In this document: positions 1-64,000 of the stretch, piece by piece | Layout: the number at the start of each line of letters is the position of its first letter | Numbering within the stretch: the stretch's first letter is position 1 | Source of the DNA: Escherichia coli | GTDB lineage: Bacteria; Pseudomonadota; Gammaproteobacteria; Enterobacterales; Enterobacteriaceae | Reading direction: 5' to 3' (one strand) | Assembly: GCF_044324785.1 (NCBI RefSeq) | Contig: NZ_CP172127.1 | Length of the DNA: 64,000 nt | Position numbers and translations under genes: made by a program | The notes under the pieces: generated by a model | Databases searched by the model: none | What the model saw: the letters and a program-made list of their open reading frames with translations, nothing else | Told to the model about the DNA's origin: nothing

Positions 1-1641
1 GCCACCTGGATCGCGCCGAATATGGGCACCGACGTGGCTCTGATGTTAGGTATCGCGCATACCCTGATGACACAAAGCAAACACGATAAAGTGTTCCTTG
101 AAAAATACACCACCGGGTATCCGCAGTTTGAAGAGTATCTGACAGGTAAGAGCGATAATACGCCGAAGAGCGCGGCCTGGGCGGCGGAAATTACTGGCAT
201 ACCGGAAGCGCAGATAGTCAAACTCGCTGAACTGATGGCGGCAAATCGCACAATGCTGATGGCAGGCTGGGGAATTCAGCGCCAGCAATATGGTGAACAG
301 AAACACTGGATGCTGGTGACGCTGGCGGCGATGTTAGGGCAGATTGGTACACCGGGCGGCGGTTTTGGTTTCTCTTATCATTACTCCAACGGTGGCAACC
401 CGACGCGTGTTGGCGGCGTGCTGCCGGAAATGTCTGCGGCGATTGCCGGACAGGCCAGCGAGGCCGCTGATGATGGCGGAATGACGGCGATTCCTGTTGC
501 CCGTATCGTTGATGCGCTGGAAAATCCTGGCGGCAAATATCAGCATAACGGTAAAGAACAAACGTATCCGAATATCAAAATGATCTGGTGGGCGGGTGGC
601 GGTAACTTTACCCATCACCAGGATACTAATCGTCTGATCAAAGCATGGCAGAAACCGGAGATGATCGTCGTTTCTGAATGCTACTGGACCGCAGCTGCTA
701 AACATGCAGATATCGTATTACCGATCACCACATCGTTTGAGCGCAATGACTTGACGATGACCGGTGATTACAGCAACCAGCATATTGTGCCGATGAAGCA
801 GGCTGTTGCTCCGCAATTTGAAGCGCGAAACGATTTTGATGTGTTTGCCGATCTTGCGGAATTACTCAAACCTGGCGGAAAAGAGATCTATACCGAAGGT
901 AAAGATGAAATGGCGTGGCTGAAATTTTTCTATGATGCCGCTCAGAAAGGTGCCCGTGCGCAACGCGTCACTATGCCAATGTTTAATGCCTTCTGGCAGC
1001 AAAATAAACTGATCGAAATGCGCCGCAGCGAGAAGAACGAACAGTACGTTCGTTATGGTGATTTCCGCGCCGATCCGGTGAAAAATGCGCTGGGTACGCC
1101 AAGCGGCAAAATTGAGATTTACTCCAAAACGCTGGAAAAATTTGGCTATAAGGATTGCCCGGCACACCCAACCTGGCTTGCGCCTGATGAGTGGAAAGGT
1201 TCCGCCGACGAGAAGCAGTTGCAGCTTCTGACCGCACATCCGGCACACCGTTTACACAGTCAGCTTAACTATGCGGAACTGCGTAAAAAATATGCGGTTG
1301 CCGATCGTGAACCGATCACTATTCACACCGAAGATGCTGCTCGCTTTGGTATTGCGAATGGCGATCTGGTGCGTGTCTGGAACAAACGTGGTCAGATTCT
1401 GACAGGCGCGGTGGTGACTGACGGGATCAAAAAAGGCGTGGTATGCGTGCATGAAGGTGCATGGCCAGATCTGGAAAATGGCTTGTGTAAAAACGGCAGT
1501 GCGAACGTGTTAACGGCGGATATCCCCAGCTCTCAGCTGGCAAATGCCTGTGCCGGTAACTCTGCGCTGGTGTATATCGAAAAATATACGGGCAATGCAC
1601 CGAAGTTAACGGCGTTTGATCAGCCAGCTGTTCAGGCATAA
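1..1641 (+). CDS. torZ: Trimethylamine-N-oxide reductase 2 catalytic subunit (molybdopterin oxidoreductase), C-terminal part; 5' end lies outside window
   Basis: ORF 22..1641 continues in frame to position 1; protein recognisable as TorZ/BisZ C-terminus; followed by REP cluster and cmoB as in K-12. Confidence 0.85.
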
Positions 1642-1692
1642 GACGTGAAAAGCGCCCGGAAACGGGCGCTGAGGTTATGCAAACGTAAAACT

Positions 1693-1797
1693 GCCTGATG
1701 CGCTATGCTTATAAGGCCTACATAGTCCCTGCAATATATTGAATTAGCAAGATTTTGTAGGCCGGATAAGGCGTTCACGCCGCATCCGGCAGTAATA
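1693..1797. repeat. REP/BIME cluster (two REP-like palindromic units) in torZ-cmoB convergent spacer
   Basis: gcctgatgcgc...ataaggcctac and gccggataaggcgttcacgccgcatccggca match the E. coli REP consensus. Confidence 0.7.
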
Positions 1798-1805
1798 CCA
1801 GACCT

Positions 1806-3953
<2,148 letters not shown>

Positions 3954-4005
3954 ACAAACTCCCTTTAAAATGGCCGATGGCACCTGTCTATGATAGGTGG
4001 CAAAT

Positions 4006-4824
4006 TCAGAAAAGAGAAGATTGCTGTGGAATAGCCGGAACTGCTCCGATCTCTGGAAGCGTTTTACGTAAGTCTTCCCACAGGGTATGTACCAGTTCCG
4101 GGGCCTGGGCAATATCTGGCGTATGTAAAAAAAGATAAGGCGTAGTGGTCTGATGCCACTGCGCTAATTTTTGTAACCAGACCTGAAATAATTCCCGGTT
4201 TTGCGTCATATCATCACTACCGATAAAACGGATCAGCGGATTTGTCGCCGTCAGTACAGCATGTACCGGAACTTTAGGTTTTTTTCGTTGAGCGTCGCGA
4301 ATAGCTTCACTGTGTGGACGTGCTGCATGAACCGGGCGGCTGTCTAAAATCACCCGATTAACGCCGCGCTGATGTAAACCGCGATTAAGTGTTTGTTCCT
4401 CTTCCCCTTTGGCGAAAAACTGTGGATGGCGGACTTCCACACCATAATTAAACTCGCCGGGAAGAGAGTCGAGAAAATGCCAAAGCGCAGGCAGATCCCG
4501 TGGGCCAAATGTGGCAGGCAGTTGCAGCCAGTATTGCCCAATGCGCGGCGCTAACGGTGACATGCGGGTCAAAAATTCAGTCACTAAATCATCGCAATGC
4601 CGTAATGCTGCCTGATGCGAAATGGTCGCCGGAAACTTAAAACAGAAGCGAAAATTATCTGTGGTCTGCTCACGCCAGCGCAGGACAACCTCGGATTTCG
4701 GCAGGGCGTAAAGCGTGGTGTTGCCCTCCACACAGTTAAAGTGGCGGGCATACTCTTCAAGGCTGGTGATCCCCAACCGCACCCATTTAGGATGCGACCA
4801 TTGCGGCAGACCGATGTAAATCAT
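4006..4824 (-). CDS. yecE: UPF0759 family protein
   Basis: 272-aa ORF recognised as YecE; 4-nt overlap with yecD. Confidence 0.88.
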
Positions 4825-5387
4825 AATGCGTGGAGGATCTCTTCCACACTGCGCACACGGGCGATGCGTGGGTAGATATGGGTGATGCTGTTATTGTGCT
4901 GCTCGGCGCTGGCGGCGCTGCAGGCGTCTTCGGCAATCACCAGATTAAAACCGAGTTCCCAGGCATTGCGGGCGGTGGATTCAACACCGATATTGGTCGA
5001 GATCCCACATAATACTATTGTATCGATACCCCGGCGGCGTAATTGCAACTCCAGATCCGTACCGTAAAACGCACCCCATTGACGTTTGATGATTTCGATA
5101 TCACTGTCAGTTGCACCTAATGCAGCAGGATGTTGCCACCAGTTTTCGGGCAACACTTTAGCGGGGGAAGGGGCATCAACCGGCTGTTTTAATGCTTCGG
5201 CATAATCGGCAGACCAGCCAACGCGCACCAGAAACACGGGCTGACCGCTGGCGCGAAATTTCGCCGCCAGCTGCCCGGCGCGAATAACCACCTCATCGGC
5301 AGTATGTGGACCTCCGGCAAAAGGTAAGATGCCTTCTTGTAAATCAATCACCACCAGCGCGGTGGTTTTAGCATTAAGTTCAAGCAT
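4821..5387 (-). CDS. yecD: Isochorismatase-family hydrolase
   Basis: ORF 4821..5402 begins at TTG; trimmed to ATG at 5387 (188 aa) preceded by AGGAG SD. Confidence 0.85.
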
Positions 5388-5696
5388 GATGACTCCTGAC
5401 AAAACAAAATCGTGCCTCTCACCTTAATGCGATTAGCCGATGGCGGAACGACAAATTTTGTTAATTTTTATGAGTTCGGGCAACACCTTTATAGCAAACT
5501 GGCGTAGAGTCTGATTTCAGGCCCGATATAAAGTGGTAACGAGGCGTTCCAGCGCGGGCCAGGCTCTTACGGTGCGGCAGAATTTCCAGTATAATAGCCG
5601 CCTTTTTTCATTCAGTTGTGACATACAGCTAACGCTGCGACTTGGTCACCTGCGCAGCAGGGGGCATCCGCCGGCAGCTAAGTTAAGGGATATCTC

Positions 5697-7469
5697 ATGC
5701 GTACAGAATATTGTGGACAGCTCCGTTTGTCCCACGTGGGGCAGCAGGTGACTCTGTGTGGTTGGGTCAACCGTCGTCGTGATCTTGGTAGCCTGATCTT
5801 CATCGATATGCGCGACCGCGAAGGTATCGTGCAGGTATTTTTCGATCCGGATCGTGCGGACGCGTTAAAGCTGGCCTCTGAACTGCGTAATGAGTTCTGC
5901 ATTCAGGTCACGGGCACCGTACGTGCGCGTGACGAAAAAAATATTAACCGCGATATGGCGACCGGCGAAATCGAAGTGCTGGCGTCCTCGCTGACTATCA
6001 TCAACCGCGCAGATGTTCTGCCGCTTGACTCTAACCACGTCAACACCGAAGAAGCGCGTCTGAAATACCGCTACCTCGACCTGCGTCGCCCGGAAATGGC
6101 TCAGCGCCTGAAAACCCGCGCTAAAATCACCAGCCTGGTGCGCCGTTTTATGGATGACCACGGCTTCCTCGACATCGAAACTCCGATGCTGACCAAAGCC
6201 ACGCCGGAAGGCGCGCGTGACTACCTGGTGCCTTCTCGTGTGCACAAAGGTAAATTCTACGCACTGCCGCAATCCCCGCAGTTGTTCAAACAGCTGCTGA
6301 TGATGTCCGGCTTTGACCGTTACTATCAGATCGTTAAATGCTTCCGTGACGAAGACCTGCGCGCTGATCGTCAGCCTGAATTTACTCAGATCGATGTGGA
6401 AACTTCTTTCATGACCGCGCCGCAAGTGCGTGAAGTGATGGAAGCGCTGGTGCGTCATCTGTGGCTGGAAGTGAAGGGCGTGGATCTGGGTGATTTCCCG
6501 GTAATGACCTTTGCAGAAGCAGAACGCCGTTATGGTTCTGATAAACCGGATCTGCGTAACCCGATGGAACTGACCGACGTTGCCGATCTGCTGAAATCCG
6601 TTGAATTTGCAGTATTTGCAGGTCCGGCGAACGATCCGAAAGGCCGTGTTGCCGCTCTGCGTGTTCCGGGTGGCGCATCGCTGACCCGTAAACAGATCGA
6701 CGAATACGGTAACTTCGTTAAAATCTACGGCGCGAAAGGTCTGGCTTACATCAAAGTTAACGAACGCACGAAAGGTCTGGAAGGTATCAACAGCCCGGTA
6801 GCGAAGTTCCTTAATGCAGAAATCATCGAAGCCATCCTGGATCGTACTGCCGCGCAAGATGGCGATATGATTTTCTTCGGTGCCGACAACAAGAAAATTG
6901 TTGCCGACGCGATGGGTGCACTGCGCCTGAAAGTGGGTAAAGACCTTGGTCTGACCGACGAAAGCAAATGGGCACCGCTGTGGGTTATCGACTTCCCGAT
7001 GTTTGAAGACGACGGTGAAGGCGGCCTGACGGCAATGCACCATCCGTTCACCTCACCGAAAGACATGACTGCTGCAGAACTGAAAGCTGCACCAGAAAAT
7101 GCGGTGGCGAACGCTTACGATATGGTCATCAATGGTTACGAAGTGGGCGGTGGTTCAGTACGTATCCATAATGGTGATATGCAGCAGACGGTGTTTGGTA
7201 TTCTGGGTATCAACGAAGAGGAACAGCGCGAGAAATTCGGCTTCCTGCTCGACGCCCTGAAATACGGTACTCCGCCGCACGCAGGTCTGGCATTCGGTCT
7301 TGACCGTCTGACCATGCTGCTGACCGGCACCGACAATATCCGTGACGTTATCGCCTTCCCGAAAACCACGGCGGCAGCATGTCTGATGACTGAAGCACCG
7401 AGCTTTGCTAACCCGACTGCACTGGCTGAGCTGAGCATTCAGGTTGTGAAGAAGGCAGAGAATAACTGA
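5697..7469 (+). CDS. aspS: Aspartate--tRNA ligase
   Basis: 590-aa ORF; class II aaRS, recognised as AspS. Confidence 0.97.
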
Positions 7470-7586
7470 TATGACTCAAATACACGAAATCATTCGCGTT
7501 GCATCGAGGCGGCAACTGAGTGAACTCCCATGAGCATAGATAACTATGTGAATGGGATGAGCGAAGGCAGTCAACGAAGAGGCAGC

Positions 7587-8039
7587 GTGAAGGATAAAGT
7601 GTATAAGCGTCCCGTTTCGATCTTAGTGGTCATCTATGCACAAGATACGAAACGGGTGCTGATGTTGCAGCGGCGTGACGATCCCGATTTCTGGCAGTCG
7701 GTAACCGGCAGCGTGGAAGAGGGTGAAACCGCGCCGCAAGCTGCCATGCGCGAAGTAAAGGAAGAGGTCACCATCGATGTTGTCGCTGAACAACTGACCT
7801 TAATTGACTGTCAGCGCACGGTAGAATTTGAAATTTTTTCACATTTACGTCATCGCTATGCGCCGGGCGTGACGCGTAATACGGAATCATGGTTCTGTCT
7901 TGCGCTCCCGCACGAACGCCAGGTCGTCTTCACTGAACATCTGGCCTACAAGTGGCTTGATGCGCCTGCTGCGGCGGCGCTCACTAAGTCCTGGAGCAAC
8001 CGGCAGGCGATTGAACAGTTTGTCATTAACGCTGCCTGA
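7587..8039 (+). CDS. nudB: Dihydroneopterin triphosphate diphosphatase (Nudix)
   Basis: ORF 7530..8039 trimmed to GTG at 7587 (150 aa); Nudix box [21 protein letters not shown]. Confidence 0.85.
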
Positions 8040-8067
8040 ACAGGCAGGGCTATCTGGAGATATTTTT

Positions 8068-8808
8068 ATGGCAGGTCATAGTAAATGGGCCAACACCAGA
8101 CATCGTAAAGCTGCGCAGGATGCTAAGCGCGGTAAAATCTTCACTAAAATCATTCGTGAGCTGGTAACTGCAGCTAAGCTCGGCGGTGGCGATCCGGACG
8201 CTAACCCGCGTCTGCGTGCAGCAATTGATAAAGCATTGTCTAACAACATGACCCGTGACACTCTGAACCGCGCAATTGCACGTGGTGTGGGCGGTGATGA
8301 TGATGCAAACATGGAAACCATCATCTACGAAGGTTACGGTCCTGGCGGCACGGCAATCATGATTGAATGTCTGTCTGACAACCGCAACCGTACCGTTGCT
8401 GAAGTGCGTCATGCATTCAGCAAATGTGGCGGTAACCTCGGTACTGATGGTTCCGTAGCTTATCTGTTCAGCAAAAAAGGCGTGATCTCCTTCGAGAAAG
8501 GCGATGAAGACACCATCATGGAAGCAGCACTGGAAGCAGGTGCTGAAGACGTTGTGACCTATGATGACGGCGCGATTGATGTCTACACTGCATGGGAAGA
8601 AATGGGTAAAGTGCGCGACGCTCTGGAAGCGGCAGGTCTGAAAGCAGACAGCGCGGAAGTTTCCATGATCCCGTCCACCAAAGCTGATATGGATGCAGAA
8701 ACCGCACCGAAACTGATGCGTCTGATCGATATGCTGGAAGATTGCGACGACGTGCAGGAAGTCTACCATAACGGTGAAATCTCTGATGAGGTTGCAGCGA
8801 CTCTCTGA
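8068..8808 (+). CDS. yebC: YebC/PmpR-family transcriptional regulator
   Basis: ORF trimmed to ATG at 8068 (246 aa, [10 protein letters not shown]...). Confidence 0.9.
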
Positions 8809-8842
8809 TGGGGCCTGCTAAACAGCAAAACGGAGACGCGTG

Positions 8843-9364
8843 ATGGCTATTATTCTCGGCATTGACCCGGGTTCGCGCGTGACCGGCTATGGCGTCATCC
8901 GCCAGGTAGGCAGGCAATTGTCCTACCTGGGTAGCGGATGCATACGCACCAAAGTGGATGATTTACCGTCTCGTCTGAAGCTCATCTATGCGGGCGTGAC
9001 GGAAATCATCACCCAGTTCCAGCCTGATTATTTCGCCATTGAACAAGTCTTTATGGCGAAGAACGCTGACTCAGCCCTGAAACTGGGTCAGGCGCGCGGC
9101 GTGGCGATTGTGGCGGCGGTGAATCAGGAATTACCAGTATTTGAATACGCGGCACGTCAGGTAAAGCAAACGGTGGTAGGTATTGGTAGTGCCGAAAAAA
9201 GCCAGGTGCAGCATATGGTCCGCACCTTGCTGAAACTGCCCGCTAACCCGCAGGCGGACGCCGCCGATGCGTTAGCTATCGCGATTACCCACTGCCACGT
9301 CAGTCAGAATGCGATGCAGATGAGCGAATCGCGGCTGAACCTGGCGAGAGGGCGACTGCGTTAA
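8843..9364 (+). CDS. ruvC: Holliday junction resolvase RuvC
   Basis: 173-aa protein [18 protein letters not shown]...; recognised RuvC. Confidence 0.95.
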
Positions 9365-9365
9365 G

Positions 9366-9968
9366 TTATACCGCCTCGGTCAGTTCCGGCTGAGGCGTTT
9401 CCACTCCCTCCGCATGAATCAACACCAAACCCGGATGATGCCACAAACTGGCTGGCGTGACGGTTTTACGCTCCCACGGAATAGAACCTAAGAACCAGAA
9501 TTTCCAGAAAGTGAGTTTTGCATTCGGATTGCTATTTAACAGTTCTCCAAACGTCTCTATTTCACCCACCGGAATACATAGCGCCTCTTTATAAATATCA
9601 AAAACAAATTTTGAACAGAACTGGCGCGAAGATTCGTATTTAAAACCGGTGTGGTAAAGTTTGCGTAACCGGGAGGGAACCTGTTCAACAATTCGTTGTT
9701 TTTGTTGTTGTGTTAGCCCGGCGTCTAATCGTTTTATAGCATAGCGTTGATTAGCAGAACGTTTAATAAAACGAGACAGCGTGGTGATAGTTGAAAGGGG
9801 AACCCGGCTTTCTGCAACCAGGAAGTCTTCACCGTTATGACCGATAATGATCCCGACGTGATTACTCCAGCAATTTGATGCAGCTGATATTTGACCAAAT
9901 AAGGCAGCACCTATACATGTAAAGACGATATCACCAATTTCATATTCAGCAGGGTAATTAATATTCAT
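9366..9968 (-). CDS. yebB: Uncharacterised protein YebB (probable permuted papain-like amidase family)
   Basis: ORF 9366..10067 trimmed to internal ATG (200 aa); AT-rich gene on opposite strand between ruvC and ruvA. Confidence 0.75.
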
Positions 9969-10038
9969 GTTGTCATTCCATTGAAATAGATATGAATATA
10001 CGTAATAGCATAAATAATTTATTTTTTCAGGAGGCGCA

Positions 10039-10104
10039 ATGTATATTTTAATTACGCATTTCTTCACTGAATATGTAATATTTAAATATTTGCTTCCAAT
10101 ATAA
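10039..10104 (+). CDS. Candidate 21-aa small hydrophobic protein ([21 protein letters not shown])
   Basis: ATG preceded by AGGAGG at 7-nt spacing; below ORF-track size cutoff; may correspond to the annotated small protein yobI, but this is from memory and not verified. Confidence 0.4.
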
Positions 10105-10175
10105 CCTGTAGAAAAAATTCTACTGCGTCATTTTTCAGAACATCGGGACGCCTCGCAAGTTTTCTTCATCCTTCG

Positions 10176-10191
10176 CTGGATATCTATCCAG
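10176..10191 (+). promoter_or_regulatory. LexA (SOS) box upstream of ruvAB
   Basis: CTGGATATCTATCCAG palindrome matching the CTG-N10-CAG LexA consensus, about 50 bp upstream of ruvA. Confidence 0.75.
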
Positions 10192-10242
10192 CATTTTTTT
10201 ATCATACAGCATTATCTTTGATTCATTACGCAGGAGCGTCAT

Positions 10243-10854
10243 GTGATAGGCAGACTCAGAGGCATCATCATTGAAAAACAACCCCCGCTGGTGTTAATTG
10301 AAGTGGGCGGCGTAGGCTATGAAGTGCATATGCCGATGACCTGTTTTTATGAACTCCCTGAAGCGGGTCAGGAAGCGATCGTTTTCACCCACTTTGTGGT
10401 GCGTGAAGACGCGCAATTGCTGTACGGTTTTAACAATAAACAAGAGCGCACGTTGTTCAAAGAGTTGATCAAAACCAACGGCGTCGGCCCGAAGTTGGCG
10501 CTGGCGATCCTCTCTGGAATGTCAGCGCAGCAGTTCGTTAATGCCGTTGAGCGTGAAGAAGTGGGGGCGCTGGTGAAACTGCCGGGTATTGGCAAAAAAA
10601 CCGCCGAACGCTTGATTGTTGAAATGAAAGACCGATTTAAAGGTTTGCATGGCGATCTCTTTACGCCAGCCGCCGACCTGGTACTCACATCACCTGCCAG
10701 CCCGGCGACCGACGATGCTGAACAGGAAGCGGTTGCCGCGCTGGTGGCGCTGGGCTATAAACCACAAGAAGCAAGCCGCATGGTGAGCAAAATCGCTCGC
10801 CCTGACGCCAGCAGTGAAACATTAATTCGCGAAGCCCTACGCGCCGCGTTATGA
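10243..10854 (+). CDS. ruvA: Holliday junction branch migration complex subunit RuvA
   Basis: 203-aa ORF with GTG start; recognised RuvA. Confidence 0.95.
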
Positions 10855-10859
10855 GGTAA

Positions 10860-11873
<1,014 letters not shown>

Positions 11874-11877
11874 GTCG

Positions 11878-12012
11878 GATTGGTCGCTCGCGGTGCATCC
11901 GACACTGGCAGTGTTGCCTGATGCGCCGCTATTCGCGTCTTATCAGGCATATACCAGAGATAGCGAACCATAGGTCGGATAAGGCGCTCGCGCCGCATCC
12001 GACAAATGTGTT
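11878..12012. repeat. REP/BIME cluster between ruvB and znuB
   Basis: Three REP-like units (ggtcgctcgcggtgcatccgaca; gcctgatgcgccgc...gcgtcttatcaggc; ggtcggataaggcgctcgcgccgcatccgaca). Confidence 0.7.
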
Positions 12013-12022
12013 CAGCGATAGA

Positions 12023-12808
12023 TTAGCTGGCTTGCTTTTTCATCATACTGATAATAAATAACAGTGCCGCACATAGCACCACCGACGGACCCGCCGGCGT
12101 ATCGTAAAATGCGGAAAAGGTTAAACCGCCAGTTACTGCCACCATTCCCACCAAAACAGCGACACCGGCCATCTGTTCCGGCGTGCGGGCAAAGCGACGC
12201 GCAGTAGCTGCAGGAATAATTAGCAACGAAGTAATAATCAACGCGCCGACAAATTTCATCGCTACACCAATCGTCAATGCCGTCACCAGCATCAACAACA
12301 ATTTCACGCGCTGTAATTTCACTCCATCAACAAACGCCAGATCCGGGCTAATCGTCATCGACAGCAAATTGCGCCATTGCCAGAACAAAATCGCCACCAC
12401 GATGACCACGCCAATTGCAATAGAGATGAGATCTTCTGGCGTCACTGCCAGCAAATCACCGAACAGGTAAGCCATCAAATCAACACGAATATTAGACATC
12501 AGACTAACGACAACCAGGCCCAGCGACAGGGCACTGTGCGCCATAATCCCTAATAACGTGTCGATCGCCAGCTGTGGACGCTTCTCCAGCCATACCAGAC
12601 CGCCCGCCAGCAGCAGCGTAACTGCAATCACCGCATAGAATGGATTCACGTCCAGCAACAAACCAAACGCGACGCCAAGTAATGAGGCATGAGCCAGCGT
12701 ATCACCGAAATAAGACATACGACGCCAGACCACAAACGAACCCAGCGGACCCGCGGCACAGGCGAGCATGATCCCGGCTAACCAACCGGGAAATAATAAT
12801 TCAATCAT
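12023..12808 (-). CDS. znuB: Zinc ABC transporter permease
   Basis: 261-aa membrane protein; 4-nt overlap with znuC. Confidence 0.93.
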
Positions 12809-13560
12809 GAGCGATCATTTCCCCGACGCAAAACAATTCGTCCCTGTAAATCGTGACGATGATTATGATGATGGCGATAGATACCCAGTTGTTCAGCACC
12901 ACGAGGACCAAACATAGAAATAAACTCCGGATGCAGGGAAACAACTTCCGGTGTACCGGAACAACAAATGTGGTGATTCAGGCAAAGCACTTCATCGGTT
13001 TTTGCCATTACCAGATGCAGATCGTGAGAGACCATTAAAACGCCACAATCCAGTTCGCGACGCAACTGGTCAATAAGGTCATATAACGCCACCTGACCAT
13101 TCACATCCACGCCCTGAGTGGGTTCATCCAGCACTAATAATTGCGGTCGATTTAACAATGCTCGCGCTAACAATACACGCTGTGTTTCGCCACCCGAGAG
13201 CTTTTGCATCGGTGCGTTAATCAGATGCCCGGCCTGGACACGTTTCAGTGCAGGCAAAATATCTTCTTTATGTGTGCCAGGGCGTAAGCGTAAAAAACGG
13301 TTTACGGTCAGTGGCAACGTGGTGTCGAGATACAGCTTCTGCGGTACATAGCCGATGCGCAGTTTTCCGTTGCGCTTGATAACCCCTTCATCGGGTGTTA
13401 CCAGCCCGAGCACTACCCGTACCAGTGTCGACTTACCTGCGCCATTTGGCCCAAGTAAAGTCAAAATTTTTCCAGGTTTAAGTTCCAGCGACACATCAGA
13501 GAGGACGCGGCGTTGGCCAAAAGAAACCGAGACATTTTCCAGGGAAACCAGACTTGTCAT
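12805..13560 (-). CDS. znuC: Zinc ABC transporter ATP-binding protein
   Basis: 251-aa ABC ATPase (Walker [10 protein letters not shown], signature LSGGETQR). Confidence 0.93.
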
Positions 13561-13586
13561 GTTAATTTTAGTCTTGCAGTAGTCAT

Positions 13587-13609
13587 GAAATGTTATAATA
13601 TCACACTTC
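13587..13609. promoter_or_regulatory. Zur box in divergent znuCB/znuA promoter region
   Basis: GAAATGTTATAATATCACACTTC resembles Zur consensus GAAATGTTATANTATAACATTTC; sits between the divergent start codons. Confidence 0.65.
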
Positions 13610-13638
13610 TCATATTCATTACGATGATTGGTCGCATT

Positions 13639-14571
13639 ATGTTACATAAAAAAACGCTTCTTTTCGCAGCATTATCCGCCGCTCTCTGGGGCGGTGCAAC
13701 ACAGGCCGCAGATGCTGCCGTTGTCGCTTCGCTTAAACCCGTTGGGTTCATCGCTTCTGCCATTGCTGATGGGGTAACAGAAACGGAGGTTTTACTACCT
13801 GACGGCGCTTCAGAACATGATTATTCACTGCGTCCATCAGATGTAAAACGCTTACAGAACGCGGACTTAGTCGTTTGGGTTGGCCCGGAGATGGAAGCGT
13901 TCATGCAAAAACCGGTAAGTAAATTACCTGAAGCGAAACAGGTAACGATTGCGCAGCTAGAGAATGTGAAACCGCTGCTGATGAAAAGTATTCACGGCGA
14001 TGATGATGATCACGACCACGCGGAAAAAAGTGACGAAGATCACCATCACGGCGATTTCAACATGCATCTTTGGCTTTCCCCAGAGATAGCGCGGGCTACA
14101 GCGGTTGCAATCCATGGAAAATTAGTGGAACTTATGCCGCAAAGTCGAGCCAAACTTGACGCCAACCTGAAGGATTTTGAGGCACAATTAGCCTCAACCG
14201 AAAAGCAGGTTGGTAACGAGCTCGCGCCGCTCAAGGGGAAAGGTTATTTCGTTTTTCACGATGCTTACGGCTATTTCGAAAAACAGTTCGGACTGACACC
14301 GCTTGGTCATTTTACCGTTAACCCTGAGATTCAACCTGGCGCGCAGCGTTTACATGAAATAAGAACACAGTTGGTTGAGCAAAAAGCAACCTGCGTTTTT
14401 GCTGAGCCACAGTTCAGGCCAGCGGTCGTTGAGAGCGTCGCACGAGGGACATCCGTTCGTATGGGAACGTTGGATCCCCTGGGGACGAATATCAAACTGG
14501 GTAAAACAAGCTATTCAGAATTCCTGAATCAATTAGCCAACCAGTATGCGAGCTGCCTGAAAGGAGATTAA
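13639..14571 (+). CDS. znuA: Periplasmic zinc-binding protein ZnuA
   Basis: ORF 13513..14571 trimmed to ATG at 13639 (310 aa, signal peptide [23 protein letters not shown]); His/Asp-rich loop [21 protein letters not shown]. Confidence 0.9.
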
Positions 14572-14586
14572 TGAGGAAGTGATTAC

Positions 14587-15909
14587 GTGCAACAGATAGC
14601 CCGCTCTGTCGCCCTGGCGTTTAATAATTTACCGCGACCACACCGCGTTATGTTGGGGTCGCTCACCGTTCTTACTCTGGCCGTCGCTGTCTGGCGGCCC
14701 TATGTTTATCACCGCGATGCCACGCCAATTGTCAAAACCATTGAGCTGGAACAGAACGAAATTCGTTCGCTCTTACCTGAAGCCAGTGAGCCGATTGATC
14801 AAGCTGCACAAGAAGATGAAGCCATTCCCCAGGATGAACTGGATGACAAAATCGCCGGTGAAGCGGGCGTGCATGAATATGTTGTTTCCACTGGCGATAC
14901 GCTAAGCAGCATTCTCAATCAGTATGGTATTGATATGGGTGATATCACCCAACTGGCTGCTGCCGACAAAGAATTGCGTAACCTGAAAATCGGTCAACAA
15001 CTCTCCTGGACATTAACCGCGGACGGCGAACTGCAGCGCCTCACTTGGGAAGTGTCTCGTCGTGAAACCCGAACCTATGACCGTACTGCCGCTAACGGTT
15101 TTAAAATGACCAGCGAAATGCAGCAAGGAGAGTGGGTTAACAATCTGCTGAAAGGTACCGTCGGGGGAAGCTTTGTTGCCAGCGCCAGAAACGCCGGTTT
15201 AACCAGCGCTGAAGTGAGCGCAGTGATTAAAGCCATGCAGTGGCAAATGGATTTCCGCAAACTGAAAAAAGGCGATGAATTTGCGGTGTTAATGTCACGA
15301 GAAATGCTTGATGGTAAACGTGAGCAAAGCCAGCTGCTGGGCGTACGTTTGCGTTCAGAAGGTAAAGATTATTACGCAATCCGCGCTGAAGATGGCAAAT
15401 TCTACGATCGTAACGGTACTGGTCTGGCGAAAGGATTCTTGCGATTCCCGACGGCGAAACAGTTCCGTATCTCGTCTAACTTTAACCCGCGTCGTACTAA
15501 TCCGGTGACTGGTCGTGTTGCGCCACACAGAGGTGTTGATTTCGCCATGCCACAGGGTACGCCGGTGCTTTCAGTGGGTGACGGTGAAGTGGTGGTTGCC
15601 AAACGCAGTGGCGCAGCAGGTTATTATGTGGCTATTCGTCATGGTCGCAGCTACACCACGCGTTATATGCACTTGCGCAAGATCCTGGTGAAACCGGGAC
15701 AGAAGGTGAAACGTGGCGACCGTATCGCGCTTTCCGGTAATACCGGACGTTCAACCGGGCCGCATCTGCACTATGAAGTATGGATAAACCAGCAGGCCGT
15801 AAACCCGCTGACGGCAAAACTGCCGCGTACCGAAGGGCTGACCGGCTCCGATCGTCGCGAATTCCTGGCGCAGGCCAAAGAGATTGTGCCGCAGCTACGG
15901 TTTGATTAA
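14587..15909 (+). CDS. mepM: Murein DD-endopeptidase MepM (M23 peptidase, LysM domain)
   Basis: 440-aa ORF, GTG start; M23 motifs HRGVDF and HLHYEV. Confidence 0.9.
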
Positions 15910-15925
15910 TTAACATCCATTCGCA

Positions 15926-15956
15926 GCCGGTACGCAGTCAGTACCGGCTTTTTTTA
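15926..15956 (+). terminator. Rho-independent terminator after mepM
   Basis: gccggtac-gcagtca-gtaccggc hairpin followed by T7 run. Confidence 0.75.
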
Positions 15957-16028
15957 TTTGGTGCGGGGCAAGTTGCGCCGCTACACTATCACCAGATTGA
16001 TTTTTGCCTTATCCGAAACTGGAAAAGC

Positions 16029-17000
16029 ATGGAAACGAAAAAAAATAATAGCGAATACATTCCTGAGTTTGATAAATCCTTTCGCCACACGCGCTACTGG
16101 GGAGCATGGCTGGGCGTAGCAGCGATGGCGGGTATCGCTTTAACGCCGCCAAAGTTTCGCGACCCCATTCTGGCACGGCTGGGACGTTTTGCCGGACGAC
16201 TGGGAAAAAGCTCACGCCGTCGTGCGTTAATCAATTTGTCGCTCTGCTTTCCAGAACGTAGTGAAGCTGAACGCGAAGCGATTGTTGATGAGATGTTTGC
16301 CACCGCGCCGCAAGCGATGGCAATGATGGCTGAGTTGGCAATACGCGGGCCGGAGAAAATTCAGCCGCGCGTTGACTGGCAAGGGCTGGAGATCATCGAA
16401 GAGATGCGACGTAATAACGAGAAAGTGATCTTTCTGGTGCCGCACGGTTGGGCCGTCGATATTCCCGCCATGCTGATGGCCTCGCAAGGGCAGAAAATGG
16501 CAGCGATGTTCCATAATCAGGGCAACCCGGTTTTTGATTATGTCTGGAACACGGTGCGTCGTCGTTTTGGCGGTCGTCTGCATGCGAGAAATGATGGTAT
16601 TAAACCATTCATCCAGTCGGTACGTCAGGGCTACTGGGGATATTATTTACCCGATCAGGATCATGGCCCAGAGCACAGCGAATTTGTTGATTTCTTTGCC
16701 ACCTATAAAGCGACGTTGCCCGCGATTGGTCGTTTGATGAAAGTGTGTCGTGCGCGCGTTGTACCGCTGTTTCCGATTTATGATGGCAAGACGCATCGCC
16801 TGACGATTCAGGTGCGCCCACCGATGGATGATCTGTTAGAGGCGGATGATCATACGATTGCGCGGCGGATGAATGAAGAAGTCGAGATTTTTGTTGGTCC
16901 GCGACCAGAACAATACACCTGGATATTAAAATTGCTGAAAACTCGCAAACCGGGCGAAATCCAACCGTATAAGCGCAAAGATCTTTATCCCATCAAATAA
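16029..17000 (+). CDS. lpxM: Lipid A myristoyltransferase
   Basis: 323-aa ORF recognised as LpxM/MsbB. Confidence 0.93.
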
Positions 17001-17026
17001 AAAAAGCCTCTCGCGAGGAGAGGCTT
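17001..17026 (-). terminator. Hairpin terminator (T-run on minus strand) in lpxM/pykA convergent spacer
   Basis: agcctctc-gcgag-gagaggct stem with A5 on plus side (U-run for minus-strand transcript). Confidence 0.5.
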
Positions 17027-17084
17027 CCGCCGTGTGATAAGTTCAAGTTTGCTTCAGAAGATTCGAAATCTGTTGAACTATCAT

Positions 17085-17128
17085 TGAACTGTAGGCCGGA
17101 TGAGGCGTTTTCGCCGCATCCGGCAACG
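17085..17128. repeat. REP element
   Basis: gtaggccggatgaggcgttttcgccgcatccggca matches REP consensus. Confidence 0.7.
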
Positions 17129-17131
17129 TAC

Positions 17132-18574
17132 TTACTCTACCGTTAAAATACGCGTGGTATTAGTAGAACCCACGGTACTCATCACGTCGCCCTGGGTGAC
17201 AATCACCAGGTCACCAGACATCAAGTAACCTTTATCGCGCAGCAGATTAACCGCTTCGCTGGCAGCTGCTACGCCGTCATTAGCGCTATCGAAGTGCACC
17301 GGCGTAACGCCGCGATAGAGAGCAGTCAGGTTCAGCGTACGTTCATGACGTGACATGGCGAAAATCGGCAGACCGGAGCTGATACGGGAGGTCATCAGCG
17401 CGGTACGACCCGATTCGGTCATGGTGATGATCGCCGTAACGCCTTTCAGGTGGTTAGCCGCGTACATTGCTGACATGGCAATAGCTTCTTCCACATTGTC
17501 GAACTGCACGTCCAGACGGTGTTTAGAAACGTTGATGCTCGGGATTTTTTCCGCACCCAGGCAAACGCGCGCCATGGCTGCAACAGTTTCTGAAGGATAC
17601 TGACCAGCAGCAGTTTCTGCGGACAGCATCACAGCGTCAGTACCATCCAGAACGGCGTTTGCTACGTCCATGACTTCTGCACGCGTCGGCATCGGGTTAG
17701 TAATCATTGACTCCATCATCTGGGTCGCCGTGATTACTGCGCGGTTAAGCTGACGCGCACGACGGATCAATGCTTTCTGAATGCCGACCAGTTCCGGATC
17801 GCCAATTTCCACACCGAGGTCGCCGCGAGCAACCATTACCACGTCAGAGGCGAGGATGATGTCATCCATTGCATCCTGGCTGCAAACGGCTTCCGCACGT
17901 TCAACCTTGGCAACAATTTTCGCATCACATCCTGCATCGCGTGCCAGCCGACGGGCATAGTTCAGATCTTCGCCGCAGCGTGGGAAGGAGACAGCCAGGT
18001 AATCTACGCCAATTAACGCCGCAGTCTTAATGTCTGCTTTGTCTTTTTCGGTCAGCGCTTCAGCCGACAAACCGCCGCCAAGTTTGTTGATACCTTTATT
18101 GTTGGAGAGGGGACCACCGACGGTCACTTCGGTGAACACTTTCATACCCTGAACTTCCAGTACTTTTAACTGAACGCGACCATCGTCCAGCAGCAGGATG
18201 TCACCAGGCACAACGTCAGCAGGCAGGCCTTTGTAGTCGATACCGACTTTTTCTTTGTCGCCTTCACCTTTACCCAGGTTGGCGTCGAGCAGGAATTTAT
18301 CCCCGATATTGAGGAAAACTTTGCCTTCTTTAAAGGTGGATACACGGATTTTGGGCCCCTGGAGGTCACCCAGAATAGCCACATGACGCCCCAGTTTTGC
18401 GGCAATCTCACGAACTTTATCCGCGCGCATTTTGTGATCTTCAGGCGAGCCGTGAGAAAAGTTCATACGTACAACGTTTGCACCCGCTGCGATAACTTTT
18501 TCAAGGTTATTATCGCGATCTGTTGCTGGGCCTAACGTGGTAACGATTTTTGTTCTGCGAAGCCTTCTGGACAT
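17132..18574 (-). CDS. pykA: Pyruvate kinase II
   Basis: ORF 17132..18715 trimmed to ATG at 18574 (480 aa, [19 protein letters not shown]...). Confidence 0.93.
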
Positions 18575-18701
18575 GTAATACTCCGTTGACTGAAACAACC
18601 AGGTGTTGCTTGAACATGAAATCCGAATGAAATAACGCCGCGATGGCGATAAATTAATCTCATTCGGATGTCGTATAAGATTAGAACAGTGACAGTCGCT
18701 T

Positions 18702-19571
18702 TTAGCGATCGTCACTTAAATTAAGTAACTGCTTATCAAAACGCGATTCCTTCAGCGCTTCCTTGACCCGCTTCAAGTTATCTCTGAATTTTGCACCGCG
18801 TCGCAAAGTAAATCCTGTCGCCAGCACATCTATCACGGTCAGCTGTGCAAGTCGAGAAACCATGGGCATATAAATGTCAGTATCTTCCGGTACGTCGAGG
18901 GTAATTGCCAGCGTTGCTTCCCGGGCGAGCGGGGTACCCGCAGAGGTGAGGGCAATCACCATGGCGTCGTTTTCGCGAGCCAGCTGCGCCAGCTCGACCA
19001 GATTTTTTGTTCTTCCAGTGTGAGAAATCAGCACCACCACGTCTCCGTCGCTACAATTCATACAACTCATGCGTTGCAGCACGATATCATCGGAGTACAC
19101 CACCGGAACATTAAAACGAAAGAACTTATTCATCGCATCGTGGGCAACGGCGGCTGAAGAGCCTAATCCGAAAAAGGCGATTTTTTTTGCCTGAGTGAGC
19201 AAGTCGACGGCGCGGTTGATGGCAGATTTATCCAGTGAATGACGGACATGATCGAGCGTTGCCATTGCGGACTCAAATATTTTCCCCGTGTATGATTCAA
19301 CGCTGTCATCTTCATTGACGTTGCGATTAACATAGGGAGTGCCATTCGCCAGACTTTGTGCCAGATGAAGTTTAAAATCAGGAAAACCGCGCGTGTCCAT
19401 GCTGCGACAGAAACGATTCACCGTCGGTTCGCTAACATTGGCTTCCAGCGCCAGAGCAGCAATACTCGAATGGATCGCGTTATCGGGCGAAGCCAGAATG
19501 ACCTCGGCAACTTTGCGCTCTGATTTGCTCAAATGTTCCAGCTGAGACTGGATTTTTTCCAGCATATTCAT
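18702..19571 (-). CDS. hexR: RpiR-family transcriptional regulator HexR
   Basis: 289-aa ORF, HTH + SIS domain; divergent from zwf. Confidence 0.92.
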
Positions 19572-19908
19572 GATGTAAAGAGACTCACGGGTAATGACGA
19601 TTTCCGCACTGAAAGAAATCGAAATGCAGTTTTGTCAGATATTACGCCTGTGTGCTGTGTTAATGACAAAAGCAGATAAAAAAGTTGTTATTTTTTTTCA
19701 TAACATGATCAGTGTCAGATTTTTACCCAATGGAAAACGATGATTTTTTTATCAGTTTTGCCGCACTTTGCGCGCTTTTACCGTAATCGCACGGGTGGAT
19801 AAGCGTTTACAGTTTTCGCAAGCTCGTAAAAGCAGTACAGTGCACCGTAAGAAAATTACAAGTATACCCTGGCTTAAGTACCGGGATAGTTAACTTAAGG
19901 AGAATGAC

Positions 19909-21384
19909 ATGGCGGTAACGCAAACAGCCCAGGCCTGTGACCTGGTCATTTTCGGCGCGAAAGGCGACCTTGCGCGTCGTAAATTGCTGCCTTCCCTGTA
20001 TCAACTGGAAAAAGCCGGTCAGCTCAACCCGGACACCCGGATTATCGGCGTAGGGCGTGCTGACTGGGATAAAGCGGCTTATACCAAAGTTGTCCGCGAG
20101 GCGCTCGAAACTTTCATGAAAGAAACCATTGATGAAGGTTTATGGGACACCCTGAGTGCACGTCTGGATTTTTGTAATCTCGATGTCAATGACACTGCTG
20201 CATTCAGCCGTCTCGGCGCGATGCTGGATCAAAAAAATCGTATCACCATTAACTACTTTGCCATGCCGCCCAGCACTTTTGGCGCAATTTGCAAAGGGCT
20301 TGGTGAGGCAAAACTGAATGCTAAACCGGCACGCGTAGTCATGGAGAAACCGCTGGGGACGTCGCTGGCGACCTCGCAGGAAATCAATGATCAGGTTGGC
20401 GAATACTTCGAGGAGTGCCAGGTTTACCGTATCGACCACTATCTTGGTAAAGAAACGGTGCTGAACCTGTTGGCGCTGCGTTTTGCTAACTCCCTGTTTG
20501 TGAATAACTGGGACAATCGCACCATTGATCATGTTGAGATTACCGTGGCAGAAGAAGTGGGGATCGAAGGGCGCTGGGGCTATTTTGATAAAGCCGGTCA
20601 GATGCGCGACATGATCCAGAACCACCTGCTGCAAATTCTTTGCATGATTGCGATGTCTCCGCCGTCTGACCTGAGTGCAGACAGCATCCGCGATGAAAAA
20701 GTGAAAGTACTGAAGTCTCTGCGCCGCATTGACCGCTCCAACGTGCGCGAAAAAACCGTACGCGGGCAATATACAGCGGGCTTCGCCCAGGGCAAAAAAG
20801 TGCCGGGATATCTGGAAGAAGAGGGCGCGAACAAGAGCAGCAATACAGAAACCTTCGTGGCGATCCGCGTCGACATTGATAACTGGCGCTGGGCCGGTGT
20901 GCCATTCTACCTGCGTACTGGTAAACGTCTGCCGACCAAATGTTCTGAAGTCGTGGTCTATTTCAAAACACCTGAACTGAATCTGTTTAAAGAGTCTTGG
21001 CAGGATCTGCCGCAGAATAAACTGACTATCCGTCTGCAACCTGATGAAGGCGTGGATATCCAGGTACTAAATAAAGTTCCTGGCCTTGACCATAAACATA
21101 ACCTGCAAATCACCAAGCTGGATCTGAGCTATTCAGAAACCTTTAATCAAACGCATCTGGCAGATGCCTATGAACGTCTGCTGCTGGAAACCATGCGTGG
21201 TATTCAGGCACTGTTCGTACGTCGCGATGAAGTGGAAGAAGCCTGGAAATGGGTAGACTCCATTACTGAAGCGTGGGCGATGGACAATGATGCGCCGAAA
21301 CCGTATCAGGCCGGAACCTGGGGACCCGTTGCCTCAGTGGCGATGATTACCCGTGATGGTCGTTCCTGGAATGAGTTTGAGTAA
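19909..21384 (+). CDS. zwf: Glucose-6-phosphate 1-dehydrogenase
   Basis: 491-aa ORF; NADP-binding [10 protein letters not shown]; recognised Zwf. Confidence 0.97.
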
Positions 21385-21463
21385 TATCTGCGCTCATCCT
21401 TTATGGTTATTTTACCGGTAACATGATCTTGCACAGATTGTAGAACAATTTTTACACTTTCAG

Positions 21464-21497
21464 GCCTCGTGCGGATTCACCCACGAGGCTTTTTTTA
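21464..21497 (+). terminator. Rho-independent terminator after zwf
   Basis: gcctcgtg...cacgaggc hairpin followed by T7. Confidence 0.75.
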
Positions 21498-21618
21498 TTA
21501 CACTGACTGAAACGTTTTTGCCCTATGAGCTCCGGTTACAGGCGTTTCAGTCATAAATCCTCTGAATGAAACGCGTTGTGAATCATCCTGCTCTGACAAC
21601 TCAATTTCAGGAGCCTTT

Positions 21619-23430
21619 ATGAACCCACAATTGTTACGCGTAACAAATCGAATCATTGAACGTTCGCGCGAGACTCGCTCTGCTTATCTCGCCCGGATAG
21701 AACAAGCGAAAACTTCGACCGTTCATCGTTCGCAGTTGGCATGCGGTAACCTGGCACACGGTTTCGCTGCCTGCCAGCCAGAAGACAAAGCCTCTTTGAA
21801 AAGCATGTTGCGTAACAATATCGCCATCATCACCTCCTATAACGACATGCTCTCCGCTCACCAGCCTTATGAACACTATCCAGAAATCATTCGTAAAGCC
21901 CTGCATGAAGCAAATGCGGTTGGTCAGGTTGCGGGCGGTGTTCCGGCGATGTGTGATGGTGTCACCCAGGGGCAGGATGGAATGGAATTGTCGCTGTTAA
22001 GCCGCGAAGTGATTGCGATGTCTGCGGCGGTGGGGCTGTCCCATAACATGTTTGATGGTGCGCTGTTCCTCGGTGTGTGCGACAAGATTGTCCCGGGTCT
22101 GACGATGGCAGCCCTGTCGTTTGGGCATTTGCCTGCGGTGTTTGTGCCGTCTGGACCGATGGCAAGCGGTTTGCCAAATAAAGAAAAAGTGCGTATTCGC
22201 CAGCTTTATGCCGAAGGTAAAGTGGACCGCATGGCATTACTGGAGTCAGAGGCCGCGTCTTATCATGCGCCGGGAACATGTACTTTCTACGGTACTGCCA
22301 ACACCAACCAGATGGTGGTGGAGTTTATGGGGATGCAGTTGCCAGGCTCTTCTTTTGTTCATCCGGACTCTCCGCTGCGCGATGCTTTGACCGCTGCAGC
22401 TGCGCGCCAGGTTACGCGCATGACCGGTAATGGTAATGAATGGATGCCGATCGGTAAGATGATCGATGAGAAAGTGGTGGTGAACGGTATCGTTGCACTG
22501 CTGGCGACCGGTGGTTCCACTAACCACACAATGCACCTGGTGGCGATGGCACGCGCGGCCGGTATTCAGATTAACTGGGATGACTTCTCTGACCTTTCTG
22601 ATGTTGTACCGCTGATGGCACGTCTCTACCCGAACGGTCCGGCCGATATTAACCACTTCCAGGCGGCAGGTGGCGTACCGGTTCTGGTGCGTGAACTGCT
22701 CAAAGCAGGCCTGCTGCATGAAGATGTCAATACGGTGGCAGGCTTTGGTCTGTCTCGTTATACCCTTGAACCATGGCTGAATAATGGTGAACTGGACTGG
22801 CGGGAAGGGGCGGAAAAATCACTCGACAGCAATGTGATCGCTTCCTTCGAACAACCTTTCTCTCATCATGGTGGGACAAAAGTGTTAAGCGGTAACCTGG
22901 GCCGTGCGGTTATGAAAACCTCTGCCGTGCCGGTTGAGAACCAGGTGATTGAAGCGCCTGCGGTTGTTTTTGAAAGCCAGCATGACGTTATGCCGGCCTT
23001 TGAAGCGGGTTTGCTGGACCGCGATTGTGTCGTTGTTGTCCGTCATCAGGGGCCAAAAGCGAACGGAATGCCAGAATTACATAAACTCATGCCGCCACTT
23101 GGTGTATTATTGGACCGGTGTTTCAAAATTGCGTTAGTTACTGATGGACGACTCTCCGGCGCTTCAGGTAAAGTGCCGTCAGCTATCCACGTAACACCAG
23201 AAGCCTACGATGGCGGGCTGCTGGCAAAAGTGCGCGACGGGGACATCATTCGTGTGAATGGACAGACAGGCGAACTGACGCTGCTGGTAGACGAAGCGGA
23301 ACTGGCTGCTCGCGAACCACACATTCCTGACCTGAGCGCGTCACGCGTGGGAACAGGACGTGAATTATTCAGCGCCTTGCGTGAAAAACTGTCCGGTGCC
23401 GAACAGGGCGCAACCTGTATCACTTTTTAA
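21619..23430 (+). CDS. edd: Phosphogluconate dehydratase (Entner-Doudoroff)
   Basis: 603-aa ORF; ILVD/EDD family. Confidence 0.97.
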
Positions 23431-23466
23431 GACGACAAATTTGTAATCAGGCGAGAGAAAACTCTG

Positions 23467-24108
23467 ATGAAAAACTGGAAAACAAGTGCAGAATCAATCC
23501 TGACCACCGGCCCGGTTGTACCGGTTATCGTGGTAAAAAAACTGGAACACGCGGTGCCGATGGCAAAAGCGTTGGTTGCTGGTGGGGTGCGCGTTCTGGA
23601 AGTGACTCTGCGTACCGAGTGTGCAGTTGACGCTATCCGTGCTATCGCCAAAGAAGTGCCTGAAGCGATTGTGGGTGCCGGTACGGTGCTGAATCCACAG
23701 CAGCTGGCAGAAGTCACCGAAGCGGGTGCACAGTTCGCAATTAGCCCGGGGCTGACCGAGCCGCTGCTGAAGGCTGCTACCGAAGGGACTATTCCTCTGA
23801 TTCCGGGGATCAGCACTGTTTCCGAACTGATGCTGGGTATGGACTACGGTTTGAAAGAGTTCAAATTCTTCCCGGCTGAAGCTAACGGCGGTGTGAAAGC
23901 CCTGCAGGCGATCGCGGGTCCGTTCTCCCAGGTCCGTTTCTGCCCGACGGGTGGTATTTCTCCGGCTAACTACCGTGACTACCTGGCGCTGAAAAGCGTG
24001 CTGTGCATCGGTGGTTCCTGGCTGGTTCCGGCAGATGCGCTGGAAGCGGGCGATTACGACCGCATTACTAAGCTGGCGCGTGAAGCTGTAGAAGGCGCTA
24101 AGCTGTAA
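23467..24108 (+). CDS. eda: KDPG / KHG aldolase
   Basis: 213-aa ORF recognised as Eda. Confidence 0.97.
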
Positions 24109-24113
24109 AAGTC

Positions 24114-24143
24114 AAAATGCCCGATCGAGGATCGGGCATTTTT
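24114..24143. terminator. Bidirectional rho-independent terminator between eda and purT
   Basis: A4-tgcccgatc-gagg-gatcgggca-T4: hairpin flanked by A and T runs. Confidence 0.8.
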
Positions 24144-24162
24144 GTAGCGTTTTTCGCCGGGG

Positions 24163-25341
24163 TTAAGCTTGTACTTTTATCTGTGCTGCGGCGTGCTTTG
24201 CGCGCTCAATCGCTTCATCAACACTCTCTGCAGTAGCCAGTGCCACCCCCAGACGACGGCTGCCATCAATTTCCGGCTTACCAAATAAACGAATCTGTAG
24301 GCCTGCGCCTACGGCATTCTGCACATTATCAAACGTGACATTCTGACTGGTCAGTTGTGGCAGGATAACGGCAGAAGCTGCAGGACCATACTGACGGATC
24401 CCGCCAACCGGAAGTCCGAGGAAGGCACGTACATGCAGGGCAAACTCCGAGAGATCCTGAGAAATTAACGTCACCATCCCGGTATCATGTGGGCGAGGGG
24501 AGACCTCACTGAAAATCACCTCATCACCACAGACAAACAGCTCGACACCAAACAGACCATAACCGCCCAGTGCCAGCACCACTTTACGGGCAATCTCTTG
24601 CGCACGCTCCAGAGCAAGCGGGCTCATTTGCTGTGGTTGCCAGGATTCACGGTAGTCGCCATCTTCCTGGCGATGACCTACCGGTGCACAGAAATGGACG
24701 CCATCCACCGCGCTGACGGTTAGCAGGGTAATTTCGAAGTCAAACTTAACGACGCCTTCAACAATTACGCGGCCCGCTCCGGCGCGACCGCCTTGCTGAG
24801 CGTACTCCCATGCCTGAGCAAGTTGCTCTGCAGAGCGAATAAACGTCTGCCCCTTGCCGGAGGAACTCATCACCGGTTTAACAATACAGGGGTAGCCAAT
24901 GGCGGCAACCGCCTCGCGGAAAAGGTTTTCGCTATCGGCAAAACGATAAGTGGAAGTGGGCAGCTGCAGCTCTTCTGCCGCCAGGCGACGAATACCCTCG
25001 CGATTCATCGTTAATTTCGTTGCGCGAGCGCAGGGGACAACATTCAGCCCTTCCTCTTCAAGTTGGATCAGCATATCGGTGGCAATAGCTTCGATCTCCG
25101 GCATGATATAATGTGGTTTTTCCAGTTCAACCACACGGCGTAATGCATCACCATCAAGCATATTAATGACATGGGAGCGATGCGCGACATGCATGGCTGG
25201 TGCGTCGGCATAGCGATCAACGGCAATCACTTCTACGCCGAGACGCTGACACTCGATTGCCACTTCTTTACCCAGTTCACCGGAGCCTAATAACATCACG
25301 CGAGTTGCTGCCGGACGCAGCGCAGTGCCTAATAACGTCAT
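24163..25341 (-). CDS. purT: Formate-dependent phosphoribosylglycinamide formyltransferase
   Basis: 392-aa ATP-grasp protein recognised as PurT. Confidence 0.95.
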
Positions 25342-25378
25342 AACGAATATCCCCTGATTAATTCCGCGCGCAGTATAA

Positions 25379-25394
25379 ACGAAAACGTTTGCGC
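25379..25394. promoter_or_regulatory. PurR operator (PUR box) upstream of purT
   Basis: acgaaaacgtttgcgc; reverse complement GCGCAAACGTTTTCGT matches PUR box consensus ACGCAAACGTTTTCNT. Confidence 0.7.
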
Positions 25395-25437
25395 GTGTCT
25401 TTATTGCTGATGTTGATTTCCCAACCGAAAAGAAATA

Positions 25438-25457
25438 TACTGTATAAAATCACAGTT
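25438..25457 (+). promoter_or_regulatory. LexA (SOS) box upstream of yebG
   Basis: TACTGTATAAAATCACAGTT, near-perfect CTGT-N8-ACAG LexA box about 20 bp upstream of yebG. Confidence 0.85.
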
Positions 25458-25474
25458 ATTATGAGAGGCTGCAA

Positions 25475-25765
25475 ATGGCGGTTGAAGTTAAATACGTAGT
25501 CATTCGTGAGGGCGAAGAGAAAATGTCGTTTACCAGCAAAAAGGAAGCCGATGCTTATGACAAAATGCTTGATACGGCGGATCTGCTTGACACCTGGCTG
25601 ACAAATTCTCCAGTGCAAATGGAAGACGAGCAACGTGAAGCCCTTTCGCTATGGCTGGCAGAACAAAAAGATGTGCTGAGCACCATTCTGAAAACCGGCA
25701 AATTACCGTCCCCACAGGTCGTCGGTGCTGAATCCGAAGAGGAAGATGCCTCACACGCGGCCTGA
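25475..25765 (+). CDS. yebG: DNA damage-inducible protein YebG
   Basis: 96-aa ORF preceded by LexA box. Confidence 0.9.
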   Translation: MAVEVKYVVIREGEEKMSFTSKKEADAYDKMLDTADLLDTWLTNSPVQMEDEQREALSLWLAEQKDVLSTILKTGKLPSPQVVGAESEEEDASHAA

Positions 25766-25783
25766 AGCAACTTGCGCTCCTGA

Positions 25784-26188
<405 letters not shown>

Positions 26189-26514
26189 TGGCCTCTGATA
26201 ATTCGATTGACCGTCGGCGGATGCGGCGCGAGTGCCTGGTCCGCCCTACAAGGCACCTCAATCGGAGGCCTGAGAAGACGCAACAGCGTCGCATCGGGCA
26301 ATCAGCATCAAACAATGCCACTCAAAACGTCAAATTACTTTCACCTAAAATACCCTTATCACCTGATATACAGTGAACACCTTACCTGGCGCGAATTTCT
26401 TTGAATAACGGCCTGCCGACCCGCTTATTTGCGCATCTTTTGTCTCGATATACATTTTCTGACATCCTCATCCGCTATGCTACAGGCACTAAAAATGGTT
26501 ATTGAGGAGCAAAT

Positions 26515-27174
26515 ATGGCTAACTGGTTAAATCAACTGCAATCCCTGCTTGGGCAAAGCAGTTCTTCTACCTCCTCGTCTGCGGATCAGGGATTGGGCAA
26601 ACTTTTAGTGCCTGGCGCATTAGGCGGACTGGCTGGGCTGCTGGTCGCAAATAAATCAGCACGTAAACTTCTTACGAAATATGGCACCAACGCGTTGCTG
26701 GTTGGCGGCGGAGCGGTAGCGGGTACGGTGCTGTGGAATAAATACAAAGATAAAATTCGCGCGGCGCATCAGGACGAACCGCAGTTTGGCGTGCAGAGTA
26801 CGCCGCTGGATGAGCGTACGAAACGTTTGATCCTTGCGCTGGTCTTTGCCGCTAAAAGTGATGGTCATATTGATGCCAAAGAACGTGCGGCAATCGACCA
26901 GCAATTGCGTGAAGCCGGCGTGGAAGAGCAGGGGCGTGTACTCATTGAGCAGGCAATCGAACAACCGCTGGATCCACAACGCCTGGCTACCGGGGTCCGC
27001 AATGAAGAAGAGGCGTTGGAAATCTATTTCCTGAGCTGCGCGGCTATTGATATTGACCATTTTATGGAACGCAGTTACCTGAATGCACTGGGTGACGCGC
27101 TGAAAATCCCGCAGGATGTTCGTGAAGGCATTGAACGCGATCTCGAACAGCAAAAACGCACTTTGGCGGAATAA
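26515..27174 (+). CDS. yebE: Inner membrane protein YebE (DUF533)
   Basis: 219-aa ORF recognised as YebE. Confidence 0.9.
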
Positions 27175-27306
27175 TTCCGCTCTCTGGATAGCCTGAAGTT
27201 GACGATTTCGGGCTATCCAGAACCGCACAGCCATTTGAGCAGGCTGATTTTCTCTGTCTGCATAACATTCGATATCCGCGCCATTACCTGTCATCATGTG
27301 ACTGCT

Positions 27307-27326
27307 CCCCGCCCTGTCGGGCGAGG
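27307..27326. repeat. Right-end subterminal hairpin of the IS (CCCCGCCC-tgtc-GGGCGAGG)
   Basis: Imperfect palindrome 12 nt past the tnpB stop codon; near-identical copy at the other end. Confidence 0.65.
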
Positions 27327-27337
27327 CTTCCCACTTC

Positions 27338-28507
27338 TTAAGCCGCAACCGTCTGTGTGACGGATTTACGCTGGCCTCCATGGGCAGAAACGACGAGTCC
27401 CGCCGCTTGTAATTCCAGTATGCCCTTGCGTTTGATGTTGAGCGCCGCGTTGATATCGCGGTCATGTTCAACTCCACACTCTGGACACTGCCAGATGCGC
27501 TTATGTAATGGCATCTCCGACATTTTGTGACCGCAGCAGTGGCAGGTCTTCGAACTGGCGAACCATTGATCCAGTTTCACCAGATGCACACCTTTCTCTG
27601 TTGCTTTGTATTCCAGTTTTGTGATGAATCCAGACCATCCAGCATCGCCTATCGCACGAGCCAGATGGTGATTTTTCATCATATTTGCCGTTTTCAATGT
27701 CTCGACAATTACCGCTTGGTTTTCGTCAACAATTGCGCGAGATAACTTGTGCTGGAAATCGGCACGGGCACTAGCTACCCGTTCGTGAACGGCTGCAAGT
27801 TGTATTCTGGCTTTGCGCCTGTTTGCGCTCCCTTTTTTCTTACGGGACAGTGCTTTCTGCTTCCGGCGCAGGTTGCGACTTGCATTGATTAGGTGGCGGG
27901 GACTGGCAATTTTATTGCCGTCCGATTTGATGACAAAATGCGCCAGCCCCATATCCAGCCCTGTCACATTTGATATCAGTGCGGGCTTTGCCGGCGCTTC
28001 CATCCCGTCGTCACAGAGTAACGACGCGTAGTATTTCCCGGTTGCGCTGCGGCTCAACGTGATACTTTTCAGCATTCCCGTAATTTCACGATGTAAACGC
28101 GCTTCAATCGGCAAGATTTTCGGTATTTTTATCGCACCATCAAGGACTTTTATGCCAACACAATGATAGCTCGATTGTCTGCCGTGTTTACTTTTAAAGG
28201 TTGGTTTACCTGCTTTCAGTTTCGGATTGAAAAAGTTAGAAAAAGCCACGTCGAGGTTAATTACCGCCTGCTGCAACGCAATAGAATCATATTCTTTAAG
28301 CCATCCATACCGGCGGGATTTCTTCGCCACTGCAAGCAGTGGTTTGAGGTCTTTACGCGGGTTTAAATTTACGCGGTGCCGCTGGTAAGAATGTTTCTTG
28401 ATATGCAGAGCTTTGTTGTACGCAAAACGCACTGCACCGAACTGGGCGTTGATAAATTCAGCCTGTTCTGGTGTCGGGTAGATGCGTACTTTTGTTGCTC
28501 TTAACAT
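27338..28507 (-). CDS. tnpB: TnpB (IS605 OrfB family; RuvC-like RNA-guided endonuclease)
   Basis: 389-aa ORF; RuvC-I GLDMG, RuvC-II E in VIVETL, zinc finger CHCCGH...CPECG, RuvC-III HDRDINAALNI. Confidence 0.9.
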   Translation of the reverse strand: MLRATKVRIYPTPEQAEFINAQFGAVRFAYNKALHIKKHSYQRHRVNLNPRKDLKPLLAVAKKSRRYGWLKEYDSIALQQAVINLDVAFSNFFNPKLKAGKPTFKSKHGRQSSYHCVGIKVLDGAIKIPKILPIEARLHREITGMLKSITLSRSATGKYYASLLCDDGMEAPAKPALISNVTGLDMGLAHFVIKSDGNKIASPRHLINASRNLRRKQKALSRKKKGSANRRKARIQLAAVHERVASARADFQHKLSRAIVDENQAVIVETLKTANMMKNHHLARAIGDAGWSGFITKLEYKATEKGVHLVKLDQWFASSKTCHCCGHKMSEMPLHKRIWQCPECGVEHDRDINAALNIKRKGILELQAAGLVVSAHGGQRKSVTQTVAA

Positions 28508-28563
28508 AATCAGCGCTCATTGATATAATGCTTTTATTTTAACACTTTAGGTGGATATATCAA

Positions 28564-28989
28564 TTGAGTAATCATGATGATTTACTGGCGGGATTTCTCC
28601 GCAAACGACACAGTGTCAGTAAGCTGGTTGTGCACCTTATTTTTACGACAAAGTATCGACGCAAACTATTCGACAGTCAGATGATCGCTCAGTTGCGTGA
28701 GGCTTTTGGCTCCGCTGCGGCAAAGCTTGAATGCGAAATTATTGAGATGGACGGGGAGCCAGACCATGTACACCTGCTGGTTGCCTACCCGCCAAAACTG
28801 GCGGTCAGTGTGATGGTCAATAATTTAAAATCGGTATCATCACGTTTGCTACGCCAGCAGAACGCGCATTTACGTATGCAGAGTAAAACGGGGCTTTTGT
28901 GGTCGAGATCGTACTTTGTCTGTAGCACCGGAGAGGCAACGATTGAAACGCTCAGAGCCTACGTTCAGAGTCAGTCAACACCTGATTGA
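28564..28989 (+). CDS. tnpA: IS200-type Y1 (HuH) transposase TnpA
   Basis: 141-aa ORF; TTKYRR block, HuH motif HVHLLV, C-terminal catalytic Tyr (RAYVQSQ); only in-frame start is TTG at 28564. Confidence 0.85.
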   Translation: MSNHDDLLAGFLRKRHSVSKLVVHLIFTTKYRRKLFDSQMIAQLREAFGSAAAKLECEIIEMDGEPDHVHLLVAYPPKLAVSVMVNNLKSVSSRLLRQQNAHLRMQSKTGLLWSRSYFVCSTGEATIETLRAYVQSQSTPD

Positions 28990-29022
28990 TCTTTAAAGCC
29001 CTGCGGGCTTTTCGCCTTATAT

Positions 29023-29044
29023 CCCCGCCCGCATTGGGCGAGGG
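29023..29044. repeat. Left-end subterminal hairpin of the IS (CCCCGCCC-gcatt-GGGCGAGGG)
   Basis: Near-identical to hairpin at 27307-27326; lies just beyond the tnpA terminator-like hairpin (28994-29011). Confidence 0.65.
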
Positions 29045-29118
29045 TTTACGGCGTTTTTCGCTAAGCAATGACTACCCTGTTTCGCTTGCATCTCCGGTGA
29101 GTTTTGCCACCCTTATAA

Positions 29119-31865
<2,747 letters not shown>

Positions 31866-31888
31866 GGCATGCTCCAGGCCGAAAAAGC

Positions 31889-32545
31889 CTAGCGTAATGG
31901 AATGATATCGCCTTGCCAACCCTGTGATGAACGCTGACCGACTAACAATAATGAACCACGATCGGCGCGAACGATGAGACGACCATGTTCATCCCATAGT
32001 GCACTGTTACCACGGGCATTTGCCATCAGCACGGCAATTGAGTACTGATGTGAAAAAAATTGTAAGCGGCGGGTAGATGCCAGTAGGTCGGGTTCCCCCA
32101 GACATTGCCCTGTCGTAAACAGTGAACAGGTCGGGTCCATATCCATACCTTGCGGTTGTTCATCGACCACCGTGATGGTTCTGGAACGACGGCCCAGACA
32201 TGCACCATGACTCTGATGGTAGATCCCTGGCGTTTTTCGCCACGGTGCGAACACCGCAATTCCACGAATAAAGCGATCGTTATATTCAACGGGAAGGCCG
32301 GCAATGATGGTCATTCGCCAGGTCGTTGCAGCATAACAAAGCGGGTCTAACAGCGAGAGATCGGGTGGGGCAGGAAGGGCACGTCGCGAATAATCACACC
32401 CCAGTAAAGAAAGCGATGGAAAAACTAACAGCTGACATTGTTGCCTGGCGGCGGCCCTCACAAACTCCAGATGATGAGCTACCTGTTCGGTGAGTGAGGT
32501 TTTACGAGGCTCATATTGCGCTGCTGCAACTTTCCAGAACGACAT
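31889..32545 (-). CDS. yobB: Carbon-nitrogen hydrolase family protein
   Basis: 218-aa ORF recognised as YobB. Confidence 0.85.
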   Translation of the reverse strand: MSFWKVAAAQYEPRKTSLTEQVAHHLEFVRAAARQQCQLLVFPSLSLLGCDYSRRALPAPPDLSLLDPLCYAATTWRMTIIAGLPVEYNDRFIRGIAVFAPWRKTPGIYHQSHGACLGRRSRTITVVDEQPQGMDMDPTCSLFTTGQCLGEPDLLASTRRLQFFSHQYSIAVLMANARGNSALWDEHGRLIVRADRGSLLLVGQRSSQGWQGDIIPLR

Positions 32546-32646
32546 AATGACTTCCTTTTCAAAATGACTGCAAATTATGGGGGCGGTTTAGAAAATACTC
32601 ATAATTTAGCAGGCGTTATGTAAGAAAGTGTAACTCTGTATAAGTT

Positions 32647-32877
32647 TTATTTAAGTTTGGGCTCGTAAGGTAAACGTGACAGATTGACCGAAGCCAAACG
32701 GTGGGCGATAAGCCGCTCGCGAAACCAGCTGCGCAAATGTTCAGGCTGTTCACGTTCAACTGCTTCAGCGATCACCGGCATATTGTAGCGTTCTTTAAAT
32801 GCCACCCCGGCCGCAGCCAAATCGACATTCACTTTATCCATTTCTGTTTGATCCAGTTTAGCCAGATTCTTCAGCAT
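32647..32877 (-). CDS. holE: DNA polymerase III theta subunit
   Basis: ORF 32647..32964 trimmed to internal ATG (76 aa, [31 protein letters not shown]...). Confidence 0.88.
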
Positions 32878-33015
32878 TCTTAATCTCCTCATCATTCGCG
32901 GGCAAAAGTTACTAAGAGTGAGCCTGGATGGCAAGCCGGAATTGATGATCCTCGACTCAGACATTAGACAGGGTTATGCTCTGTAAAAAAGTTATTACAA
33001 AAAGGAATAGATAAT

Positions 33016-33390
33016 ATGACTTCAACTGCACGCACCCTTCGCTACGCGCTGGCAATCCTGACCACTTCGTTGGTGACACCTTCCGTCTGGGCACATGCGC
33101 ATTTAACGCATCAGTATCCTGCGGCAAACGCGCAAGTGACAGCTGCCCCGCAGGCAATTACTTTAAACTTCTCGGAAGGCGTTGAAACAGGATTCAGTGG
33201 TGCAAAAATCACGGGGCCAAAAAACGAAAATATTAAAACATTACCGGCGAAGCGGAATGAGCAGGACCAAAAGCAACTGATTGTTCCACTGGCCGATTCG
33301 CTGAAACCCGGAACCTACACCGTTGACTGGCATGTTGTTTCGGTGGACGGGCATAAAACGAAAGGACACTACACCTTTAGCGTGAAATAA
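33016..33390 (+). CDS. yobA: CopC-family periplasmic copper-binding protein
   Basis: 124-aa ORF with signal peptide; mature N-terminus HAHL typical of CopC. Confidence 0.88.
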   Translation: MTSTARTLRYALAILTTSLVTPSVWAHAHLTHQYPAANAQVTAAPQAITLNFSEGVETGFSGAKITGPKNENIKTLPAKRNEQDQKQLIVPLADSLKPGTYTVDWHVVSVDGHKTKGHYTFSVK

Positions 33391-33393
33391 ATC

Positions 33394-34266
33394 ATGCTGG
33401 CGTTTACCTGGATCGCGCTGCGATTTATCCATTTCACCTCGCTGATGCTGGTTTTTGGCTTCGCAATGTACGGTGCCTGGCTGGCCCCCTTAACGATTCG
33501 TCGCTTGCTGACGAAGCGTTTTCTGCGTTTACAACAGCACGCTGCCGTCTGGAGTTTGCTCAGTGCCACTGCAATGCTCGCCGTTCAGGGCGGGTTGATG
33601 GGAACGGGATGGACAGATGTATTTTCGCCAAACATTTGGCAGGCTGTTTTGCAAACGCAGTTTGGTGGCGTCTGGTTATGGCAAATTGTTCTCGCCCTCG
33701 TAACGTTGATCGTCGCCCTTATGCAACCGCGGAATATGCCACGTTTGCTGTTTATGCTCACTACCGCGCAATTTATTCTGCTGGCGGGAGTCGGGCATGC
33801 GACGCTGAATGAAGGGGTAACGGCGAAAATCCATCAGACTAATCACGCGATTCACCTGATTTGTGCGGCGGCGTGGTTTGGGGGATTACTGCCGGTGCTC
33901 TGGTGTATGCAACTCATCAAAGGCCGTTGGCGACACCAGGCTATTCAGGCGCTGATGCGTTTTTCCTGGTGCGGGCATTTTGCGGTGATCGGCGTACTGG
34001 CAAGCGGCGTTCTTAATGCATTGTTGATTACCGGATTTCCCCCCACGCTTACGACTTACTGGGGCCAACTCTTATTGCTCAAAGCTATCCTGGTGATGAT
34101 TATGGTGGTCATCGCGCTGGCTAATCGTTATGTTCTTGTACCGCGCATGAGGCAGGATGAAGATCGTGCGGCTCCCTGGTTTGTGTGGATGACTAAACTC
34201 GAATGGGCGATAGGTGCGGTAGTGCTGGTGATCATCAGCCTGCTTGCGACTCTCGAACCTTTTTGA
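33394..34266 (+). CDS. yebZ: CopD-family inner membrane protein
   Basis: 290-aa polytopic membrane protein, 3-nt spacing after yobA. Confidence 0.88.
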   Translation: MLAFTWIALRFIHFTSLMLVFGFAMYGAWLAPLTIRRLLTKRFLRLQQHAAVWSLLSATAMLAVQGGLMGTGWTDVFSPNIWQAVLQTQFGGVWLWQIVLALVTLIVALMQPRNMPRLLFMLTTAQFILLAGVGHATLNEGVTAKIHQTNHAIHLICAAAWFGGLLPVLWCMQLIKGRWRHQAIQALMRFSWCGHFAVIGVLASGVLNALLITGFPPTLTTYWGQLLLLKAILVMIMVVIALANRYVLVPRMRQDEDRAAPWFVWMTKLEWAIGAVVLVIISLLATLEPF

Positions 34267-34278
34267 TGGATTACGAAA

Positions 34279-34620
34279 ATGATGAAAAAAAGTATTCTGG
34301 CGTTTCTGTTACTCACCAGTTCTGCAGCGGCGCTGGCTGCACCGCAGGTGATTACCGTCAGCCGTTTTGAAGTGGGTAAAGACAAATGGGCGTTTAATCG
34401 CGAAGAGGTGATGCTGACTTGCCGACCGGGTAATGCTTTGTATGTCATTAACCCAAGTACCCTCGTGCAGTATCCGTTAAACGATATTGCACAAAAGGAA
34501 GTCGCCAGCGGGAAGACTAAAGCCCAGCCCATTTCGGTGATTCAGATTGATGATCCTAACAATCCCGGCGAAAAAATGAGTCTGGCACCGTTTATAGAGC
34601 GAGCTGAAAAACTCTGTTAA
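34279..34620 (+). CDS. yebY: DUF2511 periplasmic protein YebY
   Basis: 113-aa ORF with signal peptide; third gene of yobA-yebZ-yebY cluster. Confidence 0.85.
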
Positions 34621-34650
34621 TTACCTAAAATAGCCTTTTGATTTCCAATA

Positions 34651-34690
34651 AAAAACCGCCTCAGCTCTTTCACCAGAACGGGCGGTTTTT
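34651..34690. terminator. Bidirectional rho-independent terminator (yebY and probably RyeA)
   Basis: A5-ccgcc...ggcgg-T5: hairpin flanked by A-run and T-run. Confidence 0.75.
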
Positions 34691-34777
34691 AACATTTAAG
34701 CTGATGACCACCGCGCTTTTTATTGACCATTTTGCACGCAAACTGGAAAACCTGGCGTCGTCATCTATTCTTAAAGG

Positions 34778-34880
34778 GCAAGGCAACTAAGCCTGCATTA
34801 ATGCCAACTTTTAGCGCACGGCTCTCTCCCAAGAGCCATTTCCCTGGACCGAATACAGGAATCGTGTTCGGTCTCTTTTT
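34778..34880 (+). ncRNA. sdsR: SdsR (RyeB) sigma-S-dependent small RNA
   Basis: Sequence gcaaggcaactaagcctgcattaatgcc...gaccgaatacagg-aatcg-tgttcggtc-TCTTTTT recognised as SdsR; sigma-S-like -10 CTATTCTTAA just upstream; terminator hairpin plus U-run at 3' end. Confidence 0.85.
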
Positions 34881-35014
34881 ATCTGTTAAAAGCCAGAAGC
34901 ATTCCCTTCGCTGACTTTATAGTCAACCATAACACACACTCTACTGTCTGAGTCCAGCGTTTTTTAACATTCTTGTTAAGATTATGTGATCTTTAGCGCG
35001 GGAGGAAAATATTG

Positions 35015-35671
35015 ATGAAACAGCCTGCGCCCGTTTATCAGAGAATTGCGGGTCATCAATGGCGACATATCTGGCTTTCAGGCGATATACACGGTTGTCT
35101 TGAGCAGTTGCGCCGCAAATTATGGCATTGTCGTTTTGATCCGTGGCGAGATTTACTTATCTCAGTGGGAGATGTTATCGATCGTGGGCCGCAAAGTTTA
35201 CGTTGTCTGCAGTTACTGGAACAACATTGGGTTTGTGCGGTAAGAGGCAATCATGAACAGATGGCGATGGATGCGCTGACATCTCAGCAGATGTCTTTGT
35301 GGTTGATGAATGGCGGCGACTGGTTTATTGCGCTGGCAGATAATCAACAGAAACAAGCGAAAACGGCGCTGGAAAAATGTCAGCATTTGCCCTTTATTCT
35401 TGAAGTACACAGTCGCACCGGCAAACATGTTATTGCTCATGCCGATTATCCAGATGATGTTTATGAATGGCAAAAGGACGTTGATTTGCATCAGGTCTTG
35501 TGGAGCCGCTCGCGATTAGGTGAACGCCCAAAAGGGCAGGGAATTAAAGGTGCTGATCATTTCTGGTTTGGTCATACACCGTTGCGACATCGCGTGGATA
35601 TTGGCAACCTGCATTATATTGATACCGGTGCTGTCTTTGGGGGCGAACTGACTCTTGTGCAATTGCAATAA
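35015..35671 (+). CDS. pphA: Serine/threonine protein phosphatase 1 (PPP family)
   Basis: 218-aa ORF; metallophosphatase motifs GDIHG, GDVIDRG, GNHE; GGAGG SD 9 nt upstream. Confidence 0.92.
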   Translation: MKQPAPVYQRIAGHQWRHIWLSGDIHGCLEQLRRKLWHCRFDPWRDLLISVGDVIDRGPQSLRCLQLLEQHWVCAVRGNHEQMAMDALTSQQMSLWLMNGGDWFIALADNQQKQAKTALEKCQHLPFILEVHSRTGKHVIAHADYPDDVYEWQKDVDLHQVLWSRSRLGERPKGQGIKGADHFWFGHTPLRHRVDIGNLHYIDTGAVFGGELTLVQLQ

Positions 35672-35863
35672 TTAAAAATCACCGTACTCCTGTGCTGGTC
35701 GCCAGAAACCATCAATAAAATCCTCGATTGGAAAACAACCGCCATGGCGGATCCGTTGATCGCTCATAGAATAAAGACACTGCTGTTCCGTGTTGTAGAC
35801 ATCCACAACAATATCTTCACAACCGCCATCCAGGTAGCAAACAAAAAGTACCAGCGCGAACAT
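35672..35863 (-). CDS. yebW: Uncharacterised small protein YebW
   Basis: ORF 35672..35947 trimmed to internal ATG (63 aa); abuts pphA stop. Confidence 0.7.
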   Translation of the reverse strand: MFALVLFVCYLDGGCEDIVVDVYNTEQQCLYSMSDQRIRHGGCFPIEDFIDGFWRPAQEYGDF

Positions 35864-35967
35864 TTCATCCCCGAAGTGTGGTGCCGTACCGTTAAGTTTA
35901 GGAGAGATTTTACAACGGGGGAATAACCAGGACAAATAACCCGCCATGCCGACGGGTTCTTTTTGGA

Positions 35968-36204
35968 TCAGGCAAGACGCATAATCCAGGCATCAGATTG
36001 TTGATCGTAACGGGTACGGTAAAGGACAGAGTGTTCGCCATTTAGCAGGGCAGGAATACTGGTTTCAGCATCCCAGGCATCCAGTTGCATACATAAATCG
36101 GGGTCTGATTTACAAGGAATGGTTAACGTTCGATCACCCGGCGATTCACCGTGTAATTCGCCGTCGTCGATTTCAAAAGCGCCTATGCGCACACTGGTTT
36201 TCAT
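35968..36204 (-). CDS. yebV: Uncharacterised protein YebV
   Basis: ORF trimmed to MKTSVRIGAF... (78 aa). Confidence 0.75.
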   Translation of the reverse strand: MKTSVRIGAFEIDDGELHGESPGDRTLTIPCKSDPDLCMQLDAWDAETSIPALLNGEHSVLYRTRYDQQSDAWIMRLA

Positions 36205-36321
36205 CTTCGTGCTCTCCATTTAGCTGCCGATTGTGGTACGACCAGTCCGATCGCACCATTTTTCAGCCTAGTTGAGGCAGCCGAATGTGCCAGTCAAAAA
36301 GTGCGCTTTTTTTGTGCGCTG

Positions 36322-37761
36322 TCAGGCGTTACCGGTAAAAAGTTTCCCATCTCGCACCAGTTCACGCGGGTAGCTGTTTTTCAGTCGCGAACCAATTCGT
36401 TTGGCTAAACCAATCGGCTGATGCTGGAAAGTAACTAATACATCATCCGCTACTGGCGCGGCTTGCGGGTAAACATCGCGCCCGCGATACCACTCTTCCG
36501 CTTCCTGCGGTGTCAGTTCAAAAGCGTTCACATTGTCGGGGGAGGCAAGGGCAATAACCGCTTCATGCTGCCAGCGATAACCTTTATTATGCGTTTCGGC
36601 AAGTTTAATCCCCAACCGAGAAAATCGGACTTTACCGATCAGGGCTTCAATGCCTACCGGGAACAACCACAGTTCTTTGTCGCGTTGCCAGAGTCGCAGG
36701 TTTCCATCCCAGTTTAAGCCAACACTTGCAGCCGCCTGACGAATTTGTCCGGCTTCGCGATCTTTTACCGGGCTAAACGGAAAATTGCCCACTTTGTATT
36801 TTGGGGCGGGTAACGCAGGAATCGCCTTGGTTTTACGCAGACGAGCAACGAAGAAGCCTTCGCAGTCGTAAATTTGTGGGAAAACATGCAAAAAACCTTC
36901 TTCGGTCAACGCCTTGTTTGCACCAGGGAAGAGATCGCCAAGCGGTAAAAACTCTACTGCGTCGGGGTAAGTCTCTTTCAGCCACAGGCAAACAGCTTCG
37001 TTTTCTTCCTTGTTTAAGGTACAGGTTGAGTAGACCAGCGTACCGCCAGTACGTAAAGCGTGAAAGGCACTGTCGATCAGTTCTCGCTGGGTCGCCGCAA
37101 TTTCCTGATTGCTTTCCGGTGACCAGTTTTTCAGTGCGTCGGGATCTTTGCGCACTACGCCTTCGCCAGAGCAGGGGGCGTCCAGCAGAATGGCATCGAA
37201 CATTTCTGGTAACGCCGCACCAAAGACGCGACCATCAAAATGAGTCAGAGAGACGTTACGGATACCGCAGCGACTGATATTGGCATGTAACACTTTTACC
37301 CGGCTGGCAGAAAACTCATTGGCAAGGATCGCCCCTTCGTTATTCATCCTCGCGGCAATTTGCGTCGTTTTTGAGCCTGGCGCGGCAGCGACATCCATCA
37401 CCCGCTGTGGTGCATTACCGTCAGCAAACAAGGCGGCGACGGGCAACATTGAACTGGCTTCCTGAATATAAAACAGGCCACTTAAATGCTCGGCGGTACT
37501 ACCCAATGGCAAGGCATCTTCATCGTCGCGTTCAATCCAGAAACCTTCTTCACACCACGGAATTGGCGTAAGCGTCCAGCCATAAGGGGCGGTTAATTGC
37601 AGGAAATCAGCAACGGAGATTTTCAGCGTATTAACGCGAATACTGCGGCGCAACGGGCGCTGACAGGCGGCAAGAAAATCATCAAATGAGAGCGTCGAAG
37701 GCATCGCTTCGCGCATTTGTGTCAGAAAGGCGTCCGGGAAATAAACGGTGTGTTGGGCCAC
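36322..37761 (-). CDS. rsmF: 16S rRNA m5C1407 methyltransferase
   Basis: About 479-aa NOL1/NOP2/Sun-family methyltransferase; probable GTG start. Confidence 0.92.
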
Positions 37762-37840
37762 GAGCATGTACCACTGGCAAAAAAACAGGCGCGCAGTTTA
37801 GCATAAACGCTCCGGCGCAGGCACGCCGGAGCAGTGAGCA

Positions 37841-40474
37841 TTATTTGGGAAGCGCTGTTCCCCATTCACGCCACTCTTTCGGTTCACTTTCCTGCAACAG
37901 GAAGTGCTTGCCTTCCTGAGCTTTCGGTGCCAGCGGCGTACCCGGAGGCGTAGCGAAGGCGATGCCGCCACGGATAAACTGGTTAAAGGTGCCGGTTTTT
38001 ACTACGCCGCCCGTCAGACCAAAGTCCAGACTGTAACCCGATGCCAACCAGAAGACGGAATTGTTACGCACCAGGTGTTGATAGCGTTTACTGATGCGCA
38101 TCGCAATCATCACGCGATCTGACAATGTCCCCAGCGTCATTCCGGTAACCGTACCGACTTCCAGACCACGGAACAGCACAGGTGTACCGATACCTAACGA
38201 ACCGGCTTCCGGCGCTTCAACAATAATGCTTAAGCCATCCAGGTAACGCGAATCAGTTATGGTGGCCTCTTGTAATTCAAAGTCGCGGCGAGGATTGCCC
38301 CGGCCTGGTTCGACGTTGATATACGGCTGGAGGATAGTATCAAGATGCTCAACGCCAGCTGCCGAAATTTGCGGTGTGACCACTGAGAAGCGCGTACCAC
38401 CGCGAGCAAAGGTCTGGACATATTCCGGATAGAGCACCGCCTTTGCCTGTACTTCATTGCGCGCGGTAATCAGATCCAGCGTCTGGATTTGCCCGATATC
38501 AATACCGAGATAGCGAATTGGCATCCCGACCGCCAGTTTTCCGGCATCGAAAGCGTGAAGCGTAATCTGCCCGCCAACCGCACGGGCTGCTGTTTCGGAA
38601 GCATACAGAATACGCTTATCGCCTTTACGCTGACTGGCGCTGGCACCGCTGAGGTTATCGAAGCTAATGGCTCCCTTTAATGCTCTGGAGAGCGGGGATG
38701 CCTGTACGGTCAGGCCACTACCATTCAGCTGAACTTTCGCCCCGCCTTCTGCCCAGAACACGCTATTGCTGGTCAGAAGGTTGCGATACTCCGGCTTAAT
38801 ATGCAGATCGATATCAAACGCGTTAGCTCGCGGACGCACAGTAATAACTTCACCAACTTCAAATTTACGGTACAGCACTACCGATCCTGCCTGCACATCC
38901 GGCAGTGTCTCTGCACTCAAACTTACGGTTGTGGTGGGTAAATCGCTAAGGCTGTTCTCCAGCGCTTTTTCCAGATTGGCATACAGTGGATAGCTGGCTT
39001 TCATCTCGCCTTTATCGCCCGGCAGAATACGTATCCCGCCGTTAATCCATTCTGAGGCGCTGGCACCGAGAAACTCAACGCCATCCAGCCCCACCTTCAC
39101 GTCGACACGGCTGTTGACGACAAATTTGCTATCGCCTTTTACCAGTTCGCGATGCTGAGGCTCGATGGCGACGGTAAAGGTGACGCCTTTGCTGGTGAGT
39201 TTACGATCAATAACCTGGCCTACCTGCACGCCGTGAAGAATGAGCGGCTGACCAGCATCAATGCCGTAACTTTCTGGTGCTGTCAGGGTCAGTGTCAGAA
39301 CATCCGGCTCTTGTAGCAGGGCTTTTTCACCTGGCACAACAACGAACTCTTTGCGTGGCTCGCCATCGCCGGGCACCAACTCAAAGGTTTTTCCGGTCAG
39401 CAGGGCGCTGAGATTGGCATCGCTAAGGGATAATTTCGGATTACGTAATTCGATGCGGGTATTTTCACGAAGCAGGGTGACGACGCTGGGATCAACGGTC
39501 ATTTCTCCGGTGACTTTACCACCAGGATTTAAATCCAGTTTAGTCAGCTGTCCGACTTCCAGCCCCTGATACATTAACGGCGTCGAGTCGGCGGTTAATC
39601 CGGCCCCACTCGGCAGTTCCAGTTTTATTATTACGCCACGCTGGCTGTGGGCGAGATCTTCATACAGACCAAAGGTATCTTCCGCCTCGGCAGGTTTCGA
39701 CTCTTCAGGTGAATCGAAGGCAATCGCACCGTTAACCAGTGCCGCCAGACTTTCCAGTTTCACCTTCGCGCCACTGATACTGACGTTGGCATCAACGCCG
39801 GAAACGTTCCAGAAACGGCTACCTTTTTTCACCAGGTCGGTAAAACGCCGCTCGATCAGGACATCAATCACCACACCTTGCTTGTTGGGATTGATGGCAT
39901 AGTCGTAGACTTTTCCGACCGGGATCTTGCGGAAATAGACCAATGAACCGCTGTTCAGCGAACCGAGATCGGGGGCTTGCAGGTGGATCATCAAATCGCC
40001 ATTGTCCAGCCGATATTTCGGTTGGGTATCGAGTGCGACAAAGTGATCCTGCTCTTTACCTTTACCTGGCATCATGCCGATATAGTTACCACCGACGAGG
40101 GCGTCCAGCCCGGAGACACCTGCCAGCGAGGCCTTTGGCGTCACCAGCCAGAACTGTGTCTCTTCGCGCAGCGCATCTTTCATATCGGACTTGATGCTGA
40201 CCTTGACTTCAATCTTACGAAGATCGTCGCTCAGGCTGATATCCTGCACAGTTCCGACTTCAACGCCCTGATAACGAACAGGCGTACGGCCTGGAACAAT
40301 ACCATCCGCCGACATAAAGTCGATGGTGACGGTATTGCCCCGGTCCTGATAACTGTCCCAAATCAGCCAACCAGCAATCATTAGCGCGATGAACGGCAGC
40401 AGCCAGAAAGGTGAGATACGGCGTTTGTTTTTAATCTGCGCTTCAGTCGTCGAAGCGGGCGTTTCCTGACTCAT
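37841..40474 (-). CDS. letB: Lipophilic envelope-spanning tunnel protein LetB (multi-MCE domain)
   Basis: ORF 37841..40516 trimmed to MSQETPAS... (877 aa); repeated MCE domains. Confidence 0.93.
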
Positions 40475-41726
40475 GTGCATCCCAAAGTAAGCGGCTGTCC
40501 AGCCATTCCACAGCAAGAATAGTCAAAATTACCGCTGCGCCGAAATAAAACGCAGCCGGTCCCATAGTAAAAGCGAGGATCTGATCGCGATTAATCAGCG
40601 ACATGGTTAAAGATATGACAAACAGGTCGAGCATCGACCAGCGACCAATCCAGGTCACCATCCGCAGTAACAGAATGCGTGTGCGTAAACCTTGCTGGCA
40701 TTTAAAATGAATACTCAACAGTAAAGTGAACATGACGATCACTTTAGTAAACGGTACCAGAATACTGGCGATAAACACGATTCCCGCAACGGCAATGTTG
40801 CTACTTGCCAGCGACATAATTCCGGAAAGAATTGTATCTTCCTGCCGTCCTCCGTTCAGATAAATGATAGAAATAGGCAACAGGTTGGCAGGTAACAACA
40901 AAACGATTGACGCTAACAGCGCCGCCCAGCATTTTTGCAGACTATGACGGCGACGCAGGCGTAGCGGGATATGGCAACGCGGGCAGCGACCACGCTGATC
41001 AGGATAGCCGGTAAAATGGCACCCAAGACAGACACGGAGTTTCTCGTCCCTACGCGTAGCGGGGCGCTGCGGATAAAATCGCTCCCACAGTTCTTCGACA
41101 TTGAGATGTGACAACGTCACCGTCGTTAAAATCACCAACGCCACAAAAGAGAACAAGCCGACACCCGCCTGGATATGGGCATAATCCTGCACCTTTATAG
41201 AAGCAACGCCAATGCCGACCAGGTAGATATCGAGCATTACCCACTCTTTCAGTCGTTCAAGCATCAGCAGTACCGGACGTAAATTCATTCCCAGTCGGTT
41301 ACCAAACCATAAATAAGCTATGGAGGTCACCAGAATGAGGGGGGCACCGATAACGCAGAAAAAGACCATCGACCCCGTTATCGCATCGCCCTGTTTGGTC
41401 ATTTGCCAGATGCCTTGCATAACGTTGGCGTCAATACGAATGCCTAACAGCCAGATATGCAACAGCGGTTCGCCCCAGGCAAACGGCATAAGCAACAGCA
41501 TGGTGAAGGCCATTGCCGCCAGGCGCGTTAGCGACCAGTCGCGCCCGTCACGAATTTTTGCCTGACAGCGCGGACAATAGGCACTTTGATGAGAATTTAT
41601 CTCGGGCAGGCTAAACAGCATGTCACATTGCGGGCAACGTTGGTAATCACCACGCGGCAGTTCCTCACCGATAGCCCTCACTGTTATCTTTTTTGTCGGC
41701 GTAATTTGTGGTGTGTTAAGAGCCAT
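40443..41726 (-). CDS. letA: Inner membrane protein LetA (PqiA-like)
   Basis: 427-aa polytopic membrane protein with paired Cys zinc-ribbon motifs; overlaps letB start by 32 nt. Confidence 0.92.
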
Positions 41727-41855
41727 GACGTGCCAAATGTAATAAGAATTAACATTAATCTTAACCCATGATGGGAATGATCTTGAGCATTAACGCATTT
41801 AATGCTTATTTTAATAGGCTGGCAGTTCCTGGTAAGACAACCAAGTGATTATATA

Positions 41856-42353
41856 ATGAACAAAACAGAATTTTACGCGGATTTAAATCGCGACTTTAAC
41901 GCGCTGATGGCAGGAGAAACCAGTTTTCTGGCAACGCTTGCGAACACCAGTGCGTTGTTATATGAGCGTCTCACTGACGTAAACTGGGCAGGTTTTTATT
42001 TGCTTGAGGACGATACACTGGTGCTCGGACCATTTCAGGGCAAAATTGCCTGTGTCCGGATACCCGTCGGGCGCGGCGTGTGCGGTACTGCGGTTGCCCG
42101 CAATCAAGTGCAGCGTATCGAGGATGTTCATGCGTTTGACGGGCATATTGCCTGTGATGCGACGAGTAATTCTGAAATTGTTCTGCCGCTGGTGGTGAAA
42201 AATCAGATTATTGGTGTTCTCGACATCGATAGTACCGTCTTCGGTCGCTTTACAGACGAGGACGAGCAAGGCTTACGTCAGCTTGTGGCACAGCTTGAAA
42301 AGGTGCTTGCAACGACGGATTACAAAAAATTCTTTGCGAGCGTCGCAGGATAA
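41856..42353 (+). CDS. msrC: Free methionine-(R)-sulfoxide reductase (GAF domain)
   Basis: ORF trimmed to MNKTEFYADL... (165 aa). Confidence 0.9.
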   Translation: MNKTEFYADLNRDFNALMAGETSFLATLANTSALLYERLTDVNWAGFYLLEDDTLVLGPFQGKIACVRIPVGRGVCGTAVARNQVQRIEDVHAFDGHIACDATSNSEIVLPLVVKNQIIGVLDIDSTVFGRFTDEDEQGLRQLVAQLEKVLATTDYKKFFASVAG

Positions 42354-42449
42354 TCAACGGATAACGTAGCATTTACTGATAGCGTCATTATAATGACGCC
42401 TGTTCATGCCTGCGCTTGTTGGCTACGTCCGTTGTAATCAGGAAATTTC

Positions 42450-43148
42450 ATGGAAAATCAACCTAAGTTGAATAGCAGTAAAGAAGTAATCGCGTTTCTG
42501 GCCGAACGTTTTCCCCACTGTTTCAGTGCGGAAGGTGAAGCGCGTCCGCTGAAAATCGGTATTTTTCAGGATTTGGTCGATCGTGTTGCCGGGGAAATGA
42601 ACCTGAGCAAAACGCAATTGCGATCCGCTTTACGTCTCTACACTTCGAGCTGGCGTTACCTTTACGGTGTTAAACCCGGCGCAACGCGTGTCGATCTTGA
42701 CGGCAACCCATGCGGTGAGCTGGACGAGCAACATGTAGAGCATGCTCGCAAGCAGCTTGAAGAAGCGAAAGCGCGTGTTCAGGCACAGCGTGCTGAACAG
42801 CAAGCGAAAAAACGCGAAGCTGCCGCAGCTGCTGGTGAGAAAGAAGACGCACCGCGCCGTGAACGCAAGCCACGTCCGACCACGCCACGCCGCAAAGAAG
42901 GCGCTGAACGTAAACCTCGTGCGCAAAAGCCGGTAGAGAAAGCGCCAAAAACAGTAAAAGCACCTCGCGAAGAACAGCACACCCCGGTTTCTGACATTTC
43001 AGCTCTGACTGTCGGACAAGCCCTGAAGGTGAAAGCGGGTCAAAACGCGATGGATGCCACCGTATTAGAAATCACCAAAGACGGCGTCCGCGTCCAGCTG
43101 AATTCGGGTATGTCTTTGATTGTGCGCGCAGAACACCTGGTGTTCTGA
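42450..43148 (+). CDS. proQ: RNA chaperone ProQ
   Basis: 232-aa ORF; FinO-like N domain, Lys/Arg/Ala/Glu-rich linker. Confidence 0.95.
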
Positions 43149-43167
43149 AACGGAGGCCGGGCCAGGC

Positions 43168-45216
43168 ATGAACATGTTTTTTAGGCTTACCGCGTTAGCT
43201 GGCCTGCTTGCAATAGCAGGCCAGACCTTCGCTGTAGAAGATATCACGCGTGCTGATCAAATTCCGGTATTAAAGGAAGAGACGCAGCATGCGACGGTGA
43301 GTGAGCGCGTAACGTCGCGCTTCACCCGTTCTCATTATCGCCAGTTCGACCTCGATCAGGCATTTTCGGCCAAAATCTTTGACCGCTACCTGAATCTGCT
43401 CGATTACAGCCACAACGTGCTGCTGGCAAGCGATGTTGAACAGTTCGCGAAAAAGAAAACCGAGTTAGGCGATGAACTGCGTTCAGGAAAACTCGACGTT
43501 TTCTACGATCTCTACAATCTGGCGCAAAAGCGCCGTTTTGAGCGTTACCAGTACGCTTTGTCGGTACTGGAAAAGCCGATGGATTTTACCGGCAACGACA
43601 CTTATAACCTTGACCGCAGCGAAGCGCCATGGCCGAAAAACGAGGCTGAGTTGAACGCGCTGTGGGACAGTAAAGTCAAATTCGACGAGTTAAGCCTGAA
43701 GCTGACAGGAAAAACGGATAAAGAAATTCGTGAAACCCTGACTCGCCGCTACAAATTTGCCATTCGTCGTCTGGCGCAAACCAACAGCGAAGATGTTTTC
43801 TCGCTGGCAATGACGGCGTTTGCACGTGAAATCGACCCGCATACCAACTATCTTTCCCCGCGTAATACCGAACAGTTCAACACTGAAATGAGTTTGTCGC
43901 TGGAAGGTATTGGCGCAGTGCTGCAAATGGATGATGACTACACCGTTATCAATTCGATGGTGGCAGGTGGCCCGGCAGCGAAGAGTAAAGCTATCAGCGT
44001 TGGTGACAAAATTGTCGGTGTTGGTCAAACAGGCAAGCCGATGGTTGACGTGATTGGCTGGCGTCTTGATGATGTGGTTGCCTTAATTAAAGGGCCGAAG
44101 GGCAGTAAAGTTCGTCTGGAAATTTTACCTGCTGGTAAAGGGACCAAGACCCGTACTGTAACGTTGACCCGTGAACGTATTCGCCTCGAAGACCGTGCGG
44201 TTAAAATGTCGGTGAAGACCGTCGGTAAAGAGAAAGTCGGCGTTCTGGATATTCCAGGTTTCTATGTGGGTTTGACAGACGATGTCAAAGTGCAGTTGCA
44301 GAAACTGGAAAAACAGAATGTCAGCAGTGTCATCATCGACCTGCGTAGCAATGGCGGTGGGGCGTTGACTGAAGCGGTATCGCTCTCCGGTCTGTTCATT
44401 CCATCCGGTCCGATTGTTCAGGTCCGTGATAACAACGGTAAAGTTCGTGAAGACAGCGATACCGATGGGCAGGTTTTCTATAAAGGCCCGCTGGTGGTGC
44501 TGGTTGACCGCTTCAGTGCTTCGGCTTCAGAAATCTTTGCCGCGGCAATGCAGGATTACGGTCGTGCGCTGGTTGTGGGTGAACCGACGTTTGGTAAAGG
44601 CACCGTTCAGCAATACCGTTCATTGAACCGTATTTACGATCAGATGTTACGTCCTGAATGGCCAGCACTGGGTTCTGTGCAGTACACGATCCAGAAATTC
44701 TATCGCGTTAACGGCGGCAGTACGCAACGTAAAGGCGTAACGCCAGACATCATCATGCCGACGGGTAATGAAGAAACGGAAACGGGTGAGAAATTCGAAG
44801 ATAACGCGCTGCCGTGGGATAGCATCGATGCCGCGACCTATGTGAAATCGGGAGATTTGACGGCCTTTGGACCGGAGCTGCTGAAGGAACATAATGCGCG
44901 TATCGCGAAAGATCCAGAGTTCCAGAACATCATGAAGGATATCGCGCGCTTCAACGCTATGAAGGACAAGCGCAATATCGTTTCTCTGAATTACGCTGTG
45001 CGTGAGAAAGAGAATAATGAAGATGATGCGACGCGTCTGGCGCGTTTGAACGAACGCTTTAAGCGCGAAGGTAAACCGGAGTTGAAGAAACTGGATGATC
45101 TACCGAAAGATTACCAGGAGCCGGATCCTTATCTGGATGAGACGGTGAATATCGCACTCGATCTGGCAAAGCTTGAAAAAGCCAGACCCGCGGAACAACC
45201 CGCTCCCGTCAAGTAA
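43168..45216 (+). CDS. prc: Tail-specific (C-terminal processing) protease Prc
   Basis: ORF 43120..45216 trimmed to MNMFFRLTALAGLLAIAGQTFA signal peptide (682 aa). Confidence 0.95.
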   Translation: MNMFFRLTALAGLLAIAGQTFAVEDITRADQIPVLKEETQHATVSERVTSRFTRSHYRQFDLDQAFSAKIFDRYLNLLDYSHNVLLASDVEQFAKKKTELGDELRSGKLDVFYDLYNLAQKRRFERYQYALSVLEKPMDFTGNDTYNLDRSEAPWPKNEAELNALWDSKVKFDELSLKLTGKTDKEIRETLTRRYKFAIRRLAQTNSEDVFSLAMTAFAREIDPHTNYLSPRNTEQFNTEMSLSLEGIGAVLQMDDDYTVINSMVAGGPAAKSKAISVGDKIVGVGQTGKPMVDVIGWRLDDVVALIKGPKGSKVRLEILPAGKGTKTRTVTLTRERIRLEDRAVKMSVKTVGKEKVGVLDIPGFYVGLTDDVKVQLQKLEKQNVSSVIIDLRSNGGGALTEAVSLSGLFIPSGPIVQVRDNNGKVREDSDTDGQVFYKGPLVVLVDRFSASASEIFAAAMQDYGRALVVGEPTFGKGTVQQYRSLNRIYDQMLRPEWPALGSVQYTIQKFYRVNGGSTQRKGVTPDIIMPTGNEETETGEKFEDNALPWDSIDAATYVKSGDLTAFGPELLKEHNARIAKDPEFQNIMKDIARFNAMKDKRNIVSLNYAVREKENNEDDATRLARLNERFKREGKPELKKLDDLPKDYQEPDPYLDETVNIALDLAKLEKARPAEQPAPVK

Positions 45217-45221
45217 TATCA

Positions 45222-45252
45222 ATCAGGCACAAGAAATTGTGCCTGATTTTTT
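45222..45252 (+). terminator. Rho-independent terminator after prc
   Basis: atcaggcac-aagaaatt-gtgcctgat hairpin followed by T6. Confidence 0.8.
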
Positions 45253-45330
45253 AACAGCGGCAAGATGCTGTAAATCAGATGCTACAAAATGTAAAGTTGT
45301 GTCTTTCTGGTGACTTACGCACTATCCAGA

Positions 45331-45357
45331 CTTGAAAATAGTCGCGTAACCCATACG
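45331..45357 (+). promoter_or_regulatory. Candidate sigma-32 heat-shock promoter of htpX
   Basis: CTTGAAA (-35) and CCCATAC (-10) resemble the sigma-32 consensus CTTGAAA / CCCCATNT about 50 bp upstream of htpX. Confidence 0.45.
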
Positions 45358-45407
45358 ATGTGGGTATCGCATATTGCGTTTTGTTAAACTGAGGTAAAAA
45401 GAAAATT

Positions 45408-46289
45408 ATGATGCGAATCGCGCTCTTCCTGCTAACGAACCTGGCCGTAATGGTCGTTTTCGGGCTGGTACTGAGCCTGACAGGGATACAGTCGAGCAGC
45501 GTTCAGGGGCTGATGATCATGGCCTTGCTGTTCGGTTTTGGTGGTTCCTTCGTTTCGCTTCTGATGTCCAAATGGATGGCATTACGATCTGTTGGCGGGG
45601 AAGTGATCGAGCAACCGCGTAACGAAAGGGAACGTTGGCTGGTCAATACTGTAGCAACCCAGGCTCGTCAGGCGGGGATCGCTATGCCGCAAGTGGCTAT
45701 CTACCATGCGCCGGACATCAACGCTTTTGCAACCGGTGCGCGCCGTGATGCCTCTCTGGTTGCTGTCAGCACCGGTTTGCTGCAGAACATGAGCCCGGAT
45801 GAAGCCGAGGCGGTAATTGCTCATGAAATCAGCCACATCGCCAATGGTGATATGGTCACCATGACGCTGATTCAGGGCGTGGTGAACACCTTCGTTATCT
45901 TTATTTCCCGTATTCTGGCGCAGCTTGCCGCGGGTTTTATGGGCGGAAATCGTGATGAAGGTGAAGAGAGCAACGGCAACCCGCTGATCTACTTTGCGGT
46001 TGCAACGGTTCTGGAACTGGTGTTTGGTATTCTGGCGAGCATTATCACCATGTGGTTCTCGCGTCATCGTGAATTCCACGCTGATGCGGGTTCAGCAAAA
46101 CTGGTTGGTCGCGAGAAAATGATTGCTGCATTGCAGCGCCTGAAAACCAGCTATGAACCGCAAGAAGCAACCAGCATGATGGCTTTCTGCATTAACGGTA
46201 AGTCGAAATCGCTCAGTGAGTTGTTCATGACTCACCCGCCGCTGGATAAACGTATTGAAGCTCTGCGTACGGGTGAATACCTGAAGTAA
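45408..46289 (+). CDS. htpX: Membrane zinc metalloprotease HtpX
   Basis: 293-aa ORF; HEISH zinc-binding motif. Confidence 0.96.
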
Positions 46290-46304
46290 TATGAAGTAAA
46301 TACT

Positions 46305-46336
46305 AAAAAGCGCGTCCTGATCGACGCGCTTTTTTT
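46305..46336. terminator. Bidirectional terminator between htpX and yebQ
   Basis: A5-gcgcgtc-ctgatc-gacgcgc-T7; the T-run overlaps the yebQ stop codon. Confidence 0.75.
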
Positions 46337-47708
46337 ATGCCCTGGCTCGTGGCTGAGTGATACGTAAACCACTGACACAGGCAGCAATCACTGCCAGAAT
46401 AGCCGCAGCCATCAGCGAGACGTGCGTACCATTATCACCAAACTGATTTAGCATTAGCGCCACCAGCGCCGCGCCGCTACTCTGACCCAGTAGACGAGCC
46501 GTCCCTAACATGCCACTGGCTCCACCGCTACGTTCACGAGGAGCAGAGGTAATAATGGTGTGGTTATTGGGTGACTGGAATAAGCCAAATCCAGCACCAC
46601 ATAAGATCATCGGCCAGATAATATTGATATCCGCAGGTGACGCGGGTAGTAGAACCAGGGAAAAAAGCCCCGCAGCCATGATTAACAATCCTAAAGCACC
46701 CAGCAATCCTGCATGTACGCGTTCAATCAAATAGCCTGCCAGCGGAGCCATCACCATTGTTGCTAACGGCCACGGTGTCAGAAGTAAACCTGTTTCGACT
46801 TCACTACGCCCGAGCACGGTTTGCAGGTAAAAGGGCAGGGAAACCATTGCCAGCATTTGTGCGCAGAAAGAGCAAACAGATGTGCAAATAGAAAGTGTAA
46901 ACAGCGGGATACGCAGTAAATCCACCGGTAGCAGCGGTACGGGAAGAGAAAGCTGGCGGCGAATAAAGAAAATACCAACGACAACCATTACCACCAGTTC
47001 CGCACCAATCAATGTCAGCGATTGCCCCTGAGCGAAACCACTCAACGCAGTGATAAGCAGGCCGAAGGTTAACGCGTTCATCACGGCGCTGGGCAGGTCG
47101 AAACGGGGTTTACTGGCGCGAGAACCATTGGGTGGCAGAAAACGCATTGCCAGAAGCAGGGCGATAATTCCCAACGGTACGTTGATTAAAAATAACCATT
47201 TCCAGGATGCGATGGAGAGGATTGCTGCAGCAATTGTCGGCCCGGCAGCAGAAGAGACGGCAACAATAAACGAGTTTATGCCCATCCCTCTACCCAGAAA
47301 ACGTTGTGGATAGATCAGGCGGATAAGTGCGGTATTAACGCTCATCAAAGCTGCACCGCCGAAACCTTGTATGACACGCGCAAGGGTGAGCATTTGCAGC
47401 GAATCAGAAAGGGCGCAGAACAGTGAAGACAACAGAAAAACGACCAGACCGCATTTATAAACACGTCGATAGCCAAACATATCCCCCAGAAACGAAAACG
47501 AGAGCAGGGAGATGACAATGGCGATTTGATAGGCGTTCACTACCCAGATGGAACTGGCCGGTGTGGCATGAAGGTCTGTGGCGATTGTTGGCAAGGCGAC
47601 GTTGGCGATTGCACCGTCAAGCACAGCCATCGAAATACCAATCACAATGGTTAATATCGCACCGTATCGCTGGGGCAACGGCAGGCCGTCGGCCTGAACT
47701 TTTGGCAT
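46335..47708 (-). CDS. yebQ: MFS transporter (drug:H+ antiporter family)
   Basis: ORF 46335..47819 trimmed to MPKVQADGLPLPQ... (457 aa); polytopic. Confidence 0.85.
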   Translation of the reverse strand: MPKVQADGLPLPQRYGAILTIVIGISMAVLDGAIANVALPTIATDLHATPASSIWVVNAYQIAIVISLLSFSFLGDMFGYRRVYKCGLVVFLLSSLFCALSDSLQMLTLARVIQGFGGAALMSVNTALIRLIYPQRFLGRGMGINSFIVAVSSAAGPTIAAAILSIASWKWLFLINVPLGIIALLLAMRFLPPNGSRASKPRFDLPSAVMNALTFGLLITALSGFAQGQSLTLIGAELVVMVVVGIFFIRRQLSLPVPLLPVDLLRIPLFTLSICTSVCSFCAQMLAMVSLPFYLQTVLGRSEVETGLLLTPWPLATMVMAPLAGYLIERVHAGLLGALGLLIMAAGLFSLVLLPASPADINIIWPMILCGAGFGLFQSPNNHTIITSAPRERSGGASGMLGTARLLGQSSGAALVALMLNQFGDNGTHVSLMAAAILAVIAACVSGLRITQPRARA

Positions 47709-47884
47709 AGGAATTTTATATCTTTGGTGAATAATCAACAGGGGTAAGATTCTAGCACTGATATTCACGGTGGATGTCGCAGAATTGTAACTAACCGGCA
47801 AAAGATGGATTGCGACCACCCAGGTGCGAAATTATAATAAAAAACAGTTCTGATTTTTATAAAACACTCGCAATGAGGTGATAA

Positions 47885-48676
47885 ATGGCTAACGCAGATC
47901 TGGATAAACAGCCTGATTCTGTATCTTCCGTGCTAAAAGTTTTTGGCATTTTGCAGGCGCTGGGTGAAGAGCGCGAAATAGGGATAACCGAGCTGTCGCA
48001 ACGCGTCATGATGTCAAAAAGCACCGTTTATCGCTTTTTACAGACCATGAAAACCCTGGGTTATGTGGCGCAGGAAGGGGAGTCGGAGAAATATTCCCTG
48101 ACCCTGAAATTGTTTGAACTGGGCGCTCGCGCGTTACAAAACGTCGATTTAATTCGTAGCGCAGATATCCAGATGCGTGAGATCTCCCGCCTGACGAAAG
48201 AAACTATCCACCTCGGCGCACTGGACGAAGACAGTATTGTTTACATTCACAAAATTGACTCTATGTACAATTTGCGCATGTATTCACGGATTGGGCGTCG
48301 TAATCCGCTGTACAGCACCGCGATTGGTAAGGTACTGCTGGCATGGCGCGATCGCGATGAAGTGAAGCAAATTCTTGAGGGCGTGGAGTATAAACGCAGT
48401 ACCGAGCGGACCATCACCAGTACAGAAGCGTTATTACCCGTTCTGGACCAGGTGCGCGAGCAGGGGTATGGCGAAGATAACGAAGAGCAGGAAGAAGGGC
48501 TGCGATGCATTGCGGTACCGGTATTTGATCGCTTTGGCGTGGTCATTGCCGGTTTGAGCATCTCCTTCCCGACGTTGCGTTTCTCTGAAGAGCGTTTAAA
48601 GGAATATGTCGCAATGTTGCATACCGCAGCGCGCAAAATTTCTGCCCAAATGGGTTATCACGACTATCCATTCTGA
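47885..48676 (+). CDS. kdgR: IclR-family transcriptional regulator KdgR
   Basis: 263-aa ORF recognised as KdgR. Confidence 0.93.
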   Translation: MANADLDKQPDSVSSVLKVFGILQALGEEREIGITELSQRVMMSKSTVYRFLQTMKTLGYVAQEGESEKYSLTLKLFELGARALQNVDLIRSADIQMREISRLTKETIHLGALDEDSIVYIHKIDSMYNLRMYSRIGRRNPLYSTAIGKVLLAWRDRDEVKQILEGVEYKRSTERTITSTEALLPVLDQVREQGYGEDNEEQEEGLRCIAVPVFDRFGVVIAGLSISFPTLRFSEERLKEYVAMLHTAARKISAQMGYHDYPF

Positions 48677-48683
48677 TGAGAGT

Positions 48684-48723
48684 AAGAACCTGTCTGAATA
48701 TCAAACAGACAGGTTCTTTATTT
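48684..48723 (+). terminator. Rho-independent terminator after kdgR
   Basis: aagaacctgtctg-aatatcaa-acagacaggttctt hairpin followed by T-rich run. Confidence 0.75.
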
Positions 48724-48819
48724 AGCATGAGAAAAATAAAGTTGAAGGTGGCGTTATATTAAACGCACTTCCGATAAGAATATTTTACTCATGAGTGAGA
48801 ATCTGGTTATTTATTACCC

Positions 48820-49059
48820 TTAACCATTATCGACCACAATATTGCTTTTACGTAACAACGGGCAATCTGTTATCCCCAGAAAACCACTTTTAGTGTGCAG
48901 GTATTGTACCGTGCTGGTGCCTCTGGCGGTCAGATAGGTACATTGCAAACCTAATCCCGCGGCATTCTCTTTGCTTCCAATCAAAACGCCATATCCGCTG
49001 AGTAATAATCCTATCCATACCAGTGCTATCAGCATAACTGTGCGAATGATGAATCGCAT
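48820..49059 (-). CDS. yobH: Uncharacterised small membrane protein YobH
   Basis: 79-aa ORF with N-terminal hydrophobic segment. Confidence 0.8.
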   Translation of the reverse strand: MRFIIRTVMLIALVWIGLLLSGYGVLIGSKENAAGLGLQCTYLTARGTSTVQYLHTKSGFLGITDCPLLRKSNIVVDNG

Positions 49060-49217
49060 TACAACCTCTTCTCTTTTTATGTTCGCTTAATCGTAGCGGC
49101 AATATGCGCTGAAGCAAGCGACTCATTCTGAAAAAGCACGAATATCGACATAGTTAGGCGCTGTTTAACTAACGCATGCTAGTTTAATGACATAAGGTAG
49201 GTGAAACGGAGATTGGA

Positions 49218-49361
49218 GTGAAAAAGTTTCGATGGGTCGTTCTGGTTGTCGTGGTGTTGGCTTGCTTGCTGCTTTGGGCGCAGGTATTCAACATGATGTG
49301 CGATCAGGATGTACAATTTTTCAGCGGAATTTGTGCCATTAACCAGTTTATCCCGTGGTGA
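49218..49361 (+). CDS. mgrB: PhoQ-inhibitory small membrane protein MgrB (47 aa)
   Basis: GTG start; encodes [47 protein letters not shown]; below ORF-track cutoff, found by direct reading. Confidence 0.85.
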
Positions 49362-49435
49362 TATCATTTTTTCAGCACTAGATTTTCTTCCTCTCCAGCA
49401 GTGGTAGAATAGCGCCTCTACTCAGAGGTGGTGAA

Positions 49436-49723
49436 ATGAACGAAGTTGTAAATTCAGGCGTGATGAACATTGCGTCTTTGGTTGTATCGGTGGTGGTTCT
49501 TCTTATCGGGCTCATCTTGTGGTTTTTTATCAATCGTGCCAGTTCACGGACTAACGAACAGATTGAACTGCTTGAGGCGTTGCTGGATCAGCAAAAACGT
49601 CAAAATGCACTGTTACGTCGTTTGTGCGAAGCAAACGAACCAGAGAAAGCAGATAAAAAGACCGTTGAGAGTCAAAAATCGGTTGAAGACGAAGATATTA
49701 TTCGTCTGGTCGCCGAACGATAA
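49436..49723 (+). CDS. yebO: Uncharacterised membrane protein YebO
   Basis: 95-aa ORF with N-terminal TM helix. Confidence 0.85.
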   Translation: MNEVVNSGVMNIASLVVSVVVLLIGLILWFFINRASSRTNEQIELLEALLDQQKRQNALLRRLCEANEPEKADKKTVESQKSVEDEDIIRLVAER

Positions 49724-50392
49724 TCCTTCCTCAATCTTGAGTAACCCCGTCGTTGAAGGGTTACTCAATTCATCCTGATTATACGCACTGCCATGGTGCA
49801 ACTGCTTCAAATTAAAACTCTGGTCTGACTTCAAATAATTATCATATTATTTATTTGCGTAACGGGATATCAGAAAAAGATATTTAGCCCATTAATTTAT
49901 TAGGATGTTTACATCGGATTTGTGATTAAGTGTGGTATTATTTATTAGCGAAACGTTTCTCTCTTGATTTTTTTGCGCATTCATCAATTTTTCTTATTTT
50001 AAATTTACAATACCTTTGGCGATTGACTTCTCTTTGGGGTGATTGATAGCCGTTAACTGACTGTTTTATGAGAAAAAGTGATATAACTTTTTATTCATTG
50101 CATAGCAGAAAATGTGATATTGCACGCACTATGTAATAACTTCTCCCATTGGCCTGGAACAACTGAACTTATTGAACTATGTTAGAAAATACGTCAGTTT
50201 AAGTATCTGCCTGAACTGGCAAGGTTAAGCACAATGATATATCGGCGCGTATTCCGTTGCATAAGTGTGCAAAAAAAGTGGAAGACGTATCGAGATTTGT
50301 GCGTCTGATCGAGACATGTTTAAAAATGGCTTGCCATAATTAACGTTGTATGTGATAACAGATTTCGGGTTAAACGAGGTACAGTTCTGTTT

Positions 50393-50536
50393 ATGTGTGG
50401 CATTTTCAGTAAAGAAGTCCTGAGTAAACACGTTGACGTTGAATACCGCTTCTCTGCCGAGCCTTATATTGGTGCCTCATGCAGTAATGTGTCAGTTTTA
50501 TCTATGTTATGCCTGCGGGCGAAGAAAACAATCTAA
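50393..50536 (+). CDS. yobF: Small protein YobF (47 aa)
   Basis: ATG..TAA encoding [47 protein letters not shown], 12 nt upstream of cspC; below ORF-track cutoff. Confidence 0.8.
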
Positions 50537-50548
50537 GGAATTTTTCAA

Positions 50549-50758
50549 ATGGCAAAGATTAAAGGTCAGGTTAAGTGGTTCAACGAGTCTAAAGGTTTTG
50601 GCTTCATTACTCCGGCTGATGGCAGCAAAGACGTGTTCGTACACTTCTCTGCTATCCAGGGTAATGGTTTCAAAACTCTGGCTGAAGGTCAGAACGTTGA
50701 GTTCGAAATTCAGGACGGTCAGAAAGGTCCGGCAGCTGTTAACGTAACAGCTATCTGA
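50549..50758 (+). CDS. cspC: Cold-shock-domain protein CspC
   Basis: 69-aa ORF; RNP motifs KGFGFI and VFVHF. Confidence 0.96.
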
Positions 50759-50803
50759 TCGAATCCACTGATCTGAAGTGTGAATACGCTTCAATCTCGC
50801 TAT

Positions 50804-50830
50804 AAAGCCTCGTCGAATGCGAGGCTTTTT
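50804..50830 (+). terminator. Rho-independent terminator after cspC
   Basis: aaagcctcg-tcgaat-gcgaggcttt hairpin followed by T-run. Confidence 0.8.
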
Positions 50831-50923
50831 ACTTTGCTTTCTCTTCGCTCCAGTCGTTCGGATATTTGCCCGCCGCGTGATTCGCGTTACACTTGCGGCC
50901 TTTAGTATCCTGCCGGAGTTGTC

Positions 50924-51733
50924 ATGTCGTTTTCCTGTCCACTTTGCCATCAGCCTCTTTCGCGTGAAAAAAACAGCTATATCTGTCCCCAGCGACATCA
51001 GTTTGATATGGCGAAAGAAGGGTATGTCAATCTGCTGCCCGTTCAGCATAAACGGTCTCGTGATCCGGGCGACAGCGCGGAAATGATGCAAGCACGCCGC
51101 GCATTCTTAGATGCCGGACATTATCAGCCGCTGCGTGATGCAATTGTCGCTCAACTGCGGGAACGGCTTGATGAAAAGGCCACAGCGGTGCTGGATATTG
51201 GCTGTGGTGAAGGGTATTACACACACGCATTTGCCGATGCGCTGCCCGAAATCACCACGTTTGGCCTGGATGTCTCGAAGGTAGCGATAAAAGCGGCGGC
51301 GAAACGCTATCCGCAGGTCACTTTTTGTGTTGCTTCCAGCCACCGTTTGCCGTTTTCCGATACCAGTATGGACGCCATAATACGTATTTACGCGCCGTGT
51401 AAAGCAGAAGAATTAGCGCGAGTAGTGAAGCCTGGCGGTTGGGTCATTACTGCCACGCCGGGACCGCGACATTTGATGGAGCTGAAGGGGCTGATTTACA
51501 ATGAAGTACATCTTCATGCACCACATGCAGAACAACTGGAAGGTTTTACATTACAGCAGAGTGGTGAGTTGTGTTATCCGATGCGTCTTCGCGGTGACGA
51601 AGCCGTCGCATTATTGCAGATGACGCCGTTTGCCTGGCGTGCGAAGTCAGAAGTCTGGCAAACACTGGCAGCAAAAGAAGTGTTCGACTGCCAGACGGAC
51701 TTTAATATTCACCTCTGGCAGCGTTCTTATTAA
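50924..51733 (+). CDS. rlmA: 23S rRNA m1G745 methyltransferase
   Basis: 269-aa ORF; N-terminal Cys4 zinc motif (CPLCH...CPQRH), SAM motif LDIGCGEG. Confidence 0.92.
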
Positions 51734-52296
51734 CCGTGGAAGTGCGTCCAGAGGATCTGGACGCCGATGCCGATCAGTACCAGCCCACCGAGAATTTCCG
51801 CTTTTTTCCCAATAATTGAGCCGATAAAGCGACCAACCATCATCCCTAATGTCGACATAATCAAGGTTGCACAACCAATGGCCAATGCGGTCGCGATAAT
51901 GTTGACCTGCAGAAAGGCGAGACCAACACCCACAGCCATGGCATCCAGGCTGGTGGCAATCGCGGTGGTTACCAGTAGCCAGAAACCGTGTCGACGGCGC
52001 GGTTCTTGATCTTCATCATCTGCGCCACGAAAACCCTCAATAATCATTCGCCCGCCGAGGAATATCAGCAGCACAAACGCAATCCAGTGGTTCCATTCAA
52101 GGACAAACCGGCTGGCTAACATGCCCATTCCCCAGCCGATCAGCGGCGTCAGGGTTTCGACGGCACCAAAAATAAGGCCGGTTCGCAACGCTTCAGAAAA
52201 TTTCGGTTTATGGAGGGTGGCACCTTTACCGATTGATGCAGCAAATGCATCCATCGACATACCAAACGCAAGAAGAACAGTAGCAGTGATATTCAT
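51730..52296 (-). CDS. mntP: Manganese efflux pump MntP
   Basis: ORF 51730..52350 trimmed to [18 protein letters not shown]... (188 aa); convergent 4-nt overlap with rlmA. Confidence 0.9.
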
Positions 52297-52329
52297 GACA
52301 ACGTCCTGACCGGGGTATCCATAAAACAC

Positions 52330-52521
52330 ATCATCGCCCCCAGCAAACATGCATACATGAACGACAAACCGCGATGGTTTTCGCGTTCATGCAGGCATAG
52401 CGATTGATGTGCATATGGTCTCGCCTGACTGAAAGTGTTCAGTCCGTACGTGCCACGTTTTGCAACGAGTATGTTGACACGTACATTTCCGGAATCTGGA
52501 AATCGGCTACTCCCCAAATGA
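52330..52521 (-). promoter_or_regulatory. yybP-ykoY family Mn2+ riboswitch in mntP 5' leader
   Basis: Long leader between mntP start and promoter; minus-strand sequence contains the conserved GGGGAGUAG element; established that E. coli mntP has this riboswitch. Confidence 0.6.
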
Positions 52522-52724
52522 GGGCGCAACCTTAACATATTTTGAGAATATAAAACAACTGTTGGAATATATTATTTCATTGCTTTATTGATAACGATTT
52601 TCATTTAGATTTATATATCAATGAAACGTTAAAATAAATAACAAATAAGGGAAGGGGTAATATAGCCTAAGCTATGTCTGATTATTAAAAATACACTAAA
52701 CATAGCTTTGGCTAAATTGATAAC

Positions 52725-53183
52725 TTATTGAGTTGAAACGAGAAGCTTATAAATTTTTTCCAGATCGTCGATATTTCGAACGCGGATTAACAGCCGACGC
52801 TGTTCTAATTGCATCACCAACACGCCATCTTCCGACAAGTTCATCGCTTTGATTCGGCTATATTCAATCCAGACATTGGCGAAGAAAAAACCTTTTTGTT
52901 TAAAGATGATCTTCGGAACGCGGATCCAGAATATATAAAAACCCATCAGAGCCAGTGCACTTAATAACCATGTTGTTATTAGCGCGCCATGATTCGTGAC
53001 GTTGTTATAGATAAGAATGACAATCAATCCGACGAAGATAACGCTATCGATGCGACCACGCCGGAGCAAAGGAATTGCCAGCAGAGTGGGGCCGTTACGG
53101 CGGGGCATGATGAACTGATCGTAGATCGCGAAGGCCAGGAGTGCGGCGATGAAAAGAATCAGTACCAGGTCCGTGATTGTCAT
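52725..53183 (-). CDS. yobD: UPF0266 inner membrane protein YobD
   Basis: 152-aa ORF; GGAGG SD upstream. Confidence 0.85.
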
Positions 53184-53195
53184 TAATCCTCCAGA

Positions 53196-53221
53196 TAAAA
53201 AAACGGGGCCAAAAGGCCCCG
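53196..53221 (-). terminator. Rho-independent terminator of manXYZ operon
   Basis: ggggcc-aaaa-ggcccc hairpin with A7 on plus strand (U-run for minus transcript). Confidence 0.8.
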
Positions 53222-53237
53222 GTAGTGTACAACAGTC

Positions 53238-54089
53238 TTACAGTCCCAGCAGGCCGCAAGCGTAACCAGCGATACCGATGACGAAGAAGCCAACGATGAT
53301 CCACAGCGGGTTAACTTTTTTGCGTAGTAGCCACATACAGGCAAAGGTCAGCAGCAGTGGTACCAGGCCTGGCATTAACTGGTCCAGAATAGTCTGAACA
53401 GTGGTAACGTGTTCTTTGCCCGTCTGGTCAGTAATGCGAGAGACAACCAGCGGGATGTTGACATGCGTCCACTTGTTAACTAATGCCCCCATGACAAACA
53501 GGCCGAGGATAGACGCCCCTTCCGTCAGTTTTTGCAGGAAACCACCACCCATATCTTTAACGATATCGATACCTTTGGAGTAACCATACGCTACGCCGTA
53601 GTAACGGGTTGCCAGACGCACCAGGTTAAACAAGATGAAGAACAGCAGCGGACCTAACAGGCTGCCGCTCATTGCGATACCGGCACCAAGCGCTGCAAAT
53701 ACCGGACGTACGGTTCCCCAGAAGATCGGGTCGCCTACACCAGCCAGCGGCCCCATCAAACCGACTTTGATACCGTTGATAGCACCGTCATCGATCTCTG
53801 CGCCATTAGCACGCTGTTCTTCCAGCGCCAGGGTTACGCCGAGAATCGGCGCAGCCACGAACGGCTGGGTGTTAAAGAACTCCAGGTGACGGCGAATAGC
53901 TTGTTTACGAGCTTCGTTGTTCTCAGGGTAGAGGCGACGAATTGCCGGTACCATAGAGAAGCAGAAACCCAGTGCCTGCATACGTTCGAAGTTCCATGAA
54001 CCCTGGAAGAGGTTAGAACGCAGGAAGACGCCACGAATATCACTTTGAGTGAGTTTTTTCTCGGTGGTAGTTTGAGTTGTATCAACCAT
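53238..54089 (-). CDS. manZ: PTS mannose-specific EIID component
   Basis: ORF 53238..54098 (286 aa); start may be the ATG at 54089. Confidence 0.93.
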   Translation of the reverse strand: MVDTTQTTTEKKLTQSDIRGVFLRSNLFQGSWNFERMQALGFCFSMVPAIRRLYPENNEARKQAIRRHLEFFNTQPFVAAPILGVTLALEEQRANGAEIDDGAINGIKVGLMGPLAGVGDPIFWGTVRPVFAALGAGIAMSGSLLGPLLFFILFNLVRLATRYYGVAYGYSKGIDIVKDMGGGFLQKLTEGASILGLFVMGALVNKWTHVNIPLVVSRITDQTGKEHVTTVQTILDQLMPGLVPLLLTFACMWLLRKKVNPLWIIVGFFVIGIAGYACGLLGL

Positions 54090-54101
54090 TTCGCTCACCT
54101 G

Positions 54102-54902
54102 TTAGTCCAGTTCGTTATCGAGATCGTTGTTACCAGCAGCCTGAGCAGGCGCACCGGCTACGCGGTTGTATTTCGGGCTAAGTTGGATGTAGAGCACTGC
54201 CATAACAGTACCAATCACACCCAGAGCAACCAGGTTAAAGTTGGTGAATGCTGCGGTTACGAAGCCGAGGTAGAAGAACGGCATCAGGTAGCCAGCACGC
54301 ATCATGTTGATAACCATCGCATAACCAACCACCACGATCATGCCACCGGCGATATTCAGACCATTGGTCACCACTTCCGGAATCGCATTCAGCATGTTCT
54401 GTACTTCGCTGGTACCAACAGACAACGCAACGATGACGGCCGGAATAGCCACACGCATTGCTTGCAGGAACAGAGAAGAAACGTGGATCCAGGAAATCGC
54501 TGTCAGGTTGCCGTTATCAGCAGCCTTATCCGCAGCGTGCTGGAAAGCAACGGTAATAGTACGAACGATGATGGTCAGTACCTGGCCCGCAGCGGCCAGA
54601 GGGATTGCCAGTGCGATACCTGCACCAATGCTCTGATGACCTGCGATAACCAGAATAGTAGAAATGATGGAAGCCAGAGCGGCGTCAGGCGCAACTGCAG
54701 CACCGATGTTCATCCAGCCCAGCGCGATCATTTCCAGCGTACCACCGATAATAATACCGGTTTTCATATCGCCAAGAACGATACCCACCAGGGTACACGC
54801 GATTAGCGGACGGTGAAACTGAAATTCATCGAGGATTGATCCCATACCTGCGATACAGGCTACGATAAATACCAGCACAATTTGAAGAGTGGTAATCTCC
54901 AT
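54102..54902 (-). CDS. manY: PTS mannose-specific EIIC component
   Basis: 266-aa polytopic ORF. Confidence 0.95.
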   Translation of the reverse strand: MEITTLQIVLVFIVACIAGMGSILDEFQFHRPLIACTLVGIVLGDMKTGIIIGGTLEMIALGWMNIGAAVAPDAALASIISTILVIAGHQSIGAGIALAIPLAAAGQVLTIIVRTITVAFQHAADKAADNGNLTAISWIHVSSLFLQAMRVAIPAVIVALSVGTSEVQNMLNAIPEVVTNGLNIAGGMIVVVGYAMVINMMRAGYLMPFFYLGFVTAAFTNFNLVALGVIGTVMAVLYIQLSPKYNRVAGAPAQAAGNNDLDNELD

Positions 54903-54964
54903 TGTACTTCTCCTGTTTACGTAAGACTAAAGTGTGAAAACTGAGTGATAATCAACACAATACG

Positions 54965-55936
54965 TTACTTATCGATTTTGCTGATCAGATCCATCATTTT
55001 CAGTTTCGGATCGGTGGAAACCTTACGGACTTCCAGCTCAATACCGCGCGCATTCAGTTTCTTGAACGCCTCGATATCTTTTTCATCAACCGAAACCGCG
55101 TTATTCACCTGGGTTTTACCCTGACGGAATGCCATACCACCGACGTTAACAGAGGTGATTTTCACGCCGCCTTCAACGAGACGCTCTACATCTGTTGGGT
55201 TGGTAAATAACAGCATTACACGTTCGCCAGCATATTTCGGGTTGTTGTAGACGCGAATCATTTTGGCAACATCAACTACGTGTGCTGTTACGCCCGGAGG
55301 TGCAACCTGGGTGAGCAGTGTCTTACGAACGGTATCCGCAGCCACTTCATCACTAACAACAATAATACGGGAGACATTGGTTTCTTTGGTCCAGCGGGTG
55401 GCGACCTGACCGTGAATCAGACGGTCGTCGATACGCGCAAGGCCAATAACCATGTAGTCGTTTGGCCCCATTGGTTTTGCCGGAGTTGGAGCCGCTTTTG
55501 GTGCTGCGGCAGCGGGTGCTGGCGCAGCTTTTTCAACCGGTTTGGCTTTCAGTGCTTTCACGCCTTCACGGCCTGTTTCTACTGCCAGCGCAACCAGTTC
55601 ATCAAAGCTTGGGTCATCATCACGGGCCATTAACGTTTCCACGAGCATTGGAATGTTAACGCCTGCAATGACTTCATAATGCTCTTTGTCGACGACAATG
55701 CGGCTGGCAGCATTGAACGGGCTGCCTCCCCATGTATCAACGAGAAACAGCACGCCTTTAGTGGTGTCGAGTTTTGCCAACTGAGCGTTGTACTTTTCAA
55801 TCAGCGTTTCGGCATTTTCACCTGGAACGAAATCGATCCAGCCGACGTTTTCCTGCTCGCCTAACAGCATTTCTGCCGTTTTAAGCAACTGCTCTGCAGC
55901 CCAACCATGTGTGCCTATAACAATAGCAATGGTCAC
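54965..55936 (-). CDS. manX: PTS mannose-specific EIIAB component
   Basis: 323-aa ORF, GTG start preceded by AGGAGG; Ala/Pro-rich linker between IIA and IIB. Confidence 0.95.
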   Translation of the reverse strand: MTIAIVIGTHGWAAEQLLKTAEMLLGEQENVGWIDFVPGENAETLIEKYNAQLAKLDTTKGVLFLVDTWGGSPFNAASRIVVDKEHYEVIAGVNIPMLVETLMARDDDPSFDELVALAVETGREGVKALKAKPVEKAAPAPAAAAPKAAPTPAKPMGPNDYMVIGLARIDDRLIHGQVATRWTKETNVSRIIVVSDEVAADTVRKTLLTQVAPPGVTAHVVDVAKMIRVYNNPKYAGERVMLLFTNPTDVERLVEGGVKITSVNVGGMAFRQGKTQVNNAVSVDEKDIEAFKKLNARGIELEVRKVSTDPKLKMMDLISKIDK

Positions 55937-56054
55937 TTGCTACCTCCTTTATTATCGTTAACACCTCAACGTGCCAGATGTATTTTTGAATCGTCGTCCA
56001 CAATCGAATCGATTCAGATAAGGGCTACAACCAAAAACCCCTGCGTTTCGCGAT

Positions 56055-56075
56055 TTATTTTAGATATCGAAAAAA
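56055..56075 (-). promoter_or_regulatory. Candidate Mlc/NagC-type operator in manX promoter region
   Basis: TTATTT-tagatatcg-AAAAAA about 120 bp upstream of manX; resembles Mlc/NagC sites; not verified. Confidence 0.3.
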
Positions 56076-56398
56076 TTATTTTATGTGATGAAGATCCGTA
56101 ATTTAACTTTCGATTAGCAGAAATTTCGAAAGGTAAAATATCCTTGTCACATTCGTTTGCAAAGGAAGGTAAATCTTTGCCAAATCAGAGGCGTCTCTGA
56201 TATGTTTAACTCCCGTTTAACAACCATGGAGTATAGGGCAGTAGCCCGCAGTATGGATCGTCACCGACGTCATTTCAGCATCAGGCCTTTTAACGCCTGC
56301 CTTTCTGGCACTCTATGCCGCACCTTTCGTTTGCATTTTGTCGTTACGCCTGCATTATTTCTGGCGTCGAATAGCTATTCCTTAAGCAGGAGCTTGTC

Positions 56399-57955
56399 AT
56401 GGAATTCTTAATGGACCCCTCAATTTGGGCGGGGCTACTCACGCTTGTTGTTCTCGAAATTGTGCTGGGTATCGATAACCTGGTCTTCATCGCCATTCTT
56501 GCTGACAAACTGCCGCCAAAACAACGCGATAAAGCGCGTTTGCTGGGATTATCACTGGCGCTGATTATGCGTCTGGGGCTGCTGTCGCTGATTTCATGGA
56601 TGGTCACGCTGACCAAACCGCTATTTACCGTCATGGATTTCTCCTTCTCCGGACGTGACCTGATTATGTTGTTCGGGGGAATATTCTTGCTGTTCAAAGC
56701 AACAACCGAACTGCATGAACGGCTGGAAAACCGCGATCATGATTCCGGTCACGGTAAAGGCTACGCCAGTTTCTGGGTGGTCGTCACACAGATCGTCATC
56801 CTTGACGCCGTCTTCTCGTTGGATGCGGTAATTACGGCAGTAGGGATGGTTAACCATCTGCCAGTGATGATGGCGGCGGTAGTGATTGCGATGGCGGTTA
56901 TGCTGCTGGCATCGAAACCGCTGACGCGATTTGTTAACCAGCATCCAACGGTGGTGGTGCTCTGTCTGAGCTTCCTGTTAATGATTGGTCTGAGTCTGGT
57001 GGCAGAAGGTTTCGGTTTCCACATTCCGAAAGGTTACCTGTATGCCGCGATTGGCTTCTCGATCATCATCGAAGTGTTTAACCAGATTGCGCGTCGCAAC
57101 TTTATTCGTCACCAGTCGACTTTGCCGCTGCGAGCGCGTACTGCCGATGCCATCCTGCGTTTGATGGGCGGGAAACGTCAGGCCAATGTTCAGCACGATG
57201 CCGATAACCCGATGCCGATGCCGATCCCGGAAGGTGCATTTGCCGAAGAAGAACGTTACATGATTAACGGCGTACTCACGCTGGCGTCGCGTTCTCTGCG
57301 CGGGATCATGACGCCGCGCGGTGAAATAAGCTGGGTTGACGCTAATCTCGGGGTCGATGAAATCCGCGAGCAGCTGCTCTCCTCACCGCACAGCCTGTTC
57401 CCGGTATGTCGCGGTGAACTGGATGAAATCATCGGAATCGTACGTGCTAAAGAACTGCTGGTGGCGCTGGAAGAGGGCGTTGATGTGGCGGCGATTGCTT
57501 CGGCGTCTCCGGCGATTATCGTCCCTGAAACCCTCGATCCGATCAACCTGCTGGGCGTGCTGCGTCGTGCTCGCGGGAGCTTTGTTATCGTGACCAACGA
57601 GTTTGGTGTGGTACAAGGCTTGGTCACGCCGCTGGATGTGCTGGAAGCCATTGCGGGTGAATTCCCGGACGCTGACGAAACGCCGGAAATCATTACTGAT
57701 GGTGACGGCTGGCTGGTAAAAGGCGGTACAGATTTGCATGCCTTGCAGCAGGCGCTTGATGTTGAGCACCTTGCCGATGACGATGATATCGCGACGGTCG
57801 CGGGCCTCGTGATCTCGGCAAATGGTCACATTCCCCGTGTGGGCGATGTGATTGATGTAGGTCCACTGCATATCACCATCATTGAAGCCAATGATTATCG
57901 TGTTGATCTGGTTCGCATTGTTAAAGAGCAACCGGCGCACGATGAAGATGAGTAA
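56399..57955 (+). CDS. yoaE: TerC-family membrane protein with CBS and CorC domains
   Basis: 518-aa ORF recognised as YoaE. Confidence 0.92.
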
Positions 57956-57958
57956 GCG

Positions 57959-59557
57959 TTAACGTAACGGCATAACGGGCGTGATATGTCCATTATGCCG
58001 GGCGGGCGGCGGTTGGCTGCCCGCCAGCCATTTGGGAAAATCACGTAGCGGCATCGGCTGTGCGTACAAATACCCTTGCAAAATATGCACGCCATGACGG
58101 CGCAAATACTTCGCCTGTTCTTGCGTTTCCACGCCCTCCGCCACCAGTTCAATATTCAGTCTTTGCCCCAGCGCGATGATGATATCGGTCACCGTCGAGT
58201 TAACCGCGTCAGAACCTATAGCTGCGGTAAATGACTTATCAATTTTCAGCACGTCAGGACGTAATGTTTCAAGCCAGGAAAACGAGCTGTTGCCGGTGCC
58301 GAAGTCATCAATCGCCAGTTTGACGTTTTTACGATGCAGCTCGCGGGCAATCCGATAATCCACATCCAGTAAGGCATCGCGTTCGGTGATTTCGAGGATC
58401 AGTTGCTGAATCGGGTGAGCGCTAAACCAGTACTGATTGAGATCTTTTATCAGCACACCACGGCGAAAATGGCTGGGTGCGACGTTAATGCCAACATGAA
58501 ACTGACTACTCATAGGGAAAACATGGCGCTGACGAATGGTTTCTGCCATCACATAGCGGGTCAGTGGCACAATTAAATGATGTTCTTCCGCGATAGGAAT
58601 AAACACATCCGGTGAAATCCAGCCCTGACGCGGATTGTTCCAGCGCAGCAAAATCTCTACACCAATACATTGCTGGCTGCGCGCATTAAGCAAAGGCTGA
58701 CAGAACAATTCGAACTCATGTTGCGCCAGGCCCAGATTGATTTCACGGGAAAAACTCATCCGGTAAGCGGTCGCCAGCCAGGCGATATAGCCCACAAGTA
58801 AACTTAGAAGCACCGCCAGCGGTAATTGTGTTGGAAGATAGTGCCATGCCAGCGCCGTAGCCCCCGGACCATTAACGTTAATGGTAAAAGGAAAGCGTTG
58901 CGAAGAAACCTGATAGTTTTCATTGTCTTCAGGTTGCGGAAGGGTATCTACCAGCCCATTACCATAGAGCAAATGCCGATTGTCCACCGTCAGGCTGGCG
59001 CTACTGATTTGCGGCAGTTGTGGCTCAAGCAGCATTGCCGCCAGTAAGTCGATGTTAATCATCTCCATGACCCCAGCATTGCTACTGCCCGCTGCTGGCG
59101 TCCATTGAATCAAAACCGGACTGCCTTTAATCAGGGCACGGTCGATCGTCAGGCGTAAAAGTGGTTGCGGTGCAGGAAGTTCAGCCAGAATGTCCACGAC
59201 GGGCACATTGCGATAACCAAAAATGCTGGAGCAATAAAGTGTGCCGTCTTGCACCAGGCCAATGGATCGCACAGTTTGGAGTTTTGCCGCCTGTTTACGT
59301 AATGGCAAATGGGCGACAGAGCAGGGCAGACCAATTAGCGGAAGTAAGACTTCGCTACCTGCCTGTAGGGGAAGCAGTACTTTATCTAATTCCTCTACAG
59401 CGTGATTGGCGAATTGTACTACCCGTTGTTGATTTAAGTTACGCTGTGAAATAAATCGCACGCTCAGGGTCGAAGCGAGCGTAACGAGTGCGCAAATCGT
59501 ACAAACAATCATTCGATTACGGCGATAGGTTTTAATGATCCGTTGTGCTTTTTGCAT
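57959..59557 (-). CDS. pdeD: c-di-GMP phosphodiesterase (CSS-motif sensor + EAL domain)
   Basis: ORF 57959..59587 trimmed to ATG at 59557 (532 aa); EAL signature EVLLRW. Confidence 0.88.
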   Translation of the reverse strand: MQKAQRIIKTYRRNRMIVCTICALVTLASTLSVRFISQRNLNQQRVVQFANHAVEELDKVLLPLQAGSEVLLPLIGLPCSVAHLPLRKQAAKLQTVRSIGLVQDGTLYCSSIFGYRNVPVVDILAELPAPQPLLRLTIDRALIKGSPVLIQWTPAAGSSNAGVMEMINIDLLAAMLLEPQLPQISSASLTVDNRHLLYGNGLVDTLPQPEDNENYQVSSQRFPFTINVNGPGATALAWHYLPTQLPLAVLLSLLVGYIAWLATAYRMSFSREINLGLAQHEFELFCQPLLNARSQQCIGVEILLRWNNPRQGWISPDVFIPIAEEHHLIVPLTRYVMAETIRQRHVFPMSSQFHVGINVAPSHFRRGVLIKDLNQYWFSAHPIQQLILEITERDALLDVDYRIARELHRKNVKLAIDDFGTGNSSFSWLETLRPDVLKIDKSFTAAIGSDAVNSTVTDIIIALGQRLNIELVAEGVETQEQAKYLRRHGVHILQGYLYAQPMPLRDFPKWLAGSQPPPARHNGHITPVMPLR

Positions 59558-59687
59558 GCGGGCCACCCTGTAAGCGTATGGCGACAAACGCCTGACGCAA
59601 CAGTGGAAGTGTAGTGGGGAAAATTACAGCAGACGAGAAAGCGGGGATAAATTCGCCCATCCGTTGCAGATGGGCGAGAAAGAAGTA

Positions 59688-61052
59688 TTAGTCACACTGG
59701 ACTTTGATTGCCAGACCACCGCGTGAGGTTTCGCGGTATTTGGCGTTCATGTCCTTACCGGTTTCGTACATCGTTTCGATAACCTTATCTAGCGAGACGC
59801 GCGGTGCGCTGGTGCGGCGCAGAGCCATCCGTGCGGCGTTAATCGCCTTCACAGAGGCAATAGCATTACGCTCAATGCACGGCACCTGAACCTGCCCTGC
59901 AACAGGGTCACAGGTCAGACCGAGGTTGTGCTCCATGCCAATTTCCGCCGCCACACAAACCTGTTCCGGGCTACCGCCCAACAGCTCGGCAAGGCCCGCA
60001 GCAGCCATTGAACAGGCAACACCCACTTCGCCCTGGCAACCAACTTCCGCACCGGAAATAGAGGCGTTCATTTTATACAATGCACCAATCGCGCCCGCTG
60101 CCATAAAGTAACGGGTATAGATGTCCGGGCTGACCGATTCAATAAAGTGGTCATAGTAAGCCAGCACTGCCGGAACGATACCGCAGGCACCGTTGGTTGG
60201 CGCAGTTACCACACGACCACCGGCGGCGTTTTCTTCGTTAACTGCCAGCGCAAACATGTTTACCCAGTCAATGACATTCATCGGATCGTTAGACAGTTTA
60301 TCGCTGGAAACCAGCATCCGGCGCAGGGCAGACGCACGACGCGGCACGCGCAGCGGGCCTGGCAGTACGCCTTCGGTGTTCATCCCGCGATCGATACATG
60401 CCTGCATGGTTTGCCAGACATGCGCGAAATACTCGTCGATCTCTTTCTTGCTGTGCAGCGCCAGTTCATTCTGCATAGCGAGACCAGACAGCGAATAGCC
60501 GGTTTCGTTACAGTACGCGAGCAGTTCGGTGGCAGATTTGAACGGATACGGCACGCTCACTTCGTTGGCGGCATCCTGACCAAAGTGTTCTTCATCGACG
60601 ATAAAACCGCCGCCGATGGAATAATAAGTTTTGCTGTAGACGACTTCATCGCCATTATAGGCGTGGATTTGCATACCGTTTTCATGCAGCGGCAGGTTAC
60701 CGTTATGAAAACGCATCCCGTTGTCGCGCGGGAAATCCACTTCATGCCGTCCCTGTGCCAGCAGCAGACGTTCGCGCTCTTCTACGTCGCGAATAAAACC
60801 GGGAATACTGTCGATATCCACGGTGGCAGGTTCGTTACCTGCAAGACCCATAATAATGGCGATATCGGTGTGGTGGCCTTTACCCGTCAGCGACAGTGAA
60901 CCATAAACGTCCACGGCAACGCGAGTAACGCTATCCAGTAAGCCTTTTTCGACCAGATCATCGACGAACTGTTTACCCGCCTTCATAGGCCCTACGGTAT
61001 GGGAAGATGAGGGACCAATCCCCACCTTAAACATGTCGAATAGACTAATCAC
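59688..61052 (-). CDS. sdaA: L-serine dehydratase 1
   Basis: 454-aa ORF, GTG start; recognised SdaA. Confidence 0.96.
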
Positions 61053-61235
61053 GATAATACTCCTGACAAGGTGACTGGACTTCCAGTAACGAACTAATAA
61101 CAGCGCATAGTGTAAGAGGGAACGCGGCGACTGGCTTAACTATTCACATGAATTAAACTAATCAAAAACCGCGATTTAACTAATATTGCGATGATTGTCT
61201 CAAGTAGTGTTTTGTAGATGTAAAGATAAGTATAG

Positions 61236-61814
61236 TCAGGGTTTCACACCAATTTGCAGCGCCAGTTCACGAATTATGCCTGCGGTCATTCCCCATACAA
61301 AATACTGTTCGTACCAGGACAGCCATACCCGATGTGAATCGCCACGGCGGTAGATATCTAAAGGGTGATAACGACCCAGATGTAATGCCTGGGCGAGCGG
61401 CATTTCAAACACCGCCGAGACTTCATCTTCACTGGCGCGATACGGCAGATCGGGCGGGATAATGCCGACCACCGGGGTTACCTGGTAGCCAGTTACGCTA
61501 TCGACGGGCGGCAGCACGCCGATAACTTCAACGGCGGAAGGCGGTATAGCGACCTCTTCTTCAGCTTCGCGCAGCGCGGCGGCGATAACTGATGTGTCCG
61601 TGTCATCGACTGCACCTCCAGGGAATGCCACTTGTCCGGCGTGTTTACGCAGATGAATCGAACGCTGAGTCAGCAATAACCCCGGTTGCGGTCGACGGAC
61701 GATGGGGATTAACACGGCAGCCTGACGATGATTTAGGGTTTCCCGGTTAATTTGCGGGCGCAAAAGTTGAAAGCGCGATAAAAAATCATCAAGCGTCAGG
61801 CTACGGTATTCCAC
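61236..61814 (-). CDS. nudL: CoA pyrophosphatase (Nudix)
   Basis: 192-aa ORF; Nudix box; 3-nt spacing after pabB. Confidence 0.9.
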
Positions 61815-61817
61815 GTC

Positions 61818-63179
61818 TTACTTCTCCAGTTGGCGTAATATCTTATTAACTTTATCAAAAGTTTCCTGATATTCCGCTTCTTCCTGGCTATCGGCGACAA
61901 TTCCACCGCCCGCAGAGCAGTAAATTTGTCCGTTAATGGCAGTCAGCGTGCGGATAGTAATGCTGGTGTCCATGTTGCCGCAAAAGCTCAAATAGCCAAT
62001 GCTGCCGCACCAGGCATTGCGTCGGTGCGGTTCCAGTTCGTCGATAATTTCCATAGCCCGTACTTTCGGAGCCCCAGTTATTGAGCCACCAGGAAAAGCT
62101 GCGCGCAGCAGATCGCTGGCGTGTAACTGTTCTGGTAGCCGCGCCGTTATGGTGCTGACCAGATGATGCACGGCAGGGAAGGGTTCGACCACGAACAGCT
62201 CTGGTACTTTTACCGAACCAGCTACGGCAACGCGACCGATATCATTACGCATTAAATCAACAATCATCAGATTTTCAGCGCGATCTTTCGCTGAGTTCGC
62301 CAGTTTTTCTGCTTGTTTGCTATCTTCCTGAGGATCGGGCAGGCGTGGTAGCGTGCCTTTAATCGGGCGGGTCTGGATTTCACTATTATCACAAAGGATA
62401 AACCGCTCTGGCGAAAGGCTTAAAATCGCACCCTGTTCAAGACGTAAAAAAGCGCTAAACGGCGCGCGGTTGGCCTGATTAAGCTGAAGGAATGCCTGCC
62501 ATTCATCGCCAGAATAGGTCGTATGAAAACGCTGGGCGAGATTCACCTGATAGCAATCACCACTGTGCAGATATTCCTGTACCTGGCGAAATTTTTCGCC
62601 GTACTGCTCGCGGGTCATATTGGATTGCCAGTCGGAAGTGAGCGTGAAATCTTCCTGCGGCGAGAATTGCTGGCTTTCCAGCCAGGCCCGACGAGCATTG
62701 ACATCATTATGACTCAGCAAAGAAACTGTTTGACGCTGGTGGTCAACAACCAGCGCCCAGTCGTAGATACCCACTACCATATCAGGCAGAACGATATCTT
62801 GCTGCGCAATTTCTGGCAGTGACTCAAAACGGCGGCCCAGATCGTAGCCAAACAACCCCAGCGCGCCGCCCTGAAATGGCAAATCTTCGTTATGCGCTGG
62901 GCGAATGTCTGCGCGATCCAGCACCTGCTGGAGCACCTGTAGCGGGTCATCAGTGGTCGTTGTGCGTTTTTCGCTTTCACTAACAACGGTTTCTTTACCG
63001 AAAGTGGTTAAAGTGCAAATCGGCTCGGCGACCACAATATCAAAGCGGCTATACGGATGATCGGCATAGCCGGAGTGTAAAAGCATCGCCCACGGCAGGT
63101 GGCTTAAGCGGGAGAAATAAAATTCAGCGGCGTCCTGACGCCAGGGTAAAGTAATCACAGCGGGAGATAACGTCTTCAT
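61818..63179 (-). CDS. pabB: Aminodeoxychorismate synthase component I
   Basis: 453-aa chorismate-binding enzyme recognised as PabB. Confidence 0.95.
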   Translation of the reverse strand: MKTLSPAVITLPWRQDAAEFYFSRLSHLPWAMLLHSGYADHPYSRFDIVVAEPICTLTTFGKETVVSESEKRTTTTDDPLQVLQQVLDRADIRPAHNEDLPFQGGALGLFGYDLGRRFESLPEIAQQDIVLPDMVVGIYDWALVVDHQRQTVSLLSHNDVNARRAWLESQQFSPQEDFTLTSDWQSNMTREQYGEKFRQVQEYLHSGDCYQVNLAQRFHTTYSGDEWQAFLQLNQANRAPFSAFLRLEQGAILSLSPERFILCDNSEIQTRPIKGTLPRLPDPQEDSKQAEKLANSAKDRAENLMIVDLMRNDIGRVAVAGSVKVPELFVVEPFPAVHHLVSTITARLPEQLHASDLLRAAFPGGSITGAPKVRAMEIIDELEPHRRNAWCGSIGYLSFCGNMDTSITIRTLTAINGQIYCSAGGGIVADSQEEAEYQETFDKVNKILRQLEK

Positions 63180-63252
63180 CAGTCCTGACTCTACTGGCTA
63201 TGTGCCGGGTAGCATGAAATAATTAGCGCCAACAATTTAGCAGGAGTTAACA

Positions 63253-63432
63253 ATGTTTGCAGGTTTACCTTCACTCACCCATGAACAGCAGCAAAAAGCC
63301 GTCGAGCGGATCCAGGAACTGATGGCACAAGGGATGAGCAGCGGCCAGGCAATCGCGCTGGTGGCAGAAGAGCTGCGTGCCAACCATTCCGGCGAGCGAA
63401 TCGTGGCGCGTTTTGAGGATGAAGACGAGTAA
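63253..63432 (+). CDS. yoaH: UPF0181 small protein YoaH (59 aa)
   Basis: ATG..TAA encoding [59 protein letters not shown]; SD AGGAG upstream; below ORF-track cutoff. Confidence 0.8.
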
Positions 63433-63485
63433 CACACTTATCCGTATCGTTTTCGTTATAGAAGCCGATGGTTATTTGATTGTGA

Positions 63486-63524
63486 GAAAAAGGACGCTTT
63501 TCATATGTGATTAAAAGCGTCCTG
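63486..63524 (-). terminator. Hairpin terminator downstream of yoaC
   Basis: aggacgctttt / aaaagcgtcct 11-bp stem with A5 on plus side. Confidence 0.55.
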
Positions 63525-63551
63525 ACCCATTTATGCTGATGTAAATTTAAC

Positions 63552-63851
63552 TTAGACCAGTGCTTTTAGTTCTTCCTGCATATATGTTGAAAAGTATTCA
63601 GGATTTTTAATCACAGAGCGTTCACCTGTCTCCATTTTTTTTGCCCATCCAACCATTTTTTCCGTGAACCCAGGGTTCCAGCCTTCCTGGTCAGCTCGCG
63701 CCGTAATATCAGCGGCACTCGCGGGTACTCCCAGTTCTTTTAAATATTTAAAGATTCCCTTCGCCGTGCTTTCATTCATCGAACTTGGTGTTGGCGCTGA
63801 TACATCCATGGCACCAATGAAATCCAGGGCTTTATCTATTACAGCAGGCAT
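63552..63851 (-). CDS. yoaC: DUF1889 family protein YoaC
   Basis: ORF 63552..63911; start uncertain, set to internal ATG giving 99 aa. Confidence 0.7.
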   Translation of the reverse strand: MPAVIDKALDFIGAMDVSAPTPSSMNESTAKGIFKYLKELGVPASAADITARADQEGWNPGFTEKMVGWAKKMETGERSVIKNPEYFSTYMQEELKALV

Positions 63852-64000
63852 ATTCTTATCCTTAAAATTAACCATGTTATCGATAAGGCTATATATGACC
63901 TTAATTTGCATCTAATATCAAAGGGATTATAACGATATGGCACGAGTTAACCTGTTGACATTCAGGTGTTTTAAAGGTAGCAGCTCATGGTGTGTTATCC

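Follow-up and report, generated by a model that had tools for sequence, protein, structure and literature searches.

The window analysed here, 64,000 nucleotides of one strand of an Escherichia coli contig (NZ_CP172127.1), contains directly behind the yebE gene a stem-loop (27183–27221, + strand) that ranks first in stability among 42,638 45-nt windows covering both strands of the entire 64 kb. The stem-loop is host sequence, not sequence of the neighbouring insertion element ISEc46, and it belongs to a single-copy block that is limited to part of the genus Escherichia. It most likely belongs to the untranslated 3' part of the yebE message. By analogy with described E. coli transcripts, we regard it with moderate confidence as a protective stem-loop that would define the 3' end of the yebE mRNA, Rho acting on a C-rich stretch beyond it.

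Position, anatomy and stability of the hairpin

yebE (26515–27174, + strand) encodes a protein of 219 amino acids of the DUF533/TerB family, according to the ORF list and the RefSeq annotation of near-identical records, and is regulated by Cpx (PMC6737893). Its stop codon, TAA, occupies 27172–27174, and eight nucleotides lie between this codon and the stem, which starts at position +9. The arms tctggatagcc (27183–27193) and ggctatccaga (27211–27221) form a perfect 11-bp inverted repeat with a 17-nt spacer, so that the coordinates given in an earlier sequence-only reading of this DNA, including the distance of 9 nt from the yebE stop, are confirmed by direct reading. The same reading had placed the repeat about 75 bp from the right end of the insertion element, and alignments with the empty site and with a plasmid copy of the element put this distance at 76 nt. 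When folded as + strand RNA, the repeat becomes an 18-bp stem (27183–27200 with 27204–27221) closed by a GAC triloop (27201–27203), a nearly perfect helix without bulges in which three of the 18 pairs are G-U. The predicted energy is -27.2 kcal/mol on the + strand (about -27 to -28 kcal/mol) and -19.9 kcal/mol on the - strand, while shuffles of the same sequence give -7.6 ± 2.6 kcal/mol, corresponding to z = -7.7 for the hairpin.

The bare 11-bp repeat is only mildly improbable when judged by chance alone. A random 64-kb sequence with the composition of the window would hold about 0.9 perfect inverted repeats of at least 11 bp for spacers of 3–60 nt and 0.24 for spacers of 3–20 nt, while the window holds eight and seven, respectively. 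The hairpin nevertheless stands out because it takes the top rank among the folds, follows the stop codon directly and is conserved. A smaller 7-bp hairpin, GGCGGAA-UAA-UUCCGCU (27165–27181, + strand; -8.1 kcal/mol), carries the yebE stop codon in its loop and lies directly 5' of the main hairpin; sequence comparison finds no conservation of it among other Escherichia lineages, and it is probably incidental.

In E. coli K-12, the hairpin is present with one substitution in the loop and is expected near NC_000913.3 1,929,001–1,929,039 on the minus strand. The K-12 annotation has neither a feature nor a repeat between yebE and ptrB, so the K-12 map gains an unannotated and unusually strong 3' stem-loop that has no U-tract. 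An Rfam scan of 26300–29300 with E <= 10 yields chance matches only, none of which reaches a family threshold; on the hairpin itself, the match is to mir-4662 with 21.9 bits against a gathering score of 97.

Host origin and maintenance of the structure

The hairpin opens an extra block of about 120 nt that starts right after the yebE stop codon. The part of this block to the left of the insertion element occupies 27175–27297 (+ strand), and the block runs a few bases past the insertion point (alignment A4). The 126-nt stretch after the yebE stop codon is found once per genome in 5425 of the 5426 complete E. coli genomes at an identity of at least 95%, the highest copy number being two, whereas the insertion element is present at the yebE site in only 400 of the 5426; the hairpin is therefore host sequence. 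It is also retained in the IS-free E. coli strain 124.

The distribution was followed by reading the region 3' of yebE in 80 species-representative genomes, with 76 loci from outside Escherichia. The genome scan supplied four non-coli Escherichia lineages, a set that does not include E. albertii, E. marmotae and E. ruysiae. The block occurs in E. coli and in the lineages L003, L004, L017 (E. whittamii) and L019, and it is missing from all 76 loci of non-Escherichia Enterobacteriaceae (Citrobacter, Salmonella, Enterobacter, Kosakonia, Buttiauxella, Cedecea and others). Outside Escherichia, the yebE-ptrB spacer is short, and most of it is a conserved core, GTTTCGCTTGCAT...TTTTGCCACCCTTATAGGATG, which also lies at 29079–29122 of the window. 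E. fergusonii has a short yebE-ptrB spacer as well, without the block, and most simply the block would have been gained after the split from E. fergusonii. Since most Enterobacteriaceae do without the hairpin, it cannot be essential to yebE expression.

No match to the block is found among phages. Five matches are found among plasmids, all in records of 0.4–4.9 Mb, which apparently are chromosomal sequences filed as plasmids. A scan of metagenomes with the core ATAGCCTGA-N9-14-TCGGGCTAT returns 118 matches, close to a rough chance expectation, and those homologous to the hairpin come only from yebE loci of E. coli and of lineage L004. Many of the others are hairpins unrelated to it that precede T-runs; they apparently represent terminators from other organisms. 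Membership in a repeat family (REP or MITE) is rejected, the block being single-copy and without a plasmid or phage match, and small ORFs across the block are unlikely to be coding, as an indel between L017 and L019 would break any reading frame.

The structure is kept where the sequence has changed. The same fold is obtained for all seven distinct hairpin sequences, with energies of -18 to -28 kcal/mol, and the RNAalifold consensus of their alignment is again this hairpin. Across the 14 gap-free outer pairs, 93.9% of the cells are paired, against 16–43% when the partners are slid. One pair changes from G-C to U-A in L017 and L019, one-sided G-U or U-G changes occur at three pairs (one each in E. 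coli strain I2, E. coli strain SCU-172 and L019), and all seven sequences share the U-G pair at alignment columns 17/34. As a sign of structural upkeep, the covariation is suggestive but not decisive: with seven sequences and a single doubly changed pair, the score is equalled by 29 of 500 column shuffles. Pair-breaking changes are seen within E. coli, one in strain SCU-172 and one in a metagenomic variant.

The two diverged lineages were also compared with a mutation simulation. In spite of 7–11 substitutions plus indels, the hairpins of L017 and L019 fold with -20.8 and -18.2 kcal/mol, respectively, with stems of 13–14 pairs, while random mutation of the E. coli hairpin with equal numbers of substitutions and insertions gives -10.1 ± 3.9 kcal/mol in the L017 case and -8.0 ± 3.3 kcal/mol in the L019 case. 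Only 0.9% (L017) and 0.6% (L019) of the simulated sequences are as stable as the real one; L017 and L019 are related, and their two p-values are not independent and amount to roughly one observation. L004 differs too little from E. coli to inform this simulation.

The fold also shows a strand bias. In E. coli, L017 and L019, it is 4–9 kcal/mol more stable on the + strand, since G-U pairs correspond to A-C mismatches on the - strand; L004 is the exception, its - strand being slightly more stable. Overall, this asymmetry suggests that the form that matters is the RNA of the sense strand and not the DNA duplex.

These data bear on the possibility that the hairpin has no function, the block being a stretch of about 120 nt of passenger DNA that an Escherichia ancestor acquired between yebE and ptrB, with the hairpin persisting because the lineages are young. 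That the block is missing in E. fergusonii and in each genus examined outside Escherichia, where yebE and ptrB work without it, is what such a passenger would predict, and the statistically weak covariation and the pair-breaking variants inside E. coli agree with it. However, random mutation preserves energies like those of the diverged lineages in less than 1% of trials, the changes are wobble-compatible on the sense strand only, and no similar sequence exists elsewhere in E. coli or in plasmids or phages to suggest a mobile source. A functionless passenger is thus unlikely.

Proposed formation of the yebE 3' end

The hairpin itself is not a classical intrinsic terminator because it has no U-tract, as the sequence-only reading had also held. 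The 11 nucleotides after the stem, ACCGCACAGCC, contain no T, and a consensus terminator scan calls no site in the yebE-ptrB interval of either the filled or the empty (IS-free) locus. A promoter consensus scan of the filled and empty sites finds nothing at the hairpin. The hairpin shares with canonical terminators a stable stem-loop directly after the stop codon; it differs from them in lacking the U-rich tract of about 7–8 nt after the stem, in being only moderately GC-rich and in escaping the consensus scan.

What follows the stem is a C-rich, G-poor spacer (27222–27297, + strand), which by composition is a candidate Rho-loading (rut-like) region. The 76–80 nt 3' of the hairpin contain 29–30% C and 15–17% G, and the excess of C over G reaches the 96th percentile among 80-nt + strand windows of the whole stretch. 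The spacer includes a weak 5-bp hairpin (27228–27246; -7.1 kcal/mol, z = -0.09 against shuffles) followed by the U-rich ATTTTCTCT, 26 nt downstream of the main hairpin; L017 and L019 have other sequence in the place of this small hairpin. The small hairpin with its U-rich tail (27228–27257) is rejected as a real terminator, being weak, at the level of shuffles and unconserved.

A class of 3' ends with this layout has been described. At steady state, E. coli transcripts terminated by Rho have been reported to end directly behind a stable stem-loop, which is about as strong as an intrinsic terminator hairpin but has no U-rich tail and is followed by a mild enrichment of C over G; such stem-loops block trimming by PNPase and RNase II after diffuse termination further downstream (PMC6061677). 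A hypothesis of Peters et al. has been linked with such protective 3' stem-loops (Dar and Sorek, 2018; PMC6061677). The yebE hairpin resembles this class in being a stable stem-loop past the coding sequence, without a U-tail, with C over G downstream and not of the REP type. It differs in the unusual length and strength of its stem (18 bp, -27 kcal/mol), which exceeds typical terminator and protective stems in length, and in occurring only in part of Escherichia. Most likely, it would be an unannotated, ordinary case of the class.

Following this analogy, the stem-loop would form once the ribosome has left the stop codon, which lies 8 nt upstream, and RNA polymerase would continue into the C-rich, G-poor stretch of 76 nt and past it. 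Rho might load on this stretch and terminate transcription diffusely, and PNPase or RNase II would then trim the tail in the 3'-to-5' direction and stall at the base of the hairpin. The yebE message, which is induced by Cpx, would thereby acquire an exact, protected 3' end and be set apart from ptrB. Of the readings offered by the sequence-only annotation for this structure, a Rho-dependent or RNase-processing element fits best, and a protein-binding site is disfavoured by the strand asymmetry, in which the invariant U-G and the other G-U pairs exist only in the + strand RNA. The case that the sequence-only annotation named for its own refutation, a hairpin absent from or unconserved in empty-site genomes and with no transcript ends mapping to it, is not borne out, since IS-free genomes have the hairpin in conserved form. 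Among the entries covered of the eLife 3'-end, TERMITe, SMRT-Cappable-seq and TRS data, none is for yebE, which is an absence of data and not a negative result; for K-12 coordinates near 1,929,000, the eLife and TRS data gave matches only to unrelated six-digit positions. A literature search on yebE with Hfq, RNase, terminator or Rho found nothing relevant.

A boundary between yebE and ptrB is plausible from the ptrB side, since ptrB has a conserved upstream core of its own and an RpoS SELEX peak has been placed in the ptrB-yebE spacer (PMC5493296). ptrB lies on the same strand as yebE and starts with ATG at 29146. The core, GTTTCGCTTGCAT...TTTTGCCACCCTTATAAGATG (29079–29122, + strand), is nearly invariant in about 80 Enterobacteriaceae yebE loci when read by eye, and ISEc46 leaves it intact. 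It is probably the promoter or operator region of ptrB, and a standard sigma-70 scan calls no promoter at 29079–29122.

Among the alternatives that give the hairpin a role in transcription or processing, it might act as a leaky, non-canonical and factor-assisted terminator or attenuator, pausing the polymerase, for example with NusA or NusG, and so tuning yebE transcription into ptrB. A very strong hairpin between two genes on the same strand suits this idea, as does the U-rich ATTTTCTCT behind the second small hairpin, and mixed or transitional terminators with reduced U content have been noted as possible (Dar and Sorek, PMC6061677). The lack of any T in the 11 nt past the stem, the empty terminator scan and the shuffle-level stability of the second hairpin, which is replaced in L017 and L019, speak against it, and a leaky terminator is accordingly rather doubtful.

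Cleavage of the stem by RNase III, which would either destabilize the yebE mRNA or separate the yebE and ptrB transcripts, is another alternative. A helix of 18 bp exceeds the usual length of terminator stems and comes near the preference of RNase III, and its 18 pairs without bulges make it long and nearly perfect. However, E. coli RNase III substrates typically span roughly two helical turns, of which the stem falls short, and L017 and L019 retain only 13–14 pairs; the literature search for cleavage likewise returned nothing relevant. RNase III processing is improbable on this evidence. There is also a small chance that the hairpin is a regulatory RNA element of recent acquisition, found in only part of Escherichia, for instance a site for RNase III or an RNA-binding protein that sets the fate of the yebE mRNA in Cpx stress. 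In strains with the insertion element, such a hairpin could serve as a barrier on either strand to pairing between yebE read-through RNA and the antisense tnpB/omega-RNA region, or limit the 3' tail of the omega-RNA precursor.

Action at the level of DNA, whether as a cruciform or as an operator palindrome that binds a dimeric protein, is very improbable. The perfect 11-bp arms do constitute a true DNA palindrome, and in the empty site they lie about 125 bp upstream of the conserved core of ptrB, but a 17-bp spacer is atypical for operators and no promoter-like site is nearby. In addition, pairing within the spacer is kept only via G-U, the invariant U-G being a mismatch in DNA, and the half-site sequence varies among the lineages while its pairing is kept.

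REP/BIME elements, which come in many copies per genome, are likewise intergenic and transcribed palindromes that could stall 3' exonucleases; the yebE hairpin differs from them in being single-copy and unrelated in sequence to the REP-like hairpins of the window. These REP-like hairpins, GCCGGATG...CATCCGGC (17086–17130, 11966–12010 and 1747–1791), are among the most stable folds of the window.

The end of yebE is built differently from genus to genus. Buttiauxella and Cedecea have a canonical terminator here, GCCGGGTTAATCCCGGC followed by ATTTTCC, whose loop includes the yebE stop codon; it was read in loci L045, L049, L050, L055–L057, L059, L064 and L067–L069, from roughly 12 nt upstream to 30 nt downstream of the stop codon. 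An intrinsic terminator is thus seen in Buttiauxella and Cedecea, a hairpin without a U-tract in Escherichia, and nothing obvious in Citrobacter and Salmonella. As other genera have a true terminator here or nothing, the locus offers a tidy natural case of 3'-end structures gained or exchanged between termination modes. Its practical value is small, and a specialist would find no surprise in it.

ISEc46 and the TTAG site

The insertion element downstream of the hairpin is ISEc46, a 1763-bp member of the IS200/IS605 family (27298–29060, - strand), delimited by RefSeq annotation and by alignment with the empty site and a plasmid copy. The ORF list places tnpB at 28507–27338 (- strand) and tnpA at 28564–28989 (+ strand), and RefSeq names the corresponding ORFs in near-identical records an InsQ/TnpB-family RNA-guided endonuclease and an ISEc46-family IS200/IS605 transposase. 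The right end at 27298, beside the 3' end of tnpB, reads GTGACTGCTCCCC..., and the left end at 29060 reads ...GGCGTTTTTCG, followed by CTAA; a subterminal imperfect palindrome, CCCGCCC..GGGCGAGG, is present at both ends.

IS200/IS605 elements sit 3' of a target such as TTAG. The tetranucleotide at the left end of ISEc46 (29061–29064, CTAA on the + strand and TTAG on the tnpB strand) was identified from the alignment of the filled and empty sites and from the plasmid copy. TTAG occurs once in the empty and once in the filled site, and it also stands beside the left end of the plasmid copy (two of two sites). On the tnpB strand, the IS-free site reads TTAG|ATGATGACAGG, with ISEc46 placed 3' of TTAG. 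The TTAG and the right-end flank in IS-free genomes have the layout of a TAM plus guide, which would let TnpB recut the emptied donor site.

A TnpB guide usually measures 16–20 nt and abuts the right end of the element. From this architecture and the boundary alignment, the flank equivalent to the guide, ATGATGACAGGTAATGGCGC on the tnpB strand, would run from 27297 down to about 27278 (- strand), at least 57 nt from the hairpin and without overlap. The suggestion in the sequence-only reading that a guide would be drawn from near the hairpin is not supported by this geometry, as the hairpin ends at 27221.

That reading had also linked the hairpin to the insertion and proposed comparing it with IS-free genomes and with other copies of the element; neither comparison bears the link out. 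The hairpin lies outside ISEc46, and it is present and conserved in IS-free E. coli, which distinguishes it from the end hairpins of IS200/IS605 elements, which lie inside the element and move along with it. Seven other insertion sites were compared, all on plasmids: an additional copy of ISEc46 in E. coli, and six copies of 81–99% identity in E. coli, Klebsiella, Shigella and Aeromonas. At these sites, the 150 nt that border the right end on the outside are mutually unrelated, and none of the seven has a hairpin resembling that of yebE, their best folds reaching -9 to -25 kcal/mol at varying positions and on varying strands. The hairpin arms, TCTGGATAGCC..GGCTATCCAGA, show no similarity to the subterminal CCCGCCC..GGGCGAGG of ISEc46.

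An attraction of ISEc46 or its TnpA by the host hairpin, or use of the hairpin as the source of a TnpB guide, is therefore hardly credible. IS200/IS605 transposition employs single-stranded DNA hairpins, and the yebE hairpin resembles a subterminal hairpin or omega-RNA guide of this family in lying near a right end, only 76 nt away. It differs from them in being outside the element, dissimilar in sequence, not abutting the right end and present in essentially all E. coli, with ISEc46 in only a minority, and the common feature of both sites examined is the TTAG at the left end. From these comparisons, ISEc46 appears to be an unrelated later arrival at the TTAG site. Separating the host feature from the element leaves a clean annotation of the ISEc46 boundaries, the TTAG target and the guide-equivalent flank.

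Several minor observations concern the element itself. In many plasmids of E. coli, Shigella and Salmonella, the match to ISEc46 is confined to the first 38 nt of its right end, with 97–100% identity, which looks like a solo right-end fragment or a hairpin-only derivative. Only 13 plasmid records have the full left end. Three plasmid relatives (85–99% identical) have unrelated plasmid genes at the expected position of the left end, and they would therefore be truncated or tnpB-only derivatives without tnpA. A sub-threshold Rfam match to HgcC (27285–27397, - strand; 15 bits against a gathering score of 50, E = 2.3) covers the tnpB 3' end and the right end, where the omega-RNA scaffold should lie. 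In the 56-nt gap between tnpB and tnpA, the interval 28501–28563 holds two strong promoter-like sites in opposite directions, TTAACA-17-TATAAT on the + strand (11/12 matches) and TTGATA-16-TAAAAT on the - strand (10/12 matches).

Follow-up and report, generated by a model that had tools for sequence, protein, structure and literature searches.

Paired direct hairpins in the yebE-ptrB spacer of Escherichia coli as the very likely ends of an intact ISEc46 element

Introduction

IS605 of Helicobacter pylori carries divergent tnpA and tnpB genes, with its left end by the 3' end of tnpA and its right end downstream of tnpB, and it is reported to insert after TTTAA or TTTAAC. In the IS200/IS605 family as a whole, insertion takes place on the 3' side of a tetra- or pentanucleotide of fixed sequence, which on the active strand adjoins the left end of the element (PMC3201880; PMC8612924). 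In IS608, the left cleavage site (CL) is TTAC, situated 19 nt 5' of the foot of the left hairpin, and the right cleavage site (CR) is TCAA, 10 nt 3' of the right hairpin (PMC3201880, PMC5934647). Its left and right guide tetranucleotides (GL and GR) are AAAG and GAAT, and in this scheme A+16 pairs with T-3 and A+17 with T-4 (PMC3201880, PMC5934647). In addition, the AT dinucleotide that follows the left hairpin of IS608 on its 3' side takes part in base triplets, and a second hairpin 3' of the left imperfect palindrome (IPL) has been reported in IS608, ISDra2 and IS605 (PMC5934647). For ISDra2, an RNA of ~150 nt runs from the tnpB 3' end through the right end and into about 16 nt of flank (PMC8612924); with this RNA as its guide, TnpB cuts the joint at which the donor was resealed, and the TnpA target acts as the TAM (PMC8612924; Meers et al. 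10.1101/2023.03.14.532601).

The element considered here, ISEc46, is already known, and is named but little characterised within a family that is well understood. Its name is a routine one in E. coli genome surveys, and 23 papers mention it.

Identity and boundaries of the element

The DNA analysed, referred to below as the window, is a 64-kb stretch of an E. coli chromosome, in which two near-identical hairpins in direct orientation had been predicted to mark the ends of an IS200/IS605 element. Both are present exactly as described: the + strand reads CCCCGCCCtgtcGGGCGAGG at 27307-27326, laid out as CCCCGCCC-tgtc-GGGCGAGG, and CCCCGCCCgcattGGGCGAGGG at 29023-29044, laid out as CCCCGCCC-gcatt-GGGCGAGG(G), i.e. 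CCCCGCCC-gcatt-GGGCGAGGG, so that the two are mutually direct and not inverted. A search of the 64-kb window for the pattern CCCCGCCC-N4-5-GGGCGAGG gives exactly these two sites, against a count of 0.00 in 100 dinucleotide-preserving shuffles, which makes the pair non-random by this comparison. The two hairpins are almost certainly the right and left imperfect palindromes (IPR and IPL) of one intact ISEc46 of the IS200/IS605 family, an identification that no observation contradicts.

This copy of ISEc46 lies in the chromosomal spacer between yebE and ptrB, and the empty version of the same spacer in K-12 DH5alpha (178 nt) is identical to window 27200-27297 (98 nt) joined directly to 29061-29140 (80 nt). 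No base has been gained, duplicated or lost relative to the empty site, and there is thus no target-site duplication. Because the empty site matches both flanks exactly, the complete element occupies 27298..29060 and is 1,763 bp long. The same two termini recur in seven independent insertions, namely the window's own and six at other sites: two chromosomal copies, one beside a tRNA-Arg island (L002) and one within an IclR-family gene (L009); a copy on an IncHI1B plasmid (L004); more divergent copies on an Enterobacter plasmid (L005, 88% identical) and a Serratia plasmid (L006, 83% identical); and a tnpA-less derivative on an IncY plasmid (L007). One further copy (L003) is the window's yebE-ptrB insertion in another strain and was not treated as a separate site. 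Each of the near-identical copies measures exactly 1,763 bp, with 99.4-99.9% identity over the whole element, and subterminal palindromes stand on the same strand at both ends of every copy and relative examined.

On the - strand, the sequence that abuts the left end is 5'-TTAG (29064-29061), and it does so in 7/7 independent insertions, whose flanks are otherwise unrelated. This TTAG, which constitutes CL and is also the predicted TAM of TnpB, is host DNA outside the element, since it is present in the empty K-12 site. Every insertion takes the - strand form TTAG/CGAAAAACGCCGTAAAC(CCTCGCCC-loop-GGGCGGGG)AT ... GAAG(CCTCGCCC-gaca-GGGCGGGG)AGCAGTCAC/flank, where the slashes mark the element boundaries, and both the flank upstream of TTAG and the flank after the right end are unrelated between insertions.

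The original prediction had proposed that additional copies would fix the termini and disclose a flanking tetra- or pentanucleotide, and the comparison (L002-L007 and L009) bore this out on both counts: the same two termini and both hairpins are found in every copy, and the flanking tetranucleotide is the TTAG just described. Its estimate of roughly 1.77 kb came close to the actual 1,763 bp. The ends had been placed about 10 nt and 19 nt beyond the hairpins, figures taken from IS608, and these were near the true distances without being exact: the right hairpin (27307-27326) lies 12 nt past the tnpB stop and 9 nt before the right terminus, on the left-hand side as drawn, while the right-hand distance is 16 nt as drawn. 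When counted from the foot of the 8-bp stem, the latter becomes 17 nt. The left hairpin (29023-29043) lies 33 nt past the tnpA stop.

As for its name, the TnpA in the window is 100% identical to WP_000064873.1, the RefSeq 'IS200/IS605-like element ISEc46 family transposase', and identical copies are annotated in RefSeq as carrying an ISEc46 family transposase together with an 'RNA-guided endonuclease InsQ/TnpB'. ISEc46 is the ISfinder name, which NCBI PGAP uses for WP_000064873.1 and WP_000064874.1. The match to ISEc46 is based on RefSeq/PGAP-annotated copies, to which the element is 99.4-99.9% identical, and nothing that would set it apart from ISEc46 was detected. The predicted family assignment is upheld by this label, by the empty site, and by the Y1/HUH TnpA and the TnpB encoded between the hairpins.

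Coding content and a predicted omega RNA

The hairpins bracket two divergent ORFs, tnpB (27338..28507, - strand, 389 aa) and tnpA (28564..28989, + strand, 141 aa, with a TTG start). TnpA is a Y1 HUH transposase: it matches Pfam Y1_Tnp over the full model (6.1e-39) and NCBIfam transpos_IS200 at 141.8 bits (cut-off 55), and it is similar to the IS608 TnpA structures 2a6m/2vjv (about 5e-19) and the ISDra2 TnpA structure 2xm3 (6e-15). In alignment with solved TnpA structures, its HVH motif falls at residues 68-70 and its Tyr133 within LRAYVQSQ. TnpB, a predicted RNA-guided endonuclease, matches Pfam HTH_OrfB_IS605, OrfB_IS605 and the Cas12f1-like TNB domain, as well as NCBIfam guided_TnpB at 342 bits (cut-off 100), and residues 4-380 align with the ISDra2 TnpB structures 8bf8/8exa (E = 3.6e-74). 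It carries the RuvC-type motifs GLDMG (183), VETL (268) and HDRD (348) and a CxxC...CxxC zinc ribbon. Both proteins appear intact as encoded. The 56-bp spacer between the two genes (28508..28563) is the site of back-to-back promoter-like sequences, TTAACA-17-TATAAT on the + strand (28501-28529; 11/12, with TG) and TTGATA-16-TAAAAT on the - strand (28563-28536), each of which is a consensus match only.

By analogy with ISDra2, an omega (right-end) RNA is predicted on the - strand, with a scaffold of tnpB 3' end and right end at 27298..27410, the 5' limit of which is approximate, followed by a putative 16-nt guide, ATGATGACAGGTAATG, in the host flank 3' of the right end (27282..27297). In the empty allele, ATGATGACAGGTAATG lies directly 3' of TTAG, and this order of TTAG and then ATGATGACAGGTAATG is the TAM-plus-target arrangement described for ISDra2; TTAG would accordingly be the TAM of ISEc46 TnpB. 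Relatives that share 80-88% identity over the rest of the element hardly differ in its last ~110 nt, and within this block the predicted stems are kept while one hairpin loop varies (CCGTC-NNACA-GACGG). Folded as a single RNA sequence, the block has z = -2.85. An RNAalifold analysis of seven right ends found conserved stems; since the block hardly varies, compensatory changes were nearly absent (covariation term -0.05), and the omega RNA structure is therefore a prediction only. In Rfam, searched at a permissive E-value for 26900-29400 and at gathering thresholds for the entire window, the right-end RNA matched no family. The sole local match paired the hairpin of the yebE terminator (27183-27221) with a microRNA model and was set aside as chance.

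The right-end hairpin at 27307-27326 may have a second role in RNA form, as the final stem of the scaffold of the TnpB omega RNA, immediately ahead of the guide. We regard such a dual role as a reasonable possibility, though one to which we give slightly less than even credence, and it would be an addition to the transposition reading and not an alternative to it. The hairpin does stand between the tnpB stop and the element end, within a region whose counterpart in ISDra2 gives rise to the ~150-nt reRNA, and RNA folds retain it as a separate stem. In addition, relatives with 80-88% identity show only two single-base variants (L011 and L012) in the stem and loop of this hairpin, less variation than in the left hairpin, and this near-invariance would then reflect two constraints. 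However, TnpA binding alone could account for the conservation, and neither an Rfam family match nor compensatory changes in the right-end alignment speak for a role in the RNA.

Active strand, hairpins and guide tetranucleotides

Returning to the hairpins as transposition signals, the first question is which strand carries them in active form. The conserved TTAG is found only on the 29061-29064 side, and together with the family's insertion rule this identifies the - strand as the top strand. On sequence grounds, then, the top (active) strand is the window - strand, with the left end at 29060 and the right end at 27298. Read in this direction, IPL (29023..29043, - strand; the right-hand hairpin of the original prediction) is CCTCGCCC-aatgc-GGGCGGGG, and IPR (27307..27326, - strand; its left-hand hairpin) is CCTCGCCC-gaca-GGGCGGGG. 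The top-strand order is left end, reversed tnpA, tnpB and right end, which we take to be the IS605-type arrangement.

The fold of the hairpins provides an independent argument. Each stem is an 8-bp imperfect palindrome in which a single position departs from Watson-Crick pairing: read on the + strand it is a C.A mismatch, read on the - strand a G.T wobble. Across 10 distinct hairpin variants (14 loci), the - strand forms Watson-Crick or G.T pairs at 79/80 stem positions, and the positions that are G.T on it become C.A mismatches on the + strand, in agreement with the - strand as top. One may argue instead that the + strand is active, with the left end at 27298, the right end at 29060 and the hairpins as CCCCGCCC...GGGCGAGG, the form in which they were first written. 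tnpA is indeed on the + strand, as it is on the top strand of IS608 and ISDra2, and the DNA folding energy of the 29023-29044 hairpin is similar on the two strands (-11.6 kcal/mol on + vs -11.5 kcal/mol on -). Nevertheless, this reading is highly improbable: the flank on the 27298 side (ending at 27297) is unrelated in all 7 insertions whereas the 29060 side always shows TTAG on the - strand, the natural stem variants are G.T pairs on the - strand and mismatches on the other, the guide and cleavage-site pairing works only on the - strand, and tnpB and its downstream right end lie on the - strand, as the omega RNA arrangement requires.

With the - strand as top, the tetranucleotides expected from IS608 can be placed. 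GL, AAAC (29044..29047, - strand), is directly 5' of the left hairpin foot; GR, GAAG (27327..27330, - strand), is 5' of the right hairpin foot and is invariant in all copies; and CR, TCAC (27298..27301, - strand), forms the last four bases of the element, all copies ending in ...GTCAC before unrelated flanks. The IS608 pairing scheme fits ISEc46, in that AAAC would pair with TTAG and GAAG with TCAC. When the scheme is applied position by position, the left end gives T:A, T:A, A.A and G:C and the right end T:A, C:G, A.A and C:G, where the A+16:T-3 and A+17:T-4 pairs come from the published work and the assignments at -1 and -2 are our own reading of the tetranucleotides. Thus, the IS608 scheme appears to be kept in ISEc46, with the partners at position -1 changed at both ends.

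A natural variation bears on this scheme. Three tnpA-less relatives on P1-like and IncI plasmids (L011, L012 and L014) carry GAAC as GL, and these variants abut TCAG in 3/3 independent insertions; TCAG is the site expected under the IS608 scheme once guide position 1 has changed from A to G. The boundary of the TCAG variant is drawn from match query ranges and the three independent insertions, and a candidate empty site (L015), whose right flank differs from that of L011, confirms the left boundary only.

Other left-end features of IS608 have counterparts here. The AT dinucleotide 3' of the left hairpin is present in ISEc46, and a second left-end hairpin, AAAGCCC-tgc-GGGCTTT (28995..29011), lies shortly past the tnpA stop codon. 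Among relatives its stem is largely kept, with one altered stem position in each of L007 and L012, and its loop is variable (GCA, GAA, TTA). It may serve as a weak tnpA terminator on the + strand as well.

That the two end hairpins are ordinary terminators or REP-like host palindromes, and not transposition signals, has next to nothing to recommend it: both are G+C-rich stem-loops just downstream of gene ends (12 nt from the tnpB stop and 33 nt from the tnpA stop), but no T-run follows either and a terminator scan calls neither, they are absent from the empty site and travel with the element to plasmids and other genera, they share one orientation though tnpA and tnpB are divergent, and they keep fixed distances to the exact ends in a pattern seen nowhere else in the 64-kb window. 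A transposon with terminal inverted repeats is ruled out, since a comparison of the opening 40 nt with the closing 40 nt in reverse complement gives 13/40 identities, which is about chance; ISEc46 is therefore without terminal inverted repeats, as had been predicted, and the 25 longest inverted-repeat pairs listed include none that runs from terminus to terminus.

Distribution and natural variants

Among 5,426 complete E. coli genomes, 455 carry a copy that spans 80% or more of the element, at a median of one place per genome and a maximum of five. The exact yebE-side junction of the window is common to 400 of the genomes, and the element is therefore mostly present as one inherited insertion. 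Related elements and fragments are found on plasmids of Salmonella, Escherichia, Klebsiella and other genera. The relatives with GAAC and TCAG are tnpA-less derivatives of 1.33 kb, and one of them, L011, looks like a mosaic of two lineages.

The orientation of the yebE-ptrB copy can be read from GC skew, which is positive on the + strand in all eight 8-kb bins of the window. The + strand is therefore the lagging-strand template, and the ISEc46 top strand lies on the leading-strand template, an orientation reported to be less favourable for single-strand excision and insertion. A statistical bias leaves room for one insertion in the less-favoured orientation, and this copy might owe some of its stability to being so placed. 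It is conceivable, if rather unlikely in our estimation, that the GAAC/TCAG relatives are naturally 'retargeted' ISEc46 variants and, as a separate matter, that placement on the leading-strand template explains the persistence of the yebE-ptrB insertion in 400/5,426 genomes. If it were true that the variant TnpB reads TCAG as its TAM, these elements would constitute a natural experiment in which the TnpA guide and the TnpB TAM change together.

A model of transposition

From the IS608/ISDra2 paradigm we infer a single-strand chemistry for ISEc46. A dimer of TnpA, the Y1 HUH transposase, would bind both hairpins when the window - strand is single-stranded, and recognition of the cleavage sites would fall to the tetranucleotides 5' of the hairpin feet and not to the protein, with GL AAAC pairing with the flanking TTAG and GR GAAG pairing with TCAC at the element end. 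TnpA would then cut at the 29061/29060 junction, just 3' of TTAG, and at the 27298/27297 junction, just 3' of TCAC, releasing a single-stranded circle. The donor would be resealed without a scar, with a predicted joint of ...GCTTAG/ATGATGAC..., and the circle would be reinserted 3' of another TTAG. The resealed empty site, TTAG followed by ATGATGACAGGTAATG, is in turn a predicted target of TnpB, which would cut it with the aid of an RNA that extends from the tnpB 3' end across the right end into the flank; recombination after the cut would restore the element.

What is gained for ISEc46 is a set of base-exact ends, an active strand, a target and predicted TAM of TTAG, and guide and cleavage tetranucleotides. 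The IS608 recognition scheme appears to hold in a distant enterobacterial relative, including one natural covariation, and an ISDra2-like TnpB with a predicted 4-nt TAM could be of interest for the mining of compact genome editors. Beyond correct annotation the import is small, and all of it lies within established knowledge of the family.

Comparison with known systems

IS608 of Helicobacter pylori, the structural and biochemical paradigm of the family, has much in common with ISEc46 in its ends. Both have subterminal imperfect palindromes on one strand and a target tetranucleotide outside the element, guide tetranucleotides 5' of the hairpin feet with the same pairing scheme, an AT dinucleotide 3' of the left hairpin and a second left-end hairpin, and both do without target duplication and terminal inverted repeats. 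They differ in target (TTAG in ISEc46 vs TTAC in IS608) and right cleavage site (TCAC vs TCAA), in the guides (GL AAAC and GR GAAG vs AAAG and GAAT), and in the end spacings (17 and 9 nt vs 19 and 10). Moreover, tnpA and tnpB are divergent in ISEc46 but co-directional in IS608, and the similarity between the two TnpA proteins reaches only E ~5e-19. IS605, for its part, has a different host, sequence and target from ISEc46.

The TnpB of ISEc46 is close to that of ISDra2 from Deinococcus radiodurans (E = 3.6e-74 over nearly the full length). As in ISDra2, the right end lies downstream of tnpB, so that the flank is available as a 16-nt guide, and the TnpA target is expected to serve as the TAM. 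The TAM and target are TTGAT in ISDra2 and, by prediction, TTAG in ISEc46, and the genes of ISDra2 are co-directional and overlapping, whereas those of ISEc46 are divergent.

Derivatives and remnants of ISEc46

Relatives of about 1.33 kb that lack tnpA and consist of the left end, tnpB and the right end are carried by P1-like, IncY and IncI plasmids (loci L007, 1502-2830; L011, 808-2139; L012; and L014, 1605-2940). In L011, L012 and L014, a GAAC left guide together with a TCAG flank replaces the AAAC guide and TTAG flank. Judged by its sequence, the L011 element appears to be a mosaic; the 260 nt next to its right end are 98.8% identical to the window, and its match overall is 84.6%.

Lone 38-nt right-end remnants, 100% identical to the window, also occur on several E. 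coli plasmids (locus L013 and database matches H143-H150). They comprise the right guide (GR), the right hairpin and the terminal AGCAGTCAC, and the solitary remnant in L013 (1501-1538) has hokD on one side and an IS3-family element on the other. The sequence directly past the right end, on the top strand, was also inspected in two further loci, L008 (~1460-1500) and L010 (~760-800). There, the right end ...AGTAGTCAC is immediately followed by CAAAT-CCTCGCC-aatacggat-GGCGGGG-AAAAGCC, a hairpin that resembles a left end and belongs to a diverged relative. This arrangement suggests that one element was inserted in tandem with or within another, or that the structure resembles a joint. In both loci, tnpB is frameshifted and tnpA is truncated.

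Promoter-like sites and neighbouring RNA features

Within the window copy, the 56-bp spacer between tnpB and tnpA holds back-to-back promoter-like sites (28501-28563), with TTAACA-17-TATAAT (11/12, with TG) directed toward tnpA and TTGATA-16-TAAAAT toward tnpB. Outside the element, a near-perfect 15-bp stem-loop (27183-27221) just past the yebE stop codon is presumably the yebE terminator; its sub-threshold match to an Rfam microRNA model is attributed to chance. The RNA genes elsewhere in the window, namely the overlapping SraC/RyeA and SdsR/RyeB pair (34740-34884), a cspA-type thermoregulator leader (50373-50833) and the sRNA ES036 (1714-1755), are ordinary for E. coli, and the 64-kb window contains no tRNA genes.

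Replication orientation of the insertion

The insertion junction seen in the window is shared by 400 of 5,426 complete E. coli genomes. GC skew of the + strand is positive in all eight 8-kb bins (1-64000), with an overall value of +0.020 and a third-codon-position value of +0.032. This positive skew throughout places the active (minus) strand of ISEc46 on the leading-strand template, which is the orientation reported to be disfavoured for both excision and insertion of IS200/IS605 elements.

Follow-up and report, generated by a model that had tools for sequence, protein, structure and literature searches.

The tnpA gene of a mobile element in Escherichia coli has no in-frame ATG ahead of its conserved core. 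We asked whether the single TTG found there is the true initiation codon and, if so, what keeps a non-ATG codon at that position. The gene lies in the 64-kb stretch of DNA that was analysed as a whole (the window). A first-pass annotation of the window had pointed to the TTG and to a compact divergent promoter region beside it, and had called the weak start consistent with a low-activity element. We located the gene within a complete insertion sequence with the following parts:

27298-29060, minus strand: ISEc46, complete element of the IS200/IS605 family, 1763 bp, delimited by alignment to the empty K-12 site
27307-27326, minus strand: RE subterminal imperfect hairpin, CCCCGCCC tgtc GGGCGAGG on the plus strand, read from the sequence
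29023-29044, minus strand: LE subterminal imperfect hairpin, CCCCGCCC gcatt GGGCGAGGG on the plus strand, read from the sequence
28995-29011: small second hairpin just 3' of the tnpA stop codon
28564-28989, plus strand: tnpA, 141 aa, Y1 (HUH) transposase read from a TTG start, assigned with Pfam and NCBIfam
27338-28507, minus strand: tnpB, 389 aa, RNA-guided endonuclease by domain match, ATG start at 28507-28505

Alignment with the uninterrupted yebE-ptrB spacer of K-12 placed both junctions exactly, with LE at the high-coordinate end and RE at the low-coordinate end, and comparison with this empty site revealed no target-site duplication. The RE and LE hairpins have matching arms, and such subterminal hairpins take the place of terminal inverted repeats. 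The name ISEc46 comes from RefSeq, which labels 99.9%-identical copies "IS200/IS605-like element ISEc46" and "ISEc46 family transposase", and not from the ISfinder reference sequence. The element is flanked by yebE (26515-27174) and ptrB (29146-31206). ISEc46 is upstream of ptrB, 85 bp from its start, and tnpA is oriented toward that gene. Just after yebE is a palindromic stretch (27183-27221) that is also present in K-12 and is probably the yebE terminator.

An identical 1763-bp ISEc46 was found at two further sites, the first in a chromosome and the second in a plasmid, and a gene is disrupted at both. The tetranucleotide TTAG abuts LE at all three independent sites (the reverse complement of 29061-29064 in the window, L081 and L083). 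TTAG is likely the ISEc46 target site and hence the target-adjacent motif of TnpB. Because the identical element occupies three independent sites, we conclude that ISEc46 is intact and is mobile now or was so recently. The yebE-ptrB site holds the element in about 400 of the ~445 carrier genomes, and the number of copies per carrier genome has a median of 1 and a maximum of 5. The low copy number bears out one half of the first-pass proposal of a low-activity element; the other half, an effect on TnpA output and transposition, is one that we can only infer.

TnpA matched Pfam Y1_Tnp over residues 17-137 (5.3e-39) and NCBIfam transpos_IS200 at 141.8 bits (cutoff 55). Alignment with the solved TnpA structures of IS608, ISDra2 and Sulfolobus identified the HUH motif as His68-Val69-His70 and placed the catalytic Tyr133 opposite Tyr127 of IS608. 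TnpB contains the Pfam domains HTH_OrfB_IS605, OrfB_IS605 and Cas12f1-like_TNB, and its residues 6-361 matched the full NCBIfam guided_TnpB profile at 342 bits (cutoff 100). The two genes are divergent, in an IS605-type two-gene layout, and both are full length with their catalytic motifs present.

We then considered the start of tnpA in this copy:

28564-28566, plus strand: TTG, tnpA initiation codon, the only canonical in-frame start and the one annotated by PGAP

The tnpA frame opens 3' of a TAA stop at 28540-28542, and TTG 28564 is the only ATG, GTG or TTG in that frame before the conserved Y1 core, just as the first-pass annotation had stated. The conserved block HSVSKLVVHLIFTTKYRR, which it had put about 15 codons into the frame, begins at codon 16 (CAC, 28609). 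The next canonical codons are GTG 28630 (Val23, within the first strand) and ATG 28681 (Met40, the first ATG). A start at either codon would cost the protein residues that correspond to the first strand in the solved TnpAs, in agreement with the earlier claim that the next Met would remove the N-terminal strand. Residue 15 of TnpA aligns with residues 7-17 of the solved chains. These homologs therefore have 6-16 residues ahead of that point, so a 14-residue N-terminal tail is normal. RefSeq/PGAP annotates an identical 141-aa CDS from the same TTG in near-identical copies (WP_000064873.1). The N-terminus predicted from the TTG is (M)SNHDDLLAGFLR, that is, Met-Ser-Asn-His-Asp-Asp. Judged from the frame and these alignments, TTG 28564 is the genuine and only plausible tnpA start, and the gene should not be "corrected" to its first ATG. 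The start itself is already in public annotation. What is new here is its conservation across the clade, the overlapping promoter layout and a polymorphism in the Shine-Dalgarno (SD) sequence.

We examined the conservation of the start codon among relatives of the element. A scan of one genome per species yielded 72 related loci. In 33 of these, TTG or GTG stands at the homologous position, followed by AGT as the second codon in 31 of the 33, and every locus that keeps the N-terminus at an identity of at least about 70% has one of these two codons. TTG is found in Photorhabdus, Serratia, Pluralibacter and Proteus, and GTG in Shewanella, Idiomarina, Vibrio, Endozoicomonas, Colwellia and others. 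A plasmid relative with ~76% identity has TTG at the same place. Among 26 loci, all 7 of the enterobacterial subclade have T as the first base of this codon and all 19 of the marine subclade have G; none has A. The alignment of homologs thus placed a TTG or GTG at the homologous position, with ATG in none of the 26 relatives. Several relatives have a stop codon just 3 codons upstream of the tnpA start, which excludes an earlier one. Within E. coli, a 39-nt probe carrying ATG found one mismatch everywhere and no perfect match, giving 0/446 records with ATG at the tnpA start. An ATG start occurs only in distant relatives (L041, L043, L070 and L072: two Halomonas, Photobacterium damselae and a Geobacteraceae MAG).

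The mean pairwise difference at fourfold-degenerate sites in the same 26 loci is 0.65, which is close to saturation. Set against this divergence, the fixed first base in each subclade indicates that the tnpA start codon is under purifying selection, and that ATG, the strongest start, has been adopted in no sampled lineage of the clade.

Some loci recovered by the scan call for separate comment. A Collinsella MAG (L004) and a Paceibacterota MAG (L009) contain ISEc46-like tnpA genes at 99% and 91% identity; their contigs are most likely mis-binned enterobacterial sequence rather than evidence of real hosts. Five loci are decayed (L011, L033, L067, L069 and L002). The relative in Photorhabdus namnaonensis has an in-frame stop at tnpA codon 8, that in Vibrio sp. 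HDW18 has a stop in tnpB, and those in an Oceanospirillales bacterium (L067) and Endozoicomonas numazuensis (L069) have a frameshifted tnpA. A plasmid relative in E. coli combines a truncated tnpA with a frameshifted tnpB.

The region upstream of the TTG is shared by the two divergent genes, and a consensus scan together with the alignments defined the following elements in and around it:

28501-28529, plus strand: predicted sigma-70 promoter of tnpA, 11/12 consensus matches plus TG
28536-28563, minus strand: predicted sigma-70 promoter of tnpB, 10/12 consensus matches plus TG
28510-28520: conserved 11-nt block TCAG[C/T]GCTCAT, within the tnpA promoter spacer and the predicted tnpB 5'UTR
28549-28554, plus strand: SD sequence of tnpA, AGGTGG, 9 nt upstream of the TTG, with a predicted 16S-tail duplex of -7.1 kcal/mol

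The tnpA and tnpB starts are separated by 56 bp (28508-28563), the distance given in the first-pass annotation, and the TATAAT that it noticed between them is at 28524-28529, where it forms the predicted -10 element of tnpA. The rest of this promoter consists of a -35 element (TTAACA, 28501-28506) that overlaps tnpB codons 1-2, a 17-bp spacer and a TG at 28521-28522. Only two 11/12 promoter matches exist on both strands of the 64-kb window, and the tnpA promoter is the sole one with TG. The predicted tnpB promoter has a -35 element (TTGATA, 28563-28558) that abuts the tnpA start codon, a 16-bp spacer and a -10 element (TAAAAT, 28541-28536) within the predicted tnpA leader. Transcription is predicted to begin at ~28536 on the plus strand for tnpA and at ~28529 on the minus strand for tnpB, which would leave an overlap of only ~8 nt between the tnpB transcript and the tnpA leader. 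With 6 bp between the two -10 elements, the predicted starts of transcription cross, and two polymerases would have difficulty binding at the same time. The two promoters probably cannot both be occupied at once.

The claim of a compact divergent promoter region is borne out by comparison. Both promoters are conserved in position, with 9-11/12 matches, in about 24/29 relatives. The plus-strand -10 of the relatives ends 34-35 nt before the tnpA start, their minus-strand -35 touches the tnpA start codon, and their minus-strand -10 ends 27-28 nt before the tnpB ATG. In the E. coli element, ptrB expression could change through read-through from the predicted strong tnpA promoter in the ~400 genomes with the insertion.

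The TCAG[C/T]GCTCAT block is conserved across 24 aligned loci, which is more than expected of a promoter spacer. Its distance to the -10 element is fixed despite an insertion of 11-13 nt beside the tnpB ATG in Endozoicomonas. RNAalifold found no conserved RNA structure around 28510-28520 in the tnpB 5' region (energy ~0, no covariation), the window contains no significant second copy of the block, and we matched it to no known site. One could read the 56-bp spacer as a conserved bidirectional switch, in which two mutually exclusive promoters and a selected near-cognate start would jointly set the TnpA:TnpB ratio, a regulator would act on the block at 28510-28520 as an operator or as an RNA site, and SD alleles would shift the element between "frozen" and "mobile" states. 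We consider this full scheme doubtful.

The SD sequence proved to be the variable part of the region. A control duplex with a consensus SD reached -14.7 kcal/mol, against -7.1 kcal/mol for the window copy. Most relatives have an SD-like G-rich motif 6-10 nt upstream of the tnpA start. The E. coli copies of ISEc46 are >99% identical, yet their SD is polymorphic. GGTAAA is found in 338 records, E. coli 042 being one carrier, and GGTGAA in 93, with a pig ETEC strain as an example. GGTGGA occurs just in the window copy and in strain N3, and G28554 is private to these two. The predicted 16S-tail duplexes of these alleles are -3.8 kcal/mol for GGTAAA, -8.3 kcal/mol for GGTGAA and -7.1 kcal/mol for GGTGGA. 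More than one copy was found in 8/60 records with the strongest allele, GGTGAA (two copies each), versus 0/60 with the weakest, GGTAAA (Fisher p = 0.006), in a comparison of two arbitrary samples of 60 records that is confounded by clonal relatedness. One further GGTGAA genome has a chromosomal and a plasmid copy. The weak-SD copy looks like a vertically inherited, quiescent insertion, because ~400 of ~445 carriers share the yebE-ptrB site and 0/60 are multi-copy. The association between SD allele and copy number fits a model in which translation initiation limits mobility; we treat it as a lead, not as proof.

We also looked for RNA-level control in the tnpA leader. A hairpin of the IS200 type that would hide the SD can be drawn over the SD and the UUG, but the fold of the single sequence (-17.7 kcal/mol) is no better than shuffled sequence (z = -0.99), and RNAalifold found 0 conserved pairs in the tnpA leader region of 21 homologs. 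We therefore rejected the SD-sequestering hairpin as both unremarkable and unconserved. An Rfam search of 26900-29300 returned one spurious sub-threshold microRNA match only, at the 27183-27221 palindrome. Antisense pairing between the two mRNAs was also considered. A 20-nt direct repeat (18/20) links 28308-28327 in tnpB with 28583-28602 in tnpA codons 7-13, and the tnpB mRNA could pair with the tnpA mRNA at 19/20 positions just 3' of the tnpA start. The corresponding match is 16/20 in Pluralibacter and 8-14/20 elsewhere, and the position of the best match is not conserved. We rejected such pairing as a feature of the clade. The repeat is probably a product of chance or specific to ISEc46.

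The reading that we favor, with somewhat better than even confidence, is that this region is the internal control region of ISEc46 and that its near-cognate start has been selected to keep TnpA synthesis low. A near-consensus sigma-70 promoter would produce a tnpA mRNA with a short (~28 nt) leader that is predicted to be unstructured. Ribosomes would start at UUG 28564, ~9 nt downstream of a moderate SD, and make TnpA, a transposase of single-stranded DNA. A second promoter would fire in the opposite direction for tnpB, the two sitting back to back with crossing starts. Selection would have maintained the near-cognate codon, UUG here and GUG in the marine elements, throughout the clade. Most probably the codon would hold TnpA synthesis several-fold below the AUG level, which in turn may restrict excision and transposition without stopping the production of TnpB. 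This effect of the TTG is drawn from general data on start codons, which put initiation at GUG and UUG in E. coli at 10-100% of that at AUG.

Two observations sit uneasily with this reading. Each subclade keeps a single first base in the start codon although T and G both work, which hints at a nucleotide-level constraint beyond "any weak start". The near-consensus tnpA promoter, whose strength is predicted by consensus matching only, is not what a design for minimal transposase would suggest.

Other explanations must be weighed against selection for a weak start. The non-ATG codon may be a historical accident of the clade, with the TnpA level governed mainly by factors such as transcription, mRNA stability or the supply of single-stranded DNA at replication. 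Bacterial genes often start with GUG or UUG (14% and 3% of those in E. coli, respectively), a single T/G switch is seen in the clade with the state largely inherited, and ISEc46 appears in papers only as an entry in mobilome inventories. Our literature search for ISEc46, TTG starts in IS605 tnpA genes and divergent tnpA/tnpB promoters found no mechanistic work, nor any paper that describes which start codon or promoter arrangement the ISEc46 clade has. An accident would not account for saturated synonymous sites beside a position where A is never seen even though ATG would work, for the lack of ATG throughout the E. coli records, or for the correlation between SD allele and copy number, and we think it unlikely. 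A little less likely again is that the identity of the codon reflects a DNA-level constraint, imposed by the overlapping promoter of tnpB or by some other DNA or RNA element, and not selection on translation efficiency. The predicted tnpB -35 abuts the start codon in nearly all loci, the choice between T and G is constant within subclades when either would initiate, and the second codon is almost always AGT though Ser has six codons. The T/G difference between subclades, on the other hand, is accompanied by no shift in promoter position, and no conserved RNA structure covers the site in the 21 homologs. We also know of no recognized sigma-70 determinant at the base just upstream of a -35 hexamer, which counts against a role for that base in the promoter.

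Two further possibilities concern the start codon itself, and the comparative data leave little room for either. Translation could begin at ATA 28555 or CTG 28585, both of which are in the tnpA frame, or at the out-of-frame ATG-ATG at 28574/28577 (+10/+13 relative to the start), which opens a 37-codon ORF in another frame and would require a frameshift. ATA and CTG initiate at only ~1-2% of AUG; the ATA is directly 3' of the SD, the CTG has no upstream SD, and neither codon is conserved. We rejected both as unconserved and without a usable SD, and rejected the ATG-ATG as a decoy ORF that is confined to the enterobacterial subclade, where it is a by-product of His-Asp codons. Read in the TTG frame, TnpA residues 2-15 show conservation at the amino-acid level; a different reading frame for the true start is unsupported, and translation from any of these sites is highly improbable. 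It is scarcely credible, finally, that this copy is decaying and inactive and that its TTG arose recently from an ATG by point mutation. We found no point in its support, and it is contradicted by the non-ATG start of all 446 E. coli records, by the TTG or GTG of relatives down to ~70% protein identity, by the full length and catalytic motifs of both genes, and by the identical 1763-bp copies at three independent sites. Selection for a near-cognate start that restrains TnpA thus stays our preferred explanation.

The broader interest of this arrangement comes from TnpB, which is the ancestor of Cas12 and has its home in IS200/IS605 elements. The native balance between transposase and nuclease in this family is poorly documented, since most work uses artificial promoters. 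The ISEc46 clade offers a simple native design that combines a weak tnpA start, back-to-back promoters and natural alleles of the ribosome-binding site whose distribution in sequenced E. coli seems to follow copy number. In practical terms the gain is modest: the annotated start is confirmed, and defined point mutations are given for reporter and transposition assays. We regard the control of ISEc46 tnpA as one more case of a type of regulation already known, and a fairly ordinary one.

We compared ISEc46 with systems in which transposase or start-codon control has been described. The elements IS605, IS608 and ISDra2 resemble ISEc46 in having a Y1 TnpA together with TnpB, subterminal hairpins and insertion without duplication at a short specific sequence. 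The tnpA and tnpB genes are divergent in Helicobacter pylori IS605 too. The ISEc46 target TTAG differs from those of IS608 (TTAC) and ISDra2 (TTGAT). In its predicted promoter arrangement, ISEc46 is like other compact mobile-element regions with back-to-back sigma-70 promoters, in which promoters on opposite strands share ~60 bp and their starts cross. A polymerase at one of two such overlapping promoters is expected from their geometry to exclude the other. If a repressor and operator are part of the system, the only candidate site in ISEc46 is the conserved block at 28510-28520.

The use of a sub-optimal start that is retained by selection and restrains a harmful or dose-sensitive protein has parallels in infC and pcnB, which have AUU starts. 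The AUU of infC is part of a feedback loop of IF3, whereas GUG and UUG count among the normal class-I starts and carry a mild penalty, and nothing in ISEc46 suggests feedback.

The closest comparison is IS200, whose TnpA belongs to the same Y1/HUH family and whose known copy-number control had been offered as an analogy in the first-pass annotation. The analogy does not extend to mechanism. The tnpA gene of IS200, which has no tnpB beside it, starts with AUG and has a near-perfect SD that is buried in a stem-loop of the 5'UTR; its expression is further limited by the antisense RNA art200, by Hfq and by a weak promoter, and transposition rises once translational repression is relieved (PMC4513863). 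ISEc46, in contrast, has a UUG start, a moderate and exposed SD without a conserved stem-loop, a predicted near-consensus promoter and a divergent tnpB. Low translation of the transposase is plausibly common to IS200 and ISEc46, but the means by which the two elements would achieve it differ.

Follow-up and report, generated by a model that had tools for sequence, protein, structure and literature searches.

The 394-bp spacer between yebY and pphA in the Escherichia coli DNA analysed here almost certainly encodes the convergent, fully overlapping small RNA pair of E. coli, with SdsR (RyeB) on the plus strand and RyeA (SraC) on the minus strand. This is a known locus of an ordinary kind; an earlier note, made by a model from the sequence of the window (the whole 64,000-nucleotide stretch, to which all coordinates refer), had called it correctly, and we claim no discovery. 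The spacer has the length given in that note, extending in both the ORF list and the sequence from the yebY stop at 34620 to the pphA ATG at 35015. It is preceded by the yebY coding sequence (34279–34620, plus strand), which is in the ORF list, is annotated in E. coli MEI003 and in K-12 and is the conserved upstream neighbour of sdsR, and it is followed by pphA, encoding phosphoprotein phosphatase 1 (35015–35671, plus strand; ORF list and annotation). The window is E. coli chromosome with flanks 98–99% identical to K-12, and a 421-base segment around the spacer, which matches strain MEI003 at 100% identity, was found in 5425 of 5426 complete E. coli genomes.

When the entire window was searched against Rfam 15 at the gathering threshold, the check which the earlier note had proposed, four matches resulted, two of them inside the spacer, where both families lie on the predicted strands at 3 to 5 times their gathering scores. 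SdsR_RyeB (RF00111) matches 34781–34880 on the plus strand over model positions 1–100 of 100 (114.4 bits versus a gathering score of 38, E 1.8e-21), and SraC_RyeA (RF00101) matches 34884–34740 on the minus strand over model positions 1–145 of 145 (175.1 bits versus 37). In the RefSeq annotation of K-12 MG1655, ryeA (b4432, 1923066–1923337) and sdsR (b4433, 1923104–1923207) lie between pphA and yebY, and we aligned the spacer of that genome to the window using the start of pphA and the stop of yebY as anchors. The K-12 sdsR annotation then maps to 34777–34880 on the plus strand, where SdsR is 100% identical to the experimentally characterized K-12 gene, with the same σS-type −10, the same terminator and the same place downstream of yebY, so that the two differ only in strain background. 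RyeA of the window shares with K-12 RyeA its promoter hexamer, 5′ end, terminator and complete overlap of sdsR; it departs from it by four substitutions (34665, 34698, 34713 and 34904) and by an A/T run (about 34651–34656) that is one base shorter, which leaves a U-tail of 6 rather than 7 U and so makes the RNA 1 nt shorter. All five differences fall in RyeA-only sequence, outside the overlap with SdsR.

Other features of the window lie away from this spacer. Relative to K-12, the window carries a 1763-bp insertion between yebE and ptrB (27298–29060), an IS200/IS605-family element that encodes the RNA-guided endonuclease TnpB (389 aa; 27338–28507, minus strand) and, divergently, the Y1 transposase TnpA (141 aa; 28564–28989, plus strand). 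An Rfam ‘cspA thermoregulator’ match (50373–50833, plus strand; 139.7 bits) lies on the paralogous yobF–cspC transcript, not on cspA, and much of its score is Csp protein-coding homology, since the model includes coding sequence. A match to the ES036 (CssrF) small RNA occurs at 1714–1755 on the minus strand (47.7 bits versus a gathering score of 37.6).

The ends and the fold of SdsR agree closely with what has been published. By primer extension, sdsR starts at window position 34778, 1 nt further downstream than had been annotated earlier (Choi 2019; PMC6610125); this is the G of GCAAGGCAAC, in agreement with the RACE primer of the same study, and the 3′ ends reported there, at +100 to +102, are consistent with an RNA of about 102–104 nt. 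The plus-strand interval 34778–34880 named in the earlier note is thus borne out by the Rfam match, the K-12 map and the published start, and it lies directly downstream of yebY (which ends at 34620), as also stated for sdsR by Frohlich 2012 (PMC3333887). The RNA folds into three stem-loops (minimum free energy −34.8 kcal/mol, z −4.05): stem-loop 1 at 34778–34796, stem-loop 2 at 34820–34837 and a final Rho-independent terminator whose stem (34846–34874) is followed by CTTTTT, with the U-tract at 34875–34880. Consensus scan and folding both recover this terminator, so SdsR does have a terminator of its own, as had been claimed.

To place the pair among its relatives, an exact-pattern scan of one genome per species listed at least 120 loci, spanning the Enterobacteriaceae, Yersiniaceae, Pectobacteriaceae, Hafniaceae and Erwiniaceae; 24 SdsR bases were fixed by the search pattern, and the alignment comprises the 109 listed loci that had enough flanking sequence. 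Across these 109 loci almost every column of the SdsR body shows at least 95% identity, also outside the 24 pattern-fixed bases, and the sdsR −10 region and −35 block are conserved as well, while the RyeA-only sequence on either side is poorly conserved, the terminator arms excepted. This pattern agrees with that of Frohlich et al. (PMC3333887), for whom SdsR is the conserved product and sraC/ryeA and its promoter vary. The terminator helix (helix 3) is paired in 100% of cells over 75 distinct SdsR sequences, with compensatory double changes at three pairs; helix 2 never varies, but its arms are fixed by the pattern and it is uninformative either way; and the 68% pairing of helix 1 in the alignment reflects a misaligned variable 5′ end and is not evidence against that helix. 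Within the species, SdsR is at least 99% identical in 5208 E. coli genomes, and real breaks in the sdsR promoter or 5′ region occur in just two of 5425: in E. coli FDAARGOS_944 (NZ_CP065613.1) an IS1A interrupts SdsR behind its ninth nucleotide (34786/34787 of the window), and in E. coli 2017-03-3CC sdsR is broken at about 34793.

The genomic setting is conserved on one side of sdsR. In nearly all of the 120 listed species loci yebY lies upstream, whereas on the downstream side, among those listed, only Escherichia and some Citrobacter have pphA as the immediate neighbour. In Yersinia artesiana, Y. proxima and Y. pekkanenii, sdsR adjoins the 3′ end of yebY on the opposite strand, such that the two genes are convergent, an arrangement that looks like a local inversion of the small RNA gene; in five further Yersinia species yebY and sdsR point the same way, as is usual.

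The sdsR promoter is of the σS type. Its −10 element, CTATTCTTAA at 34765–34774 on the plus strand, was read from the sequence and, relative to the start at 34778, can be written C(−13)TATTCTTAA, with the C at −13 (34765), TATTCT at −12 to −7 (34766–34771) and TAA at −6 to −4. Among the 109 listed species loci the bases C, T, A, C, T, T and A of this region, C−13 included, are at least 95% conserved, as are the TGG and AA of the −35 box CTGGAA (34743–34748), which lies 17 bp upstream of the −10. A conserved C−13 is regarded as a hallmark of σS selectivity (Frohlich 2012; PMC3333887), and changing TATTCT to CTCGAG in an sdsR promoter mutant abolished SdsR (Choi 2019; PMC6610125). The earlier note had spoken of a σS-like extended −10; the σS-type element stands, with its C(−13) and TAA discriminator, but it is not ‘extended’ in the TGn sense, the TGn belonging instead to the ryeA promoter. 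A generic σ70 consensus scan of 34500–35100 flagged neither the sdsR nor the ryeA promoter, as expected where −35 boxes are weak and the promoters are of the σS and extended −10 types, and its sole site, inside the 3′ end of yebY and at chance level, was dropped. It is published mutagenesis, together with conservation, that supports both promoter assignments.

The ORF list contains a 63-codon frame (34723–34914, plus strand) that opens with TTG and runs across SdsR, and it could be argued that this frame, or another small ORF of the spacer, encodes a small protein and that the conservation reflects coding. We regard this as vanishingly improbable. The frame exists in E. coli, and among the genome rows listed, in which PGAP otherwise annotates nothing at the region, a single one (H109) bears a ‘hypothetical protein’ there; yet the start codon is retained in only 4 of the 109 listed loci and the frame is intact in two (the window itself and E. 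coli locus L021), other genera having premature stops between codons 10 and 30 despite near-invariant nucleotides. Nor is there any wobble pattern, the identity within the SdsR part being 0.945, 0.947 and 0.913 at the three codon positions, which are in effect equally conserved. An NCBIfam search with the 63-aa ORF gave no match, and no Shine–Dalgarno sequence was seen upstream of its TTG. A 50-aa ORF on the plus strand and a 38-aa ORF on the minus strand were likewise rejected as coding, being intact in just 7 and 4 of the 109 listed loci. The ORF had already been dismissed as non-coding from the sequence of the window, and its loss in 107 of 109 listed species loci upholds that judgement.

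On the opposite strand, RyeA is a 271-nt σ70 antisense RNA (34918–34648) that covers all of SdsR, as indicated by the Rfam match and by ryeA of K-12 at the homologous position, in keeping with the antisense partner expected in the earlier note. Its promoter has a TGn extended −10, TGTTATGGT, at 34934–34926, with the hexamer TATGGT at 34931–34926, 7 nt upstream of the 5′ end at 34918, a position given by the mapped K-12 annotation and also by Choi 2019 (PMC6610125). The primers for the ryeA promoter mutant in that study changed TATGGT to CTCGAG, and the promoter mutation abolished RyeA. From here the minus-strand layout, as read from the sequence, would carry transcription through sdsR, completely overlapped, to the terminator at 34690–34651. 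With an A-run on one side and a T-run on the other, this hairpin is a bidirectional intrinsic terminator that stops plus-strand yebY as well as minus-strand RyeA, and it folds on both strands (−15.6 kcal/mol, z −4.1, on the plus strand; −20.0 kcal/mol, z −3.9, on the minus strand). That RyeA stops here, as had been proposed, is supported by the folding, by the annotated 3′ end at 34648 and by published data for an RNA of about 270 nt, whose 3′-RACE ends at +261 to +270 lie in the U-tail of the shared terminator and whose termination there is supported in vitro (Choi 2019; PMC6610125). The stem arms are 70–90% conserved across species in the 109 listed loci aligned; the hairpin is absent from the output of a simple terminator scan on account of its long loop. 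For SdsR and RyeA alike, the sequences, K-12 identity, promoters, terminators, structure and conservation come directly from the present analysis.

Definitions of the RyeA 5′ end differ by 34 nt, the older and shorter Rfam model starting at 34884 and RefSeq and Choi 2019 at 34918. Minor 5′-RACE ends at +33 and +36 have been reported (Choi 2019; PMC6610125), and these coincide with the edge of the SdsR duplex, which suggests that the shorter RyeA starting at 34884 is a processing product. A second ryeA promoter, TTGACT-17-AATGCT (34926–34898, minus strand), was considered as an explanation of the Rfam start and rejected; the ends at +33 and +36, which lie 12 to 15 nt past AATGCT and at the duplex edge, are more likely to be processing sites. 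Across the species, a TGnTAnnnT motif in antisense orientation within 110 nt downstream of SdsR occurs in 41 of 115 listed loci versus 16% in shuffled sequence, usually 70–100 nt from SdsR as compared with 54 nt in E. coli, and in Salmonella, and by report in Shigella, the ryeA promoter lies about 35–45 nt further out than in E. coli.

SdsR is unchanged here, as are the two −10 boxes and the two terminators, and the mechanism worked out in K-12 and Salmonella would therefore be expected to apply; those experiments supply, for this strain, the timing of expression, the binding of Hfq, the targets, the decay by RNase III and the read-through into pphA. On entry to stationary phase sdsR would be transcribed from its σS promoter and end at its own intrinsic terminator; SdsR would then bind Hfq and, through its 5′ part, base-pair in trans with mRNAs whose expression is thereby lowered, the reported targets being tolC, yhcB and mutS in E. 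coli and ompD in Salmonella. During growth, RyeA would be made from its σ70 extended −10 promoter, which lies 38 nt past the 3′ end of SdsR, run antisense through all of sdsR and its promoter, stop at the terminator common to yebY, and hold SdsR down in two ways, by duplex decay and by transcriptional interference. Part of the transcription from the sdsR promoter would also pass the SdsR terminator to yield pphA mRNA.

The published basis for these steps is substantial. EσS transcribes sdsR and Eσ70 transcribes ryeA in vitro; ryeA transcription interferes with the sdsR promoter, and sdsR and pphA are co-transcribed, pphA mRNA arising by read-through of the SdsR terminator (Choi 2019; PMC6610125); the two RNAs hasten one another's decay, in which RNase III is implicated (Choi 2019, PMC6610125; PMC3333887). 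SdsR is σS dependent and Hfq associated, represses ompD through RNase E, and also exists as an RNase E-dependent processed form without the first 30 nt (Frohlich 2012; PMC3333887). It reduces tolC and yhcB expression, while mutS has been questioned as a primary target (Choi 2019; PMC6610125). Hfq binding and repression of tolC, yhcB and ompD are carried over to this strain from that literature on the strength of the 100% identity of SdsR to its K-12 counterpart.

The SdsR terminator also harbours a prophage attachment core (attB; 34850–34875), which is delimited by the overlap of the attL and attR junctions in E. coli 2013C-3252 and is unoccupied in the window. An attL junction of a lambdoid prophage is found at this site in 228 of 5426 complete E. 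coli genomes (about 4%), including O26:H11 str. 11368 and O103 strains, and we aligned both junctions in one lysogen, 2013C-3252 (NZ_CP027442.1, about 979,300–1,065,000). There sdsR and pphA are separated by a Rac-like lambdoid prophage that carries int, xis, ralR, recT, recE, kilR and nleG7, is interrupted in turn by a Mu-like prophage and has its integrase gene adjoining sdsR. The crossover core, from 34850 to about 34875, is within the SdsR terminator, such that attL restores an intact SdsR with a phage-borne 3′ end while attR retains the ryeA promoter and pphA; RyeA is left with only about 30 nt of complementarity, and pphA is moved about 85 kb from the sdsR promoter. Some 237 E. coli genomes with less than 80% coverage of the spacer had at first been taken to mark an IS insertion hot spot; the break is the prophage attachment site. 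Queries with 34630–34770, 34725–34830, 34778–34880 and 34875–35020 looked intact because the duplication of the att site masks the break, which was exposed only by 34835–34935, a query with two places in about 236 E. coli genomes. In E. coli 17MR471 (NZ_CP051158.1) a different break, at about 34883 and just after the SdsR terminator, likewise falls in two places in the record and may represent another kind of insertion at this hot spot.

A precedent exists in Salmonella DT104, where, by the accounts of Balbontin 2008 given in PMC7380047 and PMC3333887, PhiW104 uses a 23-bp att site in ryeB. As far as those accounts go, the two cases are alike in that the att core occupies the last 23–26 bp of SdsR and integration rebuilds SdsR while cutting RyeA from its promoter. 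They differ in that the site in the window is empty and the E. coli occupant examined here is the Rac-like lambdoid prophage with recET, ralR, kilR and nleG7 rather than PhiW104.

With the SdsR terminator doubling as a prophage att core and the hairpin at 34651–34690 serving as the yebY terminator, one might ask whether the strong conservation is owed to such roles of the DNA and not to an RNA regulator. We consider this highly improbable, given that the conservation spans the whole 100-nt SdsR together with its −10 and −35 boxes, far beyond the 26-bp att core, that compensatory changes maintain the pairing of an RNA helix, and that prophage integration restores an intact SdsR; the direct published evidence for the RNA and its targets is moreover abundant.

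The att site bears more directly on another reading, in which the locus is primarily an RNA–RNA toxin–antitoxin system where SdsR, the toxin, kills via repression of yhcB and RyeA is the antitoxin needed against it. The pair is listed in toxin–antitoxin databases, and RyeA does lower SdsR by duplex decay and transcriptional interference. In the work of Choi and colleagues, SdsR toxicity was reportedly shown by ectopic over-expression of SdsR. The ‘toxin–antitoxin’ label stems from that one laboratory (Choi et al.), which attributes the toxicity to yhcB repression, and in its hands a ryeA promoter mutant was nevertheless viable, with few genes changed (Choi 2019; PMC6610125). The prophage, in 228 of 5426 genomes, parts the ryeA promoter from nearly all SdsR-complementary sequence and leaves SdsR intact, on the evidence of the junctions aligned in one lysogen; the same severing of RyeA is reported for Salmonella DT104 in the sources named above, and RyeA would thus be dispensable in nature. 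The RyeA promoter is, moreover, poorly conserved where SdsR is near-invariant. The severed RyeA of lysogens and the viable promoter mutant argue against an obligatory antitoxin role, and since lysogens keep SdsR while RyeA is severed we treat the toxin–antitoxin reading as secondary and unlikely to describe the primary function.

Comparison with type I toxin–antitoxin systems (hok/sok) and with small RNA sponges (SroC–GcvB) shows what the locus does share with them, namely an antisense or decoy RNA that titrates and destabilizes a second RNA. The difference is that SdsR and RyeA are both non-coding and lie on opposite strands of the same DNA, and that the ‘toxin’ SdsR is an ordinary Hfq-dependent regulator, with no toxic peptide encoded.

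The value of the result is mainly one of quality control, in that a reader of raw sequence placed a small RNA pair, a promoter and both terminators within a few bases, and the window itself adds nothing to existing knowledge of SdsR, a conserved σS-dependent small RNA of enterobacteria tied to porin control, TolC-dependent efflux and stress-induced mutagenesis. A by-product of mild use is the count of lysogens with a severed RyeA, which bears on the ‘toxin–antitoxin’ label. If the pattern in 2013C-3252 is general, a proposition to which we would give roughly an even chance, such lysogens would be natural ryeA knock-outs, RyeA would be no obligatory antitoxin, and prophage integration in E. coli would rewire how σS controls SdsR and pphA, as has been described in Salmonella DT104.

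Follow-up and report, generated by a model that had tools for sequence, protein, structure and literature searches.

The intergenic spacer ahead of the Escherichia coli gene htpX is a compact stress promoter, and the control region as a whole is best read, with a probability of roughly 0.8, as a promoter of dual type with a CpxR box at 45291-45305, an accessory distal box and a hairpin shared with the convergent gene yebQ. (Positions are those of the window, i.e. the whole 64,000-nucleotide stretch of DNA analysed.) The region is ordinary, functional and essentially already known: regulation of htpX by heat shock and by the Cpx system has long been recognized, and existing catalogues include the htpX terminator. 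What is added is that the likely CpxR box is located at one position, invariant and in fixed register across the Enterobacterales, that two conspicuous GTAAA pentamers are assigned to different boxes, and that overlap of the yebQ stop codon with the terminator is recurrent and not a one-off. From a practical perspective this yields well-defined targets for mutagenesis of the promoter or refinement of the CpxR motif, and opens no new question.

Gene order in the window is prc, htpX and then yebQ, convergent on the opposite strand (Table 1). The upstream limit of the control region is the prc terminator, with a predicted fold of -18.3 kcal/mol (z -6.8); the primary prc 3′ end in the Adams 2021 Term-seq data, K-12 1912733, corresponds to window 45251. 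The prc-htpX spacer is 191 bp. An Rfam scan of 44500-47000 at a permissive threshold gave no known RNA family, the sub-threshold matches being terminator-like, e.g. STnc420, whose 26.7 bits fall short of the cut-off of 70.

Table 1. Features of the htpX control region and its flanks (window positions)
Feature	Position	Strand	Details
prc intrinsic terminator	45221-45252	+	12-bp stem, loop, T6
Distal CpxR-like box, GCAAGATGCTGTAAA	45260-45274	+	3′ half-site is the distal GTAAA, 45270-45274
Proximal CpxR-type box, GTAAAGTTGTGTCTT	45291-45305	+	GTAAA-GTTGT-GTCTT; -75 to -61 from the start, centre -68
Conserved block TyT...ACTTA	45306-45317	+	-60 to -49; T-60 92%, T-58 89%, TTA at -51 to -49 81-91%
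-35 element CTTGAAA	45331-45337	+	-35 to -29
Sigma-32-type -10, aCCCATAC	45349-45356	+	Read directly
-10 region, CCCATACGAT	45350-45359	+	Sigma-32-type CCCATAC overlapping sigma-70-type TACGAT (45354-45359)
htpX transcription start (A)	45366	+	Two published K-12 datasets
htpX coding sequence	45408-46289	+	ORF list; 293 aa, inner-membrane zinc protease; annotated protease HtpX in E. coli genomes
Predicted yebQ terminator, same hairpin	46295-46334	-	Stem directly past the yebQ UAA, then UUUUUAGUAUUU
htpX intrinsic terminator	46305-46337	+	A5 46305-46309; stem GCGCGTC 46310-46316 / GACGCGC 46323-46329; loop 46317-46322; T7 46330-46336
yebQ stop TAA (TTA on + strand)	46335-46337	-	Formed from the final two T of the htpX T-run and the A after them
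yebQ coding sequence	46335-47708	-	ORF list

Transcription start and core promoter

With the K-12 coordinates of published transcript ends converted to window positions, two datasets agree on where htpX transcription begins. Kim et al. 2012 has the start 42 nt upstream of the gene, with flanks identical to those in the window, and in SMRT-Cappable-seq it is K-12 1912618, which is the same base, 45366; the 5′ UTR is of the corresponding length. HtpX is counted among the heat-shock proteins in the literature, where its expression is also listed as inducible by sigma-H. Correctly ahead of the mapped start is the sigma-32-like promoter proposed in the initial annotation, CTTGAAA followed by CCCATACGAT, and a motif scan for sigma-32 promoters gives a single match in the window, at this position.

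The CTTGAAA fits the sigma-32 -35 consensus. The elements, their spacing and a start about 7-9 nt past a -10 region of the CCCCATNT type are those of a sigma-32 promoter, and the likeness extends to dnaK P1 and groES (CTTGAAA ... CCCCATNT), with CTTGAAA at -35, a C-rich CCCAT at -10 to -16 and, in htpX, a start 9 nt past CCCATAC. Unlike these promoters, htpX has A for the first C of CCCCAT, and it keeps GAT at -9 to -7, which fits the -10 hexamer of sigma-70. Measured from TTGAAA, the sigma-32 -10 element appears to be closer by about 1 bp than it is in the groE and dnaK promoters. From its sequence, the -10 region could also be read as a sigma-70 element, TACGAT, and in a sigma-70 scan TTGAAA-16-TACGAT scores 9/12, TTGAAA being a sigma-70-like -35 element at a 16-bp spacer.

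Taken alone, neither this promoter motif nor the pentamers considered below are significant against shuffled sequence (CTTGAA-N10-15-CCCAT occurs once in the window versus 0.27 expected, and at least once in 24 of 100 shuffles); they are judged real because of their conservation and the published transcript ends. In an Enterobacterales alignment C-35 is conserved at 94% and the AA at -31/-30 at 100%, with CC at -15/-14 at 91-98%, TA at -12/-11 at 96% and GAT at -9 to -7 at 79-89%. Conservation of this GAT suggests dual recognition by sigma-32 and sigma-70. RNA polymerase begins at 45366 from a single core promoter, CTTGAAA together with CCCATACGAT, and its dual reading would supply one start for both heat shock and envelope stress.

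Two further candidates in the vicinity were set aside. A 5′ UTR hairpin, CGCA-N3-TGCG (45368-45378), is worth -2.7 kcal/mol, shuffles fold as well, and many genera are without it. A sigma-E reading of GTGACTT-N16-TGAAA is a weak by-eye match with no supporting start site.

GTAAA pentamers and CpxR-type boxes

That the Cpx system controls htpX is established at the level of expression, which is up 25-fold in cpxA24 and, when NlpE is overproduced, 38-fold, with the induction lost in a cpxR deletion (level there 0.61). A Citrobacter rodentium htpX-lux reporter is likewise CpxRA-dependent. The sequence earlier associated with this control is a pair of GTAAA pentamers at 45270-45274 and 45291-45295, which are present as described, their starts being 21 bp apart. 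The CpxR-like character suggested for them holds for the proximal pentamer, which starts the conserved box at 45291-45305, and does not hold for the pair as one CpxR unit. A scan with a CpxR matrix, built from 41 known sites that all have their half-sites 10 bp apart, places a proximal and a distal box in the range of those sites and gives a low score to one that begins with the distal pentamer (GTAAATCAGATGCTA).

It is accordingly very unlikely that the two perfect pentamers constitute one non-canonical, widely spaced CpxR site. Each is an exact match, the two share a strand and are two helical turns apart, and the exact pair, GTAAA-N16-GTAAA, is unique in the window (shuffle mean 0.11), but at least one such pair arises in 10 of 100 shuffles, and the window has 213 copies of GTAAA over both strands. 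The half-site spacing common to all known CpxR sites also argues against it, as do the 1.7 bits reached by the box from 45270 and the restriction of the exact distal pentamer to Escherichia, its columns carrying 0.13-0.58 bit across the order. What is conserved as a unit is the proximal GTAAA with the GT 10 bp on (at +10/+11 from the pentamer; 96-100%).

Most likely, then, the main candidate site for activation of htpX by CpxR is the proximal box, which is in fixed register upstream of the promoter and conserved across the Enterobacterales. In 52 of 54 loci (Enterobacterales htpX promoters with the motif upstream of the -35 element), GTAAAG[TC] is exactly 41 nt upstream of TTGAA. Unanchored columns of the alignment are near-invariant (G-65 100%, T-64 96%, T-76 100%), and those from -48 to -36 are near-randomised, mostly below 0.35 bit with one column at 0.63. 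Its matrix score, 8.0 bits, ranks 81 among 127,972 window positions and exceeds 7 of the 41 known sites; with a second half-site, GTCTT, that has 2 of 5 consensus bases, it matches 7 of the 10 core bases of GTAAA-N5-GTAAA, and so is in the known-site range and not distinctive by sequence alone. The htpX site is absent from the compilation of 41 known sites. No such box was found upstream of htpX in Vibrio, Aeromonas, Pasteurellaceae or Gilliamella, and a full-text literature search with the box sequence returned unrelated human or viral primer matches only. Other Citrobacter species carry the same proximal box as E. coli htpX.

Phosphorylated CpxR would bind GTAAA-N5-GTCTT there as a head-to-tail dimer and, centred at -68, would switch on the promoter from upstream. 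The arrangement has parallels in promoters of the Cpx regulon (cpxP, yccA, ppiA, spy), in that a direct repeat of 10-bp periodicity is on the coding strand upstream of the core promoter and expression is strongly CpxR-dependent. A perfect GTAAA followed by G makes up the first half-site, a feature also of the yccA, ompC, tsr and rseD sites. Unlike those regulon promoters, htpX has a degenerate second half-site (GTCTT, of which GT alone is conserved) and a core promoter of sigma-32 type and not plain sigma-70.

A different proposition is that the block TGTAAAGTTRTGT is bound by a factor other than CpxR, e.g. one of the OmpR/PhoB family, instead of or alongside it, with Cpx control being indirect or shared. 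A further factor could be involved because T-76, the GTT at -70 to -68 and the additional conserved block at -60 to -49 go beyond what known CpxR sites lead one to expect; the modest score of the proximal box and the substantial CpxRA-independent activity retained by Citrobacter htpX-lux are also pertinent. Nevertheless, this is unlikely, given that the invariant GTAAA with GT 10 bp on reproduces exactly the CpxR repeat core and its spacing, that few genes depend on CpxR as strongly as htpX, that the box spans an order using CpxR and the GTAAA consensus, and that the literature searched gave no alternative regulator. CpxR acting directly at the proximal box is the preferred reading.

With respect to the distal box, its 10.2 bits make it the best match to the CpxR matrix in the region (rank 33 of 127,972 window positions), and like the proximal box it scores within the range of the 41 known sites. 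At its offset of -31, scores of at least 10 bits are confined to Escherichia and Pseudescherichia/ESNIH1, with some Citrobacter and Enterobacter at 2.8-4.2 bits and the box absent elsewhere. In K-12 its first half-site is disrupted by A at 45260 and C at 45269, and because of this weakening the box is regarded as accessory at most. In Escherichia such a weaker second box, three helical turns further up, may assist the proximal one. It was in K-12, with its weakened distal box, that the strong Cpx induction of htpX was measured.

Some other matches to the CpxR pattern were rejected. An alternative box, GCTACAAAATGTAAA (45281-45295, 7.8 bits), uses the same proximal pentamer, and is discarded because its first half-site varies (0.12-0.30 bit) while the GT at 45301-45302 is invariant. 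TTAAACTGAGGTAAA (45384) and GTAATATGAAGTAAA (46286) overlap a ribosome-binding site or stop codon, the latter match being also not conserved, and both are taken as chance.

The hairpin between htpX and yebQ

Termination of htpX at the hairpin downstream of it, as the initial annotation had it, is borne out by SMRT-Cappable-seq, in which 21 full-length reads end at K-12 1911647, equivalent to window 46337, and 1 passes through, the site being classed as 'terminator'. Reads covering htpX only run in full from 45366 to this position, and the transcript is monocistronic. Since the protocol involves poly(A) tailing, the true 3′ end could be 46336. The nearest known termination site is centred on K-12 1911665 (window 46319, in the hairpin loop), and the portion of the Adams 2021 Term-seq supplement text searched has no htpX 3′ end. 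A GC hairpin, a U-run and a 3′ end at 46336/46337 are together what characterizes an intrinsic terminator; the fold on the + strand is worth -18.0 kcal/mol (z -4.3), and 0 of 200 shuffles fold as well. A terminator scan missed this element on the + strand, a technical effect and not evidence against it, because A:T pairs extend the stem and in doing so consume the T-run.

The T-run had also been said to contain the yebQ stop codon, and two of the three stop bases do lie within it. Such overlap of stop and T-run recurs in 18 of 32 species with a convergent yebQ, and spans three families although the hairpin sequence has turned over completely. With A5 on one side and T7 on the other, the hairpin should stop the convergent yebQ transcript too. 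In that direction the terminator scan gives 12 pairs and T5, with a fold of -19.4 kcal/mol (z -5.1) that 0 of 200 shuffles equal. Terminators acting in both directions are reported as common where E. coli genes converge, and those known from SEnd-seq share with htpX/yebQ a single GC hairpin between an A-tract and a T-tract, here in a 45-bp convergent spacer. In contrast to them, the yebQ stop is inside the U-tract of htpX, so that on the yebQ side the stem follows without an intervening 3′ UTR, and the experimental support at htpX/yebQ, from full-length reads, is for the htpX direction.

Tentatively, the hairpin might end htpX transcripts only, with those of yebQ ending elsewhere, whether through Rho, read-through into htpX antisense, or blocking of the hairpin by a ribosome, and with the overlap reflecting compaction. 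The stem on the yebQ strand begins directly after the UAA, and a terminating ribosome would therefore cover its 5′ arm; the U-run in that direction is of 5 U only; and the stop is outside the T-run in 14 of the 32 species. The parts of the Term-seq and SMRT-Cappable-seq supplements searched also have no yebQ 3′ end, though yebQ may be weakly expressed. This possibility merits some weight, but it is the less favoured one, as the - strand element has the usual features of an intrinsic terminator and the stronger fold, bidirectional terminators are reported as common in this setting, and, where the site is split by IS200C, the end of the IS provides a new hairpin and T5 directly past the yebQ stop. 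Use of the one hairpin by both genes is predicted.

Wider readings and occurrence of the region

More ambitious constructions can be placed on either end of the region, and even jointly these two are rather improbable. One starts from an invariant module of 32 bp, aaaaTGTAAAGTTRTGTnTTTnT...ACTTA, which keeps a constant distance of 41 nt to the -35 element. If this is a composite, CpxR and a second factor, or the alpha C-terminal domain, would drive a promoter common to sigma-32 and sigma-70, and folding stress in the cytoplasm and in the envelope would be integrated at one start across the whole order. The other concerns the stop codon in the U/A-tract, which would link termination of yebQ translation to formation of the hairpin, antisense read-through into htpX being gated as a result.

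Of 5,426 complete E. coli genomes, 5,424 contain the region, which is annotated prc / htpX / yebQ, and E. coli N3 matches the window at 100% identity.

The htpX transcription unit and its promoter

The region in question (45150-46450) is 100% identical to that of E. coli strain N3 and is found in 5,424 of 5,426 complete E. coli genomes with the annotation prc, htpX, yebQ; compared with K-12, and leaving aside the htpX coding sequence, only six positions differ, including 45260 and 45269. The K-12 MG1655 order is proQ-prc-htpX, convergent yebQ, then kdgR, with no further annotated feature in the spacers (a K-12 position p corresponds to window position 45408 + (1912576 - p)). The GTAAA pentamers, CTTGAAA and CCCATACGAT, the hairpin and the yebQ stop codon are all present where the initial annotation had them. 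By themselves the bare motifs are statistically uncompelling: the window holds 213 copies of GTAAA, the chance expectation for an exact GTAAA-N16-GTAAA pair is 0.11 per window (10 of 100 shuffles have one), and that for the sigma-32-like pattern is 0.27 per window. The hairpin is well above chance expectation (-18.0 kcal/mol on one strand and -19.4 on the other; z -4.3 and -5.1).

Features of the htpX region and related matches (bits: log-odds CpxR matrix; rank within the window)
Feature	Position	Strand	Basis or score
Distal box, GCAAGATGCTGTAAA	45260-45274	+	10.2 bits, rank 33
GTAAATCAGATGCTA	start 45270	+	1.7 bits, rank 1,121
GTAAA pentamers	45270-45274, 45291-45295	+	read in sequence
Proximal box, GTAAAGTTGTGTCTT	45291-45305	+	8.0 bits, rank 81 of 127,972
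Block 3' of proximal box	45306-45317	+	conserved
CTTGAAA	45331-45337	+	read in sequence
CCCATACGAT	45350-45359	+	read in sequence
5' UTR hairpin, CGCA-N3-TGCG	45368-45378	+	-2.7 kcal/mol
TTAAACTGAGGTAAA	45384-45398	+	CpxR-like match
GAGG	45391-45394	+	ribosome-binding motif
htpX coding sequence	45408-46289	+	ORF
GTAATATGAAGTAAA	46286-46300	+	12.95 bits, rank 9
A5 flank	46305-46309	+	read in sequence
Stem, GCGCGTC / GACGCGC	46310-46316 / 46323-46329	+	read in sequence
T7 flank	46330-46336	+	read in sequence
yebQ stop TAA (TTA on +)	46335-46337	-	yebQ ORF end at 46335
yebE CpxR site, GTATATCGAGACAAA	26439-26453	-	as published

A single htpX start has been listed, 42 nt 5' of the ATG, and the 51-nt upstream sequence given with it equals that of the window, its last base, the A of GTGGGTA, being 45366 (Kim et al. 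2012). SMRT-Cappable-seq yields full-length primary transcripts spanning b1829 alone, from 1912618 to 1911647, i.e. 45366 to 46337, with 21 reads stopping at the 3' site (class 'terminator') and one reading through; the nearest known terminator is centred at 1911665, window 46319, in the hairpin loop, and the resource used there holds the htpX terminator as a 'known TTS' (Yan et al. 2018). Since the method adds a poly(A) tail, the A at 46337 may be untemplated and the true end 46336. With the prc 3' end located by Term-seq at 45251, within the T-run of the prc terminator (45221-45252), the htpX unit is thus a 972-nt monocistronic transcript with a terminator on each side.

The start common to both datasets agrees with the sigma-32-like promoter initially proposed, rather than lying elsewhere, and the -35 and -10 bases are conserved. 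Counting from 45366 as +1, CTTGAAA occupies -35 to -29 and CCCATACGAT -16 to -7, which fits the sigma-32 consensus, CTTGAAA / CCCCATNT, and makes the promoter one of the sigma-32 type known from heat-shock genes. The literature counts HtpX among the heat-shock proteins and lists it as sigma-H-inducible. A sigma-70 scan scores TTGAAA-16-TACGAT at 9 of 12. Among 53 Enterobacterales promoters, the sigma-32-type CC at -15/-14 is 91-98% conserved, T-12, A-11 and T-7 are 89-96% conserved, and G-9 and A-8 79-85%. Conservation at -9 to -7 is unexplained by a sigma-32 -10 element alone and a sigma-70 hexamer accounts for it; joint retention of the two kinds of signal suggests a dual sigma-32 / sigma-70 promoter with a single start.

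The promoter, upstream box and terminator are each of a textbook kind, the gene is well studied, and the feature, which is real and functional, is known already in substance. What is added is the likely position of a CpxR-type box and its invariance across the order, a reading of two boxes in Escherichia, and the finding that overlap between stop codon and T-run recurs.

Two observations concern the leader. The 5' UTR hairpin, at +3, is conserved in Enterobacteriaceae, and shuffles fold equally well. Between the GAGG motif and the ATG lie 13 nt, an unusually long spacing, and the motif falls inside a CpxR-like match.

A probable CpxR box upstream of htpX

For 80 htpX loci, one per species, the 200 nt 5' of each gene were examined. 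GTAAAG[TC] occurs 25-60 nt 5' of TTGA[AT] in 54, every one from Enterobacterales, and the distance is exactly 41 nt in 52 of these. Conservation in non-anchor columns is 100% for T-76 and G-65, 96% for T-68 and T-64, and 92% for T-66 and T-60; most of the columns in between (-48 to -36, -28 to -20) hold below 0.35 bit, and as divergence there is saturated, invariance of the box reflects selection. The conserved unit, GTAAA-N5-GT..., is centred at -68. Vibrio, Photobacterium, Aeromonas, Pasteurellaceae and Gilliamella lack such a box 5' of htpX, and several of them retain a sigma-32-like promoter there.

Expression data point to CpxR. Levels of htpX mRNA are up 25-fold in cpxA24 and 38-fold with NlpE overproduction, and down to 0.61 in a cpxR deletion; a Citrobacter rodentium htpX-lux fusion has CpxRA-dependent plus residual CpxRA-independent activity, and other Citrobacter species of the comparison set have an identical proximal box. 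CpxR in Yersinia, Xenorhabdus and others also uses a GTAAA-based consensus. Direct CpxR binding at htpX did not turn up in the literature covered, so the likely assignment of the proximal box to CpxR draws on its motif and position, its conservation, and htpX expression. The predicted box starts with GTAAAG, as do the sites bound by CpxR at yccA, ompC, tsr and rseD, and it would work as they do.

The initial annotation had tentatively paired the two GTAAA pentamers, 21 bp apart, as a CpxR-like repeat. A log-odds matrix from 41 known CpxR sites, htpX not among them (Zhao et al. 2022, Table S1), places the proximal box above 7 of the 41 and does not favour the pairing. Box conservation and matrix scores assign the pentamers to two different boxes, the distal GTAAA as the 3' half-site of one and the proximal GTAAA as the 5' half-site of the other, with centres 31 bp, about three helical turns, apart; the pairing is wrong in detail. 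Only in Escherichia and Pseudescherichia/ESNIH1 does the distal box reach at least 10 bits; its score is 2.8-4.2 bits for some Citrobacter and Enterobacter, and elsewhere a counterpart is lacking. It is also polymorphic within E. coli: position 45260 is G in the window and another lineage, whereas the A of K-12, where 45269 is C as well, abolishes the invariant G that opens the first half-site. Strong Cpx induction of htpX was nevertheless recorded in K-12 derivatives, so the distal box plays an accessory part at most.

T-76, next to the proximal box, and the GTT of its spacer vary less than known CpxR sites predict, and a second partner besides CpxR may be involved. A further block just 3' of the box, comprising T-60, T-58 and ACTTA (-53 to -49), shows 81-92% conservation in the 53 promoters. 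A sigma-E-like reading of its region (GTGACTT-N16-TGAAA) is a weak match and unsupported.

The putatively shared terminator and the yebQ stop codon

On the plus strand the T-run comes after the 7-bp GC stem, and the htpX transcript stops at the end of the run, in line with the terminator reading initially given. As the yebQ ORF ends at 46335, the yebQ TAA is the complement of the run's last two T plus the next A. A terminator scan called the element on the minus strand only, the plus-strand call being missed because the scan extends the stem by A:T pairs, thereby consuming the T-run. On the minus strand the yebQ UAA leads directly into the A5-extended stem and then UUUUUAGUAUUU, an arrangement that qualifies by sequence as an intrinsic terminator. 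As no yebQ 3' end was seen in the portions of published transcript-end datasets covered, we only infer that the hairpin may act bidirectionally. A ribosome halted on the UAA of yebQ would sit over the stem's 5' arm, and might lower termination in the yebQ direction. The element is of the ordinary bidirectional type among intrinsic terminators between convergent E. coli genes, which are reported to be widespread.

A hairpin and T-run lie 3' of almost all htpX genes in the 80 loci. In 18 of the 32 with a convergent yebQ homologue, including Escherichia, Citrobacter, Enterobacter, Pseudescherichia, two Erwinia and Serratia oryzae, the stop codon is again made up of the final two T in the run and the next A, and the hairpin sequences of these loci are completely different from each other. 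In the remainder the stop is usually farther off, by anything from a few nt to some tens, with one homologue about 2.1 kb away.

In E. coli PCN033 (locus L082, 1488-2196) and at least two more strains, IS200C is inserted between 46336 and 46337, i.e. between the T7 run and the next A, inside the yebQ stop codon. Its right end (...atttatt) restores the TAA and it supplies its own hairpin and T5 directly past it; htpX retains its hairpin and T7 as before. The yebQ C-terminal tail of E. albertii NBRC 107761 (locus L002, about 1034-1130) is frameshifted, ending in ...LSHETRHKKARQPGRAF, and passes through the entire hairpin to a TAG stop adjoining the A-tract; either a genuine variant or an error in the draft assembly could account for this.

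Another match to the CpxR consensus, GTAATATGAAGTAAA, with one mismatch, overlaps the htpX stop codon. It is retained in E. albertii and gone in another E. coli lineage and Citrobacter, a patchiness that makes it probably a chance match. The published yebE CpxR site also occurs in the window, which thus holds a second strongly Cpx-regulated promoter.

Follow-up and report, generated by a model that had tools for sequence, protein, structure and literature searches.

Three small genes, mgrB, yobF and yoaH, lie within positions 49,218 to 63,432 of the window, the whole 64,000-nt stretch of Escherichia coli DNA that was analysed (98.5% identical to K-12 MG1655, gap-free, over the 17 kb compared). 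We are highly confident in the joint reading that all three are known genes, that mgrB has a promoter composed of a PhoP box and an extended -10 element, that yobF is situated in a cspC leader selected at the nucleotide level, and that yoaH encodes a conserved protein. The three genes are:

49218..49361, + strand: mgrB, GTG start, encoding a 47-aa membrane peptide, the PhoQ feedback inhibitor; DNA and protein identical to K-12 b1826
50393..50536, + strand: yobF, ATG start, 47 codons, a translated ORF in the cspC leader; DNA and protein identical to K-12 b1824
63253..63432, + strand: yoaH, ATG start, encoding a 59-aa UPF0181 protein; protein identical to K-12 b1811

An ORF listing with a cut-off of 60 aa misses these genes, since each is shorter than 60 aa and no longer ORF exists in the frame concerned; such a cut-off hides real genes. 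The coordinates proposed in a sequence-only reading of the window were found to be exact, including the GTG start of mgrB, and the proposed identities stand: in the comparison with annotated E. coli small proteins, set beforehand as the refuting test, the peptides matched b1826, b1824 and b1811. Among the 5426 complete E. coli genomes, 5416-5424 carry an annotation of the respective gene. All three are already known, textbook E. coli annotation, so the finding itself is ordinary. The description of all three as bona fide small proteins was borne out for mgrB and yoaH; for yobF it applies to a translated and annotated ORF and not to selection at the protein level.

The elements that surround yobF are the following:

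50311..50340, + strand: promoter-like site of yobF-cspC, GAGACA-18-CATAAT with TG before the second hexamer, from a consensus scan
50549..50758, + strand: cspC, assigned to the NCBIfam CspC subfamily (170 bits) and identical to K-12 CspC
50804..50828, + strand: intrinsic-terminator-like hairpin after cspC, matching the terminal hairpin of Rfam RF01766

The yobF stop codon ends at 50536 and the cspC ATG begins at 50549, and this same-strand adjacency was kept in 80 species; in K-12 yobF is identical and likewise located 12 nt upstream of cspC. The block at 50311-50340 is nearly invariant in the same number of species and probably functions as the yobF-cspC promoter. It was described before that yobF and cspC form an operon, that the small RNA OxyS targets the Shine-Dalgarno region of yobF and that a yobF::sfgfp fusion is translated (PMC10965054).

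YobF matches Pfam family PF10736 (DUF2527/DUF2627) over the complete model (positions 1-38 of 38; 105 bits against a cut-off of 25), yet yobF looks to be conserved as nucleotides and not as protein, unlike mgrB and yoaH. The 65 substitution events in yobF were distributed evenly over the three codon positions (22/23/20), whereas those in cspC were concentrated at the third (3/2/270), and the entropy by codon position differed in the same way (0.16/0.13/0.10 for yobF versus 0.01/0.00/0.39 for cspC). Synonymous changes were hardly in excess (18 observed, 14.6 expected, P=0.16). The reading frame was broken within codons 1-38 by indels in 11 of the 80 species, with 92-97% nucleotide identity kept downstream, and the tail of the peptide varies through indels in length (38, 43, 47 or 56 aa) as well as in sequence. 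Neither purifying selection on the peptide nor an intact frame, as would mark a protein family, was thus found in the codon and frame tests on 80 species, while the roughly 200-nt cspC leader was nearly invariant across the Enterobacteriaceae at all three yobF codon positions. Selection on yobF would then act mainly on the nucleotides, as cis-regulation of cspC that includes the reported OxyS pairing, and selection on the peptide would be weak if present at all. We lean, by a modest degree, to the reading that YobF/DUF2527 is conserved through an ultraconserved cis-regulatory cspC leader and that yobF is mainly a translated upstream ORF, with a peptide that is near neutral across the Enterobacteriaceae. 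The family is usually taken as a conserved protein family; here, its alignment would reflect nucleotide conservation of the cspC leader, with no detectable selection on the peptide.

That yobF is instead an ordinary protein-coding gene with a preserved peptide, the coding signal of which is hidden by overlapping RNA constraint, appears unlikely to us. A preprint reports that low Mg2+ induces translation initiation at yobF, that His-tagged YobF fractionates with membranes and that the low-Mg2+ growth defect of an E. coli yobF deletion strain is rescued by plasmid-encoded YobF and not by a start-codon mutant (PMC11429745); the last two results point to a role of the peptide as such in E. coli. 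In Salmonella, on the other hand, the phenotype of a yobF deletion was polar on cspC and a yobF plasmid rescued nothing (PMC8599858). The existence of a Pfam family and the yobF ATG, which is invariant in 80 species, are in line with an ordinary gene, as is an omega estimate below 1 (about 0.76); nevertheless omega values below 0.4 were rejected (P=0.012; the 65 events leave a value of about 0.5 possible) and non-synonymous changes were not depleted (47 observed versus 50.4 expected). An ordinary gene also fits poorly with the broken frames, downstream of which nucleotide conservation is undiminished, and with the indel-driven variation of the tail. If selection on the leader is indeed what conserves yobF, the apparent conservation of a validated small protein listed in Pfam stems from constraint at the RNA or DNA level, which would be a caution for catalogues of small proteins: conservation of an ORF within a conserved leader, even when accompanied by a Pfam family, does not prove selection on the peptide.

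The nature of the constraint on the leader was also considered at the RNA level. RNAalifold predicted 44 pairs in the yobF-cspC leader that were essentially invariant and that, being invariant, carry no evidence on covariation either way; the minimum free energy was weaker than that of shuffled sequences (z=+1.73), and we do not claim a structured RNA element on these data. The region does match the cspA thermoregulator family RF01766 (139.7 bits against a threshold of 78), with a score that derives from the cspC coding sequence and the terminator; the 5' part of the match, over yobF, showed low posterior probability and many non-standard pairs. A pairwise comparison of the yobF region with the cspA 5'UTR gave z=2.4 (20 of 500 shuffles scored as high or higher), and blastn revealed no paralogous copy of the yobF region in E. 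coli; homology to the cspA 5'UTR is not claimed on a z-score this marginal. Parallels are the leader peptides of Mg2+-related genes, MgtL of mgtA and YoaL of mgpA/yoaE (PMC12421838); each of them, like yobF, is encoded by a short ORF that is translated within the leader of the gene behind it. The YoaL peptide is, like YobF, poorly conserved, except for its first six residues and the part that overlaps the downstream ribosome-binding site, but yoaL has a hypervariable middle, in contrast to the yobF leader, which is nearly invariant over its full length. The yobF ORF is not known to act through attenuation or ribosome stalling.

The mgrB gene is a textbook feedback regulator and is clinically relevant to colistin resistance. 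Its product agrees with the family description (about 47 aa, with a hydrophobic helix at the N-terminus and two conserved cysteines in a periplasmic tail) and scored far above the cut-offs of NCBIfam NF007635 (89.9 bits versus 40, residues 1-47 of 47) and Pfam PF13998 (66.3 bits versus 27). The GTG start and the 47-aa frame were kept in about 110 species, C28 and C39 were present in all of 110 orthologues, the C-terminal IPW was likewise invariant, and the CDQDVQFF...IPW core was conserved. The coding signature was strong: substitution events over codon positions 1/2/3 numbered 374/172/985, and 1013 synonymous changes were observed where 450 were expected. In K-12 the gene has the same GTG start, neighbours (yobH and yebO) and orientation, without a single difference. 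MgrB, a peptide of 47 aa, resides in the inner membrane and inhibits the sensor kinase PhoQ (PMC11429745 and works cited there), and the role of feedback inhibitor that had been attributed to it is thus the one in the literature, where a peptide of identical sequence was studied. NCBI currently names the product 'MgrB lipoprotein'. C16 was found in 99 of 110 orthologues, and hence is not universal, a lipobox-like tetrapeptide at residues 13-16 occurred in only 54 of 110, and no paper supporting lipidation was found in the literature searched.

Upstream of mgrB the following elements were located:

49151..49167, + strand: PhoP box of mgrB, TAGTTA (49151-49156), a 5-nt spacer and TGTTTA (49162-49167), predicted from the sequence
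49177..49185, + strand: extended -10 of mgrB, TGcTAGTTT, containing most of the AGTTTAA that had been taken for a second repeat
49208..49211, + strand: Shine-Dalgarno GGAG of mgrB, 6 nt before the GTG, read from the sequence

A PhoP box consists of two (T/G)GTTTA hexamers with a 5-nt spacer, which gives an 11-nt period (Kato et al. 1999, quoted in PMC8355897 and PMC5775216), and at most 2 mismatches are tolerated in the criterion of PMC5775216, which we adopted. When the window was scanned for KGTTTA-N5-KGTTTA with up to 3 mismatches, 179 sites were found as compared to 137 +/- 12 in shuffles, and therefore a loose match alone carries little weight. The site at 49151-49167 has the correct spacing and 2 mismatches, with a proximal half that is perfect (6/6) and a distal half that agrees at 4/6 positions. 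Choosing the best box per species by mismatch count proved too noisy, owing to the degeneracy of the distal half-site (E. coli has TAGTTA; the consensus of most other species, CAGTTA, agrees at 3/6), and a promoter profile anchored on the invariant KGTTTA half-site was used instead. In the footprint over 112 species the half-site was kept at its position in 106, the AGTTA 11 nt upstream of it was 80-99% conserved, the motif TGnTAnnnT followed exactly 12 nt after it in 95 of the 106 species, and the CGGAG upstream of the start was 90-99% conserved.

The sequence-only reading had proposed a different pairing, a PhoP-like direct repeat TGTTTAA...AGTTTAA at 49170-49196. A scan for PhoP boxes upstream of mgrB, which it suggested as a check, did return a box, at 49151-49167, but the proposed pair lacks the 5-nt spacing. 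Both heptamers are indeed present, at 49162-49168 and 49181-49187, although the range given misses the first copy. That PhoP binds these two is very improbable. The two heptamers share GTTTAA, and each alone resembles a PhoP half-site; the starts are 19 nt apart (a spacer of 13 nt) instead of the 11 nt of a PhoP box (PMC8355897, PMC5775216), and just 2 of the 112 species have [TGA]GTTTA at the second copy, the consensus there being TAACCT. What is conserved of the second copy is only T49180, A49181 and T49185, which form the TAnnnT of a -10 element and are preceded by a conserved TG. By spacing and conservation, the true partner of the TGTTTA half-site is the predicted upstream hexamer at 49151-49156, and AGTTTAA belongs to the conserved putative extended -10.

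With the box at 49151-49167, PhoP would occupy the -35 position of the mgrB promoter, which has no recognizable -35 hexamer, followed by a 12-nt spacer and the extended -10 at 49177-49185; transcription would start near 49192 and yield a short leader, in which GGAG precedes the GTG by 6 nt. Phosphorylated PhoP (PhoP~P) would thereby switch on the inhibitor of its own pathway, resulting in negative feedback. The arrangement resembles that of PhoP-activated promoters with the box at -35 (such as mgtA and phoP P1) in the 11-nt period, the canonical proximal TGTTTA, the absence of a -35 and a -10 located one helical turn (12 nt) downstream, and differs in the degenerate distal half-site and in a -10 that belongs to the extended (TGn) class. 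Between yobH and mgrB (158 bp), the window and K-12 differ at a single position, 49129, where the window has T; this SNP lies in neither the PhoP box nor the -10. The mgrB c-89t change reported in colistin-resistant isolates is the allele of this window, and about 22% of the complete genomes of E. coli contain an identical 61-nt stretch. The corrected promoter anatomy helps to judge such reported 'promoter mutations', for instance c-89t.

YoaH is under strong purifying selection. Across eight other genera the events by codon position were 31/15/178, and 155 synonymous changes were observed versus 54 expected, a number not reached in any of 1000 permutations. The protein scored well above the cut-offs of NCBIfam NF003476 (114.2 bits versus 72) and Pfam PF03701 (100.9 bits versus 23.5), and 5424 of the 5426 E. 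coli genomes carry the gene. Compared to K-12, yoaH has 2 synonymous nucleotide differences, and it is divergent from pabB in both strains; pabB-yoaH synteny was found in 7 of the 8 other genera (in the eighth, the product name of the neighbour is incomplete), suggesting that yoaH may always be transcribed divergently from pabB. A single-sequence AlphaFold model of this soluble protein contains helices at residues 10-25 and 30-45, and YoaH is predicted to be a two-helix hairpin with an acidic tail. Comparison of the sequence with PDB chains and a Foldseek search of the PDB (best E=1.4) gave no relatives with known function, and the same searches gave no assigned function or solved structure for the UPF0181 family; the structural search is uninformative because a two-helix hairpin is too generic. 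As a low-confidence guess, YoaH could be a small protein-binding adaptor.

Open frames of 47-59 codons often arise by chance (one 3-kb stretch is overlapped by 56 ORFs of at least 20 aa), but that at least one of the three genes is merely a chance open frame is extremely improbable, since all three are far above curated family cut-offs and annotated in the reference genome, translation of yobF was shown experimentally (PMC11429745, PMC10965054), and for mgrB and yoaH the possibility is already refuted by overwhelming coding signatures. Nearby ORFs of at least 60 aa that overlap the three genes, or are antisense to them, had been called spurious, and this is consistent with our results: neither the K-12 annotation nor that of strain ECA64 includes any of the nine, and none has a match to a Pfam family. 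They are located at 48890-49126(-), 49179-49367(-), 49470-49778(+) and 49613-49834(-) near mgrB, at 50225-50431(-), 50433-50747(+), 50507-51091(-) and 50817-51086(+) near yobF and cspC, and at 63237-63437(-) over yoaH.

The count of three small genes in this span was correct for the genes named and missed a fourth annotated gene of less than 60 aa, yoaL, which was found together with a PhoP box:

56203..56219, + strand: PhoP box upstream of yoaL-yoaE, TGTTTA-ACTCC-CGTTTA, with one mismatch
56253..56411, + strand: yoaL, encoding a 52-aa leader peptide that overlaps the start of yoaE/mgpA; identical to K-12 b4751

In the ORF listing yoaL is represented solely by an 84-aa ORF that begins at a TTG further upstream; residues 33-84 of this ORF match Pfam PF22867 (136.2 bits, cut-off 27). 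A real small gene can thus be listed under a wrong, extended start alone. The yoaL ORF ends 13 nt inside yoaE, and its role as a leader of yoaE/mgpA has been described (PMC12421838). The box is not a new member of the PhoP regulon, as its sequence was published as a PhoP site of Shigella on the basis of EMSA and DNase I footprinting (PMC5775216). A conserved TGnTAnnnT (56198-56206) overlaps the box, and, of 12 other species in the alignment, most kept a recognizable direct repeat, which was degenerate in two (L106 and L107).

The open reading frames (ORFs) that the sequence-only reading had named mgrB, yobF and yoaH lie exactly at the coordinates it had assigned to them:

49218-49361, + strand, mgrB (GTG start, 47 aa; b1826 in K-12 MG1655)
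50393-50536, + strand, yobF (ATG start, 47 aa; b1824)
63253-63432, + strand, yoaH (ATG start, 59 aa; b1811)

The window is Escherichia coli DNA, and K-12 MG1655 aligns with it in reverse orientation and without gaps at 98.5% identity (17,017 bases compared; window position = 1,957,984 minus K-12 position). The three translations are identical to those of K-12, as is the DNA of mgrB and yobF, and yoaH carries two synonymous differences. Scores against curated models were all far over the cut-offs: for MgrB 89.9 bits with NCBIfam NF007635 (cut-off 40) and 66.3 bits with Pfam PF13998 (cut-off 27), for YobF 105 bits with Pfam PF10736 (cut-off 25) and for YoaH 114.2 bits with NCBIfam NF003476 (cut-off 72) and 100.9 bits with Pfam PF03701 (cut-off 23.5). 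Among 5,426 complete E. coli genomes, 5,416 contain the mgrB-yobF stretch and 5,424 the yoaH stretch, and the annotation of these genomes includes the genes. The refuting condition named in the sequence-only reading, peptides unlike the annotated MgrB, YobF and YoaH, therefore did not arise. Each gene is the longest ORF of its own frame, so all three fall below the cut-off of a listing that shows only ORFs of at least 60 aa, as had been claimed. The nine ORFs of at least 60 aa that overlap these genes or lie antisense to them lack annotation in both K-12 and the E. coli strain ECA64 and gave no Pfam match, in support of the view that they are spurious. The main claim is correct and the identities were already known; only the missing coding signature of yobF goes beyond the annotation. 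The gene at 50549-50758 is called cspE by RefSeq (PGAP) in ECA64 and others; it is cspC by position, K-12 annotation and NCBIfam (170 bits for the CspC subfamily vs 145 bits for CspE), and the label is a naming inconsistency of automatic annotation.

For the coding signatures, haplotypes were joined in a minimum-spanning tree, and each substitution along it was assigned to its codon position and scored as synonymous or non-synonymous. The null came from permutations in which every change was reassigned at random among sites carrying the same base, and the other two frames were the controls. The yoaH test comprised ten haplotypes, including DNA of eight other genera, and the yobF test the first 38 codons of 70 loci (38 haplotypes).

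Substitution events at codon positions 1/2/3 and synonymous changes
mgrB: 374/172/985; 1013 synonymous observed, 450 expected
cspC: 3/2/270; 269 synonymous observed, 101 expected
yoaH: 31/15/178; 155 synonymous observed, 54 expected
yobF, codons 1-38: 22/23/20; 18 synonymous observed, 14.6 expected (P=0.16)

The signatures of mgrB, cspC and yoaH are unambiguously coding, and the GTG start and 47-aa frame of mgrB are retained in about 110 species, with C28 and C39 invariant. Of the three bona fide small proteins that had been proposed, two are thus strongly coding, whereas yobF lacks a coding signature. Its split over codon positions is flat and no different from that of its own out-of-frame readings, and the point estimate of omega (the ratio of non-synonymous to synonymous rates) is about 0.76, with values below 0.4 rejected (P=0.012) and a value of 1 not rejected. 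The per-site entropy at codon positions 1/2/3 is 0.16/0.13/0.10 in yobF vs 0.01/0.00/0.39 in the adjacent cspC, so that in the same genomes conservation at 'synonymous' sites is about four times higher in yobF than in cspC. Frame-shifting indels within codons 1-38 occur in 11 of 80 species, and after the shift the nucleotide identity to the consensus is still 92-97%, vs 97% in the in-frame species; among the latter, small indels give C-terminal tails that end at 38, 43, 47 or 56 aa. One naturally frameshifted leader is that of Kosakonia. Conservation is unbroken from a promoter-like site (about 50295) through yobF to the start of cspC. Between yebO and the start of the yobF promoter region lies an AT-rich spacer (49791-50194) that differs from K-12 at 12 positions in about 400 bp and shows no conservation from genus to genus; 50195-50548 (promoter, leader and yobF; 350 bp) has no such difference and is nearly invariant in 80 species, with a sharp boundary at about 50258-50295.

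Most simply, these patterns would mean that it is the nucleotide sequence of the cspC leader that is under selection, with yobF as an ORF translated inside it. This is in keeping with the finding that yobF and cspC form a single operon, with the proposed pairing of OxyS near the yobF Shine-Dalgarno and with the activity of a yobF::sfgfp translational fusion (PMC10965054). It also agrees with the observation in Salmonella that a yobF deletion was polar on cspC and was not rescued by a yobF plasmid (PMC8599858), a result that, like the flat 22/23/20 split, the rejection of omega below 0.4 and the frame broken in 11 of 80 species, speaks against the YobF peptide as the selected product. A preprint (PMC11429745) does argue for the peptide: initiation at yobF was induced in low Mg2+, His-tagged YobF was membrane-associated and the low-Mg2+ growth defect of an E. 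coli yobF deletion was rescued by YobF and not by a start-codon mutant. In view of these reports we regard a mainly leader role of yobF as only somewhat probable, and selection for the peptide as rather unlikely. The predicted base pairs of the leader never vary, so covariation says nothing about them. Folding of the yobF-cspC leader was less stable than that of shuffles (z=+1.73), the similarity of the yobF region to the cspA 5'UTR was marginal (z=2.4), and the Rfam cspA match owes its 139.7 bits to the cspC coding sequence and the terminator.

Upstream of mgrB, which encodes the PhoP-activated inhibitor of PhoQ, TGTTTAA and AGTTTAA had been proposed as a PhoP-like direct repeat. These heptamers lie at 49162-49168 and 49181-49187, so the range quoted for them (49170-49196) misses the first copy. 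A PhoP box consists of two (T/G)GTTTA hexamers with 5 nt between them (Kato et al. 1999, as quoted in PMC8355897 and PMC5775216), and a scan with this pattern found TAGTTA-GGCGC-TGTTTA at 49151-49167 (two mismatches). A degenerate DNA pattern encoding CDQDVQFF, the conserved core of MgrB, was used to retrieve loci of other species, which gave 112 distinct upstream regions for comparison. At the place corresponding to 49162-49167, 106 of 112 species carry KGTTTA; AGTTA 11 nt upstream of this half-site is 80-99% conserved (upstream half-site CAGTTA in the consensus, TAGTTA in E. coli), and TGnTAnnnT lies exactly 12 nt downstream of KGTTTA in 95 of the 106. At the AGTTTAA copy conservation is limited to T49180, A49181 and T49185, with a conserved TG just before, which is the TAnnnT signature of a putative -10 hexamer; the half-site-like bases vary (consensus TAACCT; [TGA]GTTTA in just 2 of 112 species). 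The proposed pair was rejected as a PhoP box, since its starts are 19 nt apart and its second copy is kept as a putative -10 and not as a half-site: the proximal half-site was correctly recognized, but its partner was not. The conserved elements and the variable second copy lead to the following predicted anatomy:

49151-49167, + strand, candidate PhoP box at the -35 position of the mgrB promoter (scan and 112-region comparison)
49177-49185, + strand, candidate extended -10 of the mgrB promoter
49208-49211, + strand, GGAG of mgrB, before the GTG at 49218

PhoP would thus bind at the -35 position, with a 12-nt spacer to the extended -10, and transcription would start near 49192. Further upstream, blocks of approximately GAAnCAAG and ATTC..AAAAA (49108-49135) are 70-99% conserved in the 112 species and may be part of the divergent yobH promoter or another binding site. 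Between yobH and mgrB the window departs from K-12 at a single base, a T for C at 49129, 89 nt before the GTG; this change has been reported as the 'c-89t mgrB promoter mutation' of a colistin-resistant isolate from a dog (PMC11111722). Among 5,405 complete E. coli genomes, 1,210 contain an identical 61-nt stretch with this T, and the position is outside both the PhoP box and the -10, so that c-89t looks like a common polymorphism. The product name at NCBI is 'PhoP/PhoQ regulatory lipoprotein MgrB'; of 110 orthologues, 99 have the candidate lipobox cysteine C16 and just 54 a lipobox-like tetrapeptide, and a literature search on MgrB lipidation found no supporting paper.

We also found a fourth annotated gene of less than 60 aa inside the same span, absent from the sequence-only reading, and a second PhoP box:

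56203-56219, PhoP box TGTTTA-ACTCC-CGTTTA (one mismatch) upstream of yoaL-yoaE
56253-56411, + strand, yoaL (52 aa, b4751; K-12 annotation), overlapping the yoaE start

In the ORF listing yoaL is seen solely as part of a longer ORF of 84 aa that begins at an upstream TTG; the Pfam YoaL model matches only residues 33-84 of it (136 bits), in favour of the annotated ATG as the start. Loci that reach yoaE came from 12 other species, most of which show a recognizable PhoP repeat (degenerate in two), and in Shigella the site was established by EMSA and DNase I footprint, with yoaE 7-fold up in a phoPQ mutant (PMC5775216). YoaE, now called MgpA, protects against excess Mg2+, and YoaL has been described as the MgpA leader peptide (PMC12421838). 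The box overlaps a conserved extended -10-like TGnTAnnnT at 56198-56206, a geometry that would fit repression by PhoP and is the mirror image of that at mgrB. Across species yoaL has an invariant MDRHRR start, a hypervariable middle and an end over the yoaE ribosome-binding site, and a small conserved hairpin, GGGCAGTAGCCC (56236-56247), lies between AGGAG (56227-56231) and the yoaL ATG. The PhoP box itself is published; we know of no description of the promoter geometry or the hairpin.

YoaH is a real protein, mentioned in the literature we searched only as an uncharacterized gene. A single-sequence AlphaFold model (mean pLDDT 75, about 90 in the core) shows two helices (10-25 and 30-45) that form a hairpin, with an acidic tail after them; no sequence-related chain was found in the PDB, and a Foldseek search of the model against the PDB gave nothing under E=1.4. 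The gene is divergent from pabB in E. coli and in seven of eight other genera; at the eighth locus the product of the adjacent gene was cut short. As a weak guess, YoaH might be a small protein-binding adaptor.

Elsewhere in the window, a match to the yybP-ykoY Mn2+ riboswitch (RF00080; 41.9 bits, slightly below the gathering score of 45, E=1.7e-08) lies upstream of mntP at 52427-52523 (- strand), where the known mntP riboswitch is located. About 165 nt upstream of it is a second one-mismatch PhoP-box-like site, TGTTTAGTGTATTTTTA (52686-52702, - strand), a class of which about one is expected by chance in 64 kb. Four Mg2+- or PhoPQ-linked functions lie within about 9 kb (49218-57955), namely mgrB, yobF, cspC, required in Salmonella for the activation of PhoP (PMC8599858), and yoaL-yoaE/mgpA.

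Follow-up and report, generated by a model that had tools for sequence, protein, structure and literature searches.

The 669-bp gap between yebO and yobF-cspC of Escherichia coli as a probable composite transcriptional control region

The window analysed here, a 64-kb stretch of Escherichia coli DNA, carries the genes kdgR, yobH (minus strand), mgrB, yebO, yobF, cspC and rlmA in this order, with 669 bp devoid of any annotated gene between the yebO stop codon, which ends at 49723, and the yobF ATG at 50393 (Table 1). Ranked by the annotation of an identical strain, this gap is the longest of all CDS-free gaps in the 64 kb, ahead of yobD-mntP (428 bp) and pphA-yebY (395 bp), in agreement with an earlier note on this DNA that had called it the largest gene-free stretch. 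The same note had described it as strongly AT-rich, and this too holds: GC content is 35.4%, compared with a median of 41% for the intergenic gaps of the window and 50.3% for the window as a whole, and the lowest-GC 300-bp stretch of all 64 kb (49801–50100, 29.3%) lies inside the gap. Nothing is annotated at the equivalent position in K-12 MG1655 (1907592–1908260) or in strain 266917_2, to which the 669-bp query is 100% identical (98.2% to the K-12 strain NEB 5-alpha), and the gap sequence was found in 5423 of 5426 complete E. coli genomes. Polymorphism within E. coli, counted in 77-bp segments, consists mostly of private alleles of the query strain. As the window and K-12 align without indels over the gap, coordinates were converted as window = 50393 + (1907591 − K-12 version 3 position), version 2 numbers being 1976 lower.

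Table 1. Features in and around the yebO-yobF gap, in window coordinates.
Feature	Position	Strand	Details
yebO	49436–49723
Gap	49724–50392		669 bp
Stem-loop	49737–49768	+	14 nt past the yebO stop codon; 11-bp stem TTGAGTAACCC/GGGTTACTCAA (49737–47/49758–68), 10-nt loop
Block I	49942–49995		LacI-family-operator-like palindrome AGCGAAACGTTTCTCT at 49947–49962
22-aa ORF	50068–50136	+	judged no gene
Block II	50096–50124		~70–95 bp upstream of the P2 start; from the alignment of 70 loci
P2	50155–50191	+	−35 TGGAAC 50155–60; 17-nt spacer; −10 TATGTT 50178–83; C at −13; start A 50191
Block IV	50257–50272		TTGCATAAGTGTGCAA; inverted repeat TTGCA-N6-TGCAA; +66 to +81 of P2, −110 to −95 of P1
P1 with conserved upstream block	50295–50367	+	upstream block ATTTGTGCG.C.GATCGAGACA and A/T tract TTTAAAAAT (50319–27); −35 TTGCCA 50331–36; 17-nt spacer; extended −10 TGtGATAAC 50351–59; mapped start G 50367
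P1 leader	50367–50392	+	26 nt; yobF SD GAGG 50376–79
yobF	50393–50536
cspC	50549–50758

The DNA around the operon offered several observations of its own. The second-longest gap, yobD-mntP (window 52297–52724), has a GC content of 38.6% with 300-bp stretches near 31%, and we take it to be the mntP leader carrying the yybP-ykoY manganese riboswitch. Between ptrB and yebE (window ~27337–28988) lies ISEc46, of the IS200/IS605 family, with its transposase and a TnpB/InsQ RNA-guided endonuclease gene; it is presumably the IS mentioned in the earlier note. Record NZ_CP026723.1 names cspC ‘cspE’ and skips the locus tags C4R22_RS03745 (yebO-yobF) and RS03720 (yobD-mntP), at which features formerly called may have been withdrawn or left unlisted. 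The cspC-rlmA spacer measures 165 bp in E. coli (window 50759–50923), and rlmA starts ~2 kb past cspC in Salmonella, Citrobacter, Klebsiella and Enterobacter (loci such as L007, L054 and L071), a distance implying one or more extra genes there. Finally, in E. coli strain 361 (locus L084, NZ_CM132949.1) IS1A, at 4070–4840, follows the first 69 bp of the gap (window 49793 onward), and yobF, cspC, rlmA, mntP, yobD, manXYZ and yoaE are all gone, up to a truncated CSS-motif domain gene at the position of pdeD. This is a natural cspC-deletion strain, and it agrees with the reported IS hotspot at yobF-cspC in ageing colonies.

Two transcription starts have been mapped within the gap, both reading into yobF. 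Kim et al. 2012 (PMC3415461) placed the one nearer to yobF, here P1, at 1905641 (version 2; 249 reads, 26-nt leader), and SMRT-Cappable-seq (PMC6131387) placed the yobF-cspC start at 1907617 (version 3; 3′ end at 1907153), which is the identical base in an independent data set. The second start, P2, lies at 1905817 (version 2; 107 reads, 202-nt leader) in the map of Kim et al., which lists no further start on either strand from 1905818 to the yebO start at 1906591; the 50 nt printed before each start in that paper fixed the window positions of both. P1 conforms to the sigma-70 promoter pattern, with five of six −35 bases, a 17-nt spacer, an extended −10 and a start 8 nt past it. Genomic SELEX in vitro (Shimada et al. 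2014) found more than two RpoD holoenzyme peaks ‘within 670 bp spacer’, for which it prints TTGCCA-17-GATAAC, the same hexamers as those of P1, and flagged the spacer HNS, giving in vitro backing to the suggestion in the earlier note of a nucleoid-protein binding region. With SELEX positions converted on the assumption of MG1655 version 2 numbering, an RpoN/NtrC peak (1905652) maps onto P1 and an RpoS holoenzyme peak (1905768) falls at ~50240, ~50 bp from P2.

Conservation of the region was assessed in 80 Enterobacteriaceae loci fetched via YebO, as YobF is too short to seed a locus search; loci without yebO thus fall outside the sample. The E. coli gap was compared by BLAST with 78 orthologous spacers, and 70 distinct sequences were aligned globally. 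By BLAST, 50295–50548 is 85–95% identical in nearly all 78 loci (79% in one Escherichia lineage), and upstream of 50295 the gap aligns throughout just within Escherichia, at 79–83%. This boundary precedes the P1 start by 72 bp, which suits a promoter with an upstream element. Within the invariant block upstream of P1, the 16 bases at 50298–50313, TGTGCgtctgaTCGAG, are centred at −61.5 from the P1 start, which is the classical class I position for CRP; just six of ten core bases match the CRP consensus.

The global alignment brought out short conserved islands that BLAST had missed, comprising the core of P2 and three blocks, I, II and IV. Nearly all of the 70 loci share the P2 core, cTGGa..gaA....tTGagCTAtGgTa.AAAag, its −10 context (C-TATGTT/C-TATGGT) is likewise conserved, and the P2 −10 lies 209–212 nt from the yobF ATG in all seven loci measured, which represent six genera (E. 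coli, two Salmonella subspecies, Klebsiella, Enterobacter, Citrobacter and Lelliottia). A C at −13 is typical of sigma-S-friendly promoters, suggesting that P2 may be used preferentially by sigma-S; in a run-off array, sigma-70 was favoured over sigma-S for the yebO-yobF spacer. In Salmonella 4/74, a start at 1893683 (SalCom), Tn5 insertions ‘in 5′ UTR’ at 1893502 and 1893511 and a further insertion, at 1893137 in cspC, would fit a P2 ortholog with a leader of ~203 nt. We take P2 to be one of EcoCyc’s two promoters, yobFp1/yobFp2. The proposal in the earlier note of a long regulated leader thus survives in part: P2 does give a 202-nt leader, but this covers just 202 of the 669 bp and shows no excess folding, and P1, the stronger start, lies 26 nt from yobF. 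That note had also named start mapping as a check, with a start close to yobF as part of what would count against it; P1 is such a start, and P2 lies farther upstream.

Downstream, the gap runs into a known RNA family. The Rfam model RF01766 (cspA thermoregulator) matches 50373–50833 at 139.7 bits against a gathering score of 78, over model positions 1–428, with only 20 nt of the match (50373–50392) inside the gap, and it is likewise matched at full length in seven other genera. Since the alignment begins at model position 1, the P1 leader represents the start of a cspA-type 5′ UTR that encloses the yobF ORF. To our knowledge, cspC is not known as a cold-induced gene. Pairing of the sRNAs OxyS and CyaR with the yobF leader has been published.

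At the opposite edge, the stem-loop that the earlier note had placed at 49743–49770 is real, although those coordinates were about 4–6 nt off and the helix comprises 11 bp, with the arms gagtaaccc/gggttactc at 49739–47 and 49758–66. For the 86 nt around it the fold energy is −22.8 kcal/mol (z = −2.78 relative to shuffled sequence), and the stem-loop is retained, with changes, across Escherichia species. No U tract follows, AATTCATCC coming next, and a terminator scan makes no call there. SMRT-Cappable-seq (PMC6131387) reports a yebO-yobF-cspC read-through class starting at 1908567, the yebO start, so that some yebO transcripts pass through the stem-loop and the whole gap into yobF-cspC. The stem without a U tract and the reported read-through led us to reject an intrinsic (Rho-independent) terminator; the structure probably serves as a 3′-end stabiliser or a weak pause site for mgrB-yebO transcripts.

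Of the three blocks, block I is the most elaborate. Its 10-mer CGAAACGTTT is found in 71 of 78 spacers at 547–741 nt (mostly ~550–620) before the cspC ATG regardless of whether an extra MBL-fold gene is present, and in most genera this 10-mer heads an element of ~65 bp, A(G/T)CGAAACGTTTttaTTGCC..tGa.GCA..GTCAT.....TTTCATTATTTTGGTGCA, after which conservation ends abruptly. The palindrome is followed in other genera by ..TTGCC..GGCA.GTCAT.....TTTCATTATTTTGGTGCA, a 3′ half that is degenerate in E. coli; only the 5′ part remains in E. coli and only the 3′ part in Klebsiella. A profile search with nhmmer found one copy per locus, scoring 27.9 bits in E. coli and 50–63 elsewhere, and none further in the 64-kb window, and a repeated or mobile element was rejected on these grounds. 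The 17-mer AGCGAAACGTTTCTCTC is invariant among four Escherichia lineages, with ~80% identity over the rest of their spacers. The palindrome fits the LacI/GalR-family operator pattern in its symmetry, central CG and family half-site, with its left half and centre present in 71 of 78 loci, and shares 15 of 16 bases with the K-12 rbsD operator AGCGAAACGTTTCGCT. No mapped start lies within 200 bp of it in K-12. Block I can be read as promoter-like in other genera (TTGagg-17-CATTAT, start at GGTGCA, palindrome centred near −53); these hexamers are degenerate in E. coli, where no start is mapped. Neither an Rfam family matching block I nor a literature link of RbsR or another factor to the site was found.

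Blocks II and IV lie on either side of P2 and, in most genera, belong to a single motif type. Outside Escherichia, block II appears as a GCATAACTATGC-like palindrome followed by an A-run and block IV as cGCATAACTGTGCag or GCATAACTGTGC, the same type of 12-mer. Block II is a candidate transcription-factor site for P2. A stable RNA hairpin at block IV is not conserved, amounting to only 3 bp in most genera, which makes a DNA site the likelier reading. Our literature search found no published description of the three conserved blocks. They were compared by eye with the consensus sequences of Cra, PurR, MalI, CRP, NtrC, sigma-54, sigma-E, sigma-32, NsrR, MntR, CytR, Lrp, Fur and DnaA without a convincing fit; among the sites considered, we take the RbsR operator to be the sole convincing one.

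Together, these features make it likely, in our judgement, that the 669 bp, which follow the 3′ end of mgrB-yebO, form a composite region controlling transcription of the yobF-cspC operon. The start sites and the in vitro binding of RNA polymerase and H-NS come from published experiments, and the conservation pattern was computed here. Beginning at yebO, the stem-loop, having no U tract, would allow some read-through into ~430 bp of very AT-rich DNA that binds H-NS in vitro and carries blocks I and II. P2, with the C at −13 of its −10, would then start transcripts with a 202-nt leader at 50191, and P1, which is a good sigma-70 promoter and has both an extended −10 and an upstream A/T tract, would start them at 50367, its 26-nt leader running into the cspA-like 5′ UTR that contains the yobF ORF. 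The 22-aa ORF would play no part. P2 and P1 would be modulated by H-NS and by factors acting at blocks I, II and IV, and much of the AT-richness may reflect promoter and H-NS-type architecture together with weak constraint.

Binding of transcription factors is our preferred guess for what blocks I, II and IV do; the 236 bp between block I and the P2 start count against its acting on P2. A bolder suggestion, which we offer tentatively and regard as rather doubtful, is that the distal blocks might constitute an ancient, undescribed cis-regulatory module of the cspC operon bound by specific transcription factors, one candidate being a LacI-family sugar sensor such as RbsR, which would tie carbon status to CspC levels. 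Its parts would, with as much reserve, be the palindrome resembling the rbs operator, the partner motif TTTCATTATTTTGGTGCA of that palindrome and, bracketing P2, the paired GCATAACT(A/G)TGC boxes. A succinate-growth phenotype is common to rbsR and cspC mutants of Salmonella, and its authors gave an explanation other than an RbsR-cspC link; were such a module real, it could connect the two.

A different history for the AT-rich part of the gap is suggested by a gene of 326–341 aa that follows yebO after ~16 nt in 31 of 78 loci (L009 3808–4803, L031 3810–4835 and 29 others), whose product has the Lactamase_B_2 (PF12706) metallo-hydrolase fold (MBL-fold). Among its carriers are Lelliottia, Leclercia, Kosakonia, Phytobacter, Buttiauxella, Cedecea, Franconibacter and several Enterobacter; no copy is present in Escherichia, Salmonella, Citrobacter, Klebsiella and others, and the spacers accordingly fall into two length classes, with and without it. 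A weak C-terminal remnant in Enterobacter hormaechei-type loci (L053 and L070, 3835–3931; tblastn E 0.3–1.9) points to loss by deletion, and, outside the blocks, 49770–50140 aligns only within Escherichia, at ~80%. On this evidence 49770–50140 could be functionless filler, the decayed scar of an MBL-gene deletion drifting towards A+T, with the last ~240 bp (P2 and P1) alone of importance. We consider this unlikely: no trace of the gene is found in the E. coli gap by tblastn even at E = 10, which is why the idea of an MBL-fold pseudogene or deletion scar in E. coli was set aside, and blocks I and II, inside the supposed filler, are conserved family-wide at near-constant distance. Moreover, where the gene is kept, ~520 bp separate it from yobF and block I lies ~60 nt past the stop codon of the gene, implying that the long upstream region is ancestral, predating the loss of the gene rather than resulting from it. 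The stretch from block I to the P1 block measures 219–422 bp, with a median of 290 and a median GC content of 42%.

It is very unlikely, in our view, that the gap instead hides an unannotated gene, whether for a small protein (the 22-aa ORF or a frame over block I) or for a small RNA that might be encoded on the opposite strand. The 22-aa ORF does exist and has no SD, the earlier note having called it weak evidence for lack of a clear one, and the checks which that note had proposed, conservation and ribosome profiling, both turned out negative. Its frame is destroyed in three Escherichia lineages (in E. albertii the ATG is ATA and 1 nt is deleted; in two others codon 3 is a stop), and 1907600–1908199, the span containing it, is empty in the ribosome-profiling sORF catalogue (Stringer et al. 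2021 supplement). Lying upstream of the P2 start, it is also left out of both the P1 and the P2 transcripts, and on these grounds we rejected it as a gene. The short frame ..CH..FIILVH.. crosses block I in most genera, but with no SD, variable stops, absence from 10 of 58 distinct sequences and invariant bases that leave no third-position variation, it was judged non-coding. For the opposite strand, an in vitro run-off array gave a sigma-70-favoured (versus sigma-S) signal with the probe set of the spacer (K-12 1905616–1906284, forward strand) and a signal of the same preference for an ORF antisense to cspC (c2230), and in E. cloacae a promoter-like site on the minus strand has a −10 overlapping the conserved ATTATT. 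Against these stand the K-12 start-site map (PMC3415461), in which an antisense promoter in the gap finds no support, and the possibility that the opposite-strand run-off signal arose from cDNA artefacts. Rfam yields no known RNA family upstream of 50373 in E. coli or in seven other genera, which speaks equally against a main role as RNA, in the form of a long leader before yobF with riboswitch- or thermometer-like structure. That reading could appeal to the nearly constant length of the P2 leader across genera, to the cspA thermoregulator family downstream and to the two sRNAs that target the yobF leader, and we hold it to be extremely improbable. The P2 leader folds no better than shuffled sequence (z = −1.08), on which account a structured RNA was rejected and its constant length is unexplained by RNA structure; 50192–50255 and 50273–50294 within it are unconserved, the block IV hairpin is not maintained, and P1, the more used start, bypasses the long leader altogether.

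As a global RNA chaperone, CspC influences RpoS, heat-shock transcripts and virulence programmes, and adaptive mutations recurrently hit the yobF-cspC operon. Reading the gap as a two-promoter control region with no hidden gene prevents its mis-annotation, and the practical gain is a set of conserved blocks at exact positions, as targets for mutagenesis aimed at learning what controls cspC. For the most part, the gap is known and ordinary, being the documented dual-promoter, H-NS-binding (in vitro) control region of yobF-cspC. The sole new lead is the family-wide conserved blocks upstream of and around P2, notably the rbs-operator-like palindrome, and these are leads and no discovery. If block I were truly an RbsR-type operator, sugar sensing would act directly on a stress RNA chaperone.

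Compared with known systems, the two promoters agree with what is already catalogued: RegulonDB/EcoCyc list yobFp1/yobFp2 (cited in PMC13162491), and the two starts 26 and 202 nt upstream of yobF, with TTGCCA-17-GATAAC, match the published maps; the parts of the database entries cited in the literature consulted do not include the family-wide conservation of the P2 core, the fixed distance from P2 to yobF or blocks I, II and IV. Block I resembles the rbsD operator of RbsR in differing by one base and in sharing the central CG and a 10-bp perfect palindrome; it is unlike that operator in overlapping no mapped promoter, in its 236-bp distance from the P2 start and in a right half that is degenerate (GTTTTT) in most genera. 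With the H-NS-bound AT-rich promoter-upstream regions described by Shimada et al. 2014, the gap shares its character as the lowest-GC DNA of its window, its flag for H-NS SELEX sites and its place upstream of constitutive sigma-70 promoters, whereas, as core-genome DNA present in nearly every E. coli genome, it shows no horizontal acquisition. P1, compared with the cspA promoter, likewise has an A/T-rich upstream tract and a similar −10 context. In contrast, the P1 −10 lies ~26 nt farther from the ‘cold-box’-like segment than in cspA, and the yobF-cspC leader differs from that of cspA in containing a translated ORF of 47 codons, yobF.
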